Part shown: one piece after another, positions 1 to 64,000 of the stretch
Layout: each line of letters opens with the position of its first letter
Position numbering within the stretch: position 1 is the first letter of the stretch
Assembly (NCBI GenBank): GCA_039805905.1
Contig: JBDIVM010000006.1
Span: forward strand, 120,827 to 184,826
DNA length: 64,000 bases
Reading direction: 5' to 3'
Source: Limibaculum sp.
GTDB taxonomy: Bacteria > Pseudomonadota > Alphaproteobacteria > Rhodobacterales > Rhodobacteraceae
The notes under the pieces: generated by a model
Seen by the model: only the letters and a program-made list of their open reading frames with translations
What the model was told of the DNA's origin: nothing
Databases searched by the model: none
Position numbers and translations under genes: made by a program

Positions 1-8580: not shown

Positions 8581-10029
8581 ATGACCCTTCTCGAAGTCAT
8601 TGCCCGTACCGGGCGGGTTTCCGCGTATCGTGCGAGTCGGCTGGGCCGTTTTGCCTCGGACGAGACCGGTGGAATCACGATCTTCGTCCTGATCCTGATG
8701 ATCCTTCTGCTTGTCGCCGGCGGCATGGCGGTGGACTACCAGCGCTACGAGCTGGCGCGTGCCGACCTGCAGGACGCGCTCGACCGTGGCGTTCTCGCGG
8801 CGACCAACACGAACCAGAGCTATGATCCGAACGGGCCGCTGACGCTGGACGAGCAGGCCGTGGCGCTGATCGCCGACTACATGGCCGTGCGCAACTTCAC
8901 GCCCGGTGGCTTCCAGATCAATGCGGCGATGACCGAGACAGGCGGCGGACGCTCGATCGTCGCCTCGGCGACCGAGCCGATGGAGACGATCTTCCTCCGC
9001 CTCATGGGCATCACGACCATGGACGTCACGGTGAACTCCGGGGCGATCCAGGCAATTCCCCGGCTCGAGATCACCCTGGTGCTCGACGTGTCCGGCTCGA
9101 TGGGCTGGAACTCGACGTCGTCGCCCGGCACCAAGATCGCCCAGCTCAAGGTCGCCGCCAAGGACTTCCTCGACACCGTCCTGTCGGCGGACAACGGCGC
9201 CCAGACGCTGATCTCGATCGTGCCCTTCTCCGAGCAGGTGGCACTGCCGCGCGAGATGGCGGATGTCTACAATCTCGACCGGCACCACGACTTCTCGAGC
9301 TGCTTCGATTACCGCGATCTCGACTTCGACACCACGGGCATGCCGGTCAATCCAGGCACGGCCTACCGCCAGGGCCAGCACTTCATCGAGAGCGGCAGCG
9401 GCGCGTCGCGGCGCTACGGCTGCCCACTGATCCGGAACGCGATCACGCCGTTCTCGAACGACGCCACGGCCCTGAAGGCGGCGATCGATGCCCTGGGGAC
9501 CGAATCCTGGACCGCGACCTATATGGGGATGAAGTGGGGCACGGCGCTGCTCGACCCCTCGTCGCGCCCGGTCGTCGACGCAATGATCGCGGCGGGCGAT
9601 CTCGCCCCGGAATTCGCCGGCTGGCCGAACGACTGGACCGACCCGAGCGTGCGGAAGATCACCGTGGTCATGTCGGACGGCCAGAACACCAAGCTGAACA
9701 TGATCCACGACAGCGATTATGCCCAGCACACTCCGTCGTACTGGGACACCAATGCGCCGAAGAGCGGCGAGAAGTTCGCGCTGATCGACAACGGGATGAC
9801 CGGCGCCGGCGATGTGGTGCTGAAGCAGATCTGCGACCAGAGCAAGCTCGGCTTCAACTCGACCGTCTACACCATCGGATTCGAGCTTGCGGGCCAGCCT
9901 CTCGCCGAAGCGGCGCTGGGTGACTGCGCCTCGTCGCCCTCGACCTTCTACCTGGTCAATGGTGTCGAGATTTCCACCGCCTTTGCGAACATCGCCGACG
10001 AGATCGTGAACCTCAAGCTCACGAACTGA
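8581..10029 (+). CDS. tadG: TadG-like pilus-associated protein with vWA domain
   Basis: N-terminal pilin-like TM (GGITIFVLIL...DYQRYELARADLQDALD), MIDAS LVLDVSGSM, VMSDG. Confidence 0.75.
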   Translation: MTLLEVIARTGRVSAYRASRLGRFASDETGGITIFVLILMILLLVAGGMAVDYQRYELARADLQDALDRGVLAATNTNQSYDPNGPLTLDEQAVALIADYMAVRNFTPGGFQINAAMTETGGGRSIVASATEPMETIFLRLMGITTMDVTVNSGAIQAIPRLEITLVLDVSGSMGWNSTSSPGTKIAQLKVAAKDFLDTVLSADNGAQTLISIVPFSEQVALPREMADVYNLDRHHDFSSCFDYRDLDFDTTGMPVNPGTAYRQGQHFIESGSGASRRYGCPLIRNAITPFSNDATALKAAIDALGTESWTATYMGMKWGTALLDPSSRPVVDAMIAAGDLAPEFAGWPNDWTDPSVRKITVVMSDGQNTKLNMIHDSDYAQHTPSYWDTNAPKSGEKFALIDNGMTGAGDVVLKQICDQSKLGFNSTVYTIGFELAGQPLAEAALGDCASSPSTFYLVNGVEISTAFANIADEIVNLKLTN

Positions 10030-10068
10030 GCCGCGGCGGCTGCAACCTGTTTGGGTGAGACAACCAAG

Positions 10069-10590
10069 ATGCTGAGAAACCTCCGGAGCTTCCTCGCCGA
10101 TCAGGCTGGCAACGCGACCATGGAGTTCGTGATCGTGTTCCCGGTGCTGATGTGGTTTGTGCTGACGATCTTCGAGACCGGCTTCATTGCGACGCGCGTC
10201 GTGCTGCTGGAGCGCGGGCTCGACATTGCCGCGCGCGACCTGCGTCTCGGCATCGACCCGACCATGGACCACGACAAGCTGAAGACGCTCGTCTGCGACA
10301 ACTCGGCGATCCTGGTCAACTGCGAGCGCGACCTCATCCTCGAGGTGGTCGAGCTCGACATCGACAGCGCCTACCCGCAGAACCAGGCCAACTGCATCGA
10401 CCGGACCGGGGAGATCGAGCCCACGCTCACCTTCAATCCCGGCGGTCGAAACCGGATCATGTTCGTGCGCGCCTGCATGATCGTCGACCCGATCTTTCCC
10501 GGCCTCGGCATCACGCTCGGCCTGCAGAAGGACAGTTCCGGCGGTCTCCAGATGGTCGCCTACACCGCCTTCATGAATGAGCCTGCGTGA
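10069..10590 (+). CDS. tadE: TadE-like pseudopilin
   Basis: AGNATMEFVIVFP prepilin motif; AYTAFMNEP C-terminus. Confidence 0.8.
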   Translation: MLRNLRSFLADQAGNATMEFVIVFPVLMWFVLTIFETGFIATRVVLLERGLDIAARDLRLGIDPTMDHDKLKTLVCDNSAILVNCERDLILEVVELDIDSAYPQNQANCIDRTGEIEPTLTFNPGGRNRIMFVRACMIVDPIFPGLGITLGLQKDSSGGLQMVAYTAFMNEPA

Positions 10591-10604
10591 CGAGGAGCCT
10601 GATC

Positions 10605-11195
10605 ATGCTACAGAGCCCGTTCACCCGTCTCTCCGGTGCATTCGCCCGGGACGAGCGCGGCAGCATCTCGATCGAGTTCATGATCGTGATGCCGCTCCTG
10701 CTGTTCCTCACCACCGGAGGTATCGCCTTCTGGGACGCGTTCCACTCGAACAGCCAGACGGCCAAGATCGCCTATGCGGTCAGCGACATCATGAGCCGGC
10801 ACGACGCCGTCGACGATACCGACATGGCCTATCTCTATGCCGTGCAGGACAAGATGATGGCCGCGGATCTTGACCGGCGGTCGCTGCGAATCTCGAGCAT
10901 CTGCTTCGAGGACGGCCAGCATCGTGTGCTCTGGTCCTACAGCAACAGCAGCGCGGACACGATCCCGCCGGCGGCGCTCGAGGACGAGGACATTCCGGTC
11001 GAGGCCCTGCCGGAGATGGCACCGCAGGATTCGGTCATCCTGACCGAAGTCGAGGCCCGCTGGCAGCCCTACTTCCTGAATGTCGGCCTTGGCGAAAGGG
11101 TCTGGCGATCGGTGCTGGTCAGCCGCCCCCGCTTCGTCAAGATCATCCCGCATACGGGGCTGAATCCCTCGAACATCTGCCCGGACGAAAGCTAG
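10605..11195 (+). CDS. TadE/TadF-like pseudopilin
   Basis: RGSISIEFMIVMP prepilin motif; RBS GAGGAG at 10592-10597. Confidence 0.75.
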   Translation: MLQSPFTRLSGAFARDERGSISIEFMIVMPLLLFLTTGGIAFWDAFHSNSQTAKIAYAVSDIMSRHDAVDDTDMAYLYAVQDKMMAADLDRRSLRISSICFEDGQHRVLWSYSNSSADTIPPAALEDEDIPVEALPEMAPQDSVILTEVEARWQPYFLNVGLGERVWRSVLVSRPRFVKIIPHTGLNPSNICPDES

Positions 11196-11232
11196 GGCCG
11201 GCGGCAGCCGGGCCGTCCCGCAACCCTCCGGG

Positions 11233-11871
11233 TCAGCCCGGAAACCTGACCCGGAGGTCCGCGACCTGTGCCTGGGTCAGGAACCGGGTGCGCTCGCCGC
11301 GGAGCATCAGATAGAGCCGCGCCGTCTCCTCCAGCTCCTCGGCGGCGTAGACCGCGCTCTCCAGCGACCTTCCTGCGACCACCGGCCCGTGATTGGCCAG
11401 CAGCATCGCGTGGTGATGCCGCGCCTTCTCGCGCACCGCCTCGGCCAGCGCCCGGTCGCCCGGCGGGAAATAGGGCACCAGCGGCAGCTTGCCGACACGC
11501 ATGACGTGGTAGGCCGTGACCGGCGGCAGCACGTCCTCGGGGTCCAGGTCGGCGAGGCACGACACTGCGACCGAATGGGTGGAATGCAGATGGACCACCG
11601 CCGTCATCTCCGGCCGCTCCTGATACATCGCGAGGTGCAGGAACGCCTCCTTCGACGGCGCGTCCCCCGAGCGGTGCGACCCGTCCCGCCCCACCAGCGC
11701 GAGCCGCGACGGGTCGAGCCGGCCCATGCAGGAATTGGTCGGCGAGACAATCATGCCGGCCTCGGTCAGCACCGAGATGTTGCCCGACGCGCCGCAGCCA
11801 TAGCCCCGGTCGAAGAGCGACTTCGCCAGGATGCAGATCTCCTCGCGGAGCTTCGCCTCGGCAGCGTTCAT
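11233..11871 (-). CDS. otnC: 3-oxo-tetronate 4-phosphate decarboxylase (class II aldolase family)
   Basis: GASGNISV, SKEAFLH, VVHLHSTH, LLANHGPVV; coupled to otnK. Confidence 0.8.
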   Translation of the reverse strand: MNAAEAKLREEICILAKSLFDRGYGCGASGNISVLTEAGMIVSPTNSCMGRLDPSRLALVGRDGSHRSGDAPSKEAFLHLAMYQERPEMTAVVHLHSTHSVAVSCLADLDPEDVLPPVTAYHVMRVGKLPLVPYFPPGDRALAEAVREKARHHHAMLLANHGPVVAGRSLESAVYAAEELEETARLYLMLRGERTRFLTQAQVADLRVRFPG

Positions 11872-13154
11872 GGCGCCGTCCTCACCGCATCGGCGAAGAA
11901 GGTCTCGGCGCCGAAGTTGCCCGACTTCAGCGCCAGCGCCACCGGCTCGGGCCCCAATGTCGCGCACCACGGCACGCCCGGCGCGATCGAGGGGCCGACC
12001 GCCAGCCGCCCGGCCCCCAGCGCCTGCGCCACCGCCCCCGAGGTCTCGCCCCCGGCGACGACGAAACGGCGCACGCCGCGCCCGCGCGCGCCCCGCGCGA
12101 TCCCGGCCAGCGTCTCCTCGACCAGCGTTGCGGCGCGCGCACGCCCCAGCCGCTCCTGCGCCGCGCGCACGCGCTCGGGCGGCTGCGTGGCGGCGACCAG
12201 CGCCGGGGCGCCGGCCCGCGCAGCCCACCACTCAAGGGCGGACTCGGCGCTCTGGCTGCCCTCGGCCAACCGCAGCGGATCGAGCCGCAGCACCGCGCGC
12301 CCGTCCGCCTCCCAGCGCGCCACCTGAGCGTTGGTTGCGGCCGAGCACGAGCCCGAGAGCAGCAGCACCGGCCCGCCGACCGCCGGCAGCGCGTCCGCCG
12401 CCCCCCCGGCCAGCAGCCCTCCGGCGGCAAAGTTCTCCGGCAGCGCCAGCCCCAGCCCGGATGCCGCCGTCACCAGCGCCATCCCGGCACAGGCGCGGCC
12501 CAGCGCCGCCAGATGCGCGTCCGTCAGCGCGTCGACCACCACATGCGCTACTCCTCCGGCGGCCAGCGCCTCGAGCCGCGCCCGGATCGCCTCGGCCCCC
12601 TGCTCGACGGTCGTGAAGGAAGCCAGCCCCACCTGTGCGCCGACCGAAAGCTGTGCCGCCAGAACCCGGCGCAGGTCGGCATCGGTCATCGGCGTCAGCG
12701 GGTGATTGCGCATCCCCGACTCGGACAGGAGCTCGTCAAAGACGAACAGCTTGCCCTGGTAGACGGTGCGCCCGTTCTCCGGGAAGGCCGGGCAGTACAC
12801 CGTCTGCCGGGCACCGGTCTCGGCCATGAGCGCCTCGGCCACCGGGCCGATATTGCCGGCGGGCGTCGAATCGAAGGTCGAGCAGTACTTGAAGTAGCAC
12901 TGCCGCGCGCCCGCCGCCGCCGCCCAGCGCCAGGCGGCGAGGCTCTCAGCCACCGCCTCGGCCACCGGCGCGGTGCGCGACTTCAGCGCCACCACCACAG
13001 CCTCGGCCTCGGGCACCGCCTCTCCCGGCGCCGGGGCACCCAGCTTCAGCACCGTCCGCATCCCGCCGCGGGTCAGCATCGAGGCGAGGTCCGTCGCCCC
13101 GGTGAAGTCGTCCGCGACCGCGCCCAGAAGCAGCTCTGTGCCGCGCCCCGTCAC
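11868..13154 (-). CDS. otnK: 3-oxo-tetronate kinase (DUF1537 four-carbon acid sugar kinase)
   Basis: GAVADDFTGATD, KYCSTFDST, LSGSCS, AGGETSG, LKSGNFG; GTG start at 13154 overlaps the upstream stop. Confidence 0.85.
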   Translation of the reverse strand: MTGRGTELLLGAVADDFTGATDLASMLTRGGMRTVLKLGAPAPGEAVPEAEAVVVALKSRTAPVAEAVAESLAAWRWAAAAGARQCYFKYCSTFDSTPAGNIGPVAEALMAETGARQTVYCPAFPENGRTVYQGKLFVFDELLSESGMRNHPLTPMTDADLRRVLAAQLSVGAQVGLASFTTVEQGAEAIRARLEALAAGGVAHVVVDALTDAHLAALGRACAGMALVTAASGLGLALPENFAAGGLLAGGAADALPAVGGPVLLLSGSCSAATNAQVARWEADGRAVLRLDPLRLAEGSQSAESALEWWAARAGAPALVAATQPPERVRAAQERLGRARAATLVEETLAGIARGARGRGVRRFVVAGGETSGAVAQALGAGRLAVGPSIAPGVPWCATLGPEPVALALKSGNFGAETFFADAVRTAP

Positions 13155-13918
13155 AGCGTTACCGTAAGGCCGCCATCGACATAGAGCACATGCCCGTTGA
13201 CGAAACCGGCAGCATCCGAGGCGAGGAAGACCGCCGCCCCCGCCAGCTCCTCGACCCGGCCCCAGCGCCCCTGCGGCGTGCGCTGCTCGAGCCAGGCGGT
13301 GAAGGCGGGGTCGTCGACCAGCGGCTGCGTCAGCTCGGTGGCGAAGTAGCCCGGCCCGATGCCGTTGACGTTCAGCCCGTATTTCGCCCAGTCGGCACAC
13401 ATCGCCTTGGTGAGGTTGCCGATCGCGCCCTTGGCGGTGGCATAGGGAGCGATGCCGGGGCGGACGAGCCGGGTGGTTGCCGAGCAGATGTTGATGATCC
13501 TGCCGCGGCGGCGCGGGATCATCCGCCGTGCCACCGCCTGGCCGACCATGTAGGGGGCATGGAGCTGCACCGCCATCAGCGCGTGCCAGTCCGCATCGGC
13601 CAGCTCCTCGAGCGGCGCGCGGATCTGGACGCCGGCATTGTTGACCAGGATGTCGATCGGCCCGAACTCGGCCTCGATCCGGGCGATGCCGGCATCGACC
13701 CCGGCGCGCTCGGTGACATCGAAGGGCGCCTCGAACACCTTGGCGCCGTCCTCCCTCAGCGCGGCGGCGGCCGCGGCGAGGGTCTCGGGGCTCCGCCCGT
13801 TGATCGCCACCCCGGCGCCGGCCCCGGCCAGCCCGCGGGCGATGGCGAACCCGATCCCCCGGCTGGCCCCGGTGATCAGGGCGCGGCGCCCGGTCAGGTC
13901 GAACATGCCTGCGGTCAT
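13151..13918 (-). CDS. Gluconate 5-dehydrogenase-like SDR
   Basis: TGASRGIG, NNAGVQIRAPL, YATAKG, GPGYFATELT, GHVLYVDGG. Confidence 0.85.
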   Translation of the reverse strand: MTAGMFDLTGRRALITGASRGIGFAIARGLAGAGAGVAINGRSPETLAAAAAALREDGAKVFEAPFDVTERAGVDAGIARIEAEFGPIDILVNNAGVQIRAPLEELADADWHALMAVQLHAPYMVGQAVARRMIPRRRGRIINICSATTRLVRPGIAPYATAKGAIGNLTKAMCADWAKYGLNVNGIGPGYFATELTQPLVDDPAFTAWLEQRTPQGRWGRVEELAGAAVFLASDAAGFVNGHVLYVDGGLTVTL

Positions 13919-13974
13919 CGGCGGGATCCTCTTCGCTTCAGCGGGCGTCCCGCGATGGCCGGGCGGTCGGCGGG

Positions 13975-14478
13975 TCAGGCGGTTCCCCGATAGGGCTCGA
14001 CATACTGCAGCGCCATGTCCCAGGGGAAGAAGATCCAGGTATCCTGGCTCACCTCGGTGATGTAGGTCTGCACCAGCGGCTTGCCCTTGGGCTTGGCGTA
14101 GACCGTCGCGAAATGCGCCTTCGGATAGAGCTTGCGCACCACCTCCAGCGTCTTGCCGGTGTCGACCAGGTCGTCGACGATCAGTACCCCCTCGCCGTCG
14201 CCGATCGAGGGATCGGGCGCCTTGATCACCCGCGCCTCGGCCCGGTTCTGGTGGTCGTAGGATTTCACGCCGATGGTGTCGACATAGCGGATATTGAGCT
14301 CACGGGCCACGATGCAGGCCGGCACCATGCCGCCCCGCGTGATCGCCACCAGCGAGCGCCAGGTGCCGTCCTTGCCCGGCCCCTGCTTGTCCAGCCGCCA
14401 CGCCAGAGCCCGGCTGTCGCGGTGGATCTGCTCCCACGAGACGTGGAAGCCCTTCTCATGGGGAAGCCTGTCATTCAT
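13975..14478 (-). CDS. gpt: Xanthine phosphoribosyltransferase
   Basis: [40 protein letters not shown]. Confidence 0.92.
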
Positions 14479-14633
14479 GCCCGTCCCTCCCGCGCTGGCA
14501 CGGCCCGGCGTCACGGCGCCTGCCGATTTATAGGTGCCGCCGGGACCGGCGCAATCCCCTGCGCTGCGCCGCGGCAGCACGGGCCAATCGCCTTGCACGT
14601 CTCCGCCCGATCGTTTAAACGGTGCCTCGCGTC

Positions 14634-14709
14634 GCCGCCTTAGCTCAGCCGGTAGAGCATCGCATTCGTAATGCGAGGGTCGCGTGTTCGAGTCACGCAG
14701 GCGGCACCA
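14634..14709 (+). tRNA. tRNA-Thr(CGT)
   Basis: GCCGCCT acceptor stem, D-arm AGCTCAGCCGGTAGAGC, anticodon arm TCGCA-TTCGTAA-TGCGA, T-loop GTTCGAG, encoded CCA; 76 nt. Confidence 0.96.
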
Positions 14710-14857
14710 TGACGCCTTTCGGTCAGATGACGCTGCGTGGGCCGGTTGCGGACCTGCGTGCCTGGATCGAGAAATCAGATCGAAGCCGCAGGCAGCGCCG
14801 GGCCACTGCTCCGCCCGATTCGCGCCCCGGAACGCGCACCCGGCCAGGCAGGTTCCG

Positions 14858-16249
14858 TCAGGCCGCGCTTGGTGCAGCCGTGCGGTCCGCGCCAGTCTTC
14901 CCCGGCGCCTCTCCTGCCATCGCGGCGGTAAGCTCGATCTCGTCGGCCTCCTCGACACCGGCTTCCGGTGCGTCCTCGCCACCGATCAGGAGCGGCAGCA
15001 GCGCGACGTGACGCATGTCGGCGCCGCCGGACTCGCCGCCCTGCGCCTCAAGCGCCTTCGCCAGCCAGCCGCGCACCTCGGCCTCGGGCGCCCCCTCGCC
15101 GCGGGCGATCGCGGCGCGGATAGTGCAGCTCCGGGCGGACGGCTCATCCTCCTTCATGTCGCTGATCGCCTTGCGGGCGCCCGCCCAGTCCCGGGTCATC
15201 AGGGCGAGTTCCGCCGCCAGCATCCTGGTTTCCGGATGCGACGGGAACGCCGCAAGCAGCTTGCCGAATCGCAGGCGGCGCTCGTGGGCGCTCTCCTCCG
15301 GCTCGATCGCCGCATAGGCGGCCGCCAGGATCGGGCTCGGCTTCCGGCGCCAGGCGTCGATGATCTGCTTCGCCGCCGCGCGCTTCGACCCGGCCTTGAC
15401 CAAATGACGGGCCGCTGCGGCCACCGCATCGGCATTCTCCGGGTCGAGCTTTGCTGCGTCCAGCGCCAGCTTGCGCGCGTGGTCGGGCTCGCTGGCCTCC
15501 TCGGCGTCCTCGGCCTGAGCCAGCGCCAGCATGGCATCGCGGCGGTTCGCCTCGGGTTTCGGCAGGAATCCGGCCCGGCGCTGCGAGTCCAGGGTCTTGC
15601 GGGCACCGGCCCAGTCGAATTTGCGGCTCTGCAGCGCATAGAGCGTGTCGAGCACCGATGAATCCTTGGGCCGCAGCGTGGCCGCCGTCTCGGCAAGCTT
15701 CAGCGCCCGGTCGTCATCCTTGCGTTCGAGCGCCCGGTTCAGCAGCCCGCGTACGCCGATGAAGGCGGTCTCCGGGTCCTCGGCCAGCGCCCGGTAATAG
15801 GTATCGGCCCGCAGGCCGTCACCCACCAGTTCCGCCGCCTGGGCGTTCAGGAGCCGGGTCAGCTCCGGCCGCCGCAGCAGGCGCTCGGCCCGCTCGGCGC
15901 TGTGGCGCGCCGCCTTGCCGTCGCCTGCCGCCACGGCGGCAAGGCCGCGCGCCATCGCCTCGAGCCCCCGCCGCTCGCGCGAGCGATCGAAGTAGCGACT
16001 GATCGCGGTCTCGTCCCCGGCAATGAAGCGCAGCACCGCCAGCAGCACGCCGGCGACCTTCAGCGCGATCCACAGCGCGACGAAGCCCGCGAGCGCCAGC
16101 GCGGCACCGGCAATCGGGCTGAAGTAGTACTCGTGCCCCGCCAGGTTCACGGTGATGCCGCCCCTGGCCTCGATCAGCTGGTGGATGCCCCAGATCCCGG
16201 CCGAGACCAGGACCAGGAAGAGTGCGATTCGGATTGCGGAGATCAGCAT
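14858..16249 (-). CDS. hemY: HemY N-terminal domain/TPR membrane protein
   Basis: Two N-terminal TM segments, [16 protein letters not shown]-like helices; conserved position next to mitofilin. Confidence 0.85.
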
Positions 16250-16265
16250 GGTGGTGTCCTCCCGC

Positions 16266-17639
16266 TCAACCGCCGGCGCCGATCTCGGCCAGCCAGCTCT
16301 CGAGCGCCGCCTGGGCCGCGACGGTGCCGCGCAGCCGCACAAGCCAGTCGCCCATCGCCGCCTGGGAATGGTCCGGCAGCGTCTCCGCCTCGGCCAGGGC
16401 CATGTCCAGATCCCCGTCCTCGATCCGGGCGCCGACGCGCGAGACGATCGCGCCGACGCTGTCTCCCGCCTGCTCGGAGGTCGGCCGGCCGGTCACCTGC
16501 GCGCGCAGCCAGCCAAACACCTGCGCGCTGATGCCGCCACCCGACTGTGCCTGGACGTCGGCACGCACCGCGGCCTGGGCAGCGGGCGGGAAGGCGGCCG
16601 CAAGCGTTGCGGCGGTCGCAAGGCCGCTCTCGGCCCCAAGCACCAGCGCCTCCGGGGCAGGTGTGCCCGCGAGGGCCGCCACGTCCCCGAGCTGCGCCGC
16701 ATAGGGTCCGCCCCCGGCGACCCGGCCGCTCAGCGCTGCGAGGGCGGCGCGCAGCGACGCCTCGCGGATGGCGCTCGAAACCTCGCCCAGGGTTTCGTCC
16801 TGGGCGCTCCTCGCCGCGGCGGCGGTCGCCTCCGCAGCTTCGATCCGCTTCAGAAGCCCGTCGATGCGGGCATCGAAGTCCGCAGAACCCTGGCGCTGTT
16901 CCACTCTTGCCGAGAGCTTTTCGATCCGCTCGCTCAGCGCCGCCATGGCAGCGGCAAGCTCGGGCGAGCCGGCACCGGCGCCCGAGGCGGCCTCGGACAG
17001 TGCCGTCGATACGGCCGCCTGCTCGGCCCGCAGGGCGGCATTCTCGCTCTCGACGGCCGTCAGCCGCTCCGCCAGCGCCGATGCGGCACCGGATGCGGCC
17101 TCGGCTACCGTCAGCGCCTCGGCGCCGGCGGTCTCGGCCGCGGCGACACGCTGCGCAAGCTCCGCAATCTGACCCGAGAGCGCCCCAGCATCAGCCGCCG
17201 CCCTGGATCCGGCCTCGGCCAGCGCCTGATCCATCGCGGCGAGGCGCGATTCGAGGTCGGCCTGACCCGGCATGAGATACTTGCCGACCGCCGCCGGCAC
17301 ATGCGGCGCGAGTTTCGGGGCGGCCCAGAGCGCAAGACCCGAGATCACCAGGACACCGACCAGGGCCATGAGCGCCGTGGCGGCCAGGCTGCGGCCCCCG
17401 TGCTCCGCATGGGCATCTTCCGCTGCCACATGTTCCGCCGAATCATCCGCCGGATCCTGCAGTCCCTCGTCGGGAAACTCCCCGGCCGGCCCACGCCCGC
17501 CGCCGTCACCGGTTCCGGCACCCTGAGCCAGCCGGTCGCCCGGCCGTGCATCCGGGCCGGCGGTCGCTTCCTGGGCCGCTTTTGCGCCCAGTTCCGTGTC
17601 GATCGGTTCGAGCAGGTCGGGGTCCTTCGGCTTGATCAT
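16266..17639 (-). CDS. Mitofilin/Mic60 (COG4223) family membrane protein
   Basis: Disordered N-terminus, single TM, coiled coil, C-terminal LRAQVTGRP...GDLDMALAE domain; hemC-hemD-mic60-hemY order. Confidence 0.8.
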   Translation of the reverse strand: MIKPKDPDLLEPIDTELGAKAAQEATAGPDARPGDRLAQGAGTGDGGGRGPAGEFPDEGLQDPADDSAEHVAAEDAHAEHGGRSLAATALMALVGVLVISGLALWAAPKLAPHVPAAVGKYLMPGQADLESRLAAMDQALAEAGSRAAADAGALSGQIAELAQRVAAAETAGAEALTVAEAASGAASALAERLTAVESENAALRAEQAAVSTALSEAASGAGAGSPELAAAMAALSERIEKLSARVEQRQGSADFDARIDGLLKRIEAAEATAAAARSAQDETLGEVSSAIREASLRAALAALSGRVAGGGPYAAQLGDVAALAGTPAPEALVLGAESGLATAATLAAAFPPAAQAAVRADVQAQSGGGISAQVFGWLRAQVTGRPTSEQAGDSVGAIVSRVGARIEDGDLDMALAEAETLPDHSQAAMGDWLVRLRGTVAAQAALESWLAEIGAGG

Positions 17640-17703
17640 CGCAGGGTCACCTCATCGTTTCCCGTCGCCGCCGGAGACTCACCGGATCCTCTCTAGACTA
17701 CGA

Positions 17704-17737
17704 AGCCCGCCGGACCAATTGCAATGACCGGCGGGCT
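17704..17737. terminator. Hairpin at the end of hemD (terminator-like)
   Basis: AGCCCGCCGG (17704-17713) pairs with CCGGCGGGCT (17728-17737); no clear U-tract. Confidence 0.35.
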
Positions 17738-18449
17738 ATTTCTGCCGCAATGCAGCATGTGCCGTCCGGATCGCCACCAGCATGGCGGCGACGTTCGGCG
17801 ATTCGGCGATCTCGATGCGGGCAAATCCGCAGCCCGCGAGCGGCGCGGCCGCCGCGGGCGAGATCGCGAGGAGCGACGTCCCTGCCAGCTTCGCGGGCGA
17901 TTCGGCGAGATACCGAGCCAGGATCGCTGCATTGCGCCGCGACCAGACCGCGACGAGATCGACCATGCCCGCGGCCAGCGCGGCGGCCACCGGGGCCGGA
18001 GGCGGGCCGGTCTCCTGCGCCTCATAGAGCACCGCCTCGGTCACCCGCTGCCCCGTTTCCGCGAGCCAGCCCGCCAGATCGCCTGCGGTATCGCGCCCGC
18101 GCGGGTGGAAGAACTCGACGATGCCGCTCCGCCGGGCGAGGCCGGCCAGAGCCTGCGCGTCGCCCTCGGCCGAGAAGCAGTTGAGGAACCCCGCCCGCCG
18201 CGCCGCCGCCGCCGTGGCGCCACCGACGCAGAGCGCCGGCAGGTCGCGCCGGGGTATCAGCGCCGCGAGCGCGCGCACGCCGTTCGCCGAGGTGAACAGC
18301 AAGCCCTGTGCGGTCGGCGGCAGTTTGAGCTCGTGGACCACCGGCGCGATCCTGGTCAGCGGCCAGATCAGGCACTCGATGCCCTCGGCCTCCAGCGTCT
18401 CTGCCAGGGCGCGGCTCTCCTCGATGGGGCGGGTGATGAGGACGCGCAT
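17736..18449 (-). CDS. hemD: Uroporphyrinogen-III synthase
   Basis: MRVLITRP, FTSANGV, CVGGATA; directly after hemC. Confidence 0.88.
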   Translation of the reverse strand: MRVLITRPIEESRALAETLEAEGIECLIWPLTRIAPVVHELKLPPTAQGLLFTSANGVRALAALIPRRDLPALCVGGATAAAARRAGFLNCFSAEGDAQALAGLARRSGIVEFFHPRGRDTAGDLAGWLAETGQRVTEAVLYEAQETGPPPAPVAAALAAGMVDLVAVWSRRNAAILARYLAESPAKLAGTSLLAISPAAAAPLAGCGFARIEIAESPNVAAMLVAIRTAHAALRQK

Positions 18450-18450
18450 C

Positions 18451-19392
18451 TCAGACGTCGAAGAAGCCCGGCCCGGCGCGCGCGCGCAGTTCCTCGGCCG
18501 CGTCGCGGCCCATGCGGGCGGCATCTGCAGGCGGTCCGTGCCTCGCGGCCTCCAGCCGCTCGCTGCCGTCGGGCCGGATGATCTCGCCGCGGAACCTCAG
18601 CACATCGCCCTCGATCTCCGCCAGCCCGCCGATCGGGGTCCGGCACGAGCCGTCGAGCGCCGCGAGGAAGGCCCGCTCGGCCGCGAGCCGGATGCCGGTC
18701 GGGTCGTCATGGATCGGCGTCAGGAGCCCGATCGTGGCCCAGTCGTCGGCGCGGGTCTCGATGCCGATGGCGCCCTGTGCCACCGACGGCAGCATCTCGT
18801 CGGGCTCGATCACGGCGCGGATGACGTCGGCCTTCCCCAGCCGCCTCAGCCCGGCGCAGGCGAGGAAGGTAGCGTCGGCCACGCCCTCCTCCAGCTTCCG
18901 GAGCCGCGTCTGCACGTTGCCGCGGAACTCGACCACCCTGAGGTCCGGGCGCCGGTGCAGCAGCTGCGCCCGGCGGCGGAGCGACGAGGTGCCGACCACC
19001 GCGCCTGCCGGCATGGCGGCGAGGCTTTCATGGCGCAGGCTCACGAAGGCGTCGCGCACATCCTCGCGCGGCAGCAGGCAGGCGATGGTCAGACCCGCGG
19101 GCAGCACCGTCGGCACGTCCTTCATCGAATGCACCGCGAGGTCGGTCTCGCCGGCGGCCAGCGCCTCCTCGATCTCCTTCGTGAACAGCCCCTTGCCGCC
19201 GATCTCGCCGAGCGGCCGGTCGGTCACGCGGTCGCCGGTGGTGCGGATCACCGTCACCGCGAAGGCCGCCCCGGGCAGGCGGTGCGCGGCCATCAGCCGG
19301 TCCCGCGTTTCTTGCGCCTGCGCCAGCGCCAGCGGCGAGCCGCGGGTGCCGATGCGGAGCGGCCGGTCGATGCGCGGGAGCGGTGCGGTCAT
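18451..19392 (-). CDS. hemC: Hydroxymethylbilane synthase
   Basis: IGTRGSPLALAQ, GGKGLFTKE, HSMKD, GTSSLRR, RGNVQTR, GSCRTP. Confidence 0.97.
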   Translation of the reverse strand: MTAPLPRIDRPLRIGTRGSPLALAQAQETRDRLMAAHRLPGAAFAVTVIRTTGDRVTDRPLGEIGGKGLFTKEIEEALAAGETDLAVHSMKDVPTVLPAGLTIACLLPREDVRDAFVSLRHESLAAMPAGAVVGTSSLRRRAQLLHRRPDLRVVEFRGNVQTRLRKLEEGVADATFLACAGLRRLGKADVIRAVIEPDEMLPSVAQGAIGIETRADDWATIGLLTPIHDDPTGIRLAAERAFLAALDGSCRTPIGGLAEIEGDVLRFRGEIIRPDGSERLEAARHGPPADAARMGRDAAEELRARAGPGFFDV

Positions 19393-19488
19393 TTTCGCCC
19401 TTTCTGCTGACCTCAGCCGCCCTTACTAAGAGGGCCGGTGGCCGCAGGCAATGCGGCGGAACCGGTCCCGGAACGGCGGCCCTGGCGA

Positions 19489-20604
19489 ATGGACGGCACG
19501 ATCACACTCCTCGGCATCGAGTCGAGCTGCGACGAGACCGCGGCGGCGGTCGTGCGCGGCCGCGTCGTCGGCGGCCGGGCGCACGGTCCCGGCGACATCC
19601 TGTCGAGCGCCATCTTCGGCCAGGAGGACCTGCACGGCCCCTATGGCGGCGTGGTGCCCGAGATCGCCGCCCGCGCCCATGCCGAGCGGCTGGACCTGGT
19701 GGCGCGCCGGGCGCTGGACGAGGCCGGGATCGCACTGGCGGCGCTGGACGGCATCGCGGTCACCGCCGGACCGGGGCTGATCGGCGGCGTGCTGGCGGGC
19801 GTCATGGCGGCGCAGGGCATCGCCGCCGGCGCGGGCCTGCGGCTGATCGGGATCAACCACCTCGAAGGGCATGCGCTGACCCCGCGGCTGACCGACGGGG
19901 TGGAGTTCCCCTATCTCCTGCTGCTCGCCTCGGGCGGGCACTGCCAGCTGATCGCGGTCGAGGGGCTCGGCGACTACCGCCGGCTCGGCGGCACCATCGA
20001 CGATGCGCCGGGCGAAGCCTTCGACAAGACCGCGAAGATGCTCGGCCTCGGCTTCCCGGGAGGGCCGGAGGTGGAAAGGTGGGCGGAGACGGGGGACCCC
20101 GCCCGCTTCGCCTTCCCCCGCCCGCTGCTCGACCGGCCGGGATGCGATCTGAGCTTCTCGGGGCTGAAGACCGCTGCCGTGCGCGCCCGCGACGAGCTTG
20201 CCGCGGCGCAGGGCGGGCTCTACCGCCGCGATGTGGCGGATATCTGCGCCTCGTTCCAGCAGGCGGTGCGCGAGGCGCTGTCGGAGAAGGCGCGGCGCGC
20301 CATGATTCGCTTCGCCGCCGACCATCCCGGCCTCGCCGGCCGCGTGATCGCGGTCGCCGGCGGGGTGGCGGCGAACCGGAGCCTGCGCGCGGGGCTGACC
20401 GCGGCCGCCGAGACCGCGGGCTTCCGCGTGGTCGCCCCGCCGCTGGAGCTCTGCACCGACAACGCCGCGATGATCGCCTGGGCCGGGATCGAACGGTGTG
20501 CCGCGGGCATTGCCGACGCACCGGTGGTCGCCCGGCCGCGCTGGCCGCTCGACCGGACCGCCGAGCCGATCCTCGGCGCCGGCCGCAAGGGAGCCAAGGC
20601 ATGA
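19489..20604 (+). CDS. tsaD: tRNA N6-adenosine threonylcarbamoyltransferase
   Basis: [45 protein letters not shown]. Confidence 0.96.
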
Positions 20605-21500
20605 GCGGTGCGATCGCGATCCTGGGCCAGGGCGCGTGGGGAACCGCGCTCGGCCGCACGCTGGGCGATGCCGGCGCCGCGATCCGTTTCTGGCGGCGCG
20701 GCGAGAGCGGCGGCGCGCTGGCGGGGGCCACGATCGTCATCGCCGCGATCCCCGCACAGGCCACCCGCGCGGTGCTGGCAGAACGCGCCCCGTCGCTGCC
20801 GCCCGGGGTGCCGCTGGTGCTGACCGCCAAGGGGCTGGAGCGCGGCACGCTGAAGCTCCAGTCGCAGGTCGCCGCCGAGGCCGCCCCCGGCCACCCGGCC
20901 GCCATCCTCACCGGGCCGAGCTTCGCCGACGACCTGATCGCGGGCCTGCCCACCGCCGTGACCCTCGCCGTGGCCGAGGCTGCGCTGGGCGAGAGGCTGC
21001 AGCGCGCACTGGCCACACCCTCGCTGCGCCCCTATCTGACCGACGACGTGACCGGCGCGCAGATCGGTGGCGCGGTCAAGAACGTGATCGCCATCGCCTG
21101 CGGCGCCGCGATCGGCGCGAGGCTGGGCGAGAGCGCCCGCGCGGCGTTGATGACTCGGGGCTTCGCCGAGATGGTGCGGCTCGGCACCGCGCTCGGCGCC
21201 CGTGCCGAGACGCTGGGCGGGCTCTCCGGCCTCGGCGACCTGGCGCTGACTTCGGCGTCGGCGAAGTCGCGCAACTTCGCCTACGGACTCGCGCTCGGCC
21301 GGGGCGTACCCCCGTCCGAACTCGCGCGCGACGGCCGCACCTACGAGGGCGCAGCCACCGCCGCCCCGGTGGCATCACTGGCGGCGCGGCTGGGGGTCGA
21401 GATGCCGGTCGCCGGGGTGGTGGCCGCGCTGGTCGCGGGCACGATCACCGTGCCCGAGGCGGTGGACAGTCTCATGGGACGCCCGCTGAAGCGGGAATGA
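20601..21500 (+). CDS. gpsA: NAD(P)H-dependent glycerol-3-phosphate dehydrogenase (short form)
   Basis: [42 protein letters not shown]. Confidence 0.9.
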
Positions 21501-21516
21501 ACGGAAGGAAACGCGC

Positions 21517-21789
21517 ATGCTCCATGCCATCATCTGCCTCGACAAGCCCGGAGCGCTGGAAATCCGCAAGGCCAACCGCGACGCGCATCTTGCCCATATC
21601 AGGGGTGCGGACGGTGCCATCGTGATGGCCGGGCCGTTCCTCGACGACAAGGGCGAGATGTGCGGCTCGCTGCTGGTCTACGAGGGCGAGCGCTCCGCCG
21701 CCGAGGCCTGGGCCGCCGCCGACCCCTATGCGAAGGCCGGCCTCTTCCGCAGCGTCGAGATCCGCGCCTGGAAGAAGGTGGTCGGCTGA
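21517..21789 (+). CDS. yciI: YciI family protein
   Basis: RDAHLAH, AGP, GSLLV, DPY. Confidence 0.85.
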   Translation: MLHAIICLDKPGALEIRKANRDAHLAHIRGADGAIVMAGPFLDDKGEMCGSLLVYEGERSAAEAWAAADPYAKAGLFRSVEIRAWKKVVG

Positions 21790-21793
21790 GCCG

Positions 21794-23332
21794 ATGACGG
21801 CGCCCGGGACCGAGTGGGAGCGGATGGCGGCATTCCTCGCCGACCCCGCCACCCATGGCGGGCCGGCGACGCGGCGGATCGACACCCACACCGCTGCGGT
21901 GGTGCTGGCCGGCGAGCGTGCCTGGAAGCTGCGCCGCCCGGTCGATTACGGCTGGCTCGACTACGCGACCCGCGCCCGGCGGCGCGACTGCGCGCGGCGC
22001 GAGATCGACTGGAACAGTGCCACCGCACCGGGCCTTTATATCGGCGTTGGCGGGATCTCTGCCGCGGAGGGCGGGTTCCGGCTGATCCCGCCCGGCGACG
22101 ACCTGCCGGAGCAGGCGGAGCCGCTGGTGGTGATGCAGCGCTTCCGGCAGGAGGACCTGTTCGACCGCATGGCGGCCGCTGGGCGCCTCACGCCGGCGCT
22201 GATGCGCGAGACCGGCCGCGCCATCGCCGGAATGCACAAGGCCGCGCCGCGCCGCGCGGGGATGGGCCGGCTTCCCGCCTTCGCGGGGCGCGAGACCAAC
22301 GAGCTGACCGACCTCGCCGAGGTGCTGGGCGAGGACGCCGTGGCGCGTTTCTCGGCCGCCGTGCAGGCCCGCGCCGCGGCGCTGAACGGCCTCGCCGCGC
22401 GCCGCCAGGCGCGGCGCTGCCATGGCGACCTGCACCTGCGCAACATCGTGCTTTGGCAGGGTCGCCCGGCGCCCTTCGACTGCATCGAGTTCAACGAGGC
22501 CTTCACCAACGTCGATCCGCTCTACGACCTCGCCTTCCTCTTGATGGACCTCGATCACCGCGGTCATGGCGAGCTGGCGACCGAGGTGTTCAATGCCTGG
22601 GCCGAGCGGATGGCGGCCGAGCCCGGCGCCGAGGTGGAGACCGCCTATGGGGGGCTCGCGCTCCTGCCCTTCTTCAAGGCCTGCCGCGCCGGCATCCGCG
22701 CCAAGGTGACCGCGCTCGCGGTGGCGGGCCGCGCCGTGCCGGACCGCGCGGACGAAACCGCGGAAGCCCGCGCCTACCTTGCCCTGGCGATCCGCTATCT
22801 CGACCCGGCCCCGCCGCCCCGGCTGGTGGCGGTCGGCGGCCTTTCGGGTTCGGGCAAGTCGACGCTCGCCTGGGTGCTGGCCGGGCGGCTCGGCGCGGTG
22901 ATGCTGCGCTCGGATACGATCCGCAAGGGGCTGTGGGGGGTGGCCGAGACCCAGCGCCTGCCCGCAGACGCCTACGCGCCCGAGGTCTCCGACCGGGTGT
23001 ATGGCGCCATGCTCGAGCGGGCGGGCATGGCGCTCGGCGGCGGCGCGACGGTGATCCTCGACGCGGCACATCTGAAGGAGGCCGAGCGCGATCGTGCCGC
23101 CGCGCTCGCCGCCGGCGCGGGCTTGGCGTTCCACGGCTTCTGGCTCGAGGCACCGCTCGACCGGCTGAAGGCTCGGGTGACGGCGCGGGGGGCGGATGCC
23201 TCGGACGCCACCGCAGGGGTGGTCGAGACGCAGTCCGGCTACGACCTCGGCACGATCCGCTGGCGGCGCCTCACCGCCGAAGGCAGCCCGGAGGCCGTGG
23301 CCGATATGGCCATGGCGGCGCTCGGAGGGTAA
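21794..23332 (+). CDS. Bifunctional aminoglycoside-phosphotransferase-like kinase / P-loop kinase (COG2187+COG0645)
   Basis: IDTH, CHGDLHLRNI, FDCIEF, DLAFLLMDL; GGLSGSGKST, RSDTIRK, SDA. Confidence 0.85.
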   Translation: MTAPGTEWERMAAFLADPATHGGPATRRIDTHTAAVVLAGERAWKLRRPVDYGWLDYATRARRRDCARREIDWNSATAPGLYIGVGGISAAEGGFRLIPPGDDLPEQAEPLVVMQRFRQEDLFDRMAAAGRLTPALMRETGRAIAGMHKAAPRRAGMGRLPAFAGRETNELTDLAEVLGEDAVARFSAAVQARAAALNGLAARRQARRCHGDLHLRNIVLWQGRPAPFDCIEFNEAFTNVDPLYDLAFLLMDLDHRGHGELATEVFNAWAERMAAEPGAEVETAYGGLALLPFFKACRAGIRAKVTALAVAGRAVPDRADETAEARAYLALAIRYLDPAPPPRLVAVGGLSGSGKSTLAWVLAGRLGAVMLRSDTIRKGLWGVAETQRLPADAYAPEVSDRVYGAMLERAGMALGGGATVILDAAHLKEAERDRAAALAAGAGLAFHGFWLEAPLDRLKARVTARGADASDATAGVVETQSGYDLGTIRWRRLTAEGSPEAVADMAMAALGG

Positions 23333-23351
23333 GAGGAACCGAGGGCGCGAA

Positions 23352-23391
23352 TGGCCCCTCTCCCCCACCCCCACAAGGGGAGAGGGGGCCA
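23352..23391. repeat. REP-like intergenic inverted repeat
   Basis: TGGCCCCTCTCCCC ... GGGGAGAGGGGGCCA (one bulged base). Confidence 0.6.
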
Positions 23392-23424
23392 CAGGGTCCG
23401 CGACGCGGCGAGACGGAGCGAGAC

Positions 23425-23844
23425 ATGGCCTACTGGCTGTTCAAGTCGGAGCCGGGCACATGGAGCTGGGACGACCAGGTCCGGAAGGGTGCGGCGGGCG
23501 AGGAGTGGAACGGGGTCCGCAACTACCAGGCCCGCAACAACATGAAGGCGATGAAGCTCGGCGACAGGGGCTTCTTCTACCACTCGGTCGACGAGAAGCG
23601 CGTCGTCGGCATCGTCGAGGTCTGCGCATTCGCCCATCCCGACAGCACTACCGACGACCCGCGCTGGGAATGCGTCGACATCCGCGCGATCGCGCCGATG
23701 CCGAACCCGGTCACCCTCGCGGACATCAGAGCCGACCCCCGCCTCGCCGGTTTCGCCCTCATCCGCCAGTCGCGCCTCTCGGTGGTGCCGGTGGCCGCTG
23801 CGGAGTGGAAGATCATCTGTGCGATGGGCGGCTACAAGGGCTAG
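23425..23844 (+). CDS. EVE domain protein
   Basis: MAYWLFKSEP, WNGVRNYQARN, FFYHS, QSRLSV. Confidence 0.92.
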   Translation: MAYWLFKSEPGTWSWDDQVRKGAAGEEWNGVRNYQARNNMKAMKLGDRGFFYHSVDEKRVVGIVEVCAFAHPDSTTDDPRWECVDIRAIAPMPNPVTLADIRADPRLAGFALIRQSRLSVVPVAAAEWKIICAMGGYKG

Positions 23845-23972
23845 GGGCCGGCCGGCGGAGGCCGGCTCTGTCGCAATCGGCTTGACAGGGAAACGGGAGC
23901 CGGCAGTATGCTGCGCCGGTTCACGGCCGAATTTTGGCAACTGACCTTGTCGCTGGACTTTAGTCGGGGGGA

Positions 23973-24818
23973 ATGATTGTGAAGACTGTCGCGACGCTTG
24001 TCGCGTCGGCCGCCGTGCTGGCCGGGGCGACGGCATCTGCCGGGGAGACCGCGCTCGAACGCGGTGCCTATCTCGTCCGCCATGTGGCCGCCTGCGGCAA
24101 CTGTCACTCGCCGGTCGGGCCGGACGGACCGGTGCCCGGGCAGGAATTCGCGGGCCGCTTCGTCATCAAGCTGCCCGAGTTCGAGGCCTGGGCGCCGAAC
24201 ATCACGCCGGCGGCGATCGGCGGCTGGACCGATGCCGAGCTGATCCGCGCCATCCGCGAGGGCATCCGCCCCGACGGCACGGTGATCGGGCCGCCGATGC
24301 CGATCGGGCTCTACCGGGGGATATCGGACCGGGACGTGGAGGCGATCGTCGCCTATCTGCGCAGCGTGCCGCCGGTCGAGAGCACCGTGCCGCGCTCGAC
24401 CTTCAACATTCCGTTGCCGGAGGGCTATGGCCCGCCCGTCGGCAGTGTCGGGGCAGTGCCCGAAGGCGAGACGGCGGAGTACGGCGCCTATCTTGCGGGA
24501 CCGGTCGCGCATTGCATCGAGTGCCATACGCCGTTCGTCGACGGCCGTCCCGACTTCGCGAACCGGCTCGGTGCCGGCGGCGTGGTCTTCGACGGCCCGT
24601 GGGGCCTTTCGGTGTCTGCGAACCTGACACCCGATCCGGACGGGCTGGCCCGCTGGACCGATGACGAGGTCATCGCGATGATCCGCACCGGCAGGCGCCC
24701 GGACGGCAGTCCGATGGCGGGGCCGATGGGATATCCCTTCTATGCGGGCATGTCCGACAGCGATGCCCGCGCGATCGTCGGCTATCTGAGGTCGCTGCCG
24801 GCGCGGCCGACGCCCTGA
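23973..24818 (+). CDS. Exported diheme cytochrome c
   Basis: Signal peptide; CGNCH and CIECH; duplicated PNITP/ANLTP and 'MP/MG' modules. Confidence 0.9.
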   Translation: MIVKTVATLVASAAVLAGATASAGETALERGAYLVRHVAACGNCHSPVGPDGPVPGQEFAGRFVIKLPEFEAWAPNITPAAIGGWTDAELIRAIREGIRPDGTVIGPPMPIGLYRGISDRDVEAIVAYLRSVPPVESTVPRSTFNIPLPEGYGPPVGSVGAVPEGETAEYGAYLAGPVAHCIECHTPFVDGRPDFANRLGAGGVVFDGPWGLSVSANLTPDPDGLARWTDDEVIAMIRTGRRPDGSPMAGPMGYPFYAGMSDSDARAIVGYLRSLPARPTP

Positions 24819-24825
24819 GCAGCGG

Positions 24826-25287
24826 CTACCCCCTGAGCACACCGAACCGCACCAGCGCCTCGCGCAGCGCCGGCGGCAGGTCGGGATCGTCGCCCGGCGC
24901 GGTGCCGATGTCGGGCGGCGCGTCGGCTGCCTTCAGGTAGCGCCAGCCCTGGAAGGCGCTGCGCGGCCGGGGCGCCGTCGTGACCAGCTCCGGATCAAGC
25001 ACGATGGCGCAGCGGCGGATGCCGTCCTCGCCGGTGACCTCCTGCAGGCCGAGGATGCGCTGGCGCACCCGGATCACGCCCCGGATCACCCAGTAGAGCG
25101 AGCCGCCGGCCAGGAGCTCGGCCTCCCGCTTCGGCCACATCCGGGTGACGTGGCGCGGCCGCGGATCCTGCCCGGCCGCCACCCGCTCGGCGCCGCGCTG
25201 CGCCTGCCATTCCAGCAGCTCCTCCACCGCGTCGACACCGACGCAGAGCTTGATGAGATGCAGGGTTGGCGCACGGTCCTCGGTCAT
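24826..25287 (-). CDS. DUF1489 family protein
   Basis: LHLIKLCVG, HVTRMWPKR, GGSLYWVI, FQGWRYL. Confidence 0.85.
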   Translation of the reverse strand: MTEDRAPTLHLIKLCVGVDAVEELLEWQAQRGAERVAAGQDPRPRHVTRMWPKREAELLAGGSLYWVIRGVIRVRQRILGLQEVTGEDGIRRCAIVLDPELVTTAPRPRSAFQGWRYLKAADAPPDIGTAPGDDPDLPPALREALVRFGVLRG

Positions 25288-25308
25288 GGGTCCGGTGGCG
25301 CGTCCGGC

Positions 25309-26127
25309 TCAGCCGAGTCCAAGCACATCGATCATGCTGTATTCGCCCGGCTTGCGGTTCTGGCCCCACAGCGCGGCCCTGACCGCGCCGCGAGCGAAGA
25401 TCATCCGGTCGGTGGCGACGTGGCGCAGCACGATCCGTTCGCCGAGCCCGGCGAAGATCACGTCATGCTCACCGACCACGTCGCCGCCCCTGAGCGCCGC
25501 GAAGCCGATGTCGCCGCGCCGCCGCGCGCCGGGATGGCCGTCGCGGGCACGGTCGGCGACCTCGCCGAGTCTGACCCCGCGCCCCGCGGCGGCCGCCTCG
25601 CCCAGCATCAGCGCGGTGCCCGAGGGCGCGTCGACCTTGTGGTGGTGGTGCATCTCGACGATCTCGACGTCGAAGTCGGCGTCCAGCGCCTCGGCCACCT
25701 TGCGGGTCAGCAGGGTCAGGAGGTTGACGCCGAGCGACATGTTCCCGGCCCGGATCACCGTGGCATGGCGCGCGGCGGCGGAGATCCGGGCAAGCTCGGG
25801 CCCGCCGAGCCCGGTGGTGCCAATCACATGCACCAGCCGCGCCTGCGCCGCAATCTCGGCATGCGCCACCGTGGCGGCGGGACTGGTGAAGTCCAGCACC
25901 GCCCGCACCCCGGCGAAGACCGGCAGCGGGTCGTCGGAGACCACCACACCCCCCGCCGCGCCGCCCATCGCCTCGCCGAGGTCGCGGCCGATCCAGGGAT
26001 GCCCCGGCCGCTCGGTCGCGCCCGCCAGCGCCACGTCACTGCGCTCGGCGATCGCGCGCAGCAGCATCTGGCCCATGCGGCCCGAGACCCCGGCGACCGC
26101 GACCGGAACCGGATGGATGTCGGACAT
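25309..26127 (-). CDS. dapB: 4-hydroxy-tetrahydrodipicolinate reductase
   Basis: [39 protein letters not shown]. Confidence 0.96.
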
Positions 26128-26189
26128 GGGCGCCTCCCTGGGTTCCGCGCCTGATTAACAGCCTTGCGCGGGGCGGGAAAGGCCGGGAT

Positions 26190-26203
26190 TTGACGCCGGT
26201 CAA
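26190..26203. promoter_or_regulatory. FNR/FixK-type palindrome upstream of hsp20
   Basis: TTGAC-GCCG-GTCAA, a perfect palindrome variant of TTGAT-N4-ATCAA. Confidence 0.6.
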
Positions 26204-26270
26204 TGCCCGTCCTCCGGCTCTGCGGCATCATTTGCGGGTATCCCTGCATTTCCAAGGACGGAGCACGCAC

Positions 26271-26687
26271 ATGGTGGAAAAGACCCAGAGCCCCGGCTGG
26301 TGGCCGAGCATCTACGAACCGTTCCGGCACCTCGGCGAGCGGATCGCGGACTGGTTCGCGCCCCGCTCGGAGGCCAAGGCGACCAATGCGAAATACGAGA
26401 TCACCATCGAGCTGCCCGGCGTCGATGCCAAGGACATCGACGTCTCGCTCGACGAGGGCCTGCTGACGGTCAAGGGCGAGAAGCGCTCCGAGCGCAAGGA
26501 GGAGGGCGAGGGCTACTTCTTCTCCGAGCGCGAATACGGCCGCTTCCAGCGCACCTTCCGCCTGCCGGCGGACGCCCAGGGCGACCGGGTCGAGGCCGAC
26601 TTCACCAATGGCGTGCTGAAGATCACCGTGCCCAAGGCCGGCGAGGAGCGGAAGGGGACGAAGAAGATCGCGGTGAAGGCCCTGTAG
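26271..26687 (+). CDS. Small heat shock protein (Hsp20)
   Basis: ELPGV, SEREYGRFQRTFRLP, NGVLKITVPK. Confidence 0.92.
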   Translation: MVEKTQSPGWWPSIYEPFRHLGERIADWFAPRSEAKATNAKYEITIELPGVDAKDIDVSLDEGLLTVKGEKRSERKEEGEGYFFSEREYGRFQRTFRLPADAQGDRVEADFTNGVLKITVPKAGEERKGTKKIAVKAL

Positions 26688-26751
26688 GGCGGGACTGCTG
26701 CCGCCGATCGGAGCCGCCGGGGCAGGGCGGGATGGTTCGCGCCCTGCGCTC

Positions 26752-27906
26752 TCAGCCCGTCATGCTGTCCCAGAAGCCCTTGACCTTCGAGAAGAAGTTC
26801 TGACTTTCCGGGCTGTTGTCGGCCTTCTGCTGCTCGAATTCGCGCAACAGTTCCTTCTGGCGCGGAGTCAGATTCACGGGCGTCTCCACCATCAGCTCGA
26901 TATAGAGATCGCCCTGCTGCCCTGCCCGCTGCAGCGCCGGCATCCCTTTGCCGCGCAGCCTCAGCTGCTTGCCCGACTGCACACCCGCCGGCACCTTGAC
27001 CCGGGTGCGGCCGCCGTCGAGCAGCGGCGCCTCGATCTCGCCGCCGAGCGCCGCGGTGGTCATCGGCACCGGGATCCGGCAGTGCAGGTTCAGGCTCTCG
27101 CGCTCGAAGATCTCGTGCGGGGCCACGTCGATGAAGATATAGAGATCGCCCGGCGGCCCGCCACGCTTGCCGGCCTCGCCCTCGCCGGCGAGCCGGATGC
27201 GTGTGCCCGTCTCGACCCCGGCCGGGATCGAGACGTTGAGGGTGCGGTCCTTGCGCACGGTGCCTTGGCCGCCGCACACCCGGCAGGGGTTCTTGATGAT
27301 CTGGCCGCGCCCGCCGCAGGTCGGGCAGGTGCGCTCGATGGTGAAGAACCCCTGCTGGGCGCGCACCTTGCCATGGCCGCCGCAGGTCGGGCAGGTCTGC
27401 GGCTGCGCGCCCCCCTCGGCGCCGGTGCCGGAGCAGGCGTCGCACTTGACCGAGCCCGGGACGGAGATCGTCACCTGCTTGCCGGAATAGGCATCCTCCA
27501 GCGTGACGCGCAGATTGTAGCGCAGGTCGGTGCCGCGGACGAAGCCGTCGCGCCCGCGGCCGCCGCGCCCGCGCCCGCCCATGAAATCGCCGAACAGGTC
27601 CTCGAAGACATCCGAGAAGGCGCTGCTGAAGTCCTGCGGTCCGGCGCCGGCCGGGCCGCGCGGACCGCCGCCCATCGAGGCGTCGAAGGCGGCATGGCCG
27701 AACTGGTCGTAGGCACCCTTCTTCTGCGGATCCTTCAGGATGTCGTAGGCCTCGTTGACCTCCTTGAACTTGTCCTCGGCGGTTGCGTCGTCCTTGTTGC
27801 GGTCGGGATGCAGCTCCTTTGCCTTGCGGCGATAGGCCTTCTTGATCTCCTCCGCCGAGGCGCCGCGTTCGACACCCAGCACTTCGTAGAAATCACGCTT
27901 CGCCAT
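26752..27906 (-). CDS. dnaJ: Chaperone DnaJ
   Basis: J-domain HPD, G/F region, four CxxCxGxG repeats. Confidence 0.98.
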
Positions 27907-28144
27907 GCACCCTGCCCCAGTCCGCCGTCCCGCCCGGCGGCCGCCCCGTTGCCGGGGCACTCCGCGCGAAGGCGTTCAACTGCCCGATACCGCAATATCC
28001 GGTCATGCGTACCAGCGCCAGCGGCCGTTTGAGGGCGTCGGTTCCGCCCGCTCGCCCGATGCATTCGGGGGCACCGCAGCCGGCGCCCCCCGCATGACCT
28101 CACCCGATTCGGCCTCCCGGCGCATCGATCCGGACTCCTCCGGA

Positions 28145-30061
<1,917 letters not shown>

Positions 30062-30163
30062 GATGCCTGCTTCCCTTTTCTGGCGTTCGGCTGCCGGGTC
30101 CGGTTTCGGCCCCCGGGCTGCCTACCCGTTGTCACATCAGGTTCAAGGTTCCGTTCCGGCGGC

Positions 30164-30193
30164 TATATAGGCAGCGCCCCGGAACCCTGCAAC
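30164..30193 (-). promoter_or_regulatory. RpoH (sigma32)-type promoter of dnaK
   Basis: Minus strand GTTGCA-N16-CCTATATA ~100 bp upstream of dnaK; matches the alphaproteobacterial TTG...CCTATAT consensus. Confidence 0.7.
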
Positions 30194-30277
30194 ACCGCGC
30201 CGAGCGAAAGATCGCGCGGATTTGCCCGGGATTCGTGCATTCCGCGCAGCGCGGCGCCGGCGGTTCCGGAACCGCAC

Positions 30278-30904
30278 TCACTTCAGCGCATCGGTGATCC
30301 GGCGCTCGTTCAGCAGCTGTGCCACCCGGCGCGTCAGCTCCTGCCCGGCGACGCCGCTGCTGTCTGCCGCGAGATTCGTGACCCCGATCGGCGCCGCGCC
30401 CTGGGTCGCGCTGCGGCCCAGCGCGGTGCCGGCTCCGTCGTAGACCGCGGCTTCGAGATTCCAGGACACCTTGACCCTCGTGTAGGCGTCGGTCCGCCAT
30501 TCGCGGATGGTCACCGCCACCACCTTCTCGCCCTGGGCTAGGGCCGCGGCCAGCATCGCTGCCTCATCGCCCTTGTCCGGCAGGCTCACAGCCACCGCCT
30601 GCGCGCCCTGAATCGCATAGGCGCGCACGACGAGATCGGTCACCTCGTCGGCGAGCGGGCGCCCGGAGGCGGTCTCGACATCGACCGTGTTGCTGTACTT
30701 GCCCCGGTCGGTGCCGATGAATTCCTCCGACTTGCTGCCGTCGAGCACATAGGGCCTGGCGTCGATGGTCACCACCGCGATGCTGCCGGCAGCCGGCGCG
30801 GCGACAGCCGGCGTGGCGGGGGCGAGCTCGTAGGAGCTCTTCTGCTCCAGGCAGGCGCCGGTTGCGAGAATCAGGGCAAGGGCCGGCAGATGCCGCGTGA
30901 ACAT
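30278..30904 (-). CDS. Lipoprotein of unknown function
   Basis: MFTRHLPALALILATGA-C lipobox; coding-like codon usage. Confidence 0.7.
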   Translation of the reverse strand: MFTRHLPALALILATGACLEQKSSYELAPATPAVAAPAAGSIAVVTIDARPYVLDGSKSEEFIGTDRGKYSNTVDVETASGRPLADEVTDLVVRAYAIQGAQAVAVSLPDKGDEAAMLAAALAQGEKVVAVTIREWRTDAYTRVKVSWNLEAAVYDGAGTALGRSATQGAAPIGVTNLAADSSGVAGQELTRRVAQLLNERRITDALK

Positions 30905-31007
30905 GGCAGGGATGTCCCCTTCTGTCGTCTGTGCGAGACTGCTCTGGGAAGGGGACGATAGCCCCGGCGGCGGCAACGGGCAATGCGGAACAGCGGAAGG
31001 GGGCCGA

Positions 31008-31628
31008 ATGGAGACCGGCGAGATGACGGGCGGCTTCCGGCTGCTGCGCGGCTATCTCGGCCGCTCCGCGCAGGAGGCAATGGTCGCGGCACTGCGCGCC
31101 GTGATCGCCGAGGCGCCGCTGGTGACCCCGGTGACACCCTGGGGCAAGCCGATGTCGGTGCGGATGACATCGGCCGGGCGGCTCGGCTGGGTGATCGCGC
31201 GCGGCCGCTACGGCTATGCGGCCCTTCACCCGGACACCGGGCGGCCCTGGCCGGCGATCCCCGGCGCGGTGCTGGCGGCGTGGCGGGCGGTGTCCGGCTG
31301 GGAGGGCGATCCGGACTGCTGTCTGATCAACTGGTATGGCGCGGGCGCCCGCATGGGCCTCCACAGGGATGCGGACGAGGGCGAGGCCGGTTTCGCCGCG
31401 CCGGTCGTTTCGATCTCGCTCGGAGACCCCGCGCGCTTCCGCATGGGTGGCAGCGTCCGCAGCGACCCGACGACCAGCACGGTGCTTCGTTCCGGCGACG
31501 TGGTGGTCATGGGCGGTTCCGCACGGCTCGCCTATCACGGCATCGACCGGGTGCTGTTCGGCCAAGGCGACCTGCTGCCGGGCGGCGGGCGCATCAACGT
31601 CACGCTGCGGGTGGTGCGAAGCGCCTGA
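31008..31628 (+). CDS. alkB: AlkB-family 2-oxoglutarate/Fe(II) dioxygenase
   Basis: CLINWY, MGLHRDADE, SISLG, HGIDR, RINVTLR. Confidence 0.88.
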   Translation: METGEMTGGFRLLRGYLGRSAQEAMVAALRAVIAEAPLVTPVTPWGKPMSVRMTSAGRLGWVIARGRYGYAALHPDTGRPWPAIPGAVLAAWRAVSGWEGDPDCCLINWYGAGARMGLHRDADEGEAGFAAPVVSISLGDPARFRMGGSVRSDPTTSTVLRSGDVVVMGGSARLAYHGIDRVLFGQGDLLPGGGRINVTLRVVRSA

Positions 31629-31666
31629 AACGGTATAGTATCGCCGCGTACCCTGTGGAGCCTCGG

Positions 31667-32056
31667 ATGCAGCTTGTTGCGGTGATGCTGGCGGCGGCGG
31701 CCGGTTTCGGCAGCGGCGCCTTCTGGTATATGATCAACGGCGGCCGGTGGATGGCGGCGGTCGGTCTGACCGCGGCGGAGGCGAAGGCACAACCTTCGCC
31801 GCTGCCCTTCTTCATCGGCTTTCTGGCAAGCCTCCTGACCGCCGGTCTGATGCGCCACATCTTTGCGAGCGCAGGCGTCACCGGCATCGGCGGCGGGCTG
31901 ATCGGGGGATTCGGGGTGGGACTGTTCTTCGTCGCGCCCTGGATTCTGACCAATTACGCCTTTGCGCGCCGCCCGGTTGCGCTCTGGTGGATCGACGCCG
32001 GGCATGTGGTGCTGGCCTGCTCCGCCATCGGCCTGGTGCTCGGGCTGTTTCTCTGA
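31667..32056 (+). CDS. DUF1761 membrane protein
   Basis: Four TM segments; GAFWY, W...GL, IDAGH. Confidence 0.8.
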   Translation: MQLVAVMLAAAAGFGSGAFWYMINGGRWMAAVGLTAAEAKAQPSPLPFFIGFLASLLTAGLMRHIFASAGVTGIGGGLIGGFGVGLFFVAPWILTNYAFARRPVALWWIDAGHVVLACSAIGLVLGLFL

Positions 32057-32069
32057 CCATCGGCGCCCC

Positions 32070-32675
32070 TCAATAGAGCGCCTTCTGGTAACGCGCGATC
32101 GTCGCCTCGTCGCTCTCCGCCGGGCCGTCGATCCCGGCATGATCGCGGATCATCTCGCCCATCGGCGAGACCGGGCGCGTCGCCGGCCAAGCTTCCGGCT
32201 GCCACAGCCGCGAGCGCAGGAAGGCCTTGGCGCAGTGCAGGAACACCTCTGCGACCGCGACGCGGATCACGGTCAGCGGCAACCGGTCCCGGTGGGCGCA
32301 GGGCGCGAGCAGCGCGGGCTCGTCATGGATCGTCGCGGTGCCGTTGATCCGCAAGGTCTCGCGAACCGTCGGGATCAGGAAGATCAGACCGATGCCGGGA
32401 TTGACGAGCAGGTTCCGCATGCCGTCTATCCGCGCGTTGCCGGGCCAGTCCGGGATCAGCAGATGCGTGTCGTCCTCGACCACGACGAAGCCCGGCCGGT
32501 CGCCCTTCGGCGACACATCGAGCCGCGAGCCGTGGCCGGTCGCCATCAGCAGGAAGGGGCTCGCCGCGATGAAGGCGCGGCAGTGATGGTCGAGCCGGTC
32601 GATCTGCTTTGCCGCCGCGCGGGGCGACGGCGCGCCGTAGATCTCGCGCAGCCTGGATTCCGTGGCGACCGGCAT
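32070..32675 (-). CDS. Pyridoxamine 5'-phosphate oxidase-like FMN-binding protein
   Basis: DVSPKGDRPGF, IPDWPGNARIDG, NPGIGLIFLIP, HCAKAFLRS. Confidence 0.85.
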   Translation of the reverse strand: MPVATESRLREIYGAPSPRAAAKQIDRLDHHCRAFIAASPFLLMATGHGSRLDVSPKGDRPGFVVVEDDTHLLIPDWPGNARIDGMRNLLVNPGIGLIFLIPTVRETLRINGTATIHDEPALLAPCAHRDRLPLTVIRVAVAEVFLHCAKAFLRSRLWQPEAWPATRPVSPMGEMIRDHAGIDGPAESDEATIARYQKALY

Positions 32676-32708
32676 GGATCCCTCCTCCCCCTCGCCCTCG
32701 TGGCGGAT

Positions 32709-33383
32709 CTATTCCTTTGCGGCGGTCTCCGAAGGCGCGTCGACGCCGGCCGGCGCCTGCGGAGCGGCGCGGGCGATCCCGACCAGGGCGGGGCGCAGCA
32801 GCCTGCCCGCGATGGTGAAGCCCGCCTGCAGCACCTCGATCACCGTGCCCGGCACCGCCCCTGGGACCGGGGCCTCGAACATCGCCTGGTGCAGATTGGG
32901 ATCGAACTTCTCGCCCGTGTCCGGGCTGACCTTCTCGATCTTGTGCTTGGCGAAGGCGTTCAGGAGCTCGCGCTGAGTCAGCTCGACCCCCTCGATGAAG
33001 CCCTGGGCCTGGGATCTCAGGGCCTCGTCCACATGGCCGAGCGCCCGGTCGAGATTGTCGCAGACCTGCAGGAGGTCGCGGGCGAGCCGGGTTCCGGCAT
33101 AGGTCTCGGCGTCCTTGCGGTCGCGTTCGGCCCGGCGGCGCACGTTCTCGGCCTCGGCGAGCGCCCGGAGGAGCCGGTCCTTGAGTTCGGCATTCTCCGC
33201 GCTGAGCTGCGCCAGCCGCGCGGCATCGGCATCGGCGCCAGGGTCCGGCGTCCGTTGTTCCGGCGACGGCGCAGCCGTCCCGGCCGGCTCTGCGCTCGCC
33301 CCGGCCGGTTCGGGTTGCGCAAGGTCGGACGATGCGGAACCCGCCACATCCTCGCCGGGCTTCGGCGCGTTCTCGTCTGCCAT
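32709..33383 (-). CDS. grpE: Nucleotide exchange factor GrpE
   Basis: RALAEAENVRRR, FDPNLHQAM, GRLLRPALV. Confidence 0.95.
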   Translation of the reverse strand: MADENAPKPGEDVAGSASSDLAQPEPAGASAEPAGTAAPSPEQRTPDPGADADAARLAQLSAENAELKDRLLRALAEAENVRRRAERDRKDAETYAGTRLARDLLQVCDNLDRALGHVDEALRSQAQGFIEGVELTQRELLNAFAKHKIEKVSPDTGEKFDPNLHQAMFEAPVPGAVPGTVIEVLQAGFTIAGRLLRPALVGIARAAPQAPAGVDAPSETAAKE

Positions 33384-34468
33384 CAGCTGCCTCTCAGTTC
33401 GCTGCCCTTGCCGGTCATCATGCTGCCGACCAGCCGGGCGGTGTAGTCCACGATCGGAACGATCCGGCCGTAGTTCAGCCGGGTCGGGCCGATCACCCCG
33501 ATCGCGCCGATCACGCGCCGCTTCGAATCCGTATAGGGCGAGATAACGAGGGACGAGCCGGAAAGCGAGAACAGCTTGTTCTCCGAGCCTATGAACACGC
33601 GCACGCCATCCGCCCCCTCGGCGAGATCGAGCAGCTGCGCGATATCGCGCATCGATTCGAGGTCGTCGAAAAGCCGGCGCATGCGCTCGACCTCCTCGGC
33701 GCCCTGAAGCGGCTCGAGCAGATTGGCTCGGCCGCGCACGATCAGCCGCTCCGGGGGACCGGCGACGCCTTCGGACCAGAGCGCCGCGCCGCGCTCCACC
33801 AGCGCGGCGGCCAGCGCGTCCAGCTCGGTGCGCGCCGCCTCGATGCGCTGCGAGATCACCGCCTGGGCTTCGGTGATCGTCCGTCCAAGAAGATGGGCAT
33901 TGAGGAAGTTCGCCGCCTCGCGCATCGACGAGGGGGTCAGTCCGCGCGGCGGCTCGAAGACCCGGTTCTCGACGGTGCCGTCCTCGGTCACCAGCACGGC
34001 CAGCGCGCGATCCTGCCCGAGCGAGATGAACTCCACATGCCGGATCGGTGCGTCCTTCTTGGGTGCGAAGACCAGGCTTGCGCAATGCGACAGGCCCGAG
34101 AGCAGGGAGCCGGCCTCGTCGAGCAGCGCGCCGAAATCGTCGTCCCTGCCGACCAGCGACCGCTCGATCTGGTCACGCTCATCCTGCGAGATCATGCCGA
34201 TCTCGAGCACCCCGTCGACGAAGAGCCGCAGCCCGAGCTGGGTTGGCACCCGCCCCGCGGAGACATGCGGGCTGCCGAGCAGGCCCAGCTCCTCCATGTC
34301 CTGCATCACGTTGCGGATCGTGGCCGGCGAGAGGTTCATCGCCACCGCGCGCGACAGCGTGCGCGAGCCGACCGGCTCGCCGGTGGCAAGGTAGGTCTCC
34401 ACGAGCCGCCGGAAGATCTCGCGGCTGCGCTCGTTCAGGTCATCGAGGCTCGGCGCTGGCACTGCCAT
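33383..34468 (-). CDS. hrcA: Heat-inducible transcription repressor
   Basis: [35 protein letters not shown]. Confidence 0.96.
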
Positions 34469-34655
34469 GACCCGATCCTTTACCCGGCTATCGCTGTCCC
34501 ATGCCCGATTGTCACGCGCTACACCTAATTATCCCGGTTGCCCCGGTCAATTCTGCGGCATCGCCCGGTGCAGCGCTGGACGGACCGGGCGATGGCCGCT
34601 AAACACACCCGGGCCATTGAAACCGCTGCGAGCTTGCCGAAACACGGAGATTACC

Positions 34656-35366
34656 ATGCGCCCTTCGGGCCGCCGCGTCGACGAGATGCGCCACGTCACC
34701 ATCGAGACCCGGGTCAACCGCCACGCCGAAGGCTCGGCGCTGATCCGCTTCGGCGAGACCCATGTGCTCTGCACGGCGTCGATCGACGAGAAGGCGCCGC
34801 CCTTCCTGCGCAATTCCGGGCTCGGCTGGGTCACCGCGGAATACGGGATGCTGCCGCGGGCCACGAATACCCGGACCCGGCGCGAGGCGAAGAACGGCCA
34901 GTCCGGCCGCACCCAGGAGATCCAGCGCCTGATCGGCCGCGCGCTCCGGGCCGGGACCGACCGGGTGGTGATGGGCGAACGGCAGATCGTGATCGACTGC
35001 GACGTGCTGCAGGCCGACGGCGGCACGCGCACTGCGGCGATCACCGGCGGCTGGGTGGCGCTCTGGCTCGCAGCGGAGAAGCTGGTGGCGGCAAAGGAAT
35101 GCATCGAGAACCCGATCAGCCAGCACATCGCCGCCGTGTCCTGCGGGGTGCATGGCGGGCAGGTGGTGCTCGATCTCGACTATGCCGAGGACTCGGATGC
35201 CGGCACGGACGCGAACTTCGTGATGACCGGCACGGGCGGCATGGTCGAGGTGCAGGCCTCGGCGGAGGGCGCGACCTTCTCCGAGCAGGAATTCCACGAC
35301 ATGCTGGCGCTGGCCCGCAAGGGCATCGCCGAGCTGGTCGCGGCGCAGAAGGCTGCGCTGGGGTGA
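34656..35366 (+). CDS. rph: Ribonuclease PH
   Basis: [37 protein letters not shown]. Confidence 0.97.
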
Positions 35367-35977
35367 CTCGGCGCTTCCGCGAGAGGAGGCTCGTCGTCGC
35401 CTCGCACAACGCGGGCAAGGTGCGTGAGATCGGCGAGCTGATCCGGCCCTACGGGGTCGAGGCCGTCTCCGCCGCCGCACTCGGGCTTGCCGAGCCGGAT
35501 GAGACCGAGACCAGTTTCGAGGGCAACGCCCGGCTGAAGGCCCATGCCGCAGCCTCGGCTGCCGGCCTGCCGGCGCTCGCCGACGACAGCGGCCTCGCCG
35601 TCGAGGCGCTGGGCGGCGCGCCCGGCATCCACTCGGCGCGCTGGGCCGAGACGCCCGCAGGCCGCGATTTCGGCCACGCGATGAACAGGGTCCGGGAGCG
35701 CCTCGAAGCGCTCCGCGCGCCCACGCCCTGGCGTGCCGCGTTCATCTGCGCCTTGACGCTGGCATGGCCGGACGGGCATGACGAGATGTTCCTCGGGCGC
35801 TGTGCGGGGCATCTCGTCTGGCCGCCGCGGGGCGACAAGGGTTTCGGCTACGACCCCATGTTTGTGGCCGACGGGCATCTGATGACATTCGGCGAGATGG
35901 AACCTGCCGCAAAGCATGCGATCAGTCACCGGGCGGATGCCTTCCGCCAGCTCGCCGCCGCCTGCTTCGGAGCCTGA
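35363..35977 (+). CDS. rdgB: dITP/XTP pyrophosphatase
   Basis: [26 protein letters not shown]. Confidence 0.95.
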
Positions 35978-35980
35978 GCG

Positions 35981-36148
35981 ATGGACAAGCCCGATCGGAA
36001 CGCCTTCGCGCGCCGGAATGCGAACTGGCTGATTCCGGCTTTCGGCGCCGTCCTGCTGGTCGGCATTCTCGTCCAGAACCTCTTCGCCTTGGCCGGCGGC
36101 GCAGGCGGGCTCGCCTGGGTCGCCTGGGGGGTCTGGAAGACGCGATGA
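35981..36148 (+). CDS. 55-aa small membrane protein (below ORF-track cutoff)
   Basis: MDKPDRNAFARRNANWLIPAFGAVLLVGILVQNLFALAGGAGGLAWVAWGVWKTR; fills the rdgB-hemW gap exactly, with ATGA overlap on hemW. Confidence 0.6.
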   Translation: MDKPDRNAFARRNANWLIPAFGAVLLVGILVQNLFALAGGAGGLAWVAWGVWKTR

Positions 36149-37314
36149 GCGCCGGTCCCCTGGCGGACTGGCGGGCGGGCGGTTTCGGCCTCTATGTGCA
36201 CTGGCCGTTCTGCCTCGCCAAATGTCCCTATTGCGACTTCAATTCCCATGTCGCGCGCAGCGTCGACCATGCCGCCTGGCGCCAGGCCCTGGTCGCAGAG
36301 ATGCGCCACATGCGGACGCTCACCGGGCCGCGCCGGCTCGACACGGTCTTCTTCGGCGGCGGCACGCCGAGCCTGATGGAGCCCGCGACCGTCGGCGCCC
36401 TGATCGGCGAGGCGGCGCGGCTCTGGGACATTGCGCCTGAAACCGAGATCACGCTCGAGGCCAACCCGACCAGCACCGAGGCGGCGAAGTTCCGCGCCTA
36501 TGCGGCTGCCGGCGTCAACCGGCTGTCGCTCGGGGTGCAGGCGCTGAGCGACGCCGATCTCCGCGCGCTCGGCCGGAAGCACACCGCCGCCGAAGCGACG
36601 GCGGCGTTCGACGTGGCGCGCGCGGCCTTCCCGCGGGTGAGCTTCGACCTCATCTATGCCCGCATGGGGCAGGCCGTGGCCGACTGGGAGCGCGAGCTAT
36701 CCGAGGCACTGACGATGGCCGTGGACCACCTTTCGCTCTATCAGCTCACCATCGAGCCGGGCACCCGCTTCGGCGAGCTGTATGATCTCGGCAGACTGAA
36801 GGTTCCCGCCGACGAGGTGGCGGCGGAGATGTACGGGCTGACCCAGGCGATGACCGAGACTGCCGGCCTGCCGGCCTATGAGATCTCGAACCATGCCCGG
36901 CCGGGAGCCTCGAGCCGGCACAACCTCGTCTATTGGCGTTATGGCGACTATGCCGGCATCGGCCCTGGCGCGCACGGCCGGCTGACCGGCGCCGATGACG
37001 TGCGGGTCGCCACGGTGACCGCCCGCGACCCCTCCCGCTGGCTGCGGGCCGCCGGCGAGGCGGGGCACGCCATCGTCGAGCAGGCGGCCATCGCGCCGCC
37101 CGACCAGGCGACCGAGTACATGCTGATGGCACTCCGGCTTTCGGAGGGGGCCGATCCGGCACGGTACCACCGGCTCGCCGGCGCACCGCTGGCGGAGGAG
37201 CGGATCGCGGCGCTGGAGGCCGGGGGGCTGCTGGTCCGGCAGCAGGGCAGACTGGCGGCGACGCCCGCGGGCCGGATCGTCCTCAACCGCGTGCTTGCCG
37301 AGCTGCTGGAATGA
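36145..37314 (+). CDS. hemW: Radical SAM heme chaperone HemW
   Basis: YVHWPFCLAKCPYCDFNS, GGGTPS, EANP, YEISN; rph-rdgB-hemW order. Confidence 0.93.
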   Translation: MSAGPLADWRAGGFGLYVHWPFCLAKCPYCDFNSHVARSVDHAAWRQALVAEMRHMRTLTGPRRLDTVFFGGGTPSLMEPATVGALIGEAARLWDIAPETEITLEANPTSTEAAKFRAYAAAGVNRLSLGVQALSDADLRALGRKHTAAEATAAFDVARAAFPRVSFDLIYARMGQAVADWERELSEALTMAVDHLSLYQLTIEPGTRFGELYDLGRLKVPADEVAAEMYGLTQAMTETAGLPAYEISNHARPGASSRHNLVYWRYGDYAGIGPGAHGRLTGADDVRVATVTARDPSRWLRAAGEAGHAIVEQAAIAPPDQATEYMLMALRLSEGADPARYHRLAGAPLAEERIAALEAGGLLVRQQGRLAATPAGRIVLNRVLAELLE

Positions 37315-37676
37315 CGCGGCTCTTCTGGAACGCCTGCGGGCTGGTCCTCGTCGCGGTCGGGATCGTCGGCGCCTTCGTGCCGCTGCTGCCGACCGTGGTG
37401 TTCATGCTGCTGGCCGCCTTCTGCTTCGCCCGCGGCTCGCGGCGGCTGCATGACTGGCTCCTGAACCACCGCCGCTTCGGACCACCGATCCGCGACTGGC
37501 ACGAGAACGGCGCCATCCGCCGCCCGGCCAAGCGCATGGCGATGGCTGCGATCGCGCTCAGCTTCGCGCTTTCGGCCGGGATCGGCGTCAGGCCCTGGGT
37601 GCTGGGCCTGCAGGCGCTGGCGCTGGGCGCGGTCAGCATCTTCATCCTGACCCGGCCGGAGGGGCCGCGGGCCTGA
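37311..37676 (+). CDS. ybaN: YbaN (DUF454) membrane protein
   Basis: PLLPTVVF, FARGS..LH.WL, FGPPIRDW. Confidence 0.88.
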   Translation: MTRLFWNACGLVLVAVGIVGAFVPLLPTVVFMLLAAFCFARGSRRLHDWLLNHRRFGPPIRDWHENGAIRRPAKRMAMAAIALSFALSAGIGVRPWVLGLQALALGAVSIFILTRPEGPRA

Positions 37677-37703
37677 ATCCCGCCCCGCCGCCGCCACCCT
37701 ACG

Positions 37704-40352
37704 TCATTCCTCCGGCAGCATCCCCCGGAGCTCATAGATCAGCTCCAGCGCCTCGCGCGGGGTCAAGTGATCCGGGATCACCTCCCTCAGCCGCGCCTCG
37801 GCGGCTGAATTCCTCGCCGGAGCTGCGGATTGCGTCACCCGCGCCTGGAACAGCGGCAACCCGTCGGTCAGCGCGGCGGCGCCGCCGCGCTCGCTCGCCT
37901 CGAGCCGCTCCAGCACCTCGCGGGCCCGCGCGATCACGCTCGCGGGCAGGCCGGCGAGCCGGGCCACCTGCACCCCGTAGGACCGGTCGGCCGCCCCGGG
38001 GCGCACTTCGTGCAGGAAGATCACCTCGCCCTCCCATTCGCGCACGGCGACGGTTGCGCAATGGAGGTTCGAGAGCCGCCCGGCGAGCGCGGTCAGCTCG
38101 TGGTAATGGGTCGCGAACAGGCCCCGGCAGCGGTTGACCTCGTGCAGGTGCTCGAGGGTGGCCCAGGCGATCGAGAGTCCGTCATAGGTTGCCGTGCCGC
38201 GCCCGATCTCGTCGAGGATCACCAGCGCTCCCGGCCCGGCCTGGTTCAGGATCGCCGCCGTCTCGACCATCTCGACCATGAAGGTCGACCGGCCCCGCGC
38301 CAGATCGTCGGCTGCCCCGACCCGGCTGAACAGCTGGTCCACCACGCCCAACCGCGCGTGCTCGGCAGGCACGAAGCTGCCGGTCTGGGCGAGGATCGCG
38401 ATCAGGGCGTTCTGGCGCAGGAAGGTCGACTTCCCGGCCATGTTCGGACCGGTCAGCAGCCAGACCGGCGCCGGGCCGTCGCCCGCCGCCGAGAGGTCGC
38501 AGTCGTTGGCGACGAAGCTTTCGCCCCGGCGCCTCAGCGCCTGCTCGACCACCGGATGCCGGCCCGCCTTGACCTCGAAGGCGCGGCCCGCCTCCAGCAC
38601 GGGCCGGGTCCAGCGCTCCTCGACCGCCAGCACCGCGTTGGCCGCCGCCACGTCCAGCGCGGCGATGGCGCGGGCCGCGGCGCCGATCTCGGCCTGGCGT
38701 GCCAGCACGGCGTTGCGCAGTTCGCCGAATATCCGCTTCTCGATCTCCAGCGCCCGTGCGCCGGCATTGACGATCCGGCTCTCGAGCTCGGAAAGCTGCA
38801 CGGTGGTGAAGCGCACCGCCCCGGCCAGCGTCTGGCGATGGATGAAGCTGCCCGAGAGCGGCGGCGACAGCATCCGCTCCGCGTGGCGAGCGGTCGTCTC
38901 GATATAGTAGCCGAGCACATTGTTGTGCCGGATCTTCAGCGAGTCGATCCCGGTCTCGGCCGCATACTCCGCCTGCAGCGCCGCGATCACGCCCCGCCCC
39001 TCGTCGCGGAGCTTCCGCGCCTCGTCGAGCCCGGCGTCGTATCCCTCCGCGACGAAGCCGCCGTCCCGCGCCAGCAGCGGCGGCTCGGCCACCAGCGCCG
39101 CCTCCAGCAAGCCGACCGTCTCCCCGTGACCGCGCAGCGCCGTGGCCGCCTCGGCGATCAGCGCCGGCAGATCCGCCGCCTCCAGCTCCGCGGCCATCTC
39201 GCCCGCCTGCGCCAGCCCCGCCCCTATCGCGGCCAGATCGCGCGGCCCCGCCCGGTCGAGCGCCAGGCGCGCCAGCGCCCGCTCGACCTCCGGCACCCGG
39301 CGGAGCCGCTCGCGGAGCGCCCCGGCGAGCTTCCGGTCCCCGGAAAGCCGCTCGACTGCATCGAGCCGCGCGCCGATCTCCACCACCCCGGTCAGCGGGG
39401 CGGCGAGCCGCGTCTCGAGCAACCGCGCGCCGGCCCCGGTCAGGGTCCGGTCGATCGCGGTCAGGAGCGACCCCTCGCGCGCGCCCGAGAGCGAGCGCGC
39501 CAGCTCGAGGTTCCGCCGCGTCGCGGCGTCGATCCGCATCACGCCGCCCGCCGCCTCGCGCCGCGGCGGGCGCATCAGCGGCAGCCGGCCCTTCTGGGTC
39601 AGCTCGATATAGTCAGCGAGCGCCCCCAGCGCCGCGAGCTCGGGCCGGGTGAAGCTGCCGAACGAGTCGAGCGCCGCCACCCGGTAGAGCGCCTTCAGCC
39701 GCGCCTCGGCGGCAGCCGAATCGAAGCTCGCGGCCCCGAGCGGCGTCGCCACCGCCCCGGCGTCCTCGATCTGCGCCATCAGCACGGGGTCCTCGAAGGC
39801 CGCGTCAAGCACCAGCACCTCGCGCGGGGCAATGCGCGCCAGCCCCGGCCCCAGCGCCGCCCGGCCGGTCTCGCTCACGCCCAGGTCGCCGGTCGAGACG
39901 TCGGCCCAGGCCAGCGCCCCCTCGCCCCTGACCTCGGCCCAGGCGGCGAGGAAGTTGTGCCGGCGCGCGTCGAGCAGCGTGTCCTCGGTCAGCGTGCCGG
40001 GGGTGACGAGGCGCACCACCTCGCGCTTCACCACCGCCTTCGCGCCGCGCTTCTTCGCCTCGGCAGGATCCTCCATCTGCTCGCAGACCGCGACCCGGAA
40101 GCCCTTGCGGATCAGGGTCAGGAGGTAGCTCTCGGCAGCATGGACGGGGACGCCGCACATCTGGATGTCCTCGCCCAGATGCCTGCCGCGCTTCGTCAGG
40201 GCGATGTCGAGCGCCGCGGCCGCCTGCACCGCATCGTCGAAGAACAGTTCGTAGAAATCCCCCATGCGGTAGAACAGCAGCGCGTCGGCGTGCGCCGCCT
40301 TGATCTTCAGGTATTGCGCCATCATCGGCGTGACGGCCGAAGAATCGTCCAT
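37704..40352 (-). CDS. mutS: DNA mismatch repair protein MutS
   Basis: [46 protein letters not shown]. Confidence 0.98.
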
Positions 40353-40499
40353 GCCGGCCTTCCGGATATGTCGCTGCCGCGGCCGCCTCGATAGCACGGC
40401 CCATGGCCGGTGGGGAAATCCCGCGTGCCGGAAAGGAATGCGGCTGCCCGGCCCCGGAATCCCGGATAATCCGGTTGCGACTCTCTGGCGCTTGGTGCA

Positions 40500-40511
40500 T
40501 GGTATACCACG
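40500..40511. promoter_or_regulatory. Putative GntR operator (copy 1)
   Basis: TGGTATACCACG palindrome 72 bp upstream of gntR; identical copy at 48059. Confidence 0.75.
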
Positions 40512-40582
40512 AACACCGGCGCACGGCTCTCAGCCGTCGGCATTGAATGCGGCGGGCATCGGCAGCTGATGGGGAGGAATGC

Positions 40583-41293
40583 ATGGGCAAGACCCTGGAC
40601 CTCAAGCCGGTGGATGGCTCCTTCAGCCTGAAGGAGCACATCTATGACGTGCTCAAGACCAGCATCATGGATCTGGACATCTACGAGCCCGACACCAACC
40701 TGCGCATGGACGAACGGACTCTGGCGGAGCGGCTCGGAATCAGCCGCACGCCGATCCGCGAGGCGATCATGCGGCTCGAGCAGGAGGGATTCGTCGAGAT
40801 CGCACCGCGCCGGGGCGTCTACATCAAGCGCAAGAGCCTCGACGAGATCCTCGAGATGATCACCGTCTGGGCGGCGCTCGAGAGCATGGCCGCCCGCATC
40901 GCCTGCGGGCGCGCGAGCGACGTCGAGATCGCCCGGCTCCGCCGGATCGCCGCACCATTCAACAAGGACAAGGCCAGGGCGCAGATCAGCGAGTACTCCG
41001 AGGCGAACATCGAATTCCACCTCTGCGTGCTCGGCCTCTCAGGGTGCCGGATGCTGCAGGACATTGCCAACGGGCTGTTCACCCACCTGAAGGCGGTGCG
41101 CCGCAAGGCGCTGCAGGACACCGCCCGTGCGGACCGTTCGGTGGTCGACCACATGAACATCATCCAGGCGATCGAGGAGCGGAATGCCGACCTCGCCGCC
41201 GAACTCGTCCGTGAGCATACGTTCCGGCTGCACGACTATATCCGCCGGAGCTGGAAGATGATCGTCGGCCCTGCCCAGGCGGGCGAGGCCTGA
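40583..41293 (+). CDS. GntR-family (FCD domain) transcriptional regulator
   Basis: [18 protein letters not shown]; C-terminal ANIEFH...DHMNII. Confidence 0.92.
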
Positions 41294-41325
41294 CGCCGGC
41301 ATTCGAGAATCAGGGGAGAAGACGC

Positions 41326-43065
41326 ATGGCAGTGGCACCGAGCATGGCGCCCGAACCGACCGCCGAGGCAACGCAGGAACTGACCGATGGGTTCCATCTG
41401 GTCATCGATGCGCTGAAGCTGAACGGCGTGAAGACGATCTATCATGTGCCCGGGATTCCGGTGACGGATCTCGGCCGCATGGCCCAGGCCGAGGGCATCC
41501 GGGTGATCTCGTTCCGACACGAGTCGAACGCGGGCAATGCCGCGGCCATCGCGGGCTACCTGACGAGGAAGCCGGGCATCTGCCTCACCGTGTCCGCGCC
41601 GGGGTTCCTGAACGGCCTCGTCTCGCTCGCCCATGCCACGACCAACTGCTGGCCGATGATCCTGATTTCCGGCTCCTCCGAGCGCGAGATCGTCGACCTG
41701 CAGAAGGGCGACTACGAGGAGATGGACCAGCTCGCCATCGCCAAGCCGCTCTGCAAGGCCGCCTACCGGATCCTGAAGGCCGAGGACATCGGCACTGGTG
41801 TGGCACGGGCCATCCGCGCCGCGGTCTCGGGCCGCCCGGGCGGGGTCTATCTCGACCTGCCGGCCAGCCTGCTCGGCCAGGTCATGGACGCGGCCGAGGG
41901 CGCAAAGTCGCTGGTCAAGGTCGTGGACCCCGCCCCGGCGCAGTTCCCGGCGCCGGCCGCCATCGAGCGGGTCATCGAGGTGCTGAAGAGCGCGAAGAAG
42001 CCGCTCATCATCCTCGGCAAGGGCGCCGCCTACGCCCAGTGCGACGACAGCGTGCGCCGCTTCGTCGAGACCTCGGGCATCCCCTATATCGCGATGTCGA
42101 TGGCAAAGGGTCTTCTCCCCGATGACCATCCGCAATACGCGGGCGCCGCGCGCTCGCTGGTGCTGGCCGAGTCGGATGTGGTCATGCTGATCGGGGCACG
42201 GCTCAACTGGCTCCTGTCGCACGGACGCGGCAAGCAGTGGGGCAGGCCCCACTCCAAGACTTTCGTCCACATCGACATCGACCCGAAGGAGATGGACTCG
42301 AACCAGCCCGTCGCCGCGCCGCTGGTGGGCGACATCGAGTCGTGCCTTGGCGCCCTGCTCGACAGGATGGGGCCGGGCTGGGCGAGGCCGCCCGCCGAAT
42401 GGACGGGCATGGTGCGCGAGAAGGCCGCGGCGAATGTCGCGAAGATGGCCCCGAAGCTCATGAACAACAACGTGCCGATGGATTTCCACGGCGCGCTGGG
42501 CCGGCTGAAGAAGATCATCGCCGATCACCCGGACGCGATCCTGGTGAACGAAGGTGCCAACACGCTCGACTTCGCCCGCTCGGTCATCGACATGGCGAAG
42601 CCCCGGAAGCGGCTCGATGTCGGGACATGGGGGGTGATGGGCATCGGAATGGGCAGCGCAATCGCCGCCGCGATCGAGACCGGCCAGAATGTCATTGCGG
42701 TCGAGGGCGACTCGGCCTTCGGCTTCTCCGGCATGGAGGTCGAGACCATATGCCGCTACGGCCTCCCGGTCTGCGTCGTGATCTTCAACAACTCCGGCAT
42801 CTACCGGGGCACCGACACCGACCCGACGGGGCGCGACCCGGGCACCACGGTGTTCGTCAGGGAATCCAGGTATCACATGATGATGGAGGCCTTCGGCGGT
42901 ATCGGGGTCGAGGCCCGCTCGCCGGACGACCTCGAACGGGCGGTGCGCGACGCCATCGCGTCCCGCAGGCCGACCCTGGTCAACGCCATCATCGACCCGC
43001 AGGCCGGGACCGAATCCGGGCGGATCGGCAATCTCAATCCGCAGAGTGCCGTCAAGAAGAAGTGA
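41326..43065 (+). CDS. oxc: Oxalyl-CoA decarboxylase
   Basis: [55 protein letters not shown]. Confidence 0.96.
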
Positions 43066-43126
43066 TCCGCCGCCGCGGCGCGTGGCGGCAGAAGAACAAC
43101 ATCCCTCAAGCGAACAGGGGAATGAC

Positions 43127-44401
43127 ATGAAAGCTCTGGAAGGCGTCCGGATCCTCGACTTCACCCATGTCCAGTCGGGCCCGACCTGCACCCAGCTCCT
43201 CGCCTGGCTCGGCGCCGACGTCATCAAGGTCGAGCGGCCGGGCGAAGGCGACGCGACTCGCAAGCAGCTTGTGGACGTGCCGGGGGCCGACAGCCTCTAT
43301 TTCACCATGCTGAACCACAACAAGCGGTCGATCGAGCTGAACTCGAAGAACGAGACCGGCAAGGAGGTCCTGACCCGGCTGGTCAGGGCCTGCGACGTGC
43401 TGGTCGAGAACTTCGCCCCGGGCGCCCTCGACCGCATGGGCTTCGGCTGGGAGGTGATCCAGAAGCTCAACCCGCGCATGATCATGGCCTCGGTAAAGGG
43501 CTTCGGCCCGGGCAAGTACGAGGACTGCAAGGTCTATGAGAATGTCGCGCAGTGCGCCGGCGGCTCTGCCTCGACCACTGGCTTCCGCGACGGCCTGCCG
43601 CTGGTCACCGGCGCCCAGATCGGCGATTCCGGCACCGGGCTCCACCTGGCGCTTGGCATCGTCGCTGCGCTGTTCCAGCGCGAGAAGACGGGCCGCGGCC
43701 AGAAGGTGCTGGCGGCGATGCAGGACGGTGTCCTGAACCTCTGCCGCGTCAAGCTGCGCGACCAGCAAAGGCTGGAGAAGGGACCGCTGACCGAGTACTC
43801 CCAGTTTGGCGAGGGCATTCCCTTCGGAGACGCGGTGCCCCGCGCCGGCAACGACTCGGGCGGCGGCCAGCCCGGCCGCATCCTGAAGTGCAAGGGCTGG
43901 GAGACCGATCCCAACGCCTACACCTACTTCATCACCCAGGCTGCGGTCTGGGAGAAGGTCTGCGACGTGATCGGCAGGCCCGAGTGGAAGACCGACCCGA
44001 AATTTGCCACCCCAAAGGCGCGGTTGCCGCATCTGAACGAGATATTCAGCGAAATCGAGAAATGGACCATGACCAAGTCCAAGTTCGAGGTCATGGACAT
44101 CTGCAATCCGCTCGATATTCCCGTCGGCCCGATCCTCAGCATGAAGGAGATCGCGGCGGACGAGGGGCTGCGGGCAACCGGCACCATCGTCGAGGTGGAC
44201 CATCCTGAACGCGGGCCCTACCTCAGCGTCGGCATGCCGATCAAGATGTCGGACAGCCCGGCCGAGGTCGTCCGCTCGCCGCTCCTCGGCGAGCACACGG
44301 TCGAGATCCTCTCAGGCGTTCTCGGCTACTCGGCCGAGGACATCGACCGGATCGCTGCCTCGGGCGCAGTCGGCGACATCCGGCGCGCCGCGGCGGAATG
44401 A
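43127..44401 (+). CDS. frc: Formyl-CoA:oxalate CoA-transferase
   Basis: [36 protein letters not shown]. Confidence 0.96.
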
Positions 44402-44495
44402 CCGGCGGCCGCGCGACTCGCGCCGGGCCGTACCGCACGGAACAGAACGAGCGCCGGCCGGGCCGGGCGCCAGAGAGAGAGGGAGGACAGGCGGC

Positions 44496-45416
44496 ATGCG
44501 CCTCATCGTCAACGGACAGCAGGCCTTCGGCAAGGCGGCACTCGAGAAGATCCTCGAGGCCGGCAGGGACGAGGTGGTCGGCGTCTACACCGCACCCGAC
44601 AAGGACGGCCGCCCCGTCGACCCGCTGAAGGAGGCCGCGCTCGCCCACGGCCTGCCGGTGTTCCAGCCGGCGAACTACAAGGACGGCGAGGCCCTCGACC
44701 AGATGCGCGCGCTGGACGCCGACCTGATGGTCATGGCCTACATGATCATCTTCGTGCCCGAGGAGGCGCGGAACGTGCCCAGGCTCGGCTCGATCTGCTT
44801 CCACCCGTCGCTCCTGCCGCTGCACCGCGGCCCGTCCTCGATCAACTGGCCGATCATCTGGGGTGCGACGAAGACGGGCTTCTCGTGGTTCTACCCGACC
44901 GACGGGCTCGACGAGGGCGACATCCTGATGCAGTGGGAGTGCCCGATCGGCCCGGACGAGACGCTGGGGGATGTCTATTTCAAGAAGATCTTCCCCGCCG
45001 GCGTCGACTCCGTCCTCACGGTCTGCGATCTCTTCCGCGCCGGCAACCCGCCGCGCGCGCCGCAGGACGAGTCGAAGGCGACCTACGAGAGCTGGTGCCG
45101 CAAGCGGGACGCCGCGATCGACTGGGCAAGGCCGGCAGCCGATGTCTACAACCTGATCCGGGGCTGCAATCCGCAGCCCGGCGCCTGGACGACGCTCGGC
45201 GGGGCCGAGGTCCAGGTCTTCGACAGCGCCCGCGCGGGCGAGGGCCCCGGCACGCCCGGCGAGGTCGCATCCGTGTCCGCGGATGGCGTGGTTGTGCAGT
45301 CGGGCGGCGGGCGAATACTTCTAAAACGTGTCCGGCCCGCGGGCGGGGGCAAGGTGCCCGCCGCGGAATGGGCTTCGGAGGCAGGGGTCGCCGCGGGCAC
45401 GCGGCTCGGCTCCTGA
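44496..45416 (+). CDS. Formyltransferase-family protein resembling the N-terminal domain of 10-formyl-THF dehydrogenase (ALDH1L1)
   Basis: [55 protein letters not shown]. Confidence 0.8.
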
Positions 45417-45448
45417 TGGCGCGGAAACACTACTCGGGGAAAATCTGC

Positions 45449-47116
45449 ATGTCGGACATCGAAATCGCCCGCAACGCAAACAAGAAGCCGATCCAGGAGA
45501 TCGGGGCAAAGCTGGGAATCCCCGGCGAGCATCTCCTGCCGTTCGGCCATGACAAGGCCAAGGTCTCGGCCGATTTCATTCAGTCAATTCAGGGCAACAA
45601 GACCGGCAACCTGATCCTGGTCACTGCGATGACACCGACCCCGGCGGGAGAGGGCAAGACCACCACTACCGTCGGCCTTGGCGACGGGCTCAATGCGATC
45701 GGCAAGAAGGCCGTGGTGTGCATCCGCGAGGCCTCGCTCGGGCCGAACTTCGGCATGAAGGGCGGCGCGGCAGGCGGCGGTTATGCCCAGGTGGTGCCGA
45801 TGGAGGATATGAACCTCCACTTTACCGGCGACTTCCATGCGGTCACCTCGGCGCACAACCTGCTCTCGGCGATGATCGACAACCACATCTACTGGGGCAA
45901 TGCACTCGACATTGACACCCGCCGGGTAGTCTGGCGCCGGGTGATGGACATGAACGACCGGGCGCTGCGCGAGATCGTCTGCTCGCTCGGCGGTGTGGCC
46001 AACGGCTTTCCGCGCGAAGCCGGCTTCGACATCACGGTGGCCTCCGAGGTGATGGCGATACTCTGCCTTTCCACCGACCTGAAGGACCTGCAGCAGCGCT
46101 TGGGCGACATCATCGTGGCCTACCGCCGCGATCGCTCGCCCGTCACCTGCCGAGACGTCAAGGCCGACGGGGCGATGGCGGTGCTCCTGAAGGACGCGCT
46201 GCAGCCGAACCTCGTGCAGACGCTCGAGAACAGCCCTGCCTTCGTCCATGGCGGCCCGTTCGCCAACATCGCCCATGGCTGCAACTCGGTCATGGCCACC
46301 ACGACGGCGCTGAAGCTCGCCGACTATGTGGTGACCGAGGCCGGGTTCGGCGCCGACCTCGGAGCCGAGAAGTTCTTCGACATCAAGTGCCGCATGGCCG
46401 GGCTGAAGCCGAAGGCGGTGGTGATCGTGGCGACCATCCGGGCGCTCAAGATGCATGGCGGGGTCAAGAAGGAGGATCTCGGCAAGGGGAACGTCGAGGC
46501 GCTGCAGAAGGGCTGCGCCAATCTCGGCCGCCACCTCGAGAACCTGAAGCAGTTCGGCGTTCCGGCCATCGTCGCGATCAACCACTTCGTTGCCGACACC
46601 GACGCCGAGATCGACGCGCTGAAGAGCTATGTGACGTCCCAAGGCGCCGACGCCGTGTTGTGTCAGCATTGGGCGAAGGGCTCTGAGGGGATCAAGGACC
46701 TTGCCCACAAGGTGGTCAGGCTGGTCGAGGCCAACACCTCGCAGTTCGCACCGCTATACCCGGACGAGATGGGCCTGTTCCAGAAGATCGAGACCATCGC
46801 CAAGCGCATCTACCGCGCCGACGAGGTAGTGGCCGACAAGAAGATCCGCGACCAGCTGAAGGAATGGGAGGAGGCCGGTTTTGCCGGGCTGCCGGTCTGC
46901 ATGGCCAAGACCCAGTATTCCTTCACCACCGACCCGAGCCGCCGCGGCGCGCCAACCGGTCACAGTCTGCCGGTGCGCGAGGTCCGGCTCTCGGCCGGCG
47001 CCGGCTTCGTCGTGGTGATCTGCGGCGAGATCATGACCATGCCGGGCCTGCCCAGAGTTCCGGCCGCCGAGACCATCTGCCTGAACGAGTCAGGCCAGAT
47101 CGAGGGCCTGTTCTAG
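45449..47116 (+). CDS. fhs: Formate--tetrahydrofolate ligase
   Basis: [50 protein letters not shown]. Confidence 0.97.
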
Positions 47117-47127
47117 GGAGATAGACC

Positions 47128-47988
47128 ATGTTGATCGCCCGGATCATGGTTCCCGTTCGCGGCGACGGCAAGGGAGAGAACGTCCTCTCCCACGCCGCCG
47201 CGGTCGCCCGGCGCCACAATGCCCATATCGAGGCAGTGCACTGCCGGGCCCGGCCGCAGGACATGATCCCCTACGGGGTCGTGGTCCCGCGCGCGCTCAG
47301 GGAGCAGATCGCGGCCCAGGCGGTCGAGCTTGCAGATGCCGAGGAGGCCAGGCTGCAGGGGATGTTCCGCGACCTGGTAGCGCGGCTCGGCATCGAACTG
47401 GTCTCGGACGGCATCCCGTCCCGCGACCGCCCCACCGCAAGCTGGCGCGAGGAGCAGGGCAAGCAGATGGACGTGATCCGGCGCCACGGCCGCCTCGCCG
47501 ACCTGGTGGCGGTGGCCAAGCCTGACCGCGACCGAAATCTCGGCCTCAACACCCTGAAGGCAGCGCTGTTCCATACCGGGCGGCCGGTGCTGGTCTGCCC
47601 GCCGGCGGACCGGGTGCCCGACCAGATCGGCCGGAGGGTCGCGATTGCCTGGAACGGCTCGACCGAGGCCGCCAGGGCGGTCGCGCTCGCACTGCCGCTG
47701 ATCCAGGCGGCAGACGAGGTGGTGGTGCTCGACGGTGGCGGCGAGGACGGTGCCGGCGGCGAGGAACTCATGCACTACCTCGCGATTCGCGGGATCGCGG
47801 CCCGCCGCGAGCGGATCGACGCGCAGAACCATCCCGGCCGGGTGATCCTGCAGGCCGCGGCGGCGGCCGGGGCGGATATCCTGGTGATGGGCGCCTACAG
47901 CCGCAGCCGCGAGCAGGAAACCGTGTTCGGAGGGGCAACCCAGCACGTGGTCGACCATATGACCATGCCGGTCGTGATGGTGCACTGA
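47128..47988 (+). CDS. Tandem-domain universal stress protein
   Basis: IAWNGSTEAARA, LVMGAYSRSR, GGATQHV. Confidence 0.88.
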   Translation: MLIARIMVPVRGDGKGENVLSHAAAVARRHNAHIEAVHCRARPQDMIPYGVVVPRALREQIAAQAVELADAEEARLQGMFRDLVARLGIELVSDGIPSRDRPTASWREEQGKQMDVIRRHGRLADLVAVAKPDRDRNLGLNTLKAALFHTGRPVLVCPPADRVPDQIGRRVAIAWNGSTEAARAVALALPLIQAADEVVVLDGGGEDGAGGEELMHYLAIRGIAARRERIDAQNHPGRVILQAAAAAGADILVMGAYSRSREQETVFGGATQHVVDHMTMPVVMVH

Positions 47989-48058
47989 AGCGGTTTTTTC
48001 CGTGCCGTGGCGGCGATCTCTGTTGATTTTTCACCCGCCGCTTATAGGATCAGGTGTG

Positions 48059-48070
48059 TGGTATACCACG
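48059..48070. promoter_or_regulatory. Putative GntR operator (copy 2)
   Basis: (G)TGGTATACCACG just downstream of a candidate TTGATT-N16-TAGGAT promoter (48023-48050) for tctC. Confidence 0.75.
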
Positions 48071-48209
48071 GGAAGGGGCTGCAAACGAAAAGAAGCAGAA
48101 CGCGGTCGGCAGTTCGATACTGCTGAACAAGACCCGCGGCAGGAGGAAGGGAACATCGGGTGTTCCGCCCCATCGCTGGGGAGCGTGCCATAAACCATGG
48201 GAGGATGAG

Positions 48210-49178
48210 ATGGCATTCACACGTCGATTGATGATGGCGGCAAGCGCTGCCGTAATCGGCTTCGCCGGGCTGACCGGCGTCGCACAGGCCTGGGAGCCGA
48301 CGAAGCCGATCGACTTCGTCATCATGGCCGGCCCGGGTGGCGGCGCGGACCAGATCGCGCGCTTCATCCAGTCTGTCGTCGAGAAGAACGGCATGTCGCC
48401 GCGTCCGCTGGTGCCGAACAACAAGGGCGGCGGGTCGGGCGCCGAGGCGCTGATCGCGCTGAAGGGTGCATCCGATCCGGATCACACGATCCTGGTGACG
48501 CTGAACTCGTTCTTCACCACGCCGCTGCGCCAGCCGAACCTCGGCATCGACATCATGACCTTCACGCCCATCCAGATGATGGGGGTCGATCCCTTCGTCC
48601 TCTGGGTCCACAAGGACTCGGGCATCACCAGCTTCGAGCAGTGGGTCGATACGGTGAAGGCCGAGGGCGGCAACTACGTGATGGGCGGAACCGGCAAGGG
48701 TCAGGAAGACTCGATCGTGATCGCCTGGCTCGAGAAGAACTACGACATCAAGGTCAAGTACATCCCCTACAAGGGCGGCGGCGCCGTGGCCAAGGATCTC
48801 GCCGGCAAGCAGGTGGGCGCGACGGTGAACAATCCGGCCGAGGCTCGCGGCTTCTACCAGTCCGGCGATGTCGTTCCGCTGATCGCGTTCTCGGACCAGC
48901 GGCTGCCGAACCTGCCGGACGTGCGCACGGTGAAGGAACTCGGCAAGGACTTCAGCTACTACAACCAGCGTGCCATCGTGGGCGCCCCCGGCATGTCGGC
49001 TGATGCCGCTGCCTTCTACCAGGATCTCTTCGGCAAGGTTGCGGCCTCGGCCGAGTGGCAGGGCTATCTCAGCTCCGAGAGCCTCGAGGCGCTGACGCTC
49101 GATCCCGAGCAGCAGAAGGCCTACTGGGCGACCCAGGTCGAGCGGCACAAGGAGCTGTTCAAGGACATGGGCGAGTAA
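48210..49178 (+). CDS. tctC: Tripartite tricarboxylate transporter substrate-binding protein (Bug/TctC)
   Basis: Signal peptide; GPGGGAD..AR, NKGGGSG, PYKGGG. Confidence 0.9.
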   Translation: MAFTRRLMMAASAAVIGFAGLTGVAQAWEPTKPIDFVIMAGPGGGADQIARFIQSVVEKNGMSPRPLVPNNKGGGSGAEALIALKGASDPDHTILVTLNSFFTTPLRQPNLGIDIMTFTPIQMMGVDPFVLWVHKDSGITSFEQWVDTVKAEGGNYVMGGTGKGQEDSIVIAWLEKNYDIKVKYIPYKGGGAVAKDLAGKQVGATVNNPAEARGFYQSGDVVPLIAFSDQRLPNLPDVRTVKELGKDFSYYNQRAIVGAPGMSADAAAFYQDLFGKVAASAEWQGYLSSESLEALTLDPEQQKAYWATQVERHKELFKDMGE

Positions 49179-49207
49179 GGACAGCCAATCCAGGGGAGGG
49201 CCGGCAG

Positions 49208-49732
49208 ATGCGTCGCGCTGAGATCATCACGGCCGGGGTGCTGGCCCTCTTTTCGCTCTACGTCATGTGGAAGGCCGGCCAGCCGGCATGGGAGGGTGTC
49301 GCCAGATGGAGCAACATCACCTATGTCAGCGGTGAAGGCCCGGGATCCGGCTTCTGGCCGTTCTGGCTGGCTGCCGTCATGCTGGGCTGCACGGTCTGGA
49401 TCGCCGTGAACTGGTGGCGGCGGGCCTCCCCGCTGTCGCGCTCCGGCGAGCGGTTCCTCGACGATCACGGCATAGGCATGCTGATCAAGGTCGGGGGCGG
49501 GGTCCTGGCGCTGATCGGGCTCAACCACATCGTCGGGATGTACGGCGCGATGGCGCTGTTCCTGTTCTACTACCTCTATTTCCTCGGCCGGCACCGGATC
49601 GGCCTGTCGCTCGCGATCGCGCTCGGGGCGCCGGTCGCCACGTTCTTCTTCTTCGATGTCGCGATGCGGATCGTGCTGCCGAAGGGCTATCTCGAGCCGC
49701 TCTTCATCCCGCTCTACGACATCTTCCTCTGA
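49208..49732 (+). CDS. tctB: Tripartite tricarboxylate transporter small membrane subunit
   Basis: Four TM segments; GPGSGFWP, LPKG; between tctC and tctA. Confidence 0.85.
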   Translation: MRRAEIITAGVLALFSLYVMWKAGQPAWEGVARWSNITYVSGEGPGSGFWPFWLAAVMLGCTVWIAVNWWRRASPLSRSGERFLDDHGIGMLIKVGGGVLALIGLNHIVGMYGAMALFLFYYLYFLGRHRIGLSLAIALGAPVATFFFFDVAMRIVLPKGYLEPLFIPLYDIFL

Positions 49733-49795
49733 TCCAGGGCTTCGTTCCGGGGCCGGCATGCGCAATCCGCCCGCCGATCCCGCCGGGAGACAAAG

Positions 49796-51313
49796 ATGGA
49801 CATCCTCTCGCATCTGATCGATGGCATCCTGACCGCGTTCCAGCCGCTGAACCTGATGATAGTGATCATCGGGGTCACCATCGGCCTGATCATCGGCGCG
49901 ATGCCGGGGCTCGGGTCGGTCAACGGGGTCGCGATCCTGCTGCCGGCCACCTTCCTGGTGCCGCCGACGACGGCGATGATCTTCCTCGCCGCGATCTATT
50001 ACGGGGCGATGTATGGCGGCGCGATCTCGTCGATCACGCTCGGGATACCGGGAGCATCGACGGCGGTTGCCACGGTATTCGACGGTCGGCCGCTGGCGCT
50101 CCAGGGCAAGGCGGACAAGGCGCTGGTCGCGGCGGCGGTCGCCTCCTGCGTCGGCGGCACGGTGGCCAACATCCTGTTTACGGCCTTCGCTCCGCCACTG
50201 GCGCATGTTGCGCTGAGCTTCGGCCCGCCCGAGATCTTCGCGCTGATGCTGCTCGCCTTCGCCACCTTCATCGGCCTCGGCGGCGACGACATCCCGAAGA
50301 CCATCCTCTCGATCTGCCTCGGCCTCGTCCTCGCTACGGTGGGCTTCGACGAGATCTCCGGGGCGCCCCGTCTGGTCTTCTTCGAGATCACCGGCTTCAT
50401 GCACGGCATCAACTTCCTGGTTCTGGCGATCGGGGTCTATGGCATCGGCGAGATGCTGTGGACGATCAACGCGTCCCGCAACGACGTCTCGATGACCTCC
50501 GTCGAGATCGGCGCGCGCCGGATCGTGCTCGCGGCGAAGGAATCCTTCACCGCCTGGCGCGGCATGGCGATCGGCTCCTCGCTCGGGTTCTTCGTCGGCG
50601 TGCTGCCGGCGGCCGGTGCCACGCCCGGCGCGCTGATGGCCTACGGCCTGACCAAGATGACGGCGAAGAACCCGCAGAACTTCGGCAAGGGGGCGCTCAA
50701 CGGCGTGACCGCACCGGAATCCGCGAACAACTCGGCGGCCGCCGGCTCGATGCTGCCGATGATCACGCTCGGCATCCCCGGCTCGCCCACCACTGCAATC
50801 CTGCTCGGCGGCATGGTGATCTGGGGCCTGCAGCCGGGACCGCGGCTCTTCGCTGAGCAGCCCGAGTTCGTCTGGCCCCTGATCGGCTCGCTCTACGTCT
50901 CGAACCTGATGGCGATGGTGATGAACCTGGCGTTCATTCCGATGTTCCTGTGGATGCTGCGGATGCCGTTCACGATCCTCGCGCCGATGATCTTCGTGCT
51001 CTCGGTGGTTGGCGGCTATGCCGCGACGCAGGACATGCACGACGTCTGGCTGATGCTGATTTTCGGGATCGGCGCCTTCTTCCTCAGGATGCTCGACTAC
51101 CCCTTGGCGCCCGCGGTGCTCGCGATCGTGCTGGGCCCGCAGACCGAGGAGTCGCTGCGCCAGTCGCTGCTGATGAGTTCGGGCGATCCCTTGATCTTCG
51201 TCAGCCGGCCGATCGCCGGTCCGATCACCGTGATCGCGCTCATCCTGATCTTCCTGCCCCTCGTCGGCGTCATCCGGCGACGGCTCGGAGCAGGGACGAG
51301 GACGGCGACCTGA
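49796..51313 (+). CDS. tctA: Tripartite tricarboxylate transporter large membrane subunit
   Basis: GAMPGLG, YYGAMYGG, APESANN, LGIPGSPTTA. Confidence 0.95.
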   Translation: MDILSHLIDGILTAFQPLNLMIVIIGVTIGLIIGAMPGLGSVNGVAILLPATFLVPPTTAMIFLAAIYYGAMYGGAISSITLGIPGASTAVATVFDGRPLALQGKADKALVAAAVASCVGGTVANILFTAFAPPLAHVALSFGPPEIFALMLLAFATFIGLGGDDIPKTILSICLGLVLATVGFDEISGAPRLVFFEITGFMHGINFLVLAIGVYGIGEMLWTINASRNDVSMTSVEIGARRIVLAAKESFTAWRGMAIGSSLGFFVGVLPAAGATPGALMAYGLTKMTAKNPQNFGKGALNGVTAPESANNSAAAGSMLPMITLGIPGSPTTAILLGGMVIWGLQPGPRLFAEQPEFVWPLIGSLYVSNLMAMVMNLAFIPMFLWMLRMPFTILAPMIFVLSVVGGYAATQDMHDVWLMLIFGIGAFFLRMLDYPLAPAVLAIVLGPQTEESLRQSLLMSSGDPLIFVSRPIAGPITVIALILIFLPLVGVIRRRLGAGTRTAT

Positions 51314-51389
51314 GCCGGCACCGCCGGAACCCGACGGGGACTGCACGGCGCTGCCGCGCAGCCCCGGACGGTCCGAGGTGCAGCAGCGC

Positions 51390-52367
51390 TCAGACAGCCA
51401 GCAGGATCTTCCCCCTCAGCCCGCCGGCCTCCATCAGGCGGTGCGCCTCGGCCGCCTCGGCCAGCGGCAGCACCGTCTGGGTCACCGCCCGCAGCCTGCC
51501 CGCCGCGAACATCGGCCAGGCCCGCGCCTCGAGATCGGCCGCCACTGCCGTCTTGAACGCGTCCGGCCGCGGCCTGAGCGTCGAGCCGGTGAGCGTGATG
51601 CGCTTCAGCATCACCGGCATCAGATCGATCGCCACCTTCGATCCTGCCCGGAAGGCAAGCTGCACGATCCGGCAGTCCGTCGCCGCGGCCTTGAAGTTGC
51701 GCGCCACATAGTCGCCGCCCATGATGTCGAGAATCATGGAGGCCCCGCCCGAGGCCCGCACCGCCTCGGCGAAATCCTCCTCGCGATAGTTGATCGCCTG
51801 CTCCGCACCCAGCGATTCGCAGAATGCGCAGGACTCCGCCGAGCCCGCGGTCGCGAACACCCGCAGCCCCAGCGCCGCGCCGAGCTGGATCGCCGTCGAG
51901 CCGATTCCTCCACTGCCGCCATGCACGAGGAAGATGCTGCCGGGGGGCGGCGTGTGGCCGAAGAAGAAATTGCTCCAGACGGTGAAGTAGGTCTCGCAGA
52001 GCCCGCCCGCATCGACGAGACCCACGCCCGCCGGCACGGGCAGCACATGCCCCGCCTCGACCGCGACGTACTCGGCATAGCCGCCGCCCTTGGTCAGCGC
52101 GCAGACCTTGTCGCCCGCATTCCAGCGGCGGACCTCCTCCCCGACCGCAGCGATTTCACCCGAGATCTCGAGCCCCGGAAGGTCCGAGGCGCCGGGCGGC
52201 GGTGCGTAGAGCCCCTTGCGCTGCATCACGTCCGGCCCGTTCACGCCTGCCGCTGCAACGCGGATCAGCACCTGGCCGGCACCGGGCTCCGGCACCGGCC
52301 GTTTCGCCGGGCTCAGCACATCCGGCCCGCCTGGCGCGCGGATCTCGATCACCGTCATCTGGGCCAT
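51390..52367 (-). CDS. NADPH:quinone oxidoreductase (PIG3/zeta-crystallin family)
   Basis: AAGVNGPD..QRKG, PGLE, HGGSGGIG, GSTLRPR. Confidence 0.9.
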   Translation of the reverse strand: MAQMTVIEIRAPGGPDVLSPAKRPVPEPGAGQVLIRVAAAGVNGPDVMQRKGLYAPPPGASDLPGLEISGEIAAVGEEVRRWNAGDKVCALTKGGGYAEYVAVEAGHVLPVPAGVGLVDAGGLCETYFTVWSNFFFGHTPPPGSIFLVHGGSGGIGSTAIQLGAALGLRVFATAGSAESCAFCESLGAEQAINYREEDFAEAVRASGGASMILDIMGGDYVARNFKAAATDCRIVQLAFRAGSKVAIDLMPVMLKRITLTGSTLRPRPDAFKTAVAADLEARAWPMFAAGRLRAVTQTVLPLAEAAEAHRLMEAGGLRGKILLAV

Positions 52368-52499
52368 GGCGCTCCCCCCTTCGTTGAAATCTGCCGGGGT
52401 TCCGGTGTAATCGCCGCCGGGGCGGGCTGCAATCGCGGCCCGGCCCGCGATGCGGAAACGCCCTGCCGGCAAACGGTCCGGCGCCCACCGACGAGGCCG

Positions 52500-53177
52500 A
52501 TGATGAGCGACCGGACCGCCGCCGACCTTCCCCAGACTGCTCCGCTGCCGGGATACCTGGTCGATCGCTATCGCGCCTGGCACGGCCGCAGTTTCGTCGA
52601 GAACCGCGCCTGGTATGCCCGCCTCGCCGCCGTGGGCCAGCGGCCCCGCGCCATGGTGATCTCCTGCTGCGACAGCCGTATCGACATCGTCCAGATGTTC
52701 GCGGCCGAGCCCGGCGACCTCTTCGTGCTGCGCAGCGTCGCCAATCTGGTGCCGCCCTTCAGCCCCGACCCGAAGCATCACGGCACCTCGGCAGCGGTCG
52801 AATACGCGGTCAACGTGCTGAAGGTCGCCCATATCGTGGTCGTCGGCCACTCGCACTGCGGCGGCGTCCAGGCCTGCCACGACATGTGCGCCGGTCTCGC
52901 CCCCGAACTCGAGGAGAGGTCCAGCTTCATCGGCCGCTGGATGGACATCCTGCGCCCCGGCTACGCGCATGTCGCGGCCATGGTGCCCGAGAGCAGCGCC
53001 CGCCGGTCGGCGCTCGAGCACGAGGCCGTGCTGACCTCGCTCCGCAACCTCGGCACCTTCCCCTTCGTCGTCGAGGCGGTGGCCGAGGGCCTGCTGACGC
53101 TCCACGGCGCTTTCGTCGAGATCGGCACCGGGGCGCTGCTGGCCTATCGCGACGGCCAGGGCTTCACGCCGGTCTGA
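52500..53177 (+). CDS. Beta-class carbonic anhydrase
   Basis: SCCDSR, GDLFVLRSVANLV, HSHCGG. Confidence 0.93.
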   Translation: MMSDRTAADLPQTAPLPGYLVDRYRAWHGRSFVENRAWYARLAAVGQRPRAMVISCCDSRIDIVQMFAAEPGDLFVLRSVANLVPPFSPDPKHHGTSAAVEYAVNVLKVAHIVVVGHSHCGGVQACHDMCAGLAPELEERSSFIGRWMDILRPGYAHVAAMVPESSARRSALEHEAVLTSLRNLGTFPFVVEAVAEGLLTLHGAFVEIGTGALLAYRDGQGFTPV

Positions 53178-53287
53178 CCGCCCCCGGCGGCAGTGTCAAA
53201 GTGACTTTCTCGTGAATTGGCTTGAGCGATTCCGTGCGCTAGCGTCGCTCAACCAGTGTCGAACCGCCTGCCCGAAGGAGATTGGGA

Positions 53288-53773
53288 ATGCAGAGATTCG
53301 CCAGGCTAACCCATGCCGCCGCACTCGCTGCGGCTCTCGCCGTTCCCGCGATTGCTTCCGCCCAAGACAAGCCGGACGCCGGAGAGAAGGCGATCATGGC
53401 ACGCCAGGGTTACATGCAGGTGGTGGTCTGGGAGGCCGGGCCGCTGTTCGGCATGGCGAAGGGCGAAGTAGCCTACGACGCCGCGCAGGCCGCGGCGAAT
53501 GCCGCGAACCTGAACGCGATCGCGCAGTACGATGTGGGCCGGCTCTTCATCGAGGGCACCTCGAAGGCCGACCGCCCGGGCAAGACCCGTGCGCTGGCCG
53601 ACATCTGGGCCGACCTCCCGAAGTTTGCGCAGGCTTTGAACGACTGGCGCGCCGCCGTCGCCACGGTAGCCGCCGAAGCCGGCAAGGGCCAGGCCGAACT
53701 TGCCGCCGCGGTGGGCGAGATGGGCAAGACCTGCGGCGGTTGCCACAAGCCGTTCCGCGCCGAGGATTTCTGA
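53288..53773 (+). CDS. Class II cytochrome c (c'/c556)
   Basis: Signal peptide; ARQGYM, IW, C-terminal CGGCHKPFR. Confidence 0.92.
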   Translation: MQRFARLTHAAALAAALAVPAIASAQDKPDAGEKAIMARQGYMQVVVWEAGPLFGMAKGEVAYDAAQAAANAANLNAIAQYDVGRLFIEGTSKADRPGKTRALADIWADLPKFAQALNDWRAAVATVAAEAGKGQAELAAAVGEMGKTCGGCHKPFRAEDF

Positions 53774-53830
53774 CCCGGCCGCACCGCGGACCAGCGCGTG
53801 GCGCTGCCCGTCCGCGCCACGGGAGTTGCG

Positions 53831-54751
53831 ATGATGCGCAAGGTCCTGATCGGCTGCGGCCTGGCCGTCGCGGCAGGGGGAGTCGCGTTCTGGCTCCTGA
53901 CGCAGCCCGCGCGCCTGACGGCGGCCGACCTGCCCGCCCATTCCGCCGATCCGATGCGGGGCGAGTACATGTTCTGGGCCGCAGGCTGCGCCTCGTGCCA
54001 CGCGGCGCCGGGGGCGAAGGGCGACGACAAGCTCAGGCTCGCCGGCGGCGTGGCCCTGAAATCACCTTTCGGCACGTTCTATGGTCCCAACATCTCGCCC
54101 GATCCGGAGCACGGCATCGGCGGCTGGAGCGATCTCGACTTCGTCAATGCGGTGATGCGGGGCGTGGCGCCGGACGGCAGCCATTACTACCCCGCCTTCC
54201 CCTATGCGTCCTACCGGCGCATGGCGGTAGAGGACGTGCTGGACCTCAAGGCGTTTCTCGACACCCTGCCCGCCGTCGCCACCGACGCGCCCGGCCATGC
54301 CCTGCCGCTGCCATTCCGCCTGCGCCACGGCCTCGGGCTCTGGAAGCGCCTCTACTTTGACACCGCGCCGTTCGTTCCGGACCCGAAGGCCGGCGCGCAG
54401 GTGAACCGCGGCGCCTACCTGGTGACCGGTCCCGGTCATTGCGGCGAGTGCCACACCCCGCGCAATGCGCTCGGCGGACCGCTGGCGGAGTTCGCCTATA
54501 CCGGTGCCCCCGATCCCGAGGGCGGCGATCCGATCCCGAACATCACGCCTTCCGATGACGGCATCGGCGGCTGGTCCGAGGCCGATATCGCCGCCGCGCT
54601 GAAGACCGGCATCCTGCCCGAGTTCGAGAATTTCGGCGGCTCGATGATCGCGGTGCAGGAGAACCTCGCGCATCTCACCGACGCGGACCGCGCCGCGATC
54701 GCGGCCTATCTCAAGAGCCTGCCGCCCCGCCCGAGCCCCTGGAAGAAATAG
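53831..54751 (+). CDS. Membrane-anchored diheme cytochrome c
   Basis: CASCH and CGECH; PNISPD, YPAFPY..Y, GGSM. Confidence 0.9.
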   Translation: MMRKVLIGCGLAVAAGGVAFWLLTQPARLTAADLPAHSADPMRGEYMFWAAGCASCHAAPGAKGDDKLRLAGGVALKSPFGTFYGPNISPDPEHGIGGWSDLDFVNAVMRGVAPDGSHYYPAFPYASYRRMAVEDVLDLKAFLDTLPAVATDAPGHALPLPFRLRHGLGLWKRLYFDTAPFVPDPKAGAQVNRGAYLVTGPGHCGECHTPRNALGGPLAEFAYTGAPDPEGGDPIPNITPSDDGIGGWSEADIAAALKTGILPEFENFGGSMIAVQENLAHLTDADRAAIAAYLKSLPPRPSPWKK

Positions 54752-54785
54752 CACCGCCGCCGCAACGGCCCCGGCCCCCGGTGCC

Positions 54786-55808
54786 TCAGCCCTTCCCCAG
54801 GCAGCGCCGGCCGAGGAGTTCGGCGATCTGCACCGCGTTCAGCGCCGCGCCCTTGCGCAGGTTGTCCGACACCACCCAGATCGAGAGCCCGTTCTCGATC
54901 GTCGGATCCTCGCGGATGCGGCTGACATAGGTCGCATACTCGCCGACGCAGTCGAGCGGGGTCACGTAGCCGCCCGGCTCGCGCTTGTCGACGACCACGA
55001 CGCCCGGCGCCTCGCGCAGGATCTCGCGCGCCTCGTCGGCCGAGAGCGGCTCCTCGAACTCGATGTTCACCGCCTCGGAATGGCCGACGAAGACCGGCAC
55101 CCGCACGCAGGTCGCATGCACCCTGATCTTCGGGTCGACGATCTTCTTCGTCTCGACCACCATCTTCCATTCCTCCTTGGTGGCGCCGTCATCGAGGAAG
55201 ACGTCGATATGGGGAATGACGTTGAAGGCAATCTGCTTGGTGAACTTCTTCGGCGCCACCTCCTGGCCCGGCACATAGAGCCCCTTGGTCTGGGTCCAGA
55301 GCTCGTCCATGGCCGCCTTGCCGGCGCCCGAGACCGACTGGTAGGTGGCGACCACCACGCGCCTGATCCGCGCCCGGTCGTGCAAGGGCTTCAGCGCCAC
55401 CACCATCTGCGCCGTCGAGCAGTTGGGGTTGGCGATGATGTTGCGGTTCCGGTAGGCCTCGACCGCGTCCGGGTTCACCTCCGGCACGATCAGGGGAATG
55501 TCAGGCTCGTAGCGGTAGAGCGACGAGTTGTCGATCACCACCGCGCCGGCCCTCGCCGCCTTTGGCCCGTATTCCTTCGTGGGCCCCGAACCGATGGCAA
55601 AGAGCGCGATGTCGGTGCCCCTGAAGTCGTAGGTATCCAGGTCCCGGGTTTTCAGGGTCTTCTCGCCATAGCTGACCTCGGTGCCCAGCGACTTGCGCGA
55701 GGCAAGCGCGATCACCTCGTCCGCGGGAAACTCCCGCTCCGAGAGGATGTTCAGCATCTCGCGGCCCACATTCCCCGTGGCACCCGCGACGGCGACCTTG
55801 TAACCCAT
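54786..55808 (-). CDS. asd: Aspartate-semialdehyde dehydrogenase
   Basis: GATGNVG, NPNCST, YQSVSGAG, CVRVPV, DNLRKGAALN. Confidence 0.97.
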   Translation of the reverse strand: MGYKVAVAGATGNVGREMLNILSEREFPADEVIALASRKSLGTEVSYGEKTLKTRDLDTYDFRGTDIALFAIGSGPTKEYGPKAARAGAVVIDNSSLYRYEPDIPLIVPEVNPDAVEAYRNRNIIANPNCSTAQMVVALKPLHDRARIRRVVVATYQSVSGAGKAAMDELWTQTKGLYVPGQEVAPKKFTKQIAFNVIPHIDVFLDDGATKEEWKMVVETKKIVDPKIRVHATCVRVPVFVGHSEAVNIEFEEPLSADEAREILREAPGVVVVDKREPGGYVTPLDCVGEYATYVSRIREDPTIENGLSIWVVSDNLRKGAALNAVQIAELLGRRCLGKG

Positions 55809-55911
55809 CTCCCTGGTCCCTGGCTGGAGTATTCGGACCGGCGGGGTTTACATGGTTTCGACAGGCAGGGGAATAGCGCTGTCGGCGCCGATTGCCGGGA
55901 CCAGCCGCCGC

Positions 55912-57411
55912 TCACCCCAGCGCCCGCCGGTAGCTCACCGCCTCCGCCACATGGACCTTGCGCACGGCGTCCGAGCCGTCGAGGTCGGCGAGCGTGCGCG
56001 CCAGCCGCAGCACCCGGTGGTAGCCCCGCGCGGTGAGCTTCAGCTTCTCGGCGGCCGCCCGCAGCACCTGCTGCCCGGGCGCGTCCGGGGCCGCGACCCG
56101 GTCGAGGATCTCGCCTTCCAGTTCGCCGTTCGTGAGTCTGGATCCGTTCATCCGCCCGGCCTGCGCCCCGCGCGCCTCCGCCACGCGCTGGGCGATCCTG
56201 GCCGAGGACTCACCATGAGGCGGCAGGGCGAGGGTATCGGGCGTCACCGGCGGCACCTCGATCCTGATGTCGAAGCGGTCGACGAGCGGACCGGAGAGCC
56301 GGGCGACGTAGTCCGCGCCGCAGCGCGGCGCCCGCGAGCAGGCGCGCGAGGGATCGGTGAGGTAGCCGCAGCGGCACGGGTTCATCGCCGCCACCAGCAG
56401 GAAGCGCGCCGGGTAGCGCACATGGGCGTTGGCCCGGCTGACCACCACCTCGCCGGTCTCGATCGGCTGGCGCAGCGCCTCCAGCACGGGGCGCGCGAAC
56501 TCCGGCAGCTCGTCGAGGAACAGCACGCCCCGGTGGGCGAGCGAGATCTCGCCCGGCTTCGCCTGGATGCCGCCGCCGATCATCGCCGGCATCGAGGCGG
56601 AATGGTGCGGCGCCCGGTAGGGCCGCTCCTTGAAGATGGTGCCGTCGCCAGGCTGCGCGGCCAGCGAGTAGATCGTCGAGACCTCGAGCGCCTCCTCGGG
56701 GCTCAAGGGCGGCATGATGCCGGTCAGCCGCGCGGCCAGCATCGACTTGCCGGACCCCGGCTCGCCCACCATCAGGATGTGGTGGTTGCCGGCCGCCGCC
56801 ACCTCGAGCGCGCGCCGCGCCGCCTCCTGCCCCTTCACGTCGATCAGGTCGGCAGCCGAGCGGCGCGCCGCGACCGGCCCCGGCTCGGGCGGGCTCAGCG
56901 CCTTCCTGCCCTTGAAGTGGTTGACGAGGTCAATGAGCGAGGCGGGAGCCAGAACCTCGGCGGCGCCGACCCAGGCCGCCTCGGCGCCCGAGCCTTCGGG
57001 GCAGATCAGGCCGCGCTCCTGCGCCGCCGCCGCGAGCGCCGCGGGCAACGCCCCCTGCACGGCCCGGATCCGCCCGTCGAGGCTCAGCTCGCCCAGCGCC
57101 ACATGGCCCTCGAGCTCCTCGGGCGGGATCAGGCCCAGCGCCCCCATCAGCGCCAGCGCGATCGGGAGATCGTAGTGAGACCCGGCCTTCGGCAGGTCGG
57201 CCGGCGAGAGGTTCACGGTGATCCGCTGCGGCGGCAGGGCAAGCCCGATCGCCGCCAGCGAGGCGCGTACCCGCTCGCGCGACTCCGACACCGCCTTGTC
57301 GGGCAGGCCGACCAGGTTGAACGCGTGCATGCCCGGCGTCAGCGCGCACTGCACCTCGACCGGCCTCGCCTCGACGCCGAGGAATGCCACCGTGTGCGCC
57401 CGGGTGACCAT
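55912..57411 (-). CDS. comM: YifB/ComM Mg-chelatase-like AAA+ ATPase
   Basis: VGLPDKAVSESRERV, NLSPADLPK.GS.YDL, GEPGSGKS, HRGVLFLDELPEF, SGPLVDRFD. Confidence 0.95.
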   Translation of the reverse strand: MVTRAHTVAFLGVEARPVEVQCALTPGMHAFNLVGLPDKAVSESRERVRASLAAIGLALPPQRITVNLSPADLPKAGSHYDLPIALALMGALGLIPPEELEGHVALGELSLDGRIRAVQGALPAALAAAAQERGLICPEGSGAEAAWVGAAEVLAPASLIDLVNHFKGRKALSPPEPGPVAARRSAADLIDVKGQEAARRALEVAAAGNHHILMVGEPGSGKSMLAARLTGIMPPLSPEEALEVSTIYSLAAQPGDGTIFKERPYRAPHHSASMPAMIGGGIQAKPGEISLAHRGVLFLDELPEFARPVLEALRQPIETGEVVVSRANAHVRYPARFLLVAAMNPCRCGYLTDPSRACSRAPRCGADYVARLSGPLVDRFDIRIEVPPVTPDTLALPPHGESSARIAQRVAEARGAQAGRMNGSRLTNGELEGEILDRVAAPDAPGQQVLRAAAEKLKLTARGYHRVLRLARTLADLDGSDAVRKVHVAEAVSYRRALG

Positions 57412-57463
57412 TGCCGCCTCGCGCCGGTCTGAGGATAACTGCTCCATCGGTGGGTGGCATCGG

Positions 57464-57478
57464 TTAACGCAGGGTTAA
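57464..57478. promoter_or_regulatory. CtrA binding site
   Basis: Exact TTAA-N7-TTAA (TTAACGCAGGGTTAA) 53 bp upstream of comM; TTAA is rare in this GC-rich DNA. Confidence 0.8.
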
Positions 57479-57514
57479 CCGGGCACCGCTATCGGAGATC
57501 AGGTGGAGGCACAC

Positions 57515-57871
57515 ATGCGCATCGTCATTCTCGCGGCAGCCCTGTGCCTGGCGCTGCCGGCGCTCGCCGGCCCCGCCGACGTGCTCGAGGTCAGGGCAAG
57601 GCAGTCCGGCGGCGCCTGGAGCTTCGACGTGACCGTGCGCCATGCGGATGCGGGGTGGGATCACTACGCCGACGCCTGGCGCGTGGTCGGCCCGGACGGC
57701 ACGGTCTACGGCACGCGAGAGCTCCTCCATCCGCATGTGGACGAGCAGCCCTTCACCCGCTCGCTCGACGGCGTCGCAATCCCGGCAGAGGTCACCGACG
57801 TCACCGTCGAGGCCCATGACAGCCGGCATGGATGGGGCGGCTCGGCCGTCACCGTCACCTTGCCGCGGTAG
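57515..57871 (+). CDS. Small periplasmic His-rich protein
   Basis: Signal peptide ALA-GP; HADAGWDHYADAW, HPHVDEQPFTRS, HDSRHGW. Confidence 0.8.
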   Translation: MRIVILAAALCLALPALAGPADVLEVRARQSGGAWSFDVTVRHADAGWDHYADAWRVVGPDGTVYGTRELLHPHVDEQPFTRSLDGVAIPAEVTDVTVEAHDSRHGWGGSAVTVTLPR

Positions 57872-57875
57872 GCGT

Positions 57876-58130
57876 TCAGGGGCGCTTCACCATGGCCCGG
57901 GCGATGCCGAAGCCCGCGATGGCGAGCCACAACACCTCGATCAGGATCGCGCCCGGATTGGGCCGGAAGTAAAGCGACACCAACAGCAGGATCGAGCCTG
58001 CGGCATTGACGACGTGGAAGGCGAAGCCCTCGGGGTTCACGCGCCCGAGGCTGATAGCAAGATAGGCCGCGCAGATCATGAGCGAGCCGACCACGCCGAC
58101 GAAGTCCAGGGCGTTGAATTCGCTCCACAT
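57876..58130 (-). CDS. Small membrane protein (CBU_0592-like)
   Basis: GVVGSLMICAAY, VNAAGSILLLVSL, IEVLWLAI. Confidence 0.75.
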   Translation of the reverse strand: MWSEFNALDFVGVVGSLMICAAYLAISLGRVNPEGFAFHVVNAAGSILLLVSLYFRPNPGAILIEVLWLAIAGFGIARAMVKRP

Positions 58131-58188
58131 CCGTGCCTCCGGTTCCGGGGCGCGCCGGCCCGCGGCGCCTCCGACAACCGATAGCACG

Positions 58189-59298
58189 TCAGGCGCGCGC
58201 CGCCAGCGCCGTCACGATGGCATCGCCCATTTCCGAGGTCGAGACCGGTTTACCGCCCGCAGCGCCCATCAGGTCGGCGGTGCGCACACCCCCGGCCAGC
58301 ACGTCCTCGATGGCACCCTCGAGCAAGTCCGCCTCGGCGCCGAGGTCGAACGAATAGCGTAGCGCCATGGCAAAGCTCAGTATGCTGGCGATCGGGTTGG
58401 CCCGCGCCTTCCCGGCGATGTCGGGCGCGCTCCCGTGCACCGGCTCGTAGAGCGCCTTCGGCCGCCCGTTGGCCATCGGCGCGCCGAGGCTCGCGGAGGG
58501 GAGCATCCCGAGCGAGCCGGTCAGCATCGCCGCGCAGTCCGAGAGGATGTCGCCGAACAGGTTGTCCGTGACGATCACGTCGAACTGCTTGGGGTTGCGC
58601 ACCAGCTGCATGGCGCCGTTGTCGGCATACATGTGGCTGAGCTCGACATCGGGGTATTCGTTGTCGTGCACCCACTGCACCTCCTCGCGCCACAGGATGC
58701 CGGCCTCCATGACGTTGGCCTTCTCCATCGAGCAAAGCCGGTTCCGGCGCTTGCGCGCCAGCGCGAAGGCCGAGCGCGCCACCCGCCGGATTTCTTCGGT
58801 GGTGTAGCGGTGGGTGTTGATGCCGACCCTTGTGCCGTCGTTGAGCTCGGTGATCCCGCGCGGCTCGCCGAAATACATGCCGCTGGTCAGCTCGCGCACG
58901 ATCATGATGTCGAGCCCGGCGACGATCTCGCGCTTCAGGGACGAGAAGTCCGCCAGCGCGTCGAAGCACTGCGCGGGGCGGAGATTGGCGTAGAGGTCCA
59001 TTTCCTTCCGGAGCCTGAGCAGCCCGCGCTCCGGCTTCAGCGCGAAGGGCAGGCTGTCATACTTCGGCCCGCCGACCGCACCCAGAAGCACCGCGTCGGT
59101 CGCCTGCGCCCTGGCCATGGTCGCGTCGGACAGGGGCCTTCCGTGCACGTCGTAGGCCGCGCCGCCGACGAGGTCCTCCTCGACGGCGAACTCAAGGCCA
59201 CGATTGGCCGCAAACCAGTCGATCACCTTGCGGACCTCGGCCATCACCTCGGGGCCGATGCCGTCGCCCGGCAGGATCAGGAGCTTCATCGCGGCCAT
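58189..59298 (-). CDS. leuB: 3-isopropylmalate dehydrogenase
   Basis: [60 protein letters not shown]. Confidence 0.96.
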
Positions 59299-59479
59299 TT
59301 CGGGGTCCCTCCGTTCAAGGTTTCGCGCCATTTGCGCGATCAGGCTGCCTGGGTCAAGCGGGACCACGCAGCAATCCGGTGGCGGATGGCCGGGCGGCCG
59401 AGCGGGCCTGGGCCCGCGGTTGTGTGGTGCGTGCGGTGCGACTAGGCTTCGCCCGGTAGTGGCGAGAATGGGAAATCCG

Positions 59480-59794
59480 ATGGGAACGATCCATGTCCTG
59501 GCGATCATCACGGCGCGGCCGGGGATGCGTGACAGGATGCTCGAGGCATTCCGTGCCAATGTGCCGACGGTGCGCGCCGAGGCCGGCTGCATCGAATACC
59601 AGGCGACAGTCGATGCAGCGGGAGTCGGCAGCCTGCAGACCAGGTTCGGCGAGGACACCTTTGTCGTCGTTGAGAAATGGGAGAGCCTGGAAGCGCTCAA
59701 GGCGCATGCGTCCGCCCCGCACATGTCTGCCTATGCCGCCAAGGTCCGGGACATGGTCGCGAGCCGGGTGATTCACGTGCTTTCGCCGGCCTGA
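59480..59794 (+). CDS. Putative quinol monooxygenase (ABM domain)
   Basis: [27 protein letters not shown]. Confidence 0.85.
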
Positions 59795-59820
59795 CGCCCG
59801 CTGACGGGCGGCGCGCCCGG

Positions 59821-60792
59821 TTACAGCGCCTCCTCCAGCCGGTCGGTCGCCGGCGGCGGGGTCCGGCCAAGCGCCGAGATCTCGGCGCGGAACGCGCACG
59901 TCATGCCGATCTCCAGCGCCGCCAGCGACGGGCGAAGCTGGTCCAGATTGCGCGCGCCGATGATCGGGCAGGTCACGTCCGGGTTCGCGGCCACCCAGGC
60001 CACCGCAAGGGTGACCGGGTGGTGACCGCGTTCGGCCGCAAGTTCCGCGAAGGCGCCTGCGGTCTCGTAGACCCAGTCCTCGGAATAGCGGGCGGCGTAG
60101 GTCCTGTCGGTCGCGATCCGGGCGCCCTCGGGACGCTTGCCGGGACCGTATCTGCCCGAGAGCACCCCGCCGCCGACCGGACTGTAGGTGATCACCCCCA
60201 GCCCTTCGGCCCGCGCCAGCGGCAGCATCTCGGCCTCGGCCTGACGCTTCACCAGCGAATACATCGGCTGGATCACGTCGAACCGCGCCCATCCGCGCCG
60301 CTCGGAGATGCCGAGGCCCTTTGCGATCTGCCAGGCGGCGTAGTTCGAGGCGCCGAGGTGCAGCACCTTGCCGGTCCGCACCAGGTCCTCGAGCGCGCGC
60401 AGGGTTTCCTCCAGCGGAACGTCCGGATCCCAGCGGTGCATGAACAGCACCTCGACCCGGTCGGTGCCGAGCCGCTGCAGGCTGGCCTCCACCGCCCTGA
60501 CGACATGGCGCCGGTTGCCGCCGCGGGCATTCACGTCTCCGCCCATAGGGTTAGAGCATTTGGTGGTGACGATCAGGTCGTCGCGCTCGTGCTTCATGAG
60601 TCGGCCCAGCATCTCCTCGGCCCCGCCCTTCTGGTAGCTGTCGGCACAGTCGAAGAAGTTGATGCCCTGCTCGCGGCAGGCGGCATACATCGCCGCGGCC
60701 GCGGCCTCGTCCGCCTCGCGCCCGAAGGACATGGTGCCGAAGCAGAGCCGCGAGACCTTCAGCCCGGTACGGCCCAGAAGTTTGTAGTCCAT
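59821..60792 (-). CDS. Aldo/keto reductase
   Basis: LCFGTMSFG, FDCADSY, GASNY, QPMYSL, PIIGAR. Confidence 0.92.
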   Translation of the reverse strand: MDYKLLGRTGLKVSRLCFGTMSFGREADEAAAAAMYAACREQGINFFDCADSYQKGGAEEMLGRLMKHERDDLIVTTKCSNPMGGDVNARGGNRRHVVRAVEASLQRLGTDRVEVLFMHRWDPDVPLEETLRALEDLVRTGKVLHLGASNYAAWQIAKGLGISERRGWARFDVIQPMYSLVKRQAEAEMLPLARAEGLGVITYSPVGGGVLSGRYGPGKRPEGARIATDRTYAARYSEDWVYETAGAFAELAAERGHHPVTLAVAWVAANPDVTCPIIGARNLDQLRPSLAALEIGMTCAFRAEISALGRTPPPATDRLEEAL

Positions 60793-60945
60793 GGCGAACC
60801 CTCTCCTTCGCGACAGTGCCGACCCTAGCGGAGCCGGCAGACACCCGCCACAATGGCCGTTGCCGCATGCCGGAAATGGCGGGCGGGGATTGCGGCCCGG
60901 ACCCGATCGGGTATGCCCTTCGGGCACCAGCCGCCCGGAGCCACC

Positions 60946-61314
60946 ATGACCGCCGTCATTTCCGCCGTCATTCTCATGGCCCTTCGACTCTATGGCCTGA
61001 TCTCCGCCATCGGCGGCGTCCTGATTCTTCGAAATGCCCGGGAGACGCGCAGGGCGCAGGGCGACACCGACGCCCTGCGCTGGATCCTGACGGGCGGCGC
61101 CCTGACCTTCGTCACCGGCATCTTCCTCGCGAGCGGCAGCCGCTGGGCTGCCGTGCCGGCGGTGCTGCCGGCGGCACAGCAGGTGGCCCTTCACGCCCGG
61201 CAGGACAGGATCCTGCCGCCGGGCGCCGCACCGCGCGGTCCGGTTCACATGCGCATCGCGCTCGTTGTCGCCGCCGCAACCCTGGTCGCGGTGCGGAAGG
61301 GGCTCCTGGTCTAG
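60946..61314 (+). CDS. Hypothetical membrane protein
   Basis: Four hydrophobic segments; GGAG RBS; fills the gap between convergent genes. Confidence 0.55.
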   Translation: MTAVISAVILMALRLYGLISAIGGVLILRNARETRRAQGDTDALRWILTGGALTFVTGIFLASGSRWAAVPAVLPAAQQVALHARQDRILPPGAAPRGPVHMRIALVVAAATLVAVRKGLLV

Positions 61315-62252
61315 ACGCCCCGCCGCGCGCCGCCGAACCTGACCGCGGCCGCGCGCCGCTCCCACTCGGCCTCGGCGCCCAGGCGGTATTCCGCCGCGGG
61401 CCGCCCCCCGAAACGGGTCGAAAGCGCGCCGGTCGGCTCGATCAGCCCGGACCGCTCGACCATGCGGCGGAAGTTCTGCTTGTGGAGCGGCACGCCCGAC
61501 ACAGCCTCGGCGGCCCGCTGCAGCTCGTAGAGGGTGAAGGTCTCGCCCATCAGCTCGAACAGCACCGGCCGGTATTTCAGCTTGCCGCGCAGCCGGCCGA
61601 TGCCGGTGGCGAGGATGCGGCGGTGGTCGCGCGGCGCCGCTGCTCCCAGCGCCGGCAGGTCGGCAGGCGGCACCGCGCCGCGGTCGCGCCAGGCTTCCCG
61701 CACCAGCCGAGCACTGTAGAGCAGCTCGTAGCGCTCCAGCGTCAGTTCGTCGCGCCAGGGCGCGTCGCCGGCCCCGAACAGCACCTCGACCCGCTCTGCG
61801 CGCGTGCCGTCCGGCCCGGCCTCGGCCCAGGCGCGCAGCCGCGGCAGGATGGTCTCGTCGAGGACCGCCGGAACCCCCTCGCGCCGGTCCTCCCACGGGA
61901 ACCAGTGCGCCCAGGGCGTCCAGTCGCTGGCCGCCCGCGCCGCTTCGGCGGGGGCGAGGGCCAGGTAGCCGATCGAGACGGCATGCGGCTCGCCCGGGGC
62001 GCGCGCCGTGCTGCGCCGCGGGTCGCCGAACGTGTAGAGCTGCTCGATGTAGTCGAGCCGGATGCCGGCTCGCGCCTCCACCCATTCGGCGAGCGCCTCG
62101 TGCAGGGTTCGGTGCCGGTCGGGATCGAAGGCGACCGTCGGCAGGTCGCGCCCCTGCGGCCCCTGCGGCGTCAGCGCCACCGGCCGGGCTGCCGCCCCCT
62201 GCGCCTCCAGTGCCACGATCACCGCCGAGAGCTCGACCTTGACCGGCCGCAT
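61311..62252 (-). CDS. NrtR-like Nudix/wHTH regulator (COG4111-type)
   Basis: EQLYTFGD, DHRRILAT...RLRGKLKYRP, FTLYELQ, HKQNFRR, GGRPA. Confidence 0.85.
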   Translation of the reverse strand: MRPVKVELSAVIVALEAQGAAARPVALTPQGPQGRDLPTVAFDPDRHRTLHEALAEWVEARAGIRLDYIEQLYTFGDPRRSTARAPGEPHAVSIGYLALAPAEAARAASDWTPWAHWFPWEDRREGVPAVLDETILPRLRAWAEAGPDGTRAERVEVLFGAGDAPWRDELTLERYELLYSARLVREAWRDRGAVPPADLPALGAAAPRDHRRILATGIGRLRGKLKYRPVLFELMGETFTLYELQRAAEAVSGVPLHKQNFRRMVERSGLIEPTGALSTRFGGRPAAEYRLGAEAEWERRAAAVRFGGARRGV

Positions 62253-62845
62253 CACGGGCGAACCTGGAGATAGAGCTGGCGAAACCGGGCCAGATAGGTG
62301 CGCTGCGCCGTGTTGGTCGGCTGGGGCTTCAGGCGGACCGCCTCGAAGCCCTCGAAGTTCGGACGCGGGAAGTACCTTGCCGCGTCCGCCTCCGAGAATC
62401 CGGCGAGCTGGGTCGCCTCGAACCAGGCGGCGAGCCGGTCCGCGCGCTTGATCAGCTTCTGCGACGCCGCCGGCAGGTCGGACGGCAGCCCGAAGCGGAT
62501 ATGCACCGCGGCCAGCAGCCGGTTCTCGAAATCCTTGTAGTCGAGGCCGATTGCCGCCTTGAAGGGCGAGATCATGTCGCCGATCACGTATTCGGGCGCG
62601 TCGTGGAGGAGAGCCGCCAGCCGCTCCGCCGGCCCGGCCTTCGGTTTCAGCCGGCGCAGGATCTGCTCGACCAGCAGGCAGTGCTCGGCGACCGAGAAGG
62701 AATGGTCGCCGGTGGTCTGCCCGTTCCAGCGCGCGACCCGGGCGAGGCCGTGCGCGATGTCCTCGATCTCGATGTCGAGCGGCGAGGGGTGCAGCAGGTC
62801 GAGCCTGCGCCCCGAGAGCATCCGCTGCCATGCCCGCGCCGCCAT
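62252..62845 (-). CDS. HD-domain hydrolase (YfbR-like 5'-deoxynucleotidase)
   Basis: WQRMLSGRRLDL, RWNGQT, SVAEH, LLHDAPEY..GD. Confidence 0.88.
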   Translation of the reverse strand: MAARAWQRMLSGRRLDLLHPSPLDIEIEDIAHGLARVARWNGQTTGDHSFSVAEHCLLVEQILRRLKPKAGPAERLAALLHDAPEYVIGDMISPFKAAIGLDYKDFENRLLAAVHIRFGLPSDLPAASQKLIKRADRLAAWFEATQLAGFSEADAARYFPRPNFEGFEAVRLKPQPTNTAQRTYLARFRQLYLQVRP

Positions 62846-62905
62846 CCGCGCCCCGATCCCCGTGTCTCAGCAAGCGTGGCGCCTGTCTAATCGGCGCCAT
62901 TCGCA

Positions 62906-62934
62906 TTGTCGAGCAAGCCCGGTGATGCTATGTC
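62906..62934 (+). promoter_or_regulatory. Candidate sigma70 promoter of ahcY
   Basis: TTGTCG-N17-TATGTC. Confidence 0.35.
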
Positions 62935-62979
62935 GCCTCCCGCTTGCTTGCGACCGTCGCACCCTGGAGGGAAGTTCAT

Positions 62980-64000: not shown

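Follow-up and report, generated by a model that had tools for sequence, protein, structure and literature searches.

An SDR of the gluconate 5-dehydrogenase family coupled to otnK-otnC in Limibaculum sp.: a possible front-end 3-dehydrogenase for tetronate catabolism

What does an SDR of the gluconate 5-dehydrogenase (IdnO/Ga5DH) family contribute when its gene is coupled to otnK and otnC, and could it supply 3-oxo-tetronate without the isomerase OtnI? Tetronate catabolism was worked out in 2016, when Zhang and colleagues reportedly described the canonical four-step pathway, running from LtnD or DenD via OtnI and OtnK to OtnC and exemplified by ygbJKLM of E. coli; one-step shortcuts were found in 2026. 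The initial annotation of the present locus proposed such a one-step route, with direct oxidation at C3. The window, i.e. the whole stretch of DNA analysed here (64,000 nucleotides of a Limibaculum sp. contig), contains the following relevant features.

13975..14478, minus strand: gpt (xanthine-guanine phosphoribosyltransferase), 56 nt upstream of the SDR gene
13151..13918, minus strand: SDR of the gluconate 5-dehydrogenase (IdnO/Ga5DH) family, 255 aa, in the otnK-linked subclade termed clade A
11868..13154, minus strand: otnK, 3-oxo-tetronate kinase (DUF1537), 428 aa, NF043035
11233..11871, minus strand: otnC, NF043034
7132..8232, minus strand: isocitrate/isopropylmalate-dehydrogenase-family (Iso_dh) gene, tartrate-dehydrogenase-like, with no NCBIfam equivalog
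1..724, minus strand: 5' part of an IlvD/Edd-family sugar-acid dehydratase gene, with the DenD gene adjacent downstream, outside the window

According to the ORF coordinates, SDR, otnK and otnC are co-directional and overlap at each junction, in agreement with the stop/start overlaps claimed initially: the SDR stop codon TGA (13153-13151) overlaps the GTG start of otnK (13154-13152) in GTGA, and the ATG of otnC shares bases with the otnK stop in ATGA at 11871-11868. The cassette has no adjacent isomerase or 2-dehydrogenase gene, as had also been noted, because its immediate neighbours are gpt and, downstream of otnC, convergent TadE-like (Tad) genes. The Iso_dh gene follows on the same strand, 3.0 kb downstream of otnC. 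No regulator or transporter was found at the cassette, a sigma-70 promoter scan of positions 10500-15200 returned no promoter, and a terminator scan of the same interval gave a single terminator-like match, located inside gpt and not above shuffled controls.

An OtnI-bypassing SDR that makes 3-oxo-tetronate has already been published, for an SDR family unrelated to that of the window. This enzyme, the L-threonate 3-dehydrogenase Ltn3D of Paracoccus litorisediminis (PlLtn3D; GL300_RS07945, PDB 9X6I/9XAX), which acts with 3OtnK and 3OtnC, was reported together with the experimental conversion of L-threonate to DHAP by an SDR, OtnK and OtnC without OtnI (Watanabe et al., J Biol Chem 2026, PMC12994016). 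In addition, the D-apionate oxidoisomerase ApnO acts on D-erythronate, and OtnK/OtnC accept the product (Watanabe et al., J Biol Chem Oct 2026, PMC13753588).

OtnK and OtnC of the window are identified at the equivalog level. OtnK scores 562 bits against a cut-off of 350 (NCBIfam NF043035), carries both DUF1537 domains (PF07005 and PF17042) and is encoded by a single-copy gene with a GTG start codon; OtnC scores 315 bits against a cut-off of 250 (NCBIfam NF043034), has the class II aldolase fold (PF00596) and is the sole copy in the genome above the family cut-off. The window OtnK falls in a clade, here termed type II (25 loci, support 0.998), in which otnI is adjacent at 0 of 25 loci, versus 93 of 154 other loci. 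Within this clade the upstream partner varies between a Gfo/Idh/MocA gene with Iso_dh, a DHRS6-like SDR and the window-type SDR, and an Iso_dh-family gene such as that at 7132..8232 repeatedly accompanies type II otnK-otnC (at lower-GC loci, tblastn and targeted Pfam scans served to identify neighbour genes). The DHRS6-like SDR, divergent beside the closest OtnK relatives (L174), is not Ltn3D, its best PDB matches being 8XWK/8Y11 and human DHRS6 2AG5. Likewise, the Gfo/Idh/MocA gene that precedes otnK genes of the sister group is not ApnO, since the ApnO paper describes a KARI-like fold, and the second SDR of the window (822-1583) was rejected as an Ltn3D candidate, being FabG-like, with an NAD-type Asp and without Arg at Ser+7. 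It is conceivable, if doubtful, that type II OtnK-OtnC constitutes an OtnI-independent back-end with interchangeable front-end oxidoreductases (SDR, DHRS6-like SDR, Gfo/Idh/MocA and tartrate-dehydrogenase-like Iso_dh), where the window SDR would be a hypothetical D-erythronate 3-dehydrogenase derived independently from the gluconate 5-dehydrogenase scaffold. If so, several undescribed entry routes into tetronate catabolism exist. The comparison of loci also reveals an OtnK-OtnC lineage of its own whose upstream enzymes are exchangeable, and so provides concrete candidates for enzyme discovery.

The SDR itself is a divergent relative of the gluconate 5-dehydrogenases. Its best NCBIfam matches are PRK07523 (373 bits, cut-off 413) and the gluconate 5-dehydrogenase PRK08085 (308 bits, cut-off 408), and it stays below both gluconate 5-dehydrogenase equivalog cut-offs (NF005983 and NF005488; 308 vs 408 and 275 vs 369 bits). 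It is approximately 63% identical to PDB 5U9P (Burkholderia) and 48% to IdnO, and represents the only Ga5DH-family member of the genome, the next best SDR being 39.5% identical. Its clade A comprises 45 leaves (support 0.999) on a stem of 0.215 substitutions per site. In the alignment, the catalytic S146, Y159 and K163 as well as R100 are invariant in clades A and B, as in Ga5DH; R100 is the equivalent of Arg104 of S. suis Ga5DH, reportedly an extra substrate-orienting arginine. The NGR sequence of the window SDR (R42) is an NADP-type motif. Directly past catalytic Ser146, clade A displays the changes V147A, Q148M/T, S149T and E150R/A, with K167G, M168N and A216Q as further clade-specific changes. 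The post-serine family loop S-x-Q-S-E-L-G/A-R is hence replaced by A147, M/T148, T149 and R/A150, the corresponding residues of clade B and IdnO being V/M, Q, S and E, and clade A thereby lacks Gln at Ser+2 and Glu at Ser+4, both conserved in the family. Of 42 clade-A members, 23 have Arg at position 150; that the proportion is no higher, and that the Ga5DH hallmark arginine is retained, are points against the reading favoured below. R153 is kept in clade A and aligns with Arg143 of PlLtn3D, which is essential and binds the carboxylate (PMC12994016). A clade-A SDR that makes 3-oxo-tetronate would, if true, correct the routine annotation as 'gluconate 5-dehydrogenase'.

The order SDR-otnK-otnC, with gaps of at most 12 nt, is found in five distinct contexts, an arrangement beyond chance because it recurs on independent contigs with differing downstream flanks. 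In a sixth relative (L240), gpt and the SDR gene are directly followed by a dehydratase-DenD pair, again a tetronate context, without otnK after the SDR. Of the six distinct clade-A contexts read, five have gpt upstream of the SDR (the upstream ORF is incomplete and unassigned at the remaining one, G014/L123, and the short contig L239 lacks upstream DNA); the gpt-SDR pair equals or exceeds the SDR-otnK pair in conservation. We note this conservation, the otnK-free relative and the lack of a regulator, transporter or promoter at the cassette as points against the favoured reading. Clade A derives from closely related Rhodobacterales throughout. Family members outside it, at 56-65% identity, occupy ketogluconate-type loci (2-hydroxyacid dehydrogenase with or without gluconokinase, as for the homologs at 65%), a TRAP/Gfo locus, the interval from dnaN to recF, or sites next to canonical otn clusters. 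The window SDR, with gpt, otnK, otnC and Tad genes as neighbours, has no gluconate, idonate or ketogluconate context.

The initial description of a system without otnI or ltnD/denD holds for the immediate locus; genome-wide it does not. DenD (399 bits, cut-off 325) is encoded 12.4 kb downstream of the cassette on the same strand (G000:C6:118749-119699) and belongs to the ancestral locus of the cassette, an LtnD-like gene (327 bits, below the cut-off of 350) lies 19 kb from the cassette, and OtnI (383 bits, cut-off 325) is found on contig C12. A 2-dehydrogenase and OtnI, as in the canonical pathway, are thus absent at the otnK-otnC locus and present in the genome, with the LtnD-like gene below its cut-off. 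The occurrence of these genes elsewhere is half of what the initial annotation had named as grounds for abandoning its proposal. The extended locus also includes a 2-hydroxyacid dehydrogenase gene. Moreover, contig C2 encodes an Ltn3D ortholog by sequence (E 3e-99 to PDB 9X6I), unlinked to the cassette and in an unrelated context. Among the searchable genomes, no cassette-bearing genome without otnI was found: only this genome (G000) and G014 carry the cassette and, since both keep OtnI and DenD, no otnI-less case backs a necessary bypass. A one-step route is already available without the window SDR, as the genome has a true Ltn3D ortholog, and with DenD, the LtnD-like gene, OtnI and this ortholog present the window SDR is dispensable for either known substrate.

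Building on the gene identities, coupling, synteny, clade structure and loop changes established here, we propose, with a probability of roughly 45%, that the window SDR is a second, non-orthologous front-end 3-dehydrogenase for an OtnI-independent OtnK-OtnC module, with substrate, oxidation site and cofactor predicted from sequence and context. A functional link of the SDR to OtnK/OtnC is supported by the conserved gene order, by the separate clade that the SDR forms and by an OtnK clade in which otnI is at no locus adjacent; the SDR probably feeds OtnK/OtnC directly. The enzyme would use NADP+ to oxidise a four-carbon sugar acid at its penultimate carbon (C3), yielding 3-oxo-tetronate, which OtnK would phosphorylate at C4 and OtnC would then decarboxylate to DHAP and CO2. 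It would work like Ltn3D, recruited independently from the gluconate 5-dehydrogenase family, and the route would run beside the classical DenD/LtnD-like and OtnI route encoded elsewhere, not replace it. D-erythronate is the more likely substrate, since the C4-C5-C6 configuration of D-gluconate equals C2-C3-C4 of D-erythronate and a true Ltn3D ortholog for L-threonate is already present. The one-step idea of the initial annotation is therefore only partly sustained: it gains from the SDR-OtnK/OtnC link and from the C3 chemistry proven for another SDR family (Ltn3D, PMC12994016), and loses from the OtnI, DenD and LtnD-like genes and the Ltn3D ortholog in the genome and from the lack of an otnI-less cassette genome. 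If clade-A SDRs make 3-oxo-tetronate directly, they represent a second, independent invention of the shortcut in another enzyme family, and might be the missing direct D-erythronate 3-dehydrogenase.

Alternatively, the window SDR may be an ordinary IdnO-type 5-keto-D-gluconate/hexonate oxidoreductase that converts C6 keto-acids to D-gluconate, which the Ltn3D ortholog would oxidise at C3 for conversion by OtnK/OtnC to D-ribulose 5-phosphate, along the lines of the 'C4/C5/C6 funnel' clusters of Paracoccus; the locus would then be unremarkable. We regard this as unlikely. Family membership, the retained Arg104 equivalent and NADP motif, the presence of the Ltn3D ortholog and the 2-hydroxyacid dehydrogenase in the extended locus are all compatible with such a role, as are the Ga5DH-like SDRs that accompany canonical otn clusters in three further genera (L142, L163 and L176). 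In the Paracoccus clusters, IdnO and 2-ketogluconate reductase are frequent members, and 3-oxo-D-gluconate is processed in vitro by OtnK/OtnC (PMC12994016). However, clade A has lost the conserved Gln at Ser+2 and Glu at Ser+4 on a long stem branch, the window SDR falls short of the equivalog cut-offs of both gluconate 5-dehydrogenase models, the Ltn3D ortholog lies apart from the cassette in an unrelated context, and no idnD, gluconokinase or gluconate transporter gene was found beside the window SDR, unlike at homologs of 65% identity.

Two further explanations appear weaker. That the SDR generates a 2-oxo acid, or acts on D-threonate, L-erythronate or a C5 acid, and so depends on the unlinked OtnI, widening the classical four-step route with no bypass, is improbable. 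Of the 19 type II genomes in the genus, 18 do have a high-scoring OtnI (312 bits in the 19th), and OtnI is tied to tetronate catabolism because it adjoins DenD in four sister species. Yet otnI is adjacent at no type II locus, enzymes of the Ga5DH family oxidise not C2 but the carbon adjoining the terminal CH2OH, and the presence of this same OtnI-like gene is not tied to the cassette, since genomes without any OtnK also keep it (G226 and G022, where it is paired with a sulfotransferase-domain gene near nusG; G225 has the gene too). More improbable still is an adjacency without pathway meaning, in which gpt-SDR is the conserved unit, otnK-otnC landed alongside in one lineage and the SDR serves an unrelated housekeeping or reductive role. 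The gpt gene preceding the SDR in five of six distinct contexts and the relative without otnK fit this scenario, and the synteny may partly reflect shared ancestry because the whole clade is from closely related Rhodobacterales. Against it, the SDR is followed by tetronate or sugar-acid genes in either arrangement (otnK-otnC or dehydratase-DenD), the gene coupling is tight to overlapping, and the trio stays intact although its downstream flanks vary.

Compared to the canonical four-step pathway, the system shares equivalog-level OtnK and OtnC and a genome that encodes DenD, an LtnD-like protein and OtnI. However, its genes are spread across three loci, the SDR takes the place of ltnD before otnK-otnC with no otnI after, and the OtnK belongs to a distinct clade in which otnI is never adjacent. 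With the gluconate 5-dehydrogenases (E. coli IdnO; Streptococcus suis Ga5DH, PDB 3CXR/3O03; Burkholderia 5U9P), the window SDR has fold and family in common and keeps Ser-Tyr-Lys, the Arg104 equivalent and the PGYF and RWG motifs. It differs by the loop, where S-V/M-Q-S-E-L has become S-A-(M/T)-T-(R/A)-L, by K167G, M168N and A216Q, by its sub-cut-off NCBIfam equivalog scores, and by its association with otnK-otnC instead of idnD/idnK/idnT or 2-ketogluconate reductase and gluconokinase.

ApnO acting on D-erythronate (PMC13753588) similarly reaches the OtnK substrate with one enzyme, bypassing DenD and OtnI, but the enzyme is no SDR: its fold is KARI-like, it has a binuclear metal centre, and it works by oxidation-coupled isomerisation, not by direct oxidation of C3. 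Ltn3D and the window SDR are not orthologs: identity to the genome's own Ltn3D ortholog is 36% over 189 aa, and 9X6I is absent among the PDB matches of the window SDR at E 1e-30 or better. Of the Ltn3D signature (Arg33-Arg34, Ser138, Arg143 and Asn181), only the Arg143 equivalent (R153) is shared, the Arg-Arg 2'-phosphate motif, the Ser+2 residue and the DIGN asparagine being missing, and the window SDR is operonic with otnK-otnC, whereas PlLtn3D resides in a separate C4/C5/C6 cluster. Both are nevertheless classical SDRs that probably prefer NADP, have an aligning arginine seven residues past the catalytic serine (RPGxxPY) and occur in genomes that also carry a classical 2-dehydrogenase and OtnI, and for both the proposed route is oxidation of a tetronate at C3 followed by OtnK/OtnC conversion to DHAP without OtnI, as a prediction in the case of the window SDR.

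Gene calls confirmed the trio of SDR, otnK and otnC with the GTGA and ATGA overlaps described in the initial annotation; within the window all three are co-directional and minus-strand:

13918..13151, minus strand: SDR, 255 aa
13154..11868, minus strand: otnK, 428 aa, GTG start
11871..11233, minus strand: otnC, 212 aa

The SDR stop TGA shares bases with the GTG start of otnK (GTGA), and the ATG start of otnC with the otnK stop (ATGA). OtnK and OtnC exceed their NCBIfam cut-offs (562 bits vs 350 and 315 vs 250, respectively); the SDR is assigned at family level only, because its top match PRK07523 (373 bits, cut-off 413) and the gluconate 5-dehydrogenase PRK08085 (308 bits, cut-off 408) both score below threshold. 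The gpt gene lies 56 nt upstream of the SDR, with a haem biosynthesis region (hemC, hemD and a HemY-domain gene) farther upstream, and TadE/TadG-like genes are convergent downstream of otnC.

Judged by sequence, the enzyme belongs to the classical SDRs of NADP type, has its catalytic triad intact and is translationally coupled to OtnK/OtnC. Its closest solved structure, at ~63% identity, is 5U9P, annotated as gluconate 5-dehydrogenase, and its identity to E. coli IdnO is 48%, as compared to 36% over 189 aa to the same genome's ortholog of Ltn3D, the published L-threonate 3-dehydrogenase (PlLtn3D from Paracoccus, PDB 9X6I). The latter structure is absent from its PDB matches at E 1e-30 or better. 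Among 5.8 billion proteins searched, relatives form a group at 69-92% identity, after which the score falls off. This corresponds to clade A, an otnK-linked subclade of the gluconate 5-dehydrogenase (Ga5DH/IdnO) family that is monophyletic in the tree (45 sequences, support 0.999, stem 0.215 substitutions per site). Clade A differs from the rest of the family and IdnO in the loop right after the catalytic Ser146 (V147A, Q148M/T, S149T and E150R/A) and at K167G, M168N and A216Q, and retains S146, Y159, K163, R100 and R153. R100 is the conserved equivalent of Arg104 of Ga5DH, and R153 aligns with Arg143 of PlLtn3D, which binds the substrate carboxylate two carbons away from the oxidised carbon (PMC12994016).

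We compared 180 distinct otnK loci (80 reference-genome loci, a single locus for each genus in the family, and 40 from within the genus, drawn from a genus-wide search). The window's OtnK falls in a clade of 25 (type II, support 0.998), where neither otnI nor denD occurs within 6 kb of any locus; otnI is adjacent in 93 of the 154 other loci. The type II otnK neighbour varies: a Gfo/Idh/MocA oxidoreductase, usually plus an Iso_dh-family dehydrogenase, a DHRS6-like SDR, an LtnD-like gene or, in the subclade holding the window's OtnK, the Ga5DH-like SDR. This constant OtnK-OtnC back-end with swapped oxidoreductases provides the strongest comparative support for the SDR as a putative front-end enzyme. 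The window also carries an Iso_dh-family gene:

7132-8232, minus strand: isocitrate/isopropylmalate-dehydrogenase family, tartrate-dehydrogenase-like, no NCBIfam equivalog

Such genes recur near type II otnK-otnC (the window, L128-L131, L134, L171, L173, L180, L198 and L207), as Iso_dh-otnK-otnC operons in other Rhodobacteraceae genera (L128-L131, L134), where otnI, ltnD and denD are all absent within 6 kb, and 1-4 kb from otnK-otnC in L171, L173 and L180. No description of this association was found in the literature searched.

Clade A members with readable context show only two arrangements. The first, gpt-SDR-otnK-otnC, occurs in the source genome (L025/G000), L120, L121 and L122, and L239, a short contig with upstream DNA missing, is grouped here; in G014/L123, SDR-otnK-otnC is preceded by a cut-off ORF of unassigned identity. 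The second, gpt-SDR-dehydratase-DenD-(TRAP), is found on the metagenome contig L240 (399-6806). The minus-strand order in the source genome is gpt, SDR, otnK, otnC, ~10.5 kb of other genes, dehydratase and DenD; L240 has the same order minus otnK-otnC and the intervening stretch, with orthologs at 89% (dehydratase), 77% (DenD), 84% (DctQM) and 87% (gpt) identity. Given these shared orthologs and their order, DenD belongs, by synteny, to this ancestral sugar-acid region rather than being an unrelated gene elsewhere, and the comparison points to an insertion or deletion within that locus. Besides the Iso_dh-family gene, the intervening stretch contains:

3411-5366, minus strand: RTX calcium-binding repeat protein, 651 aa, between otnC and dehydratase-DenD
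8542-11195, plus strand: three TadG/TadE-like pilus-assembly (Tad) genes, between otnC and dehydratase-DenD
822-1583, plus strand: second SDR, FabG-like, NAD-type, divergent from the IlvD/Edd-family dehydratase

The small ORFs 5381-5974 and 6086-6754 and the 496-aa ORF 1534-3024 have no Pfam match. Relatives outside clade A (56-65% identity) occupy other contexts, beside a 2-hydroxyacid dehydrogenase (plus gluconokinase in the Ralstonia case), in a TRAP/Gfo locus, or adjoining canonical otn clusters of other genera (L142, L176). On a metagenomic contig, a Ga5DH-like SDR (L127:7001-7768, 65% identical to the window's) lies between dnaN and recF, an odd site for a sugar-acid enzyme.

In the genome (18 contigs, 100% complete), where the window occupies 120827-184826 of contig C6, exactly one OtnK and exactly one OtnC score above cut-off, those of the window. 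The absence of otnI and ltnD/denD claimed initially holds for the immediate locus but not genome-wide, as related genes were found elsewhere:

Contig C12: OtnI, 383 bits vs cut-off 325
C6:118749-119699, same strand as otnC, 12.4 kb beyond it: DenD, 399 bits vs cut-off 325
C6:112282-113145: LtnD-like beta-hydroxyacid dehydrogenase, 327 bits, slightly below the cut-off of 350
Contig C2, L241:7798-8544, minus strand, outside the window: Ltn3D ortholog, PDB 9X6I match at E 3e-99

The LtnD-like gene is adjoined by transporters of the sugar ABC and TRAP types. The C2 gene, found by motif scan and then PDB search, retains the GRR, S-x-S-x4-R-x5-Y-x3-K and DIGN signatures and is a clear ortholog of PlLtn3D; its flanking genes encode a C26 peptidase and an IclR regulator in divergent orientation, and its neighbours are unrelated to sugar acids.

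Among 61 species genomes of the genus, unlinked OtnI is above cut-off in 18 of the 19 with a type II kinase. In four sister species it adjoins DenD, favouring a tetronate role. The same OtnI-like isomerase is paired with a Sulfotransfer_5-domain gene near nusG and rplA (L024:8587-10177 on C12, L229, L230, L232, L233, L234), a pair kept near nusG in the OtnK-less G226 and G022; G225 has the OtnI-like gene as well. Such conservation counts against a tie between OtnI and the cassette and suggests a role for the pair beyond tetronate catabolism. The classical D-erythronate route (DenD, OtnI, OtnK, OtnC) is thus probably intact, if dispersed, in G000. Both cassette genomes, G000 and G014, retain OtnI and DenD, and thus replacement of these by the SDR is without support.

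Gluconate 5-dehydrogenases oxidise the carbon adjoining the terminal CH2OH. The SDR would act likewise, at C3 of a tetronate, yielding a beta-keto acid that OtnK would phosphorylate and OtnC decarboxylate to DHAP. We assign this mechanism, with the SDR feeding OtnK/OtnC, a tentative probability of about 0.45: the conserved otnK-otnC coupling and the otnI-less OtnK clade speak for the 3-oxo-tetronate reading, the classical genes and the Ltn3D ortholog in the genome against it, so that the initial interpretation finds partial support. C4(R)-C5(R)-C6 of D-gluconate equals C2(R)-C3(R)-C4 of D-erythronate, while L-threonate is 2R,3S. Because of this match, and because the Ltn3D ortholog already serves L-threonate, D-erythronate is the likelier substrate, yet that it specifically is used remains doubtful.

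C5 and C6 acids of 2R,3S configuration are also Ltn3D substrates (PMC12994016), and an ordinary IdnO-type reductase feeding C6 acids into an Ltn3D/OtnK/OtnC funnel is an unlikely alternative, compatible with the family assignment. With OtnI encoded on C12, the SDR could instead rely on OtnI, either by oxidising C2 or by acting on another stereoisomer, which we regard as improbable; type II loci have no otnI nearby. Least probable is that the SDR/otnK adjacency has no pathway meaning and gpt-SDR is the true conserved unit, as L240 might indicate; the overlapping codons tie the SDR to otnK. Part of the probability is assigned to none of these readings.

The proposed oxidation of tetronates at C3 has precedent. 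Ltn3D is an SDR oxidising L-threonate at C3 (Watanabe et al., J Biol Chem, Feb 2026, PMC12994016), and with 3OtnK and 3OtnC produces DHAP without OtnI (PMC12994016); the concept of an OtnI-bypassing SDR is therefore already published. The same paper names a "(hypothetical) D-erythronate 3-dehydrogenase" (PMC12994016), and in Oct 2026 the same group described conversion of D-erythronate to the OtnK substrate via ApnO (PMC13753588). No characterisation of the window's SDR clade was found in the literature searched. PlLtn3D is <30% similar to IdnO-type enzymes, and clade A is a non-orthologous candidate for this concept, known since 2026. Ltn2D and OtnI coexist with Ltn3D (PMC12994016); if the SDR does bypass OtnI, it would do so in parallel to the classical route, like Ltn3D in Paracoccus.

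Follow-up and report, generated by a model that had tools for sequence, protein, structure and literature searches.

A predicted operator of a local FadR-subfamily GntR regulator at oxalate and formate genes of Limibaculum sp.

The 64,000-nucleotide stretch of Limibaculum sp. DNA analysed here (the window) carries a cluster of oxalate genes next to a tctCBA transporter cluster, and one short sequence recurs in front of both, raising the question of whether it is an operator and, if so, of which protein and which genes. A window search located the exact 12-mer TGGTATACCACG at 40500-40511 and 48059-48070, as stated in the preliminary description, which took it for a 12-bp palindromic operator in two identical copies. 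The 12-mer itself is not palindromic; the symmetric core within it, common to both copies, is the 10-mer TGGTATACCA, and the 3' CG that the two window copies share is not kept at other sites. Operator 1 is thus placed at 40500..40509 and operator 2 at 48059..48068 (neither assigned to a strand). Copy 1 reads ATGGTATACCAC around the core, and at operator 2 a perfect 12-bp palindrome, GTGGTATACCAC, spans 48058-48069. Both window copies have GGTG 6-3 nt 5' of the core, and flanking half-sites, weaker than the core, lie 7 nt out from it; the flanking GGT boxes are symmetric, with that at 40493-40495 (operator 1) being weak. With up to two mismatches to the 12-mer allowed, the window held six matches against 0.89 expected from shuffles, four of the six being the two 12-mer sites, each counted on both strands. 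Both copies are intergenic as claimed, the one between mutS (- strand) and gntR (+ strand), centred 78 nt ahead of the gntR ATG, and the other between usp and tctC, centred about 146 nt ahead of the tctC ATG.

The structural genes of the first unit span 41326..47988 (+) and comprise oxc (41326-43065, +; TIGR03254, 970.8 bits, cut-off 739.4), frc (43127-44401, +; TIGR03253, 710.9 bits, cut-off 504.2), an Fmt-like formyltransferase gene (44496-45416, +; Pfam Formyl_trans), fhs (45449-47116, +; Pfam FTHFS), and usp (47128-47988, +; Pfam Usp), a synteny kept in at least eight genera. The oxc and frc products pass the equivalog cut-offs of the oxalyl-CoA decarboxylase/formyl-CoA transferase pathway. 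The second unit, tctCBA (48210..51313, +), consists of tctC (48210-49178, +; PF03401, 86.5 bits; signal peptide from the ATG at 48210), tctB (about 49200-49732, +, start not fixed; PF07331, 55.8 bits), and tctA (49796-51313, +; PF01970, 464.5 bits), so that the TctC receptor, TctB, and TctA are encoded together, the combination by which a tripartite tricarboxylate transporter (TTT) is recognized. A long ORF at 51378-53177 (+), initially used as a query, was spurious, and by eye no operator-like site was found upstream of the Zn-dehydrogenase-like gene (52368-52500).

The presumed operator-binding protein is the product of gntR (40583..41293, +), a 236-amino acid protein whose start is identical to the call on public contigs. 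It combines a GntR winged helix-turn-helix (PF00392, 53.7 bits, cut-off 27, residues 29-93 of the 248-amino acid ORF) with a C-terminal FCD domain (PF07729, 84.6 bits, cut-off 24.3), the two domains of the FCD-type FadR subfamily. Operators of that subfamily consist of TKGT and ACMA boxes with GT and AC 2-3 nt apart (PMC4494728), and the operator here, TGGT-AT-ACCA (consensus of 28 sites), fits this rule. The protein reached none of the named NCBIfam equivalogs, the best being TIGR03338 (114.4 bits against a cut-off of 271.5), and it therefore falls outside the PhnR_burk, NanR, LldR, CsiR, PdhR, UxuR, ExuR, GlcC, and FadR groups. There are 10 FCD-type GntR paralogues in the genome, the local GntR included, and of their genes only the local gntR is itself preceded by the motif (one mismatch or none).

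A strict sigma-70 consensus scan of 40300-48300 returned no promoter, the proposed promoters being weak matches. At nearly all sites, though, a TTG resembling a -35 is spaced such that the -10 would coincide with the operator or immediately precede it. The candidate gntR-operon promoter (40475..40503, +) comprises TTGCGA (40475-40480), a 17-nt spacer, and CATGGT (40498-40503), this candidate -10 overlapping the first four nucleotides of operator 1. Its proposal in the preliminary description is backed by spacing: TTG occurs at -24/-25 from the core (-27 in relative G003) in 9/15 orthologous gntR promoters, with TATGGT as the -10, and the motif in gntR promoters of the family usually overlaps a conserved TTGnnn-N16/17-TATGGT candidate promoter. 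The candidate internal tctC promoter (48023..48050, +), TTGATT (48023-48028) and TAGGAT (48045-48050) with a 16-nt spacer, ends such that operator 2 starts 8 nt past its -10. It too had been put forward earlier and has a counterpart in the closest genus, where TTGACA-N17-CTAATC lies at an equal offset from the tctC operator and is followed by a shared TCAGGTnTG-operator block. The sole match in a terminator scan of 40300-48300 was a weak terminator-like hairpin at 48003-48015; because nothing stronger separates usp from tctC, transcription may read through from the former into the latter. Rfam models gave no significant match in the 150-nt tctC leader; the top one was ar14 (E 0.78).

The preliminary description had named rarity of the motif in this genome as a check, and the genome-wide scan both bore that out and uncovered two operators that the description had missed. 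Across the 3.85-Mb genome (68.7% GC), the 10-mer occurs exactly four times, each time in an intergenic region 40-150 nt upstream of the start codon of an oxalate or formate gene: before gntR-oxc-frc-formyltransferase-fhs-usp and before tctCBA in the window, before a NuoE/F-type diaphorase subunit gene (fdsB-like) of formate dehydrogenase on contig C4, and before the formate dehydrogenase alpha subunit gene (fdhA) on contig C7. The FdhA product scored 748.4 bits with TIGR01591 (equivalog cut-off 666.25), and the C4 gene product is a fusion of a NuoE with a NuoF domain; both genes are single-copy in this genome, and the fusion gene adjoins fdhA in three relatives (G105, G096, and G095). Copy number by itself is unremarkable, as 10% of the 320 palindromic 10-mers matched in composition reach at least four copies in the genome; what is remarkable is the placement of all four. 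A matrix trained solely on the 14 gntR sites of other genomes and then run on this one ranked the fdsB-like site 1st, tctC 2nd, gntR 4th, and fdhA 12th, and its other matches either lay in coding sequence (an asnB-like gene) or were another palindrome. Copies with one mismatch occur in front of a fadB-like gene, in the intervals that separate nhaA from an isochorismatase-like gene and mdh from sucC, and within an acetyl-CoA-synthetase-like gene; none could be linked to the regulon, and they are weak candidates only.

Conservation in orthologous promoters, the other check that had been named, gave a concordant result. Orthologues of gntR (47-66% identity) occur in 14 other genera of the family, and all 14 are preceded by the motif at a distance of 40-200 nt; in 13 genera the site has one mismatch or none, and that in the remaining genus (G107) is weaker and farther off. 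In G105, G070, G110, and G097, the exact 10-mer is found once in the whole genome, in each case as the gntR site. The gene mutS is upstream of gntR only in the source genome, and the motif is present whatever the upstream neighbour. Beyond the family, the 35 orthologues that we collected represent further orders and classes (Bosea, Bradyrhizobium, Methylorubrum, Cupriavidus, and gammaproteobacterial MAGs). Of these, 32 adjoin oxc/frc and 21 are preceded by a site with one mismatch or none; 25 such sites lie in the 340 nt ahead of these genes against 0.25 expected, an enrichment of ~100-fold. The operator also accompanies fhs and formate dehydrogenase genes that are relocated in relatives: in G084, fhs lies away from the cluster with an exact site of its own, in G095, a site separates the fdsB-fdhA operon from a sucCD-like one, and in G105, fdsB-fdhA is located within the gntR operon. 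Exact copies in relatives beside chorismate synthase, iclR, and an impB-family gene have unrelated contexts and were judged to be chance or the sites of other regulators.

The place of tctCBA in this regulon was part of the original claim, and support for it came from conserved synteny, from operators before tctC in unrelated lineages, and from the absence of OxlT. Seven other genera have a cluster that includes tctC, and the tctC-proximal operator is kept in only one of them, the closest; its absence from the other six marks it as a recent, lineage-specific addition; at tctC, the block TCAGGTnTGTGGTATACCA is shared with G003 within an otherwise diverged spacer. Linkage of tctCBA to gntR/oxc/frc nevertheless extends to several orders, and unrelated lineages also have operators before a tctCBA that adjoins oxc/frc, among them a Hyphomicrobiales MAG with an exact site before tctCBA-oxc-frc. 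No OxlT scored above the cut-off in the source genome. Shared operator, synteny, and lack of OxlT together make TctCBA a candidate oxalate importer.

We judge the FadR-subfamily operator and its regulon to be real and of a known type, and a FadR-type repressor acting on a palindrome over the promoter is a conventional mechanism. We consider it highly probable that TGGTATACCA is the operator through which the local GntR represses four promoters until released by a carboxylate. A GntR dimer would bind the palindrome and, because this lies over the -10 or around the start of transcription, would block RNA polymerase at its own operon, at the internal promoter driving tctCBA, at that of the diaphorase subunit gene of the NAD-dependent formate dehydrogenase on C4, and at that of the alpha-subunit gene on C7. 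With the gntR operon among the targets, gntR would be autoregulated. The effector would be a small carboxylate from the pathway, with oxalate as the leading candidate ahead of oxalyl-CoA, formyl-CoA, and formate; its binding to the FCD domain would release the repressor, so that oxalate uptake, CoA-dependent decarboxylation, and formate disposal or assimilation would be induced jointly.

Three other explanations have to be weighed against repression by the local GntR. That it binds these sites but activates, or acts as a dual regulator, at some promoters such as tctC or fdhA has a small probability: some FadR-subfamily proteins do activate transcription (FadR at fabA, for example), the promoters are predicted ones, and fdhA has a second promoter-like element 62 nt upstream of its operator, but operators lie over the predicted -10 or start region at nearly all sites in the 15 genomes, a geometry that is typical of repression and ill-suited to an activator. 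Slightly less probable still is that the palindrome is genuine but bound by another factor, whether one of the nine other FCD paralogues or an unrelated protein, with the local GntR recognizing something else. Recognition helices are alike across the family, and two relatives, G050 and G107, encode distant GntR paralogues (26-28% identity) whose own genes are preceded by the exact core, so the core alone is insufficient to name the binder; nonetheless, it is orthologues of the local gntR that the motif accompanies, within the family and in most of the distant set, whereas no other paralogue in the source genome has a site of its own. Finally, the window copies of this short, AT-rich palindrome might be coincidental, or repeats with no regulatory role such as a restriction-type site with GTATAC, and four copies in the genome are indeed within the normal range for comparable palindromes. 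The restriction of all four copies to one pathway, the enrichment upstream of gntR orthologues, the conserved offset of the sites to the -35, and the recovery of the source-genome sites by a matrix built on foreign ones make this very improbable.

The regulator and its predicted operator also accord with what is described for relatives of the protein. Among FadR-subfamily groups, those with a 2-nt spacer are GntR, UxuR, HypR, HpxS, MdcY, and PrpR (Suvorova et al. 2015, PMC4494728), and the present system resembles them in its winged helix-turn-helix plus FCD architecture, in the TKGT/ACMA boxes with 2 nt between GT and AC, in the weaker extra half-sites ~7 nt from the core, a trait described for the family (PMC4494728), and in having the regulator gene at the head of the operon that it presumably controls. 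MdcY and PrpR likewise control the catabolism of short carboxylates or dicarboxylates, but a regulon of oxc, frc, fhs, tctCBA, and formate dehydrogenase is absent from those described. The half-site TGGTATA is shared with NanR, the Escherichia coli sialic acid regulator of the FadR subfamily, whose repeat unit is TGGTATAW (PMC4494728); NanR, however, binds direct repeats, whereas the present operator has its two central half-sites in inverted orientation, and the NanR profile (NF003011) matched the FCD part only weakly (70.7 bits, far under its cut-off of 260). Among solved structures, the nearest in sequence is PDB 7xp0/7xp1 (a 218-amino acid 'Probable transcriptional regulator'; residues 15-218, E 2e-19, low similarity), for which a literature search under 7XP0 found no relevant paper. 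Its histidines align with H146, H190, and H212 of the gntR product, which are invariant across the 14 gntR orthologues, while N142 corresponds to an Asp in 7xp0.

The same marker enzymes, Oxc and Frc, are under pH-dependent control in lactic acid bacteria and under EvgAS/YdeO control in the acid-response cluster yfdXWUVE (oxc/frc) of E. coli. Both are indirect acid-stress controls not known to involve a dedicated pathway-specific repressor; the system here differs in having a local one-component regulator with a defined predicted operator that would also cover transport and formate oxidation. The known signal for oxc/frc expression is pH, and a 2024 review regards the regulation of these oxalotrophy markers as understudied and, beyond pH, names no dedicated regulator (PMC13409138). 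Our literature searches returned nothing relevant on control of oxc/frc by a GntR protein, on transcription factors that respond to oxalate, or on an oxalate-binding TctC, and the regulator-operator pair, which recurs across many Proteobacteria, has no describing paper among those found. A broader reading, plausible though somewhat less likely than not, is that GntR is the first example of a widespread proteobacterial oxalate sensor-repressor that binds oxalate at the FCD metal site and coordinates uptake, Oxc/Frc, and formate oxidation or assimilation, that TctCBA is the first TTT for oxalate, replacing OxlT in aerobic oxalotrophs, and that a sucCD-like CoA ligase and a Zn-dehydrogenase-like protein, as recurring further members of the regulon, mark an unrecognised branch of oxalyl-CoA metabolism.

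We propose a defined 10-bp operator together with its one-component regulator, a pair conserved from this family as far as Bradyrhizobium, Methylorubrum, Cupriavidus, and gammaproteobacterial MAGs, a regulon that would link oxalate decarboxylation with formate dehydrogenase and formate-tetrahydrofolate ligase, and a TTT-family candidate for oxalate import in a genome without OxlT. If this is true, the regulator-operator pair would be a ready part for an oxalate biosensor.

The candidate operators lie in a locus that reads mutS (37704-40397, minus strand) and then, all on the plus strand, gntR (40583-41293), encoding a 236 amino acid protein with GntR winged helix-turn-helix and FCD domains, oxc (41326-43065) and frc (43127-44401), both above their equivalog cut-offs, an Fmt-like formyltransferase gene (44496-45416), fhs (45449-47116), usp (47128-47988), tctC (48210-49178), tctB (ending at 49732), and tctA (49796-51313). 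A ribosome-binding site, GGGGAGGAA, precedes the gntR start at 40583, which is also the start called on public contigs; the assembly around the window consists of 18 contigs (3.85 Mb, 68.7% GC) and is 100% complete. Beyond tctA, a 599 amino acid ORF at 51378-53177 (plus strand) is spurious, the real genes being a Zn-dehydrogenase/quinone-oxidoreductase-like gene of 325 amino acids (51390-52367, minus strand) and a beta-carbonic anhydrase gene from 52501 (plus strand).

The preliminary description had reported an identical palindromic 12-mer at two intergenic sites. TGGTATACCACG is indeed found exactly at 40500-40511 and 48059-48070, and the gene map puts neither copy inside a gene, as they fall in the mutS/gntR and usp/tctC gaps. 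The palindrome itself had to be redrawn: what is symmetric is TGGTATACCA, a 10-mer (40500-40509 and 48059-48068), and not the full 12-mer. Copy 2, before tctC, is a perfect palindrome over 12 bp; copy 1, before gntR, departs from it at one of the 12 positions. Other sites do not show the final CG that the two copies share.

The core occurs four times in the whole 3.85-Mb genome. Palindromic 10-mers of the same composition (n = 320) average 1.26 copies, and 10% of them are present at least four times; as a bare number, four is unremarkable, and it is the placement of the copies that is remarkable. The third (contig C4, around 98355) precedes the ATG of a fused NuoE/NuoF-type, fdsB-like gene by 41 nt, and the fourth (contig C7, around 194585) stands 56 nt before the ATG of fdhA, a formate dehydrogenase alpha-subunit gene whose product scores 748 bits against the TIGR01591 equivalog (cut-off 666). 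Both genes are single-copy in this genome; in relatives they are adjacent, fdsB-like then fdhA, and sometimes within the oxalate cluster. The two additional copies stand before formate-pathway genes, and together with the window pair, therefore, all four copies precede genes of one route, from oxalate through oxalyl-CoA to formyl-CoA/formate and on to CO2 or formyl-tetrahydrofolate. The genome-wide motif scan proposed earlier thus returned exact copies only before oxalate or formate genes. A 22-nt matrix trained solely on 14 foreign gntR-proximal sites, when run over this genome, ranked the fdsB-like site 1st, tctC 2nd, gntR 4th, and fdhA 12th. The genome has 10 FCD-type paralogues, and a self-upstream site with at most one mismatch was found only at the oxalate-locus member.

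Phylogenetic footprinting of orthologous promoters, also suggested earlier, bore out the gntR operator. Orthologues with 47-66% identity were found in 14 of the 150 genera of the same family searched, and the core is present 40-200 nt upstream of gntR in all 14, with no more than one mismatch in 13; in G107 the site arrangement is weaker. mutS is next to gntR in none of the 14 genera, and the site therefore tracks gntR rather than mutS. In four complete genomes (G105, G070, G110, and G097) the exact 10-mer occurs once, at gntR. The order gntR-oxc-frc-formyltransferase-fhs-(usp)-tctCBA is conserved in at least eight genera. Aligning 28 sites gave an extended symmetric consensus, GGTnTn-TGGTATACCA-nAnACC, which fits the TKGT/ACMA boxes, the 2-nt-spacer class, and the weaker half-sites 7-12 nt from the center described for FadR-subfamily operators (PMC4494728). 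In G105, G016, and G079, the oxc-position product (L019 2213-3904, L025 2204-3895, L028 16084-17718) is only 24% identical to Oxc, which makes it a different thiamine-diphosphate enzyme; all three nevertheless still have frc, fhs, and the operator.

Where pathway genes have moved, the operator is found with them, the pattern that a regulon would predict. The G084 cluster lacks fhs, which is found at another locus, 47 nt downstream of an exact site, and in G095 an exact site separates divergent orf-fdsB-fdhA and sucC-like/sucD-like/Zn-dehydrogenase-like operons. The same sucCD-like operon, divergent from gntR in G050, is likewise preceded by an exact site, the G105 operon itself includes fdsB-fdhA after fhs, and in G008 (L069:3654-5870, contig G008:C274) an exact site precedes a pair of genes, TctC-like and bicupin in that order. 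This TctC-like protein is 29% identical to the window TctC, and the bicupin has two Cupin_2 domains; a 64.5% identical bicupin in the Limibaculum genome (C2:823638-824567) has no operator and is ~5 kb from another FCD-type GntR gene. The Zn-dehydrogenase-like gene is tied to the oxalate cluster in G003, G044, G096, G050, and G095; two gammaproteobacterial MAGs show the same linkage for a gene product of 39-40% identity. In the sucC-like/sucD-like operon that follows an exact operator in G050 and G095, it occupies the third position.

A wider profile search, using one genome per species, yielded 35 orthologues with identities of 42% or more, from Bosea, Bradyrhizobium, Methylorubrum, Methylobacterium, Ancylobacter, Cupriavidus, and Paraburkholderia, and from hyphomicrobial, xanthobacterial, and gammaproteobacterial MAGs. 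Of these, 32 have oxc or frc as a neighbor; a site lies within 330 nt upstream in 21 at up to one mismatch and in 29 at up to two. Here, as within the family, related genomes do not count as independent samples. Of the 36 sites with zero or one mismatch in the distant loci, 25 lie in the gntR-upstream windows, which make up 2.2% of the sequence and would be expected to hold 0.25.

The proposed inclusion of the transporter in the oxalate regulon gained ground. Within the family, a tctC-proximal operator was found only in the closest genus (G003), whose otherwise diverged tctC spacer keeps a TCAGGTnTG-TGGTATACCA block together with -35 and -10 elements offset from it as they are here. The tctC-proximal operator is missing from six further genera in which the cluster includes tctC; transcription of tctCBA there presumably continues from the operon promoter. 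Farther afield, an exact site directly precedes tctCBA-oxc-frc in a Hyphomicrobiales MAG, a one-mismatch site precedes tctCBA beside gntR-frc in a gammaproteobacterial MAG, and tctCBA abuts the gntR operator in an Acidiferrobacteraceae MAG. No OxlT-type antiporter was found in the 100% complete Limibaculum genome (best match 62.7 bits, cut-off 335). With operators before tctC in independent lineages and no OxlT, there is thus good support for counting tctCBA in the regulon; its context suggests oxalate as the substrate.

Copy 1 had been placed over the -10 of a candidate gntR promoter, TTGCGA (40475-40480), 17 nt, CATGGT (40498-40503). The overlap holds. In 9 of 15 genomes the promoter has a TTG at -24/-25 relative to the core (-27 for G003) and then TATGGT; most other sites have a TTG at ~-19, placing the -10 within the operator. 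Copy 2, as described, lies just downstream of TAGGAT, starting 8 nt after it (the G003 pair has the same offset), and so covers the predicted start region of tctC. This geometry suggests that GntR would repress by promoter occlusion and regulate its own gene. Because the candidate promoters are weak matches and a strict consensus promoter scan of the locus found none, we infer the sign of regulation. FCD domains are known for metal-assisted carboxylate binding. Three GntR histidines, H146, H190, and H212, do not vary among the orthologues and have histidine counterparts in PDB 7xp0, the nearest solved homologue; this would be compatible with such binding. Oxalate is the favored effector, if tentatively; a CoA thioester is rather doubtful, and formate or glyoxylate more doubtful still.

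Two further elements were noted in these promoters. The 13-mer TTTTCACCCG[C/G]CG has just two copies in the genome (window 48028-48040 and C7:194523, L002 ~3939-3951), each upstream of an operator (tctC and fdhA), with ATAGG(A/T)T 2-4 nt farther on. The G003 tctC promoter lacks this 13-mer, which could be either a common promoter core or another factor's site. A 13-bp palindrome, CCGGATAATCCGG (40462-40474), found nowhere else in the genome, directly adjoins the candidate gntR -35.

GntR shows the testable FadR-subfamily traits, namely both domains and the operator type, and reaches no named equivalog cut-off (best PhnR_burk, 114 bits vs 271.5). Other regulators may share its core: distant GntR paralogues use it in G050 and G107, and some exact copies in relatives are in contexts unrelated to the pathway. 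In the mdh/sucC gap (C7:33015, L033:3016), TGGTATGCCA, one mismatch from the core and carrying the consensus right flank CATACCA, is 6th in the matrix ranking; it could either bring succinyl-CoA synthetase into the regulon or be the site of another FadR-type regulator. The 3rd-ranked site, TGGCATACCA (C3:337758, L032:2759), with one mismatch and a GATGCC flank, lies between nhaA-type antiporter and isochorismatase-family genes, with no evident oxalate link. Near C8:179145, another FCD paralogue has two copies of a distinct palindrome, TGTTATAACA and TGCTATAACA, 24 nt apart upstream of itself, probably its own operator.

A literature search found no GntR regulator of oxc/frc, oxalate-responsive transcription factor, or oxalate-binding TctC, and a 2024 review describes oxc/frc regulation as understudied (PMC13409138). 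The whole case is one of sequence comparison, by which the regulatory logic appears conventional, and the regulon, an apparently undescribed one, broadly conserved.

Follow-up and report, generated by a model that had tools for sequence, protein, structure and literature searches.

An alphaproteobacterial oxalate gene cluster with a stand-alone formyltransferase: a proposed role in regenerating formyl-CoA

A nine-gene cluster of Limibaculum sp. encodes, directly after an oxalyl-CoA decarboxylase (Oxc) and a formyl-CoA:oxalate CoA-transferase (Frc), a formyltransferase (FT) and a formate-tetrahydrofolate ligase (Fhs), and thereby raises the question of which way formyl groups move between CoA and folate during oxalate breakdown. 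The cluster occupies positions 40584-51313 of the window, the whole 64,000-nt stretch of DNA that was analysed. ORF calls returned the same coordinates and strand as a preliminary description of nine co-directional genes with short gaps: all nine lie on the + strand, and the intergenic gaps measure 11-94 bp throughout, the exception being the 218 bp between usp and tctC.

40500..40509, unstranded: putative operator 1, the perfect 10-bp palindrome TGGTATACCA, 75 bp 5' of the gntR ATG
40584..41293, + strand: gntR, FadR/FCD-subfamily GntR regulator (PF00392 GntR, 53.7 bits; PF07729 FCD, 84.6 bits)
41326..43065, + strand: oxc, ThDP-dependent oxalyl-CoA decarboxylase (TIGR03254, 970.8 bits against a cut-off of 739.4; NF006721, 976 bits)
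43124..44401, + strand: frc, formyl-CoA:oxalate CoA-transferase (TIGR03253, 711.2 bits against a cut-off of 504.2)
44496..45416, + strand: FT, stand-alone formyltransferase of the ALDH1L1 N-terminal type (PF00551 Formyl_trans_N and PF02911 Formyl_trans_C)
45443..47116, + strand: fhs, formate-tetrahydrofolate ligase (NF010030, 939.2 bits against a cut-off of 652)
47128..47988, + strand: usp, tandem universal stress protein (PF00582, two stretches), accessory
48059..48068, unstranded: putative operator 2, TGGTATACCA within GTGGTATACCAC, 139 bp 5' of the tctC ATG
48207..49178, + strand: tctC, periplasmic solute-binding protein of a tripartite tricarboxylate transporter (TTT; PF03401, 86.5 bits), with a signal-peptide-like N-terminus
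49205..49732, + strand: tctB, small membrane subunit of the transporter (PF07331, 56.3 bits)
49796..51313, + strand: tctA, large membrane subunit of the transporter (PF01970, 464.5 bits)

Gene content, regulation and transport

Both signature enzymes of CoA-dependent oxalate degradation, Oxc and Frc, exceed their equivalog cut-offs (TIGR03254 and TIGR03253). Within the genome oxc is present as a single copy, fhs has no second copy, and frc is the sole orthologue of its kind, the remaining family III paralogues sharing no more than 33% identity with it. Although the gntR reading frame is open from 40547, a GGAGGA ribosome-binding site precedes the ATG at 40584. Each ORF of the block falls in one of the listed families, which leaves none for OxlT, formate dehydrogenase, oxalyl-CoA reductase or oxalyl-CoA synthetase, in agreement with the earlier description.

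The regulator combines wHTH and FCD domains, and a palindromic operator of the form T.GT-N-AC.A is found at both gntR and tctC and is kept in relatives. Specifically, TGGTATACCA occurs twice in the 64-kb window, where 0.19 matches are expected, once 5' of gntR and once 5' of tctC, and 58 exact copies are found over 1.17 Mb of related loci; TGGTnnACCA sites in 80 related loci lie ahead of gntR in 34 instances and ahead of tctC in 24. A weak terminator-like stem (48003-48015) lies ahead of operator 2. The gntR product is probably an autoregulated repressor of the regulon.

The TctC, TctB and TctA components adjoin one another (PF03401, PF07331, PF01970), the genome having only two other TctC genes, and in related loci TctCBA accompanies the cluster in several different arrangements. 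The conserved positions of the palindrome and the company kept by the transporter bear out the earlier view of a discrete module that possesses its own regulator and its own binding-protein-dependent importer. Characterised TTT systems, including the TctCBA citrate transporter, have the same three-component architecture; in contrast to these, the substrate predicted here from conserved linkage and a common putative operator is oxalate, which makes TctC a candidate oxalate receptor. Our literature search found no description of an oxalate-transporting TTT, and the reviews of oxalotrophy that it returned give neither a formyltransferase nor a TTT transporter any part in the process.

Conservation among related loci

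The arrangement of the cluster is not a product of chance: it recurs in more than 80 loci of other species, and FT and Frc co-occur. Across 80 related loci, frc stands upstream of FT wherever there is room for it, and fhs lies directly 3' of FT in 59 of the 63 loci with room. Where the full flanks are available (35 loci), a gntR homologue is present in all 35 and a tctA homologue in 28, while usp is found in only nine. In a class-wide sample of 300 family-balanced alphaproteobacterial genomes, 22 carry FT and 25 carry Frc; 20 have the two together, and in 13 cases the FT-Frc pair is adjacent. The module persists in a genome of 1.4 Mb, and in one genome inserted mobile DNA alone separates frc from FT. 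Marine and soil alphaproteobacteria share a genuine, co-regulated and widely conserved gene set for the import and breakdown of oxalate.

The position of Oxc is the more variable one, a ThDP enzyme closer to 2-hydroxyacyl-CoA lyases occupying it in 28 of 85 related loci. Such a substitution would be expected if the substrate of the cluster were another small dicarboxylate or a 2-hydroxyacyl-CoA, with Oxc acting as a 2-hydroxyacyl-CoA lyase. That reading is very improbable given that Oxc and Frc of the window both lie far above their equivalog cut-offs and that Frc remains 72-92% identical over most related loci, whichever ThDP enzyme accompanies it. Where Oxc is replaced, the replacement belongs to the HACL/Oxc superfamily, characterised members of which form formyl-CoA; judged by these closest relatives, what the module conserves at its core would be formyl-CoA metabolism.

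Identity of the formyltransferase

Public annotations label FT a methionyl-tRNA formyltransferase (Fmt). Several findings rule this assignment out: FT scores 142.6 bits on the Fmt profile TIGR00460, under the cut-off of 201.5; a true Fmt, scoring 273 on the same profile, is encoded elsewhere in the genome (contig C4); Cys101 of FT sits where 57 of 57 Fmt-clade sequences carry the Asn of the N-x-H motif; and a FastTree phylogeny places FT with the rat ALDH1L1 N-terminal domain (ALDH1L1-Nt) in a 53-row clade apart from the 58-row Fmt clade (SH-like support 98). The best PDB matches of FT are likewise ALDH1L1 N-domains (E 2e-60), followed by Fmt (6e-42) and HypX (2e-10), the last of these a weak match of HypX-N confined to residues 75-290. 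FT is 42% identical to the rat domain over 288 residues, and its His103 and Asp139 are invariant in the alignment and correspond to the catalytic His106 and Asp142 of ALDH1L1. The AlphaFold model of FT is poor in the catalytic region.

It could nonetheless be supposed that the formyl acceptor of FT is not CoA but, for example, an amine, a sugar nucleotide or a tRNA, and that only a common demand for C1 units has placed FT beside frc and fhs. Fmt, ArnA and sugar N-formyltransferases all belong to the Formyl_trans_N/C superfamily, and the public annotation points the same way, but the case against Fmt given above, the lack of any conserved acceptor-forming gene candidate in the cluster and the presence of Frc in 20 of the 22 FT-bearing genomes make such a role highly unlikely.

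Published work on ALDH1L1-Nt, HypX and LctF points to a thiol acceptor. The physiological acceptor of ALDH1L1-Nt is the 4'-phosphopantetheine thiol, the donor being 10-formyl-THF (PMC8748788); HypX-N has been proposed from its structures to formylate CoA (PMC6802093); and LctF has been shown in vitro to convert 10-formyl-THF and CoA to formyl-CoA (PMC11730586). Like ALDH1L1-Nt (PDB 1s3i, 2bw0, 4qpd, 7rlu), FT has the catalytic His and Asp and lacks the Fmt-type Asn; it differs in standing alone, with neither a carrier domain nor an aldehyde dehydrogenase domain, in its predicted acceptor, free CoA, and in its setting of oxalate and formyl-CoA metabolism. HypX-N and LctF are Fmt-like enzymes of the kind of transfer predicted for FT, but they serve hydrogenase maturation and secondary metabolism, respectively, whereas the context of FT is catabolic. 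By analogy with these enzymes, FT, which public annotations mislabel, is predicted to be a 10-formyl-THF:CoA formyltransferase, its probable role being to draw on formyl-folate for the formyl-CoA that starts the breakdown cycle and keeps it going.

The isolated ALDH1L1 N-domain also hydrolyses 10-formyl-THF in vitro, and its similarity to FT invites the suggestion that FT is a PurU-like 10-formyl-THF hydrolase, or a formyl-CoA hydrolase, whose release of formate buffers folate and CoA pools during oxalate catabolism. We consider this improbable: the hydrolase activity of ALDH1L1-Nt depends on thiols that are not physiological and is itself not regarded as physiological (PMC8748788), a hydrolase beside Fhs would constitute an ATP-wasting futile cycle, and the tight co-occurrence of FT and Frc would be left unexplained.

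Direction of formyl transfer and the fate of formate

The main rival to a formyl-CoA-producing role was put forward in the preliminary description, according to which oxalate-derived C1 units are captured on THF: FT would convert formyl-CoA and THF to 10-formyl-THF and CoA, Fhs would add 10-formyl-THF made from formate, and the C1 units would be assimilated via folate in place of export or oxidation. This direction of transfer is thermodynamically favourable, Fhs is conserved in the cluster, and OxlT is absent genome-wide (best TIGR04259 match 62.7 bits against a cut-off of 335, which also speaks against Oxalobacter-type energy coupling by oxalate:formate antiport). Moreover, on plasmid pLA6_002 the same module lies inside a serine-cycle/C1 island, beside folD, glyA, an sga-like gene, hprA, ppc and metF, a setting that would fit an assimilatory Fhs.

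In Limibaculum sp., however, partners for such assimilation are largely missing. When the pLA6_002 proteins served as tblastn queries against the genome, no Ppc came up, the best HprA match had 32% identity and the Sga-like match 46%; Gcl was not found among the ThDP paralogues; and no validated PanE2 emerged, the island's 'ketopantoate reductase' having a homologue with no Pfam match. The genome therefore does not hold the Ppc, HprA, Sga and PanE2 set of M. extorquens-type serine-cycle assimilation, and lacking Gcl, Ppc and a close HprA it offers bulk C1 assimilation no visible outlet. It does encode an NAD-type formate dehydrogenase (FdsA-type, 749.5 bits) on a separate contig, C7, and in some relatives a formate dehydrogenase adjoins the cluster. 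Serine-cycle genes are rare beside the module, sga-like genes being found in 3 of 85 loci. Lastly, Frc and Oxc conserve the CoA thioester, so draining formyl-CoA onto THF would stall their cycle and, by stoichiometric reasoning, save no ATP over Fhs alone, while ALDH1L1-Nt, HypX and LctF all carry formyl from folate to thiol. Thus the discrete, self-regulated module with its importer and without OxlT stands, but the capture of C1 units on THF is not supported in the form in which it was put forward, and we regard it as unlikely.

The stalling of a drained cycle and the folate-to-thiol precedents together make Fhs and FT fit better as a branch that regenerates formyl-CoA. In the explanation that we favour, with a confidence somewhat above even, the genes would form a GntR-controlled oxalate-utilisation regulon of two transcription units, gntR-oxc-frc-FT-fhs-usp and tctCBA, each with the palindrome ahead of it. 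Firstly, oxalate would be taken up via TctCBA. Secondly, Frc would move CoA from formyl-CoA to oxalate and Oxc would convert oxalyl-CoA to formyl-CoA and CO2, activities assigned from their families. Thirdly, the freed formate would mostly be oxidised by the unlinked formate dehydrogenase. Lastly, Fhs would make 10-formyl-THF from formate, ATP and THF, and FT would transfer the formyl group to CoA, giving formyl-CoA de novo and THF. The direction assigned to FT in vivo is inferred from stoichiometry and analogy, and Fhs may supply C1 units beside this priming role.

The compound in which the Frc/Oxc cycle is autocatalytic, formyl-CoA, is a labile thioester with a half-life of 1.9 h, so that the cycle needs a seed and continual topping-up, a priming concept derived from YfdE (PMC3720670). 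Given this need, Frc, Fhs and FT would together amount to an ATP-dependent 'oxalyl-CoA synthetase' of three enzymes, with formate as a catalytic carrier, taking the role of YfdE in E. coli; were oxalyl-CoA withdrawn for assimilation, the Fhs/FT branch would also replace the lost CoA ester stoichiometrically.

Other observations belong beside this proposal. The FT transfer should be near equilibrium, with thermodynamics somewhat toward 10-formyl-THF. The genome carries 11 other family III CoA-transferases besides Frc, any of which could prime the cycle, and a SucCD-like CoA ligase is also present in about 14 related loci.

Comparison with known oxalate systems reveals both likenesses and differences. 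Oxalobacter formigenes (oxc, frc, oxlT) and E. coli (yfdXWUVE) have the same Oxc/Frc equivalogs, the same CoA-conserving decarboxylation cycle and the same need for a primer, met in E. coli by YfdE (PMC3720670). Unlike these, the Limibaculum genome has neither an OxlT antiporter nor a YfdE equivalent (best match 292 bits against a 522-bit cut-off), and its module includes a TTT importer, an FCD-GntR regulator with its own putative operator, Fhs, the ALDH1L1-N-type FT and Usp. A second point of comparison is a fellow aerobic alphaproteobacterium. Methylorubrum extorquens AM1 reportedly uses oxalate by means of Oxc, Frc, the oxalyl-CoA reductase PanE2, FtfL, FDH and the serine cycle (Schneider et al. 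2012, cited via PMC13409138). The two systems share the passage of formate to FDH or to formate-THF ligase, and the likeness extends to a relative through the serine-cycle-like surroundings of the pLA6_002 module; Limibaculum differs in having no detectable Ppc, Gcl or validated PanE2.

More tentatively, and with a confidence just short of even, we propose that Frc, Fhs and an ALDH1L1-N-type FT constitute a natural ATP-dependent route from formate via formyl-CoA to oxalyl-CoA, in which formate is recycled as a catalytic carrier. If so, the module would offer synthetic C1 pathways a ready-made natural means of converting formate to formyl-CoA, and it would explain, in physiological terms, how most alphaproteobacteria that degrade oxalate start the autocatalytic Frc/Oxc cycle and keep it running.

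Gene content and predicted regulation of the block

Nine plus-strand open reading frames lie between 40.5 and 51.3 kb of the 64-kb window (~70% G+C), and assignment of each to a family with Pfam and NCBIfam agrees with the preliminary description of the block, including its statement that genes for an OxlT-type antiporter, formate dehydrogenase, oxalyl-CoA reductase and oxalyl-CoA synthetase are missing from it. The formyltransferase is referred to below as FT.

Genes of the block and of its downstream flank
40584-41293, +, gntR, FCD-type GntR regulator (Pfam/NCBIfam)
41326-43065, +, oxc, oxalyl-CoA decarboxylase (TIGR03254, 970.8 bits, cut-off 739.4)
43124-44401, +, frc, formyl-CoA transferase (TIGR03253, 711.2 bits, cut-off 504.2)
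44496-45416, +, FT, 306-aa Formyl_trans_N+C protein (Pfam/NCBIfam)
45443-47116, +, fhs, formate-THF ligase (939 bits, cut-off 652)
47128-47988, +, usp, tandem Usp (Pfam/NCBIfam)
48207-49178, +, tctC (Pfam/NCBIfam)
49205-49732, +, tctB (Pfam/NCBIfam)
49796-51313, +, tctA (Pfam/NCBIfam)
51390-52367, -, MDR-type quinone oxidoreductase, convergent with tctA (downstream flank)
52500-53177, +, beta-class carbonic anhydrase (just past the block, downstream)

Intergenic spacing is 11-94 bp throughout the block, with the single exception of 218 bp preceding tctC, and the upstream neighbor is mutS on the minus strand. The beta-carbonic anhydrase gene could lie beside the block by chance, or its position could have to do with the CO2 that Oxc produces.

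In the 64 kb, TGGTATACCA, a perfect palindrome, has exactly two copies where 0.19 would be expected, one 75 bp ahead of the gntR ATG and the other 139 bp ahead of the tctC ATG. It conforms to the T.GT-N-AC.A pattern of operators bound by FadR-like GntR regulators. Exact copies number 58 in 80 related loci (1.17 Mb), in which TGGTnnACCA sites lie immediately upstream of gntR (34) or of tctC (24). Conservation of the palindrome ahead of both genes in relatives constitutes a phylogenetic footprint that supports two putative co-regulated units, gntR-oxc-frc-FT-fhs-usp and tctCBA. A promoter scan found no sigma-70-like promoters, and a terminator scan returned weak terminator-like stems only.

Identity and probable activity of the formyltransferase

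Homologs of FT are plentiful and strongly conserved: identity is 72% or higher in each of the top 120 matches, and nearly all named entries among them are labeled 'methionyl-tRNA formyltransferase'. Assignment of FT to Fmt was rejected, as it scores 142.6 against a cut-off of 201.5, while a genuine Fmt (273 bits), 34% identical to FT, is encoded on another contig of the same genome. Among solved structures, the best matches to FT are the N-terminal domains of ALDH1L1, the 10-formyl-THF dehydrogenase (E 2e-60, 42% identity over 288 residues), followed by Fmt (6e-42), ArnA and the HypX N-domain (2e-10). Consistent with this ranking, a tree of 111 sequences resolves into two groups with SH-like support of 98, one a 53-row clade uniting FT, its relatives and the rat ALDH1L1 N-terminal domain, fused forms longer than 600 aa included, and the other a 58-row clade containing the Fmt of the window's genome.

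Residues His103 and Asp139 of FT, the counterparts in the alignment of ALDH1L1 His106 and Asp142, do not vary in either clade. Every sequence of the Fmt clade (57/57) has the Asn of the Fmt N-x-H motif, whereas members of the FT clade have Gln or Cys at that position. In FT itself (44496-45416) the residue at the Fmt Asn position, two residues ahead of the catalytic His, is Cys101, which is invariant within the close FT family, with Gln predominating farther out in the FT/ALDH1L1 clade; this cysteine may tune FT toward a thiol acceptor. An AlphaFold2 model of FT was set aside (15-sequence alignment, mean pLDDT 70.8, residues 104-171 below 50).

Precedents for such an acceptor come from three systems. 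For the ALDH1L1 N-domain, the acceptor of the formyl group of 10-formyl-THF is a 4'-phosphopantetheine thiol, and the in-vitro 'hydrolase' activity of this domain is thiol-dependent (PMC8748788); CoA formylation has been proposed for the HypX N-domain (PMC6802093); and in-vitro work has demonstrated formation of formyl-CoA from 10-formyl-THF and CoA by LctF (PMC11730586). Because of these precedents, we infer that FT is most likely a 10-formyl-THF:CoA formyltransferase.

Conservation and variation among related loci

Scanning a single genome of each species gave 361 relatives, and the loci of the best 80 of these, from Thermohalobaculum, Limibaculum, Albidovulum, other Paracoccaceae, Hyphomicrobiaceae, Rhodospirillales and Kiloniellaceae, were compared. 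Among these best 80, frc lies upstream of FT in every locus with contig room, no more than 400 bp away at 55 of the 71 loci and 0.4-1.3 kb away in the remainder, and FT directly precedes fhs in 59 of 63. Where flanks are complete (35 loci), a GntR gene is always present (35/35), as are Oxc or a substitute ThDP enzyme in 32, TctA in 28 and Usp in only nine. Genes of the tripartite tricarboxylate transporter (TTT, TctCBA) lie ahead of, behind or divergent from the catabolic genes, and this varying placement argues for a linkage that is functional and not accidental. The arrangement tctCBA-gntR-ThDP-frc-FT is kept even in a 1.4-Mb genome of 35% G+C.

Among 300 alphaproteobacterial genomes sampled evenly by family, FT (at E <= 1e-50) was found in 22, Frc (above its cut-off) in 25 and both in 20, with 13 of the 20 pairs directly adjacent; the two genomes with FT and without Frc are both fragmented assemblies of 490-600 contigs. 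At one related locus (L099, G330:C2, 7600-17400), frc and FT are separated by 10 kb, and because this gap is filled with mobile genes (a rve-family transposase, an HsdM fragment, a KAP NTPase and an IS-type HTH protein), it points to the splitting of a formerly adjacent pair by insertion of mobile DNA. A smaller intervening element, a Glyoxalase_3 (VOC superfamily) gene of ~270 aa, was read between frc and FT in L051 (9169-9975) and L044 (8832-9668), two of the ~16 loci with a gap of 0.4-1.3 kb; it is not present in the window.

The slot between gntR and frc is occupied in 28 of 85 related loci by a ThDP enzyme that shares just 22-25% identity with Oxc (L067, 6895-8628; also L022, L060, L073, L092-L094, L096, L099 and L100). 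The top NCBIfam match of this substitute is PRK05858 (434 bits, under the cut-off), and its top PDB matches are an actinobacterial 2-hydroxyacyl-CoA lyase (E 1.6e-74) and HACL/synthase enzymes, canonical Oxc ranking behind (E about 3e-47). By these comparisons, it looks like a non-orthologous replacement of Oxc by another member of the formyl-CoA-forming HACL/Oxc superfamily.

A search of plasmids gave one true FT match only. On the 180-kb plasmid pLA6_002 (CP031587.1) of Paracoccaceae strain La 6, the same module lies inside a C1/serine-cycle-like island at about 43-90 kb (L101-L103), which holds two formate dehydrogenase operons, ppc, ppdK, two SucCD-like pairs, folA, folD, metF, glyA, a sga-like aminotransferase gene and hprA, and in which TctC is mis-annotated as argininosuccinate lyase and FT as fmt_2. 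One SucCD-like pair is arranged as qor-sucD-sucC (55762-58822). Homologs of the MDR-type quinone oxidoreductase (~60% identity) are found near the module in 12 loci, and a two-subunit SucCD-like ADP-forming CoA ligase in ~14, some with the oxidoreductase homolog; loci recorded for the two genes are L060, L063, L066, L067, L070, L071, L075, L078, L081, L085, L090, L092, L094 and L095. The ligase may be a malate thiokinase, or it may provide CoA esters by a second route; the housekeeping enzyme is the only SucCD of the window's genome.

Proposed role in oxalate metabolism

The genome (3.85 Mb, 18 contigs) contains single copies of oxc, the frc ortholog, fhs and FT, as judged by tblastn with the window's proteins. 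In the scheme that we propose, TctCBA would bring oxalate in, and Frc and Oxc would convert it to formate and CO2 with conservation of the CoA thioester. No OxlT was found in the genome (best 62.7 bits, cut-off 335), and most of the formate would be oxidized by an unlinked formate dehydrogenase; the genome encodes an FdsA-type formate dehydrogenase alpha subunit on contig C7 (749.5 bits), 75% identical to the module-adjoining enzyme on pLA6_002, and an FdsB-like subunit on contig C4. The Frc/Oxc cycle is autocatalytic in formyl-CoA. This compound is labile (half-life 1.9 h), and in E. coli priming is the task of YfdE (PMC3720670). Of the 11 other family III CoA-transferases of the genome, nine were scanned, and none of the nine reaches the YfdE cut-off (best 292 vs 522).

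Within the conserved module, Fhs followed by FT would be the sole de novo source of formyl-CoA, and the pair would supply one capability missing from Frc, Oxc and Fhs alone. Frc, Fhs and FT together would thus do the work of an oxalyl-CoA synthetase, driven by ATP and with formate for its carrier. Were oxalyl-CoA withdrawn for assimilation, of which pLA6_002 may be a case, supply by Fhs and FT would be needed stoichiometrically.

This scheme has FT flux running, as we infer, from 10-formyl-THF to formyl-CoA. [quoted passage not shown] An ATP-yielding route from formyl-CoA through 10-formyl-THF to formate and ATP was rejected: the thioester is already retained by Frc, which leaves no room for a net gain.

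Regarding assimilation, tblastn with the pLA6_002 island proteins found FolD and MetF in the window's genome but no Ppc and no close match to HprA, and an NCBIfam scan of seven ThDP paralogs found no glyoxylate carboligase among them; a further ThDP paralog, at C2:42933-44858, is AHAS-like in appearance. A homolog on contig C9 is 54% identical to the 'ketopantoate reductase' gene of pLA6_002; its identification as PanE2 was dropped, there being no Pfam or NCBIfam match. A second region, on contig C2 (360346-374535), groups a GntR paralog with genes for two family III CoA-transferases and for a class V aminotransferase that shares 46% identity with its sga-like counterpart on pLA6_002; it may be another cluster concerned with small acids or glyoxylate.

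The Oxc/Frc core is textbook biochemistry; in the literature, neither a formyltransferase nor a TTT transporter was found tied to oxalotrophy, and two recent surveys mention neither. As the chemistry of FT has precedents in LctF and HypX, the cluster is a variation on a known system and not a new category. For the question of how Frc and Oxc are primed, Fhs with FT is a concrete solution that can be tested. If the proposed direction is true, the pair would be a natural formate-to-formyl-CoA route, of practical interest for engineering formyl-CoA-based C1 assimilation, and thousands of 'methionyl-tRNA formyltransferase' database labels would be corrected. Oxalate turnover counts in soil and marine carbon cycling, and the markers used by surveys are oxc, frc and oxlT only; many alphaproteobacteria, to judge from their gene content, appear to possess a different importer (TTT), a dedicated GntR regulon, and the extra enzyme pair Fhs and FT.

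Follow-up and report, generated by a model that had tools for sequence, protein, structure and literature searches.

Formate is activated in the cell in two forms, as formyl-CoA and as 10-formyl-tetrahydrofolate (10-formyl-THF), and we know of no enzyme of primary metabolism that joins them. Folate-dependent formyl transfer to a thiol does have precedents. The N-terminal domain of 10-formyl-THF dehydrogenase (ALDH1L1, also FDH) moves the formyl group onto a 4'-phosphopantetheine thiol (PMC6802093; PMC2788200). In HypX, which takes part in the synthesis of the [NiFe]-hydrogenase CO ligand, CoA stands in for the 4'-phosphopantetheine arm, and the N-domain is proposed to formylate CoA from 10-formyl-THF (PMC6802093). 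LctF, from the lactacystin pathway of Streptomyces lactacystinicus, transfers formyl from 10-formyl-THF to CoA in vitro, giving formyl-CoA (PMC11730586, 2025). An earlier sequence-only reading of the DNA described here knew of no characterised enzyme with such an activity; LctF, and the proposal for HypX, make that statement outdated.

The window analysed is a 64,000-nucleotide stretch of Limibaculum sp. DNA. It contains a stop-free ORF encoding a 306-aa two-domain formyltransferase (FT), set within the gene block gntR-oxc-frc-FT-fhs-usp-tctCBA:

40547 to 41293, + strand: GntR/FCD-family regulator, the first gene of the block (Pfam GntR and FCD)
41326 to 43065, + strand: oxc, oxalyl-CoA decarboxylase (TIGR03254, 970.8 bits against a cut-off of 739.4)
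43127 to 44401, + strand: frc, formyl-CoA:oxalate CoA-transferase (TIGR03253, 710.9 bits against a cut-off of 504.2)
44496 to 45416, + strand: FT, stand-alone, of the ALDH1L1 N-domain type, candidate formyl-CoA/10-formyl-THF formyltransferase (Pfam Formyl_trans_N and Formyl_trans_C, 88.2 and 75.7 bits)
45449 to 47116, + strand: fhs, formate-tetrahydrofolate ligase (PF01268, 897.6 bits; NF010030, 939 bits)
47128 to 47988, + strand: universal stress protein, tandem Usp (Pfam Usp)
48054 to 51313, + strand: tctC-tctB-tctA, tripartite tricarboxylate-type transporter (Pfam TctC, TctB and TctA), probably the importer of the substrate

The profile scores identify a true oxc, a true frc and an fhs, and FT lies between the latter two, as the earlier reading had it. 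The product of Oxc is formyl-CoA, released together with CO2. A Shine-Dalgarno sequence, GGGAGGA, is found about 7 nt 5' of the FT start, and FT and fhs are 32 nt apart, with no terminator on the + strand between them. The frc reading frame is open from a GTG at 43046, and the alignment to the model begins at the ATG at 43127. FT consists of the two formyltransferase domains only, and does not have the fused ACP-like and ALDH domains of full-length ALDH1L1. The claim that no ACP or ALDH gene lies nearby was found to hold for the window's whole contig, where a search for PP-binding and Aldedh genes returned none.

The sequence of FT puts it in the ALDH1L1 N-domain (FDH 'hydrolase') clade, as a folate-dependent formyltransferase that stands alone. 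Its best sequence match in the PDB is the ALDH1L1 N-domain at 207.6 bits, whereas the best Fmt match scores 147.1; the identities are 39% and 32-34%, respectively. Matches to this closest relative (PDB 1S3I, 2BW0, 4QPD and 7RLU) score 205-208 bits. In a tree of 151 rows, the FT family, the ALDH1L1 N-domains and other bacterial proteins of about 310 aa form one clade of 95 rows (SH-aLRT 99), while ArnA and the Fmt clade, which includes the Fmt of E. coli as well as that of this genome, fall outside it. A set of signature residues (Q8, D42, P104, H110, S114, N117, F132, Y161 and E198) is common to FT and ALDH1L1 and absent in Fmt. The AF2 model of FT has a pLDDT of 95.1, and its best Foldseek match is 4qpd (E 3e-35). 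Comparison of structures gives TM-scores of 0.93 with Fmt and 0.87 with the FDH domain; the fold offers no distinction between the two and favors Fmt if anything, so this comparison informs only on the confidence of the model. The earlier reading had placed FT nearer to ALDH1L1 than to Fmt on the basis of motifs, and both the scores and the tree agree. The motifs it quoted are all present in the translation of FT, and the ALDH1L1 strings it gave agree with the rat sequence except for a single residue, I for V in VVGVFTIPDKDG.

The active site tells the same two relatives apart. His103, Ser105 and Asp139 of FT occupy the positions of the catalytic His106, Ser108 and Asp142 of the ALDH1L1 N-domain and are invariant in an alignment of 109 FT relatives, as is the folate signature HPSLLPxHRG. 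The Asn of the N-x-H motif, invariant in 20/20 Fmt sequences, is replaced in FT by Cys101, confirming the earlier observation that this Asn is absent while the catalytic His and Asp are kept. The position is Cys in 83 and Gln in 25 of the 109 FT members, and Ile or Cys in ALDH1L1. The two subdomains, the His/Ser/Asp triad and the loss of the Asn are thus common to FT and the ALDH1L1 N-domain. Cys101 as a catalytic nucleophile, forming a formyl-enzyme thioester, is ruled out by the 25 members with Gln. Seven basic positions (K13, K45, K164, R181, R278, R280 and K286) are conserved in the FT family and not in ALDH1L1, and may hint at a phosphorylated, nucleotide-bearing acceptor.

FT differs from ALDH1L1 in those basic residues and in its setting, being bacterial, stand-alone and operonic with frc and fhs. 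Where ALDH1L1 uses a tethered 4'-phosphopantetheine, FT presumably takes free CoA as acceptor. LctF is likewise a stand-alone Fmt-like formyltransferase, and its reaction, 10-formyl-THF + CoA to formyl-CoA, is the one that we propose for FT; the likeness drawn here is one of reaction. LctF, by contrast, serves secondary metabolism: it supplies the loading module of a PKS, runs in a single direction there, and is not linked to frc, oxc or fhs. The HypX N-domain (PDB 6J0P) has the formyltransferase fold with His and Asp, but is distant from FT (43 bits, 18-20% identity, TM 0.65) and carries Asp80 in place of the triad Ser. HypX is also fused to an enoyl-CoA-hydratase-like decarbonylase and holds its CoA permanently bound.

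The FT locus was surveyed around 80 close homologues, with the frc side readable in 77 loci and the fhs side in 79. Directly upstream of FT and on the same strand, frc was present in 76/77 loci, at a median gap of 70 nt; fhs followed directly downstream in 69/79, at a median gap of 50 nt. The other parts of the block also recur among the 80: a gntR homologue lies upstream in most, at least 18 have usp behind fhs or FT, and tctCBA is downstream in 31-38. The alphaproteobacteria were also sampled evenly, with 401 genomes, of which about 8% (32/401) carry the FT family, scattered over many families. True Frc occurred in 28 of these 32 genomes versus 10 of the 369 non-carriers, and in two of the four FT genomes without it, the locus was cut by a contig end. 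Nine FT genes that do not adjoin frc are in genomes carrying Frc elsewhere. Two of the three outcomes that the sequence-only reading had named as refuting it were thus looked for and not seen: FT falls in the ALDH1L1-N clade, apart from Fmt and ArnA, and its homologues are very strongly linked to frc, by adjacency as well as by co-occurrence. A full-text literature search turned up no publication describing an oxc-frc-formyltransferase-fhs cluster, and a paper on the CORE cycle had no bearing on it.

More distant members (49-64% identity) were taken from an even class-wide sample. Of these 29, 16 still adjoin frc, while about a third (10 to 12 of 29) lie in unrelated contexts. Away from frc the neighbors are mixed, including a pterin-4a-carbinolamine dehydratase, 2OG oxygenases, RecQ and a Rieske oxygenase, and we found no common theme among the class-sample loci without frc. 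Among bacteria, the relatives closest to animal ALDH1L1 belong to Chloroflexota and Vicinamibacterales; we found no frc beside them, and a single acceptor across the wider clade is therefore not required.

The TPP enzyme encoded upstream of FT alternates. Of the loci, 32 have Oxc in this place and 30 another enzyme, the latter only 23-29% identical to Oxc, with a 2-hydroxyacyl-CoA lyase as its best PDB match. True Oxc was missing from all five genomes with the alternative enzyme that we checked; where no TPP gene adjoined the FT locus, Oxc was found elsewhere in the genome (5/5). No genome with frc-FT-fhs was seen to lack a formyl-CoA-forming TPP enzyme, as all ten checked had either Oxc or the alternative. 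This alternation between Oxc and a 2-hydroxyacyl-CoA-lyase-like enzyme suggests that formyl-CoA is the theme common to the FT loci.

The clade of FT, its catalytic residues, the gene linkage and the co-occurrence are observations; from gene context and relatives, we infer CoA as the acceptor of FT, as well as the direction and physiological role of its reaction. We propose, with a probability of roughly 55%, that FT is a reversible formyl-CoA/10-formyl-THF formyltransferase able to work in either direction: 10-formyl-THF + CoA-SH <-> THF + formyl-CoA. A free thiol would be the simplest acceptor, as there is no carrier-protein or ALDH gene on the contig, and the second substrate would most likely be the thiol of free coenzyme A. 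By analogy with ALDH1L1 and HypX, Asp139 would take the proton from the thiol, the thiolate would attack the N10-formyl carbon, and the tetrahedral intermediate would be stabilized by His103, itself positioned by Ser105. The chemistry that the earlier reading ascribed to the ALDH1L1 domain, formyl transfer to a thiol, is backed by PMC6802093 and PMC2788200.

FT would in this way connect the formyl-CoA pool of Oxc and Frc with the 10-formyl-THF pool made by Fhs, and the likeliest physiological role is that of a two-way buffer. Fhs and FT together would form an ATP-driven path from formate to formyl-CoA that primes and replenishes the Frc/Oxc cycle. The cycle by itself would gain no thioester, and would lose it through hydrolysis or the withdrawal of oxalyl-CoA. 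When formyl-CoA is in surplus, FT could hand the formyl group to THF and release CoA. A plain transfer from formyl-CoA to THF would, as a counterpoint, deprive the Frc/Oxc cycle of its CoA donor. A PanE/ApbA-family reductase gene occurs in 11 of the 80 FT loci, and the oxalyl-CoA reductase of Methylobacterium is a member of that family. Such a reductase, by draining oxalyl-CoA, would create a need for a net supply of formyl-CoA; no close copy of its gene was found in the genome from which the window comes. It is also conceivable, though we hold it only tentatively, that Fhs and FT make up a natural two-step, ATP-driven 'formyl-CoA synthetase' (formate to 10-formyl-THF to formyl-CoA), which with Frc would achieve net synthesis of oxalyl-CoA with formate and THF acting catalytically. 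In the 30 loci with the 2-hydroxyacyl-CoA-lyase-like enzyme, the pair could then supply formyl-CoA for the formation or cleavage of C-C bonds, much as in synthetic formyl-CoA elongation pathways.

Several other functions would fit parts of these data. FT could be a CoA-independent 10-formyl-THF hydrolase that functionally replaces PurU, freeing THF and formate when a formate-flooded Fhs locks the folate pool as 10-formyl-THF; we consider this unlikely. PurU also strips the formyl group from 10-formyl-THF, although it has a different architecture, ACT plus Formyl_trans_N without the Formyl_trans_C domain of FT. The PurU model TIGR00655 matched neither FT nor anything in its genome, which is without PurU because its only three Formyl_trans_N genes are purN, fmt and FT. 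Across the 401 sampled genomes PurU was present in 0/32 with FT versus 85/369 others, and two within-family contrasts (f65, f70) follow the same trend. PurU is, however, scarce in Fhs genomes generally (22/181 versus 63/220), and among those the contrast narrows to 0/29 versus 22/152. Taken by itself, the ALDH1L1 N-domain goes by the name of 'hydrolase' (PMC2788200), yet this activity requires millimolar thiol in vitro according to the same paper, which cites Krupenko 1995, so the reaction is in truth formyl transfer to a thiol. Co-transcription of a hydrolase with Fhs would mean an ATP-wasting futile cycle, and the hydrolase reading leaves unexplained both the adjacency to frc and the near-restriction of FT to Frc genomes. 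That FT formylates some other acceptor, be it the holo form of a carrier protein, a small thiol such as pantetheine, or an amine metabolite, with an indirect link to frc, strikes us as rather unlikely. The homologues in mixed contexts and the Chloroflexota and Vicinamibacterales relatives away from frc speak for it, as do the basic residues K45, K164 and K286, which are common to Fmt too. Set against these, the conserved neighbors are frc, fhs, the TPP enzyme, gntR, usp and tctCBA, with no carrier-protein, amine-pathway or sugar-nucleotide genes conserved among them, and most homologues outside the frc context are still in genomes with true Frc.

Two further alternatives are less probable still. 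As the closest known relative of the ALDH1L1 N-domain, FT could be the first part of a split 10-formyl-THF dehydrogenase that works with a separate carrier and ALDH to oxidize formyl to CO2. The genome does carry eight ALDH-family and three PP-binding genes, but all of these are off the contig of FT, and no ACP or ALDH gene is conserved across the 80 related loci, making this very improbable. The least probable alternative, and one largely refuted, is a second methionyl-tRNA formyltransferase, the name that homologues of FT bear in public annotation. Fmt has the same two-domain fold (TM 0.93). FT nonetheless scores 142.6 bits against the fmt equivalog TIGR00460, under the cut-off of 201.5, lacks the Asn that is invariant in Fmt and stands apart from Fmt in the tree, and a canonical def-fmt pair is present elsewhere in the same genome; on these grounds the Fmt annotation is rejected.

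The formyl link that FT probably makes between CoA and folate would be new to bacterial oxalate and one-carbon metabolism. If the formyl-CoA/10-formyl-THF reading is correct, thousands of genes labelled 'methionyl-tRNA formyltransferase' need a corrected name. Synthetic C1 pathways now make do with formyl phosphate or with acyl-CoA synthetases that perform poorly; FT would let them reach formyl-CoA from formate by way of folate, and in an ATP-efficient manner. For the bacteria themselves, a widespread enzyme with this activity would account for the starting and refilling of the Frc/Oxc cycle. It would also suggest that thiol formylation was the ancestral role of the domain that was later fused into animal ALDH1L1.

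The best-supported reading of FT (also P0001), a stand-alone formyltransferase of 306 aa, is that it catalyses a reversible formyl transfer, 10-formyl-THF + CoA <-> THF + formyl-CoA. Its gene lies in a block bounded upstream by mutS on the opposite strand.

Genes of the FT block (Pfam/NCBIfam annotation)
40547-41293, gntR/FCD regulator
41326-43065, oxc (TIGR03254, 971 bits)
43127-44401, frc (TIGR03253, 711 bits)
44496-45416, + strand, FT, between frc and fhs
45449-47116, fhs (ATG at 45449)
47128-47988, usp
48054-51313, tctC, tctB and tctA, directly after the operon

A ribosome-binding site, GGGAGGA, stands about 7 nt 5' of the FT ORF. The frc stop and the FT start are 94 nt apart, the FT end and the fhs ATG 32 nt, and no + strand terminator was found between the three genes. 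A Pfam scan of P0001 found Formyl_trans_N (residues 4-161) and Formyl_trans_C (202-294) and no further domain.

FT belongs with the N-terminal domains of ALDH1L1 (10-formyl-THF dehydrogenase, FDH). These supply the top six matches of a PDB sequence search (207.6-193.6 bits), ahead of Fmt (at most 147), ArnA (at most 100) and HypX (43). By BLASTP, FT shares 39% of its residues with the rat ALDH1L1 N-domain, against 32-34% with Fmt and 25% with ArnA. Our 151-row tree (IQ-TREE quick, LG+C20, E. coli ArnA as outgroup) combined members of the FT family, together with their contexts, and representatives at 50% identity taken from a search of 1.8 billion proteins; its references were the ALDH1L1 N-domain of rat, the Fmt of E. 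coli and that of the window's genome. FT, the ALDH1L1 N-domains and other bacterial proteins of about 310 aa form one clade in it (SH-aLRT 99), with the Fmt sequences in a group apart. In an alignment of 109 FT family members, four ALDH1L1 N-domains and 20 Fmt, His103, Ser105 and Asp139 (His106, Ser108 and Asp142 of ALDH1L1) are invariant, as is the folate signature HPSLLPxHRG. The Asn of the N-x-H motif is present in 20/20 Fmt and is replaced in the FT family by C (83), Q (25) or L (1). The FT family agrees with ALDH1L1 at ten positions where Fmt differs. The AF2 model of FT (pLDDT 95.1) gave FDH-N the best E-value at TM 0.87 and Fmt TM 0.93. Fold does not separate the two, so the membership of FT rests on sequence. 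The sequence-only reading had placed FT nearer to ALDH1L1 than to Fmt, without the Asn and with the catalytic His and Asp kept, and searches, tree and alignment all bear it out; the motifs it quoted are all in P0001, and the ALDH1L1 strings it gave are consistent with the rat sequence from the PDB search. Homologues of FT are mis-annotated in public records.

Genomic evidence ties FT strongly to formyl-CoA metabolism. A one-genome-per-species scan found 493 relatives. We took the best 80 of them (67-91% identity; from Paracoccaceae, Hyphomicrobiaceae, Rhodospirillales and other groups) together with 10 kb of flanking sequence. Directly upstream of FT on the same strand is frc in 76 of 77 readable loci (median gap 70 nt; frc genes 72-92% identical), and fhs follows FT immediately in 69 of 79 (median gap 50 nt). 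Where fhs was not adjacent, it was found elsewhere in 5/5 genomes checked. We also searched an even sample of 401 alphaproteobacterial genomes, in which FT matches are bimodal: the family at 44-64% identity (E <=1e-79) and Fmt paralogues at about 35% (E ~1e-41).

Co-occurrence in 401 genomes (32 with FT; 369 others)
True Frc (TIGR03253): 28/32 with FT; 10/369 others
Fhs (PF01268): 29/32 with FT; 152/369 others
PurU (TIGR00655): 0/32 with FT; 85/369 others

Enrichment with frc, a check proposed along with the original claim, is thus seen in loci and genomes alike. For true Frc in the genome sample it amounts to an odds ratio of 251; the naive Fisher test gives p = 1.6e-30, which overstates the case, as shared ancestry makes the genomes non-independent. 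Four FT genomes lack true Frc: two are interrupted by contig ends (G143, G375), and the other two carry Frc-like paralogues (396-443 bits). Among 29 more distant FT members (49-64% identity), 16 adjoin frc, three adjoin fhs only, and the rest have mixed contexts, nine of these in genomes with true Frc elsewhere.

The thiamine-diphosphate (TPP) enzyme upstream of frc is less constant. Among the best 80 relatives it is true Oxc in 32 loci and an alternative enzyme in 30 (L043:6933-8666; also L040, L010, L059, L065 and 25 more), with none adjacent in four. The alternative enzyme, about 577 aa and 23-29% identical to Oxc, occupies the position held in the window by oxc. Its best PDB match is an actinobacterial 2-hydroxyacyl-CoA lyase (7PT3, 270 bits), and its top NCBIfam matches, PRK05858 and an actinobacterial HACL model, both fall under cut-off; no NCBIfam model is passed. 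It may be an oxalyl-CoA decarboxylase not orthologous to Oxc, or it may cleave a different 2-hydroxyacyl-CoA. True Oxc was found nowhere in 5/5 genomes checked with the alternative enzyme, and elsewhere in the genome in 5/5 checked without an adjacent TPP gene. We therefore infer that the constant set would be a predicted formyl-CoA-making enzyme with Frc, FT and Fhs, a reading that depends on the resemblance between the alternative enzyme and 2-hydroxyacyl-CoA lyases.

Other genes recur around the operon in the best 80 loci. usp is present in at least 18 and tctCBA in 31-38; tctC-tctB-tctA likely takes up the pathway's substrate, standing in for OxlT. Ten loci have upstream a NuoF-like subunit (Complex1_51K, 2Fe-2S, 4Fe-4S) of the type characteristic of NAD-linked formate dehydrogenases (e.g. 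L022:40-1851); in the window's genome, a formate dehydrogenase alpha subunit is encoded on a different contig (C7:195346-197397). SucC/SucD-like CoA-ligase subunit genes lie upstream in 7-8 (e.g. L039:5574-6491, L063:1762-3090) and could encode malate thiokinase or an ADP-forming acid-CoA ligase of the same pathway. Two small conserved ORFs separate frc from FT, chiefly where the TPP enzyme is the alternative one (L025:9549-9964, L036:1556-1965, L055:6727-7135, L023:6602-7057, L020:1357-1563, L015:3157-3381, L064:9663-9908): a 58-aa hydrophobic peptide (MSAVLIIAAFYMACASLILWLGFFHPRQPRL...) and a single-pass protein of about 66 aa ending in ...ECDxxGGVWSSETRxCxxSDSPLAGM. Both are absent from the short frc-FT gap of the window. 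An 'uncultured Flavobacteriales' MAG contig (L059, CAYFYY010000084.1) carries an alphaproteobacterial-type operon whose FT is 70% identical and, in the tree, nests within alphaproteobacterial sequences; a misbinned contig seems likelier here than gene transfer.

The chemistry has precedents. With 10-formyl-THF as donor and His106/Ser108/Asp142 as catalytic residues, the ALDH1L1 N-domain formylates the 4'-phosphopantetheine thiol of its carrier domain (summary in PMC6802093). The 'hydrolase' reaction of the N-domain requires millimolar 2-mercaptoethanol (PMC2788200, citing Krupenko 1995), which makes the domain in essence a thiol formyltransferase. The sequence-only reading knew of no characterised enzyme moving formyl between CoA and THF. 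That statement is outdated: the formyltransferase LctF (stand-alone, 32% identity to Fmt) makes formyl-CoA from 10-formyl-THF and CoA, as seen by LC-MS (PMC11730586, 2025), and formylation of CoA has been proposed for the HypX N-domain (PMC6802093). Full-text literature searches found no paper on an oxc-frc-FT-fhs cluster.

Other functions for FT must be weighed. FT is not Fmt, and a second Fmt is the least probable of these: FT scores only 142.6 bits against the NCBIfam fmt equivalog (cut-off 201.5), and the Formyl_trans_N genes of the genome number just three, FT, a purN adjoining purM, and a canonical fmt (NLHASLLPRWRG) immediately 3' of def. Membership in a split ALDH1L1-like dehydrogenase would suit the clade and is very unlikely; the earlier observation that no carrier-protein or ALDH gene lay nearby extends to the window's whole contig. 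Transfer to an acceptor other than CoA seems improbable.

CoA is the probable acceptor on three grounds: the contig encodes no carrier protein, CoA bears the same thiol, and LctF and HypX offer precedent. Seven basic positions kept in the FT family and absent from ALDH1L1 would fit a nucleotide-bearing acceptor. The case for CoA is limited to the frc-linked, mainly alphaproteobacterial subclade, since no frc was found beside the Chloroflexota/Vicinamibacterales proteins closest to animal ALDH1L1. In the closest Chloroflexota stand-alone relatives (L128:5489-6945, L129:328-1784) a PNPOx-like gene (pyridoxamine-phosphate-oxidase fold) precedes instead.

The foremost alternative, itself unlikely, is a PurU-like hydrolase. 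PurU and the FT family were found together in none of the 401 genomes, and PurU was not found in the window's own genome; the strongest case for net deformylation by FT rests on this exclusion. Fhs genomes in general have PurU less often (22/181, versus 63/220 without Fhs), which accounts for part of the pattern; within Fhs genomes, PurU occurs in 0/29 with FT and 22/152 others.

Formyl transfer between THF and CoA would give FT a place in the Frc/Oxc cycle. That cycle neither gains nor loses a thioester, and therefore needs a starter, plus a refill whenever formyl-CoA is hydrolysed or oxalyl-CoA withdrawn. One such withdrawal could be made by a PanE/ApbA-family (ketopantoate-reductase-like) protein, a candidate oxalyl-CoA reductase encoded a few kb from the operon in 11/80 loci (L004:18724-19890, L061:17689-18771 and nine others); nothing close to it was found in the window's genome, where the best match reaches 32-45% over parts. 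The oxalyl-CoA reductase of Methylobacterium belongs to this family. As to physiological direction, which we infer, Fhs and FT together would make formyl-CoA from formate at a cost of one ATP, and this route fits the conserved core frc-FT-fhs, whichever TPP enzyme accompanies it. Flow from formyl-CoA to THF is probably somewhat favoured thermodynamically, judging by group-transfer potentials; it would salvage CoA and carbon, yet alone would drain the cycle. Because the chemistry has precedents, what would be new about FT is its role in primary metabolism.

Follow-up and report, generated by a model that had tools for sequence, protein, structure and literature searches.

The oxalate carrier of the Oxalobacter formigenes Frc-Oxc-OxlT system is OxlT, an MFS oxalate:formate antiporter that exports formate. 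In the alphaproteobacterial locus described here, the same functional slot beside gntR-oxc-frc is occupied by TctCBA, an unrelated transporter that does not belong to the MFS, possesses a binding protein and is expected only to import; it would leave formate inside for the co-regulated formate dehydrogenase (FDH) and Fhs. [quoted passage not shown] However, the citrate systems are accompanied by a TctDE/BctDE two-component regulator, whereas this locus has a putative GntR operator and oxalate-gene neighbors; an adjacent TctDE/BctDE-type pair is absent from it, and none recurs among the clade loci that we surveyed. AdpC (adipate), MatC (malate) and TphC (terephthalate) share the Venus-flytrap fold of TctC and its G-G-x-x-D pincer loop, and none of them has a C2 acid as ligand. 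BugD and BugE (aspartate and glutamate) and Bug27 (nicotinate/quinolinate) likewise share both features, and their ligands are not C2 acids either.

Citrate is the commonest TTT ligand; the ligands given in a review of the family include amino acids, nicotinate, adipate and terephthalate besides citrate, and oxalate is not mentioned there (PMC5812351). A literature search that took in few of the subscription papers found no report tying a TTT to oxalate, oxalyl-CoA or glyoxylate, or tctA to formyl-CoA, which agrees, within that coverage, with the suggestion in the preliminary description of this DNA that oxalate would be an undescribed ligand for the family. We consider it probable, at roughly 0.8, that the cargo of TctCBA is oxalate and that TctCBA is the oxalate importer of this cell. 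Oxalate import had been advanced as an inference in the preliminary description, and it is now supported by linkage of the transporter to three reshuffled oxalate-activating routes, by the failure to find OxlT in the source genome, by a near-complementary distribution of the transporter and OxlT, by an apparent regulon that includes both FDH genes, and by a clade-specific binding pocket. Since neither the TTT family nor its fold is new, the surprise is moderate.

The window, a stretch of 64,000 nucleotides from Limibaculum sp., encodes gntR-oxc-frc-formyltransferase-fhs-usp-tctC-tctB-tctA in that order, all on the plus strand:

40500..40509, no strand: palindrome TGGTATACCA, second copy, before gntR-oxc-frc
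40583..41293, plus strand: GntR/FCD regulator (PF00392 and PF07729), presumed repressor of the regulon
41326..43065, plus strand: oxc, oxalyl-CoA decarboxylase (TIGR03254, 970.8 bits, cut-off 739.4)
43127..44401, plus strand: frc (TIGR03253, 711.2 bits, cut-off 504.2)
44496..45416, plus strand: stand-alone formyltransferase, nearest to the N-terminal domain of 10-formyl-THF dehydrogenase
45443..47116 (start approximate), plus strand: fhs, formate-THF ligase (NF010030, 939 bits, cut-off 652)
47128..47988, plus strand: usp, tandem-type universal stress protein (PF00582)
48059..48068, no strand: palindrome TGGTATACCA, probable GntR (FadR-type) operator; tctC starts 142 bp downstream
48210..49178, plus strand: tctC, periplasmic solute-binding protein, 322 aa (PF03401, 86.5 bits, cut-off 27)
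49208..49732, plus strand: tctB, small membrane subunit, 174 aa (PF07331, 56.3 bits)
49796..51313, plus strand: tctA, large membrane subunit, 505 aa (PF01970, 464.5 bits)

Oxc, Frc and Fhs were assigned by curated NCBIfam cut-offs, which all three exceed. The formyltransferase matches PDB 1s3i with an E value of 2e-60 vs about 1e-41 for Fmt. The three transporter genes are intact open reading frames, each with a ribosome-binding site and each passing its Pfam cut-off, and they are flanked by usp on one side, with a quinone oxidoreductase among the neighbors. A complete tctCBA following an oxc/frc cluster, as previously described, is thus borne out by the open reading frame calls and the Pfam and NCBIfam matches.

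Perfect copies of TGGTATACCA occur exactly twice within the window (at 40500 and 48059; no match in 100 shuffles) and four times in the whole 3.85-Mb genome of 69% GC. The third copy lies directly upstream of an FDH alpha-type gene (C7) and the fourth directly upstream of a fused NuoE/NuoF-type FDH gamma-beta gene (C4), so that the apparent regulon combines oxalate activation, decarboxylation and formate oxidation with the tctCBA transporter. Only the perfect palindrome was used to define the regulon of the source genome, because relaxed patterns also match the housekeeping sucCD region. When clade-A loci (clades are defined below) were scanned for an operator-like site, for which the chance expectation in the source genome is 0.0016 per 400 bp, one lay no more than 400 bp upstream of gntR in 54 of 62 and of tctC in 23 of 100. 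Two OxlT loci (L142 and L143) have the same operator. An operator common to tctCBA and the oxc/frc cluster had been claimed earlier; TGGTATACCA does precede both, and we infer that it is a functional operator bound by the adjacent GntR protein. No promoter before tctC reached the threshold of a sigma-70 scan; the sequence TTGATT-16-TAGGAT just upstream of the palindrome, picked out by eye, scores 8/12 and is not claimed as one.

From the data presented here we infer the ligand, its possible metal chelation and repression by GntR, and from the transporter family the direction of transport and its ion coupling. Periplasmic TctC would capture oxalate, possibly as a Mg or Ca chelate, and pass it to TctAB for inward symport with Na+ or H+. 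Frc would convert oxalate to oxalyl-CoA and Oxc would convert oxalyl-CoA to formyl-CoA, the two together yielding formate and CO2. The formate would be kept inside the cell, where it would be oxidized by the co-regulated FDH or placed on THF by Fhs. A single GntR repressor acting at TGGTATACCA would, on derepression, turn on tctCBA together with the genes for the two CoA enzymes and for FDH.

By the features tested, TctCBA is a bona fide TTT except for a variant pincer motif. TctC carries an N-terminal signal peptide recognizable by eye (a TRR motif, with AQA cleavage before W28), and its AF2 model (pLDDT 93) has the TTT binding-protein fold; the top 17 Foldseek matches are all TTT binding proteins. 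The model aligns with TphC, Bug27, AdpC, BugD and MatC at TM scores of 0.77-0.90 and 19-25% identity, and since every solved relative is only that similar, the ligand of TctC is not transferable by homology. A crude scan found four hydrophobic segments in TctB and at least 10 in TctA, which together with the order tctCBA is as expected for TTT subunits (4-5 transmembrane segments in TctB, 9-12 in TctA). In TctA, the first copy of the G-Hy3-G-Hy3-G-Hy2-P-G-Hy-G motif is exact (G26-G40) and the second is recognizable, reading P-A-A-G throughout clade A. The domain-1 pincer P-F-x-A-G-G-x-x-D has been described for TTT binding proteins (PMC5812351); TctC keeps G-G-x-x-D but has Met and Ala in place of Pro and Phe, so that the docking Phe of the solved proteins is Ala. 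The domain-2 loop reads Q-E-D-S, vs A-A-S-H in BugD. There are four TctC genes in the source genome, one of which lies in another tctCBA, of citrate type (C2:802 kb). Its product is 28% identical to the TctC described here and has the Cys pair and WD motif of BctC, so this second system probably already takes care of citrate uptake. A blastn comparison of this citrate-type paralogue with E. coli genomes gave no match. TctC itself is not a member of the citrate-type TctC/BctC subfamily.

For gene neighborhoods, we surveyed the 80 closest loci and then even samples of the class (351 genomes) and the phylum (401 genomes), and built a tree. The 80 closest loci share 70-85% identity; 56 of them have frc at a distance of 10 kb or less, most of the others being cut by contig ends, and usp travels with tctC in 69. 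The source TctC falls into clade A (support 100/100, 36 rows), whose sister is clade B (92/93). Cultured carriers of a clade-A transporter include Sedimentitalea, Brevirhabdus pacifica and Rhodovulum adriaticum. Of the 59 clade-A loci that are flanked on either side by 8 kb or more, 53 contain an oxalate-activating gene, as do 11 of 15 clade-B loci by the same count, although related genomes and operons that moved horizontally are not independent cases and this signal is partly the inheritance of one block. The 59 loci comprise 35 with oxc and frc, 10 with frc and, in the position of oxc, a different ThDP enzyme that we call ThDP-X, seven with an oxalate-CoA-ligase-like gene and one with frc alone; in the remaining six, no oxalate-activating gene was found within 10 kb. 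The partner switches at several supported nodes of the tree (for example L119/L161, L016 vs L019/L026, and L037 vs the L054 group), and the gene order is rearranged among loci, tctC being first, last, divergent or apart from tctBA.

The ligase-like gene takes the place of oxc or ThDP-X in nine clade-A loci overall. Its best PDB matches are oxalate-CoA ligases (E 5e-130, vs 4e-64 for the next family), and it usually adjoins a gene for a PanE/ApbA reductase, a member of the family to which the oxalyl-CoA reductase PanE2 belongs. This pairing resembles the oxalyl-CoA reduction route of Methylorubrum. Because the ligase/reductase route involves neither formate nor formyl-CoA, oxalate is the common denominator of the partners, and the only substrate that the three partner routes share is oxalate/oxalyl-CoA. 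Two further lines were rejected. The presence of a ligase-like gene somewhere in the genome is not informative, Oxs-like genes being found in 20 of 80 genomes without a clade-A/B TTT, a 25% base rate. The reading that many homologues of 50-59% identity belong to oxalate-negative genomes was rejected as well, those genomes carrying ThDP-X with frc or the ligase.

OxlT was not found in the source genome, where the best TIGR04259 score is 62.7 vs a cut-off of 335 and an OxlT protein query gave no match. In the class sample of 351 genomes, Oxc was found in 16 and ThDP-X in another 19, none having both. Among these 35 candidates for oxalyl-CoA decarboxylation, 22 have a clade-A/B TTT without OxlT, nine have OxlT without the TTT and four have neither, one of the four having a TRAP system beside oxc; the family scans scored three to six candidates per genome, so an absence here means not found. 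Put the other way, Oxc or ThDP-X is present in 22 of 28 genomes with a clade-A/B TctC vs 13 of 319 without a TctC match, and OxlT is present in none of the 22 TTT genomes vs nine of the 13 others, counts that are offered as indications, since few candidates were scored per genome and kin among the genomes are not independent. Strict mutual exclusion of the two transporters was rejected: in the phylum sample, G606 and G586 have a clade-B tctCBA and oxlT in one oxalate cluster, where they could form a pair of high and low affinity or could carry different cargo.

In the binding pocket, all 14 positions of a signature, which were chosen partly from conservation within these same proteins, are kept in 51 of 53 clade-A and clade-B proteins down to 35% identity, vs seven to nine in the sister clades C and D and three to five in generic paralogues. 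BctC numbering was mapped onto TctC by motif spacing through the citrate-type paralogue of the genome, whose spacings match BctC within one residue, and not by superposition of structures. So mapped, D171, E218, R263 and G197 of BctC are kept as D167, E211, R254 and G190, which are invariant in 72 aligned homologues; the equivalent of D49 is also kept, and together these suggest a similar metal-water/carboxylate subsite. Only D167 among the kept metal-water/carboxylate residues is discriminating, since E211 and R254 are common in TTT proteins and are shared by generic paralogues. In BctC with bound citrate-Zn, Phe48 docks the CH2 groups of citrate and Gln170 binds its third carboxylate (bioRxiv 10.64898/2026.07.27.740893). 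TctC has A46 for Phe48 and E166 for Gln170, as well as T205 for Y212 and N208 for D215, and lacks the Cys38-Cys52 pair of citrate-type BctC. Judged from these residues, the pocket is suggestive of a small chelating dicarboxylate that lacks a methylene backbone, is held by Arg at one carboxylate and carries a chelated cation. With the residues of the BctC metal-water shell partly kept and the contacts to the citrate backbone lost, a Mg/Ca-oxalate chelate is a plausible but unproven ligand. The chelate ring of oxalate is five-membered, as is that formed by the alpha-hydroxy-carboxylate of citrate. The odds that oxalate is bound free or as the Mg/Ca chelate are about even.

The alternative that survives best, although we give it only a small chance, is that TctCBA imports a C2 precursor or relative of oxalate, such as glyoxylate, glycolate or oxamate, that is converted inside the cell to oxalate or oxalyl-CoA. 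Small carboxylates would suit a pocket without the Phe, 20 loci contain a hydrolase of the isochorismatase family, ThDP-X is similar to 2-hydroxyacyl-CoA lyases, and a PanE2-type reductase is reversible in principle. The neighbors of clade C are an aminotransferase of glyoxylate type and an FAD oxidase resembling YdiJ/GlcD (those of clade D are PdxA-like or CoA-transferase genes). However, the aminotransferase context belongs to this sister clade, whose pocket differs (an extra Arg, and only those seven to nine of 14 positions), which disfavors glyoxylate. Neither an oxamate amidohydrolase of the GGT family nor a glyoxylate/glycolate oxidase is present in four or more clade-A/B loci, an ATP-using oxalate-CoA ligase route is sensible only if oxalate itself enters, and OxlT, whose distribution is the complementary one, carries oxalate. 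Glyoxylate and oxamate had been offered in the preliminary description as alternatives to oxalate, and they lose ground here since no enzyme forming oxalate from either recurs beside the transporter.

Less probable still is an indirect role, with TctC acting as a sensor or TctCBA importing a co-substrate or an oxalate-carried metal, and not oxalate as a carbon source. There is precedent in BctC, which has a signaling role (PMC5812351) and binds citrate-Zn/Ni (bioRxiv 10.64898/2026.07.27.740893), and metal acquisition has been proposed for BctCBA; moreover, some clade members are solo tctC genes or co-occur with OxlT. Against such a role, there is no linked two-component system, tctAB is nearly always present, and the source genome is otherwise without an identified route of oxalate entry. 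The clade-A TctA proteins have Met72 and Ala87 at the positions of the proposed E75 and E90 of BctA (mapped by eye), and passage of metal through the membrane is therefore not favored.

We regard it as highly improbable that TctCBA scavenges formate or recaptures leaked formate, even though the apparent regulon includes FDH and Fhs, the palindrome also precedes both FDH genes, and one clade-A locus, L114, has only FDH and usp as neighbors. The genome with L114 carries ThDP-X and frc elsewhere under the same operator, and on the tree the ligase-type clade-A loci, without nearby formate genes, have the same pocket. As oxalate alone is common to Frc/Oxc and to the ligase/reductase route, formate is disfavored as cargo, and so is a precursor. 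Equally little credence is due to the idea that TctCBA imports citrate, or C4-C6 dicarboxylates in general, and lies beside oxc-frc by chance, because, although citrate is the typical ligand of the family and several BctC pocket residues are retained, the genome has its separate citrate-type system, the equivalents of Phe48, Gln170 and Asp215 are altered, and the linkage to oxalate genes holds across many families and gene orders.

If TctCBA is an oxalate importer, the smallest dicarboxylate would join the list of TTT ligands. The marker genes in surveys of oxalotrophy are oxc, frc and oxlT; a TTT importer may account for uptake in many oxalate-eating bacteria without OxlT, and would add a new marker gene. 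TctC would also be a soluble, easily expressed oxalate-binding protein and a possible biosensor scaffold. A marine alphaproteobacterial group of Oxc is known, whereas the main groups of OxlT are terrestrial for the most part (PMC10192776); a TTT importer would offer these aerobes a way to take up oxalate that is dilute and largely ion-paired. A wider proposal, which we put forward tentatively and think somewhat more apt to be wrong than right, is that the TctC clade is a widespread high-affinity Mg/Ca-oxalate receptor that forms the main oxalate entry of aquatic Alphaproteobacteria, including those with streamlined 1.4-Mb genomes, and is often paired with ThDP-X as an unrecognized class of oxalyl-CoA decarboxylase. 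No report tying HIMB59 to oxalate was found in the literature searched, most subscription papers lying outside it.

ThDP-X is, by its sequence and gene context, a candidate non-orthologous oxalyl-CoA decarboxylase. Were this correct, surveys based on oxc and oxlT would miss many oxalotrophs, given 19 genomes with ThDP-X vs 16 with Oxc in the class sample. ThDP-X and Oxc were not found together in any sampled genome. ThDP-X is 23-27% identical to Oxc and is without its Tyr-Glu motif; its best matches are PRK05858 and an actinobacterial 2-hydroxyacyl-CoA lyase, both below cut-off. Of the 18 loci of the class sample that were inspected, 17 have ThDP-X next to frc and the other has it next to oxlT.

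The space between gntR and frc is the slot of oxc, the gene for oxalyl-CoA decarboxylase (Oxc). In the following loci of the sampled genomes it is occupied by a gene for a different ThDP enzyme, ThDP-X:

L128:4913-6586, minus strand: reference copy of ThDP-X, between gntR and frc
L115, L117-L121, L126, L127, L131-L133, L019, L026, L176-L181: further ThDP-X copies

ThDP-X is encoded by 19 of the 351 class genomes, no member of that sample was found to encode both Oxc and ThDP-X, and two streamlined 1.4-Mb genomes carry the latter. Across families, ThDP-X copies are 61-73% identical to the L128 copy; identity between Oxc and ThDP-X is 23-27%, and ThDP-X, unlike Oxc, lacks the Tyr-Glu motif. In one case the gene adjoins oxlT. 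ThDP-X is a candidate second class of oxalyl-CoA decarboxylase.

Further transporter loci are:

L139, L140, L157, L160, L164, L168-L170: TctC of clade C, an outer sister of the window clade
L145:8452-11361: TRAP system (DctP), divergent from oxc-frc
G000:C4:197627-200244 (L153): further tctC/tctA pair of the source genome, divergent from a GGT-family gene
L002:11588-14898: two tctA copies in tandem

Clade C loci span Alpha- and other Proteobacteria, always include a BhcA/SGAT-like aminotransferase along with a YdiJ/GlcD-like FAD oxidase, and are usually accompanied by GntR; clade C TctC is a candidate importer of glycolate, glyoxylate or another 2-hydroxy-acid. The L145 genome encodes neither OxlT nor a clade A/B-type TTT, and its TRAP system is possibly a third solution for oxalate uptake. 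The GGT family, represented beside the L153 pair, includes the oxamate amidohydrolase HpxW. The tandem tctA copies, 84% and 88% identical to window tctA, belong to the closest full-length relative.

Formyl and formate handling, and the USP gene, involve:

window 44496-45416: formyltransferase, between frc and fhs
window 47128-47988: USP
G000:C7:194585 (L152:8586): formate dehydrogenase alpha gene
G000:C4:98355 (L151:8356): fused formate dehydrogenase gamma-beta gene

The formyltransferase resembles Fmt less closely than it does the N-terminal domain of eukaryotic 10-formyl-THF dehydrogenase, and could hydrolyze 10-formyl-THF or transfer formyl between CoA and THF. The two formate dehydrogenase genes lie on separate contigs, each with one perfect copy of the probable operator. 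Since the USP gene remains with tctC where the ligase route replaces oxc/frc, its link may be with the transporter, not with the enzymes.

Several other genes recur in oxalate clusters:

L010:4239-6017, plus strand: conserved protein of ~590 aa (33 loci)
L058:629-1822, L031:1385-2284, L156:16039-18204: ADP-forming CoA ligases
L063:694-1749: divergent ApbA-like protein of ~350 aa (17 clusters); source-genome orthologue G000:C9:118769-119773
L024:3506-4105: isochorismatase-family hydrolase (20 clusters); source-genome orthologue G000:C3:337809

The ~590 aa protein, which follows tctA in many clusters, has no Pfam or NCBIfam match and was not found in the Limibaculum source genome; an OxlT-type locus (L143:9350-11191) encodes a similar N-terminus. 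The ligases are of two kinds, a SucCD paralogue (21 loci) and a fused protein of the acetate-CoA-ligase type, and are frequently divergent from gntR; they may serve either to prime the cycle or to regain ATP from formyl-CoA. The source-genome orthologues of the ApbA-like protein (55%) and the hydrolase (73%) both lie outside the oxalate cluster, the latter preceded by a near-match palindrome, TGGCATACCA.
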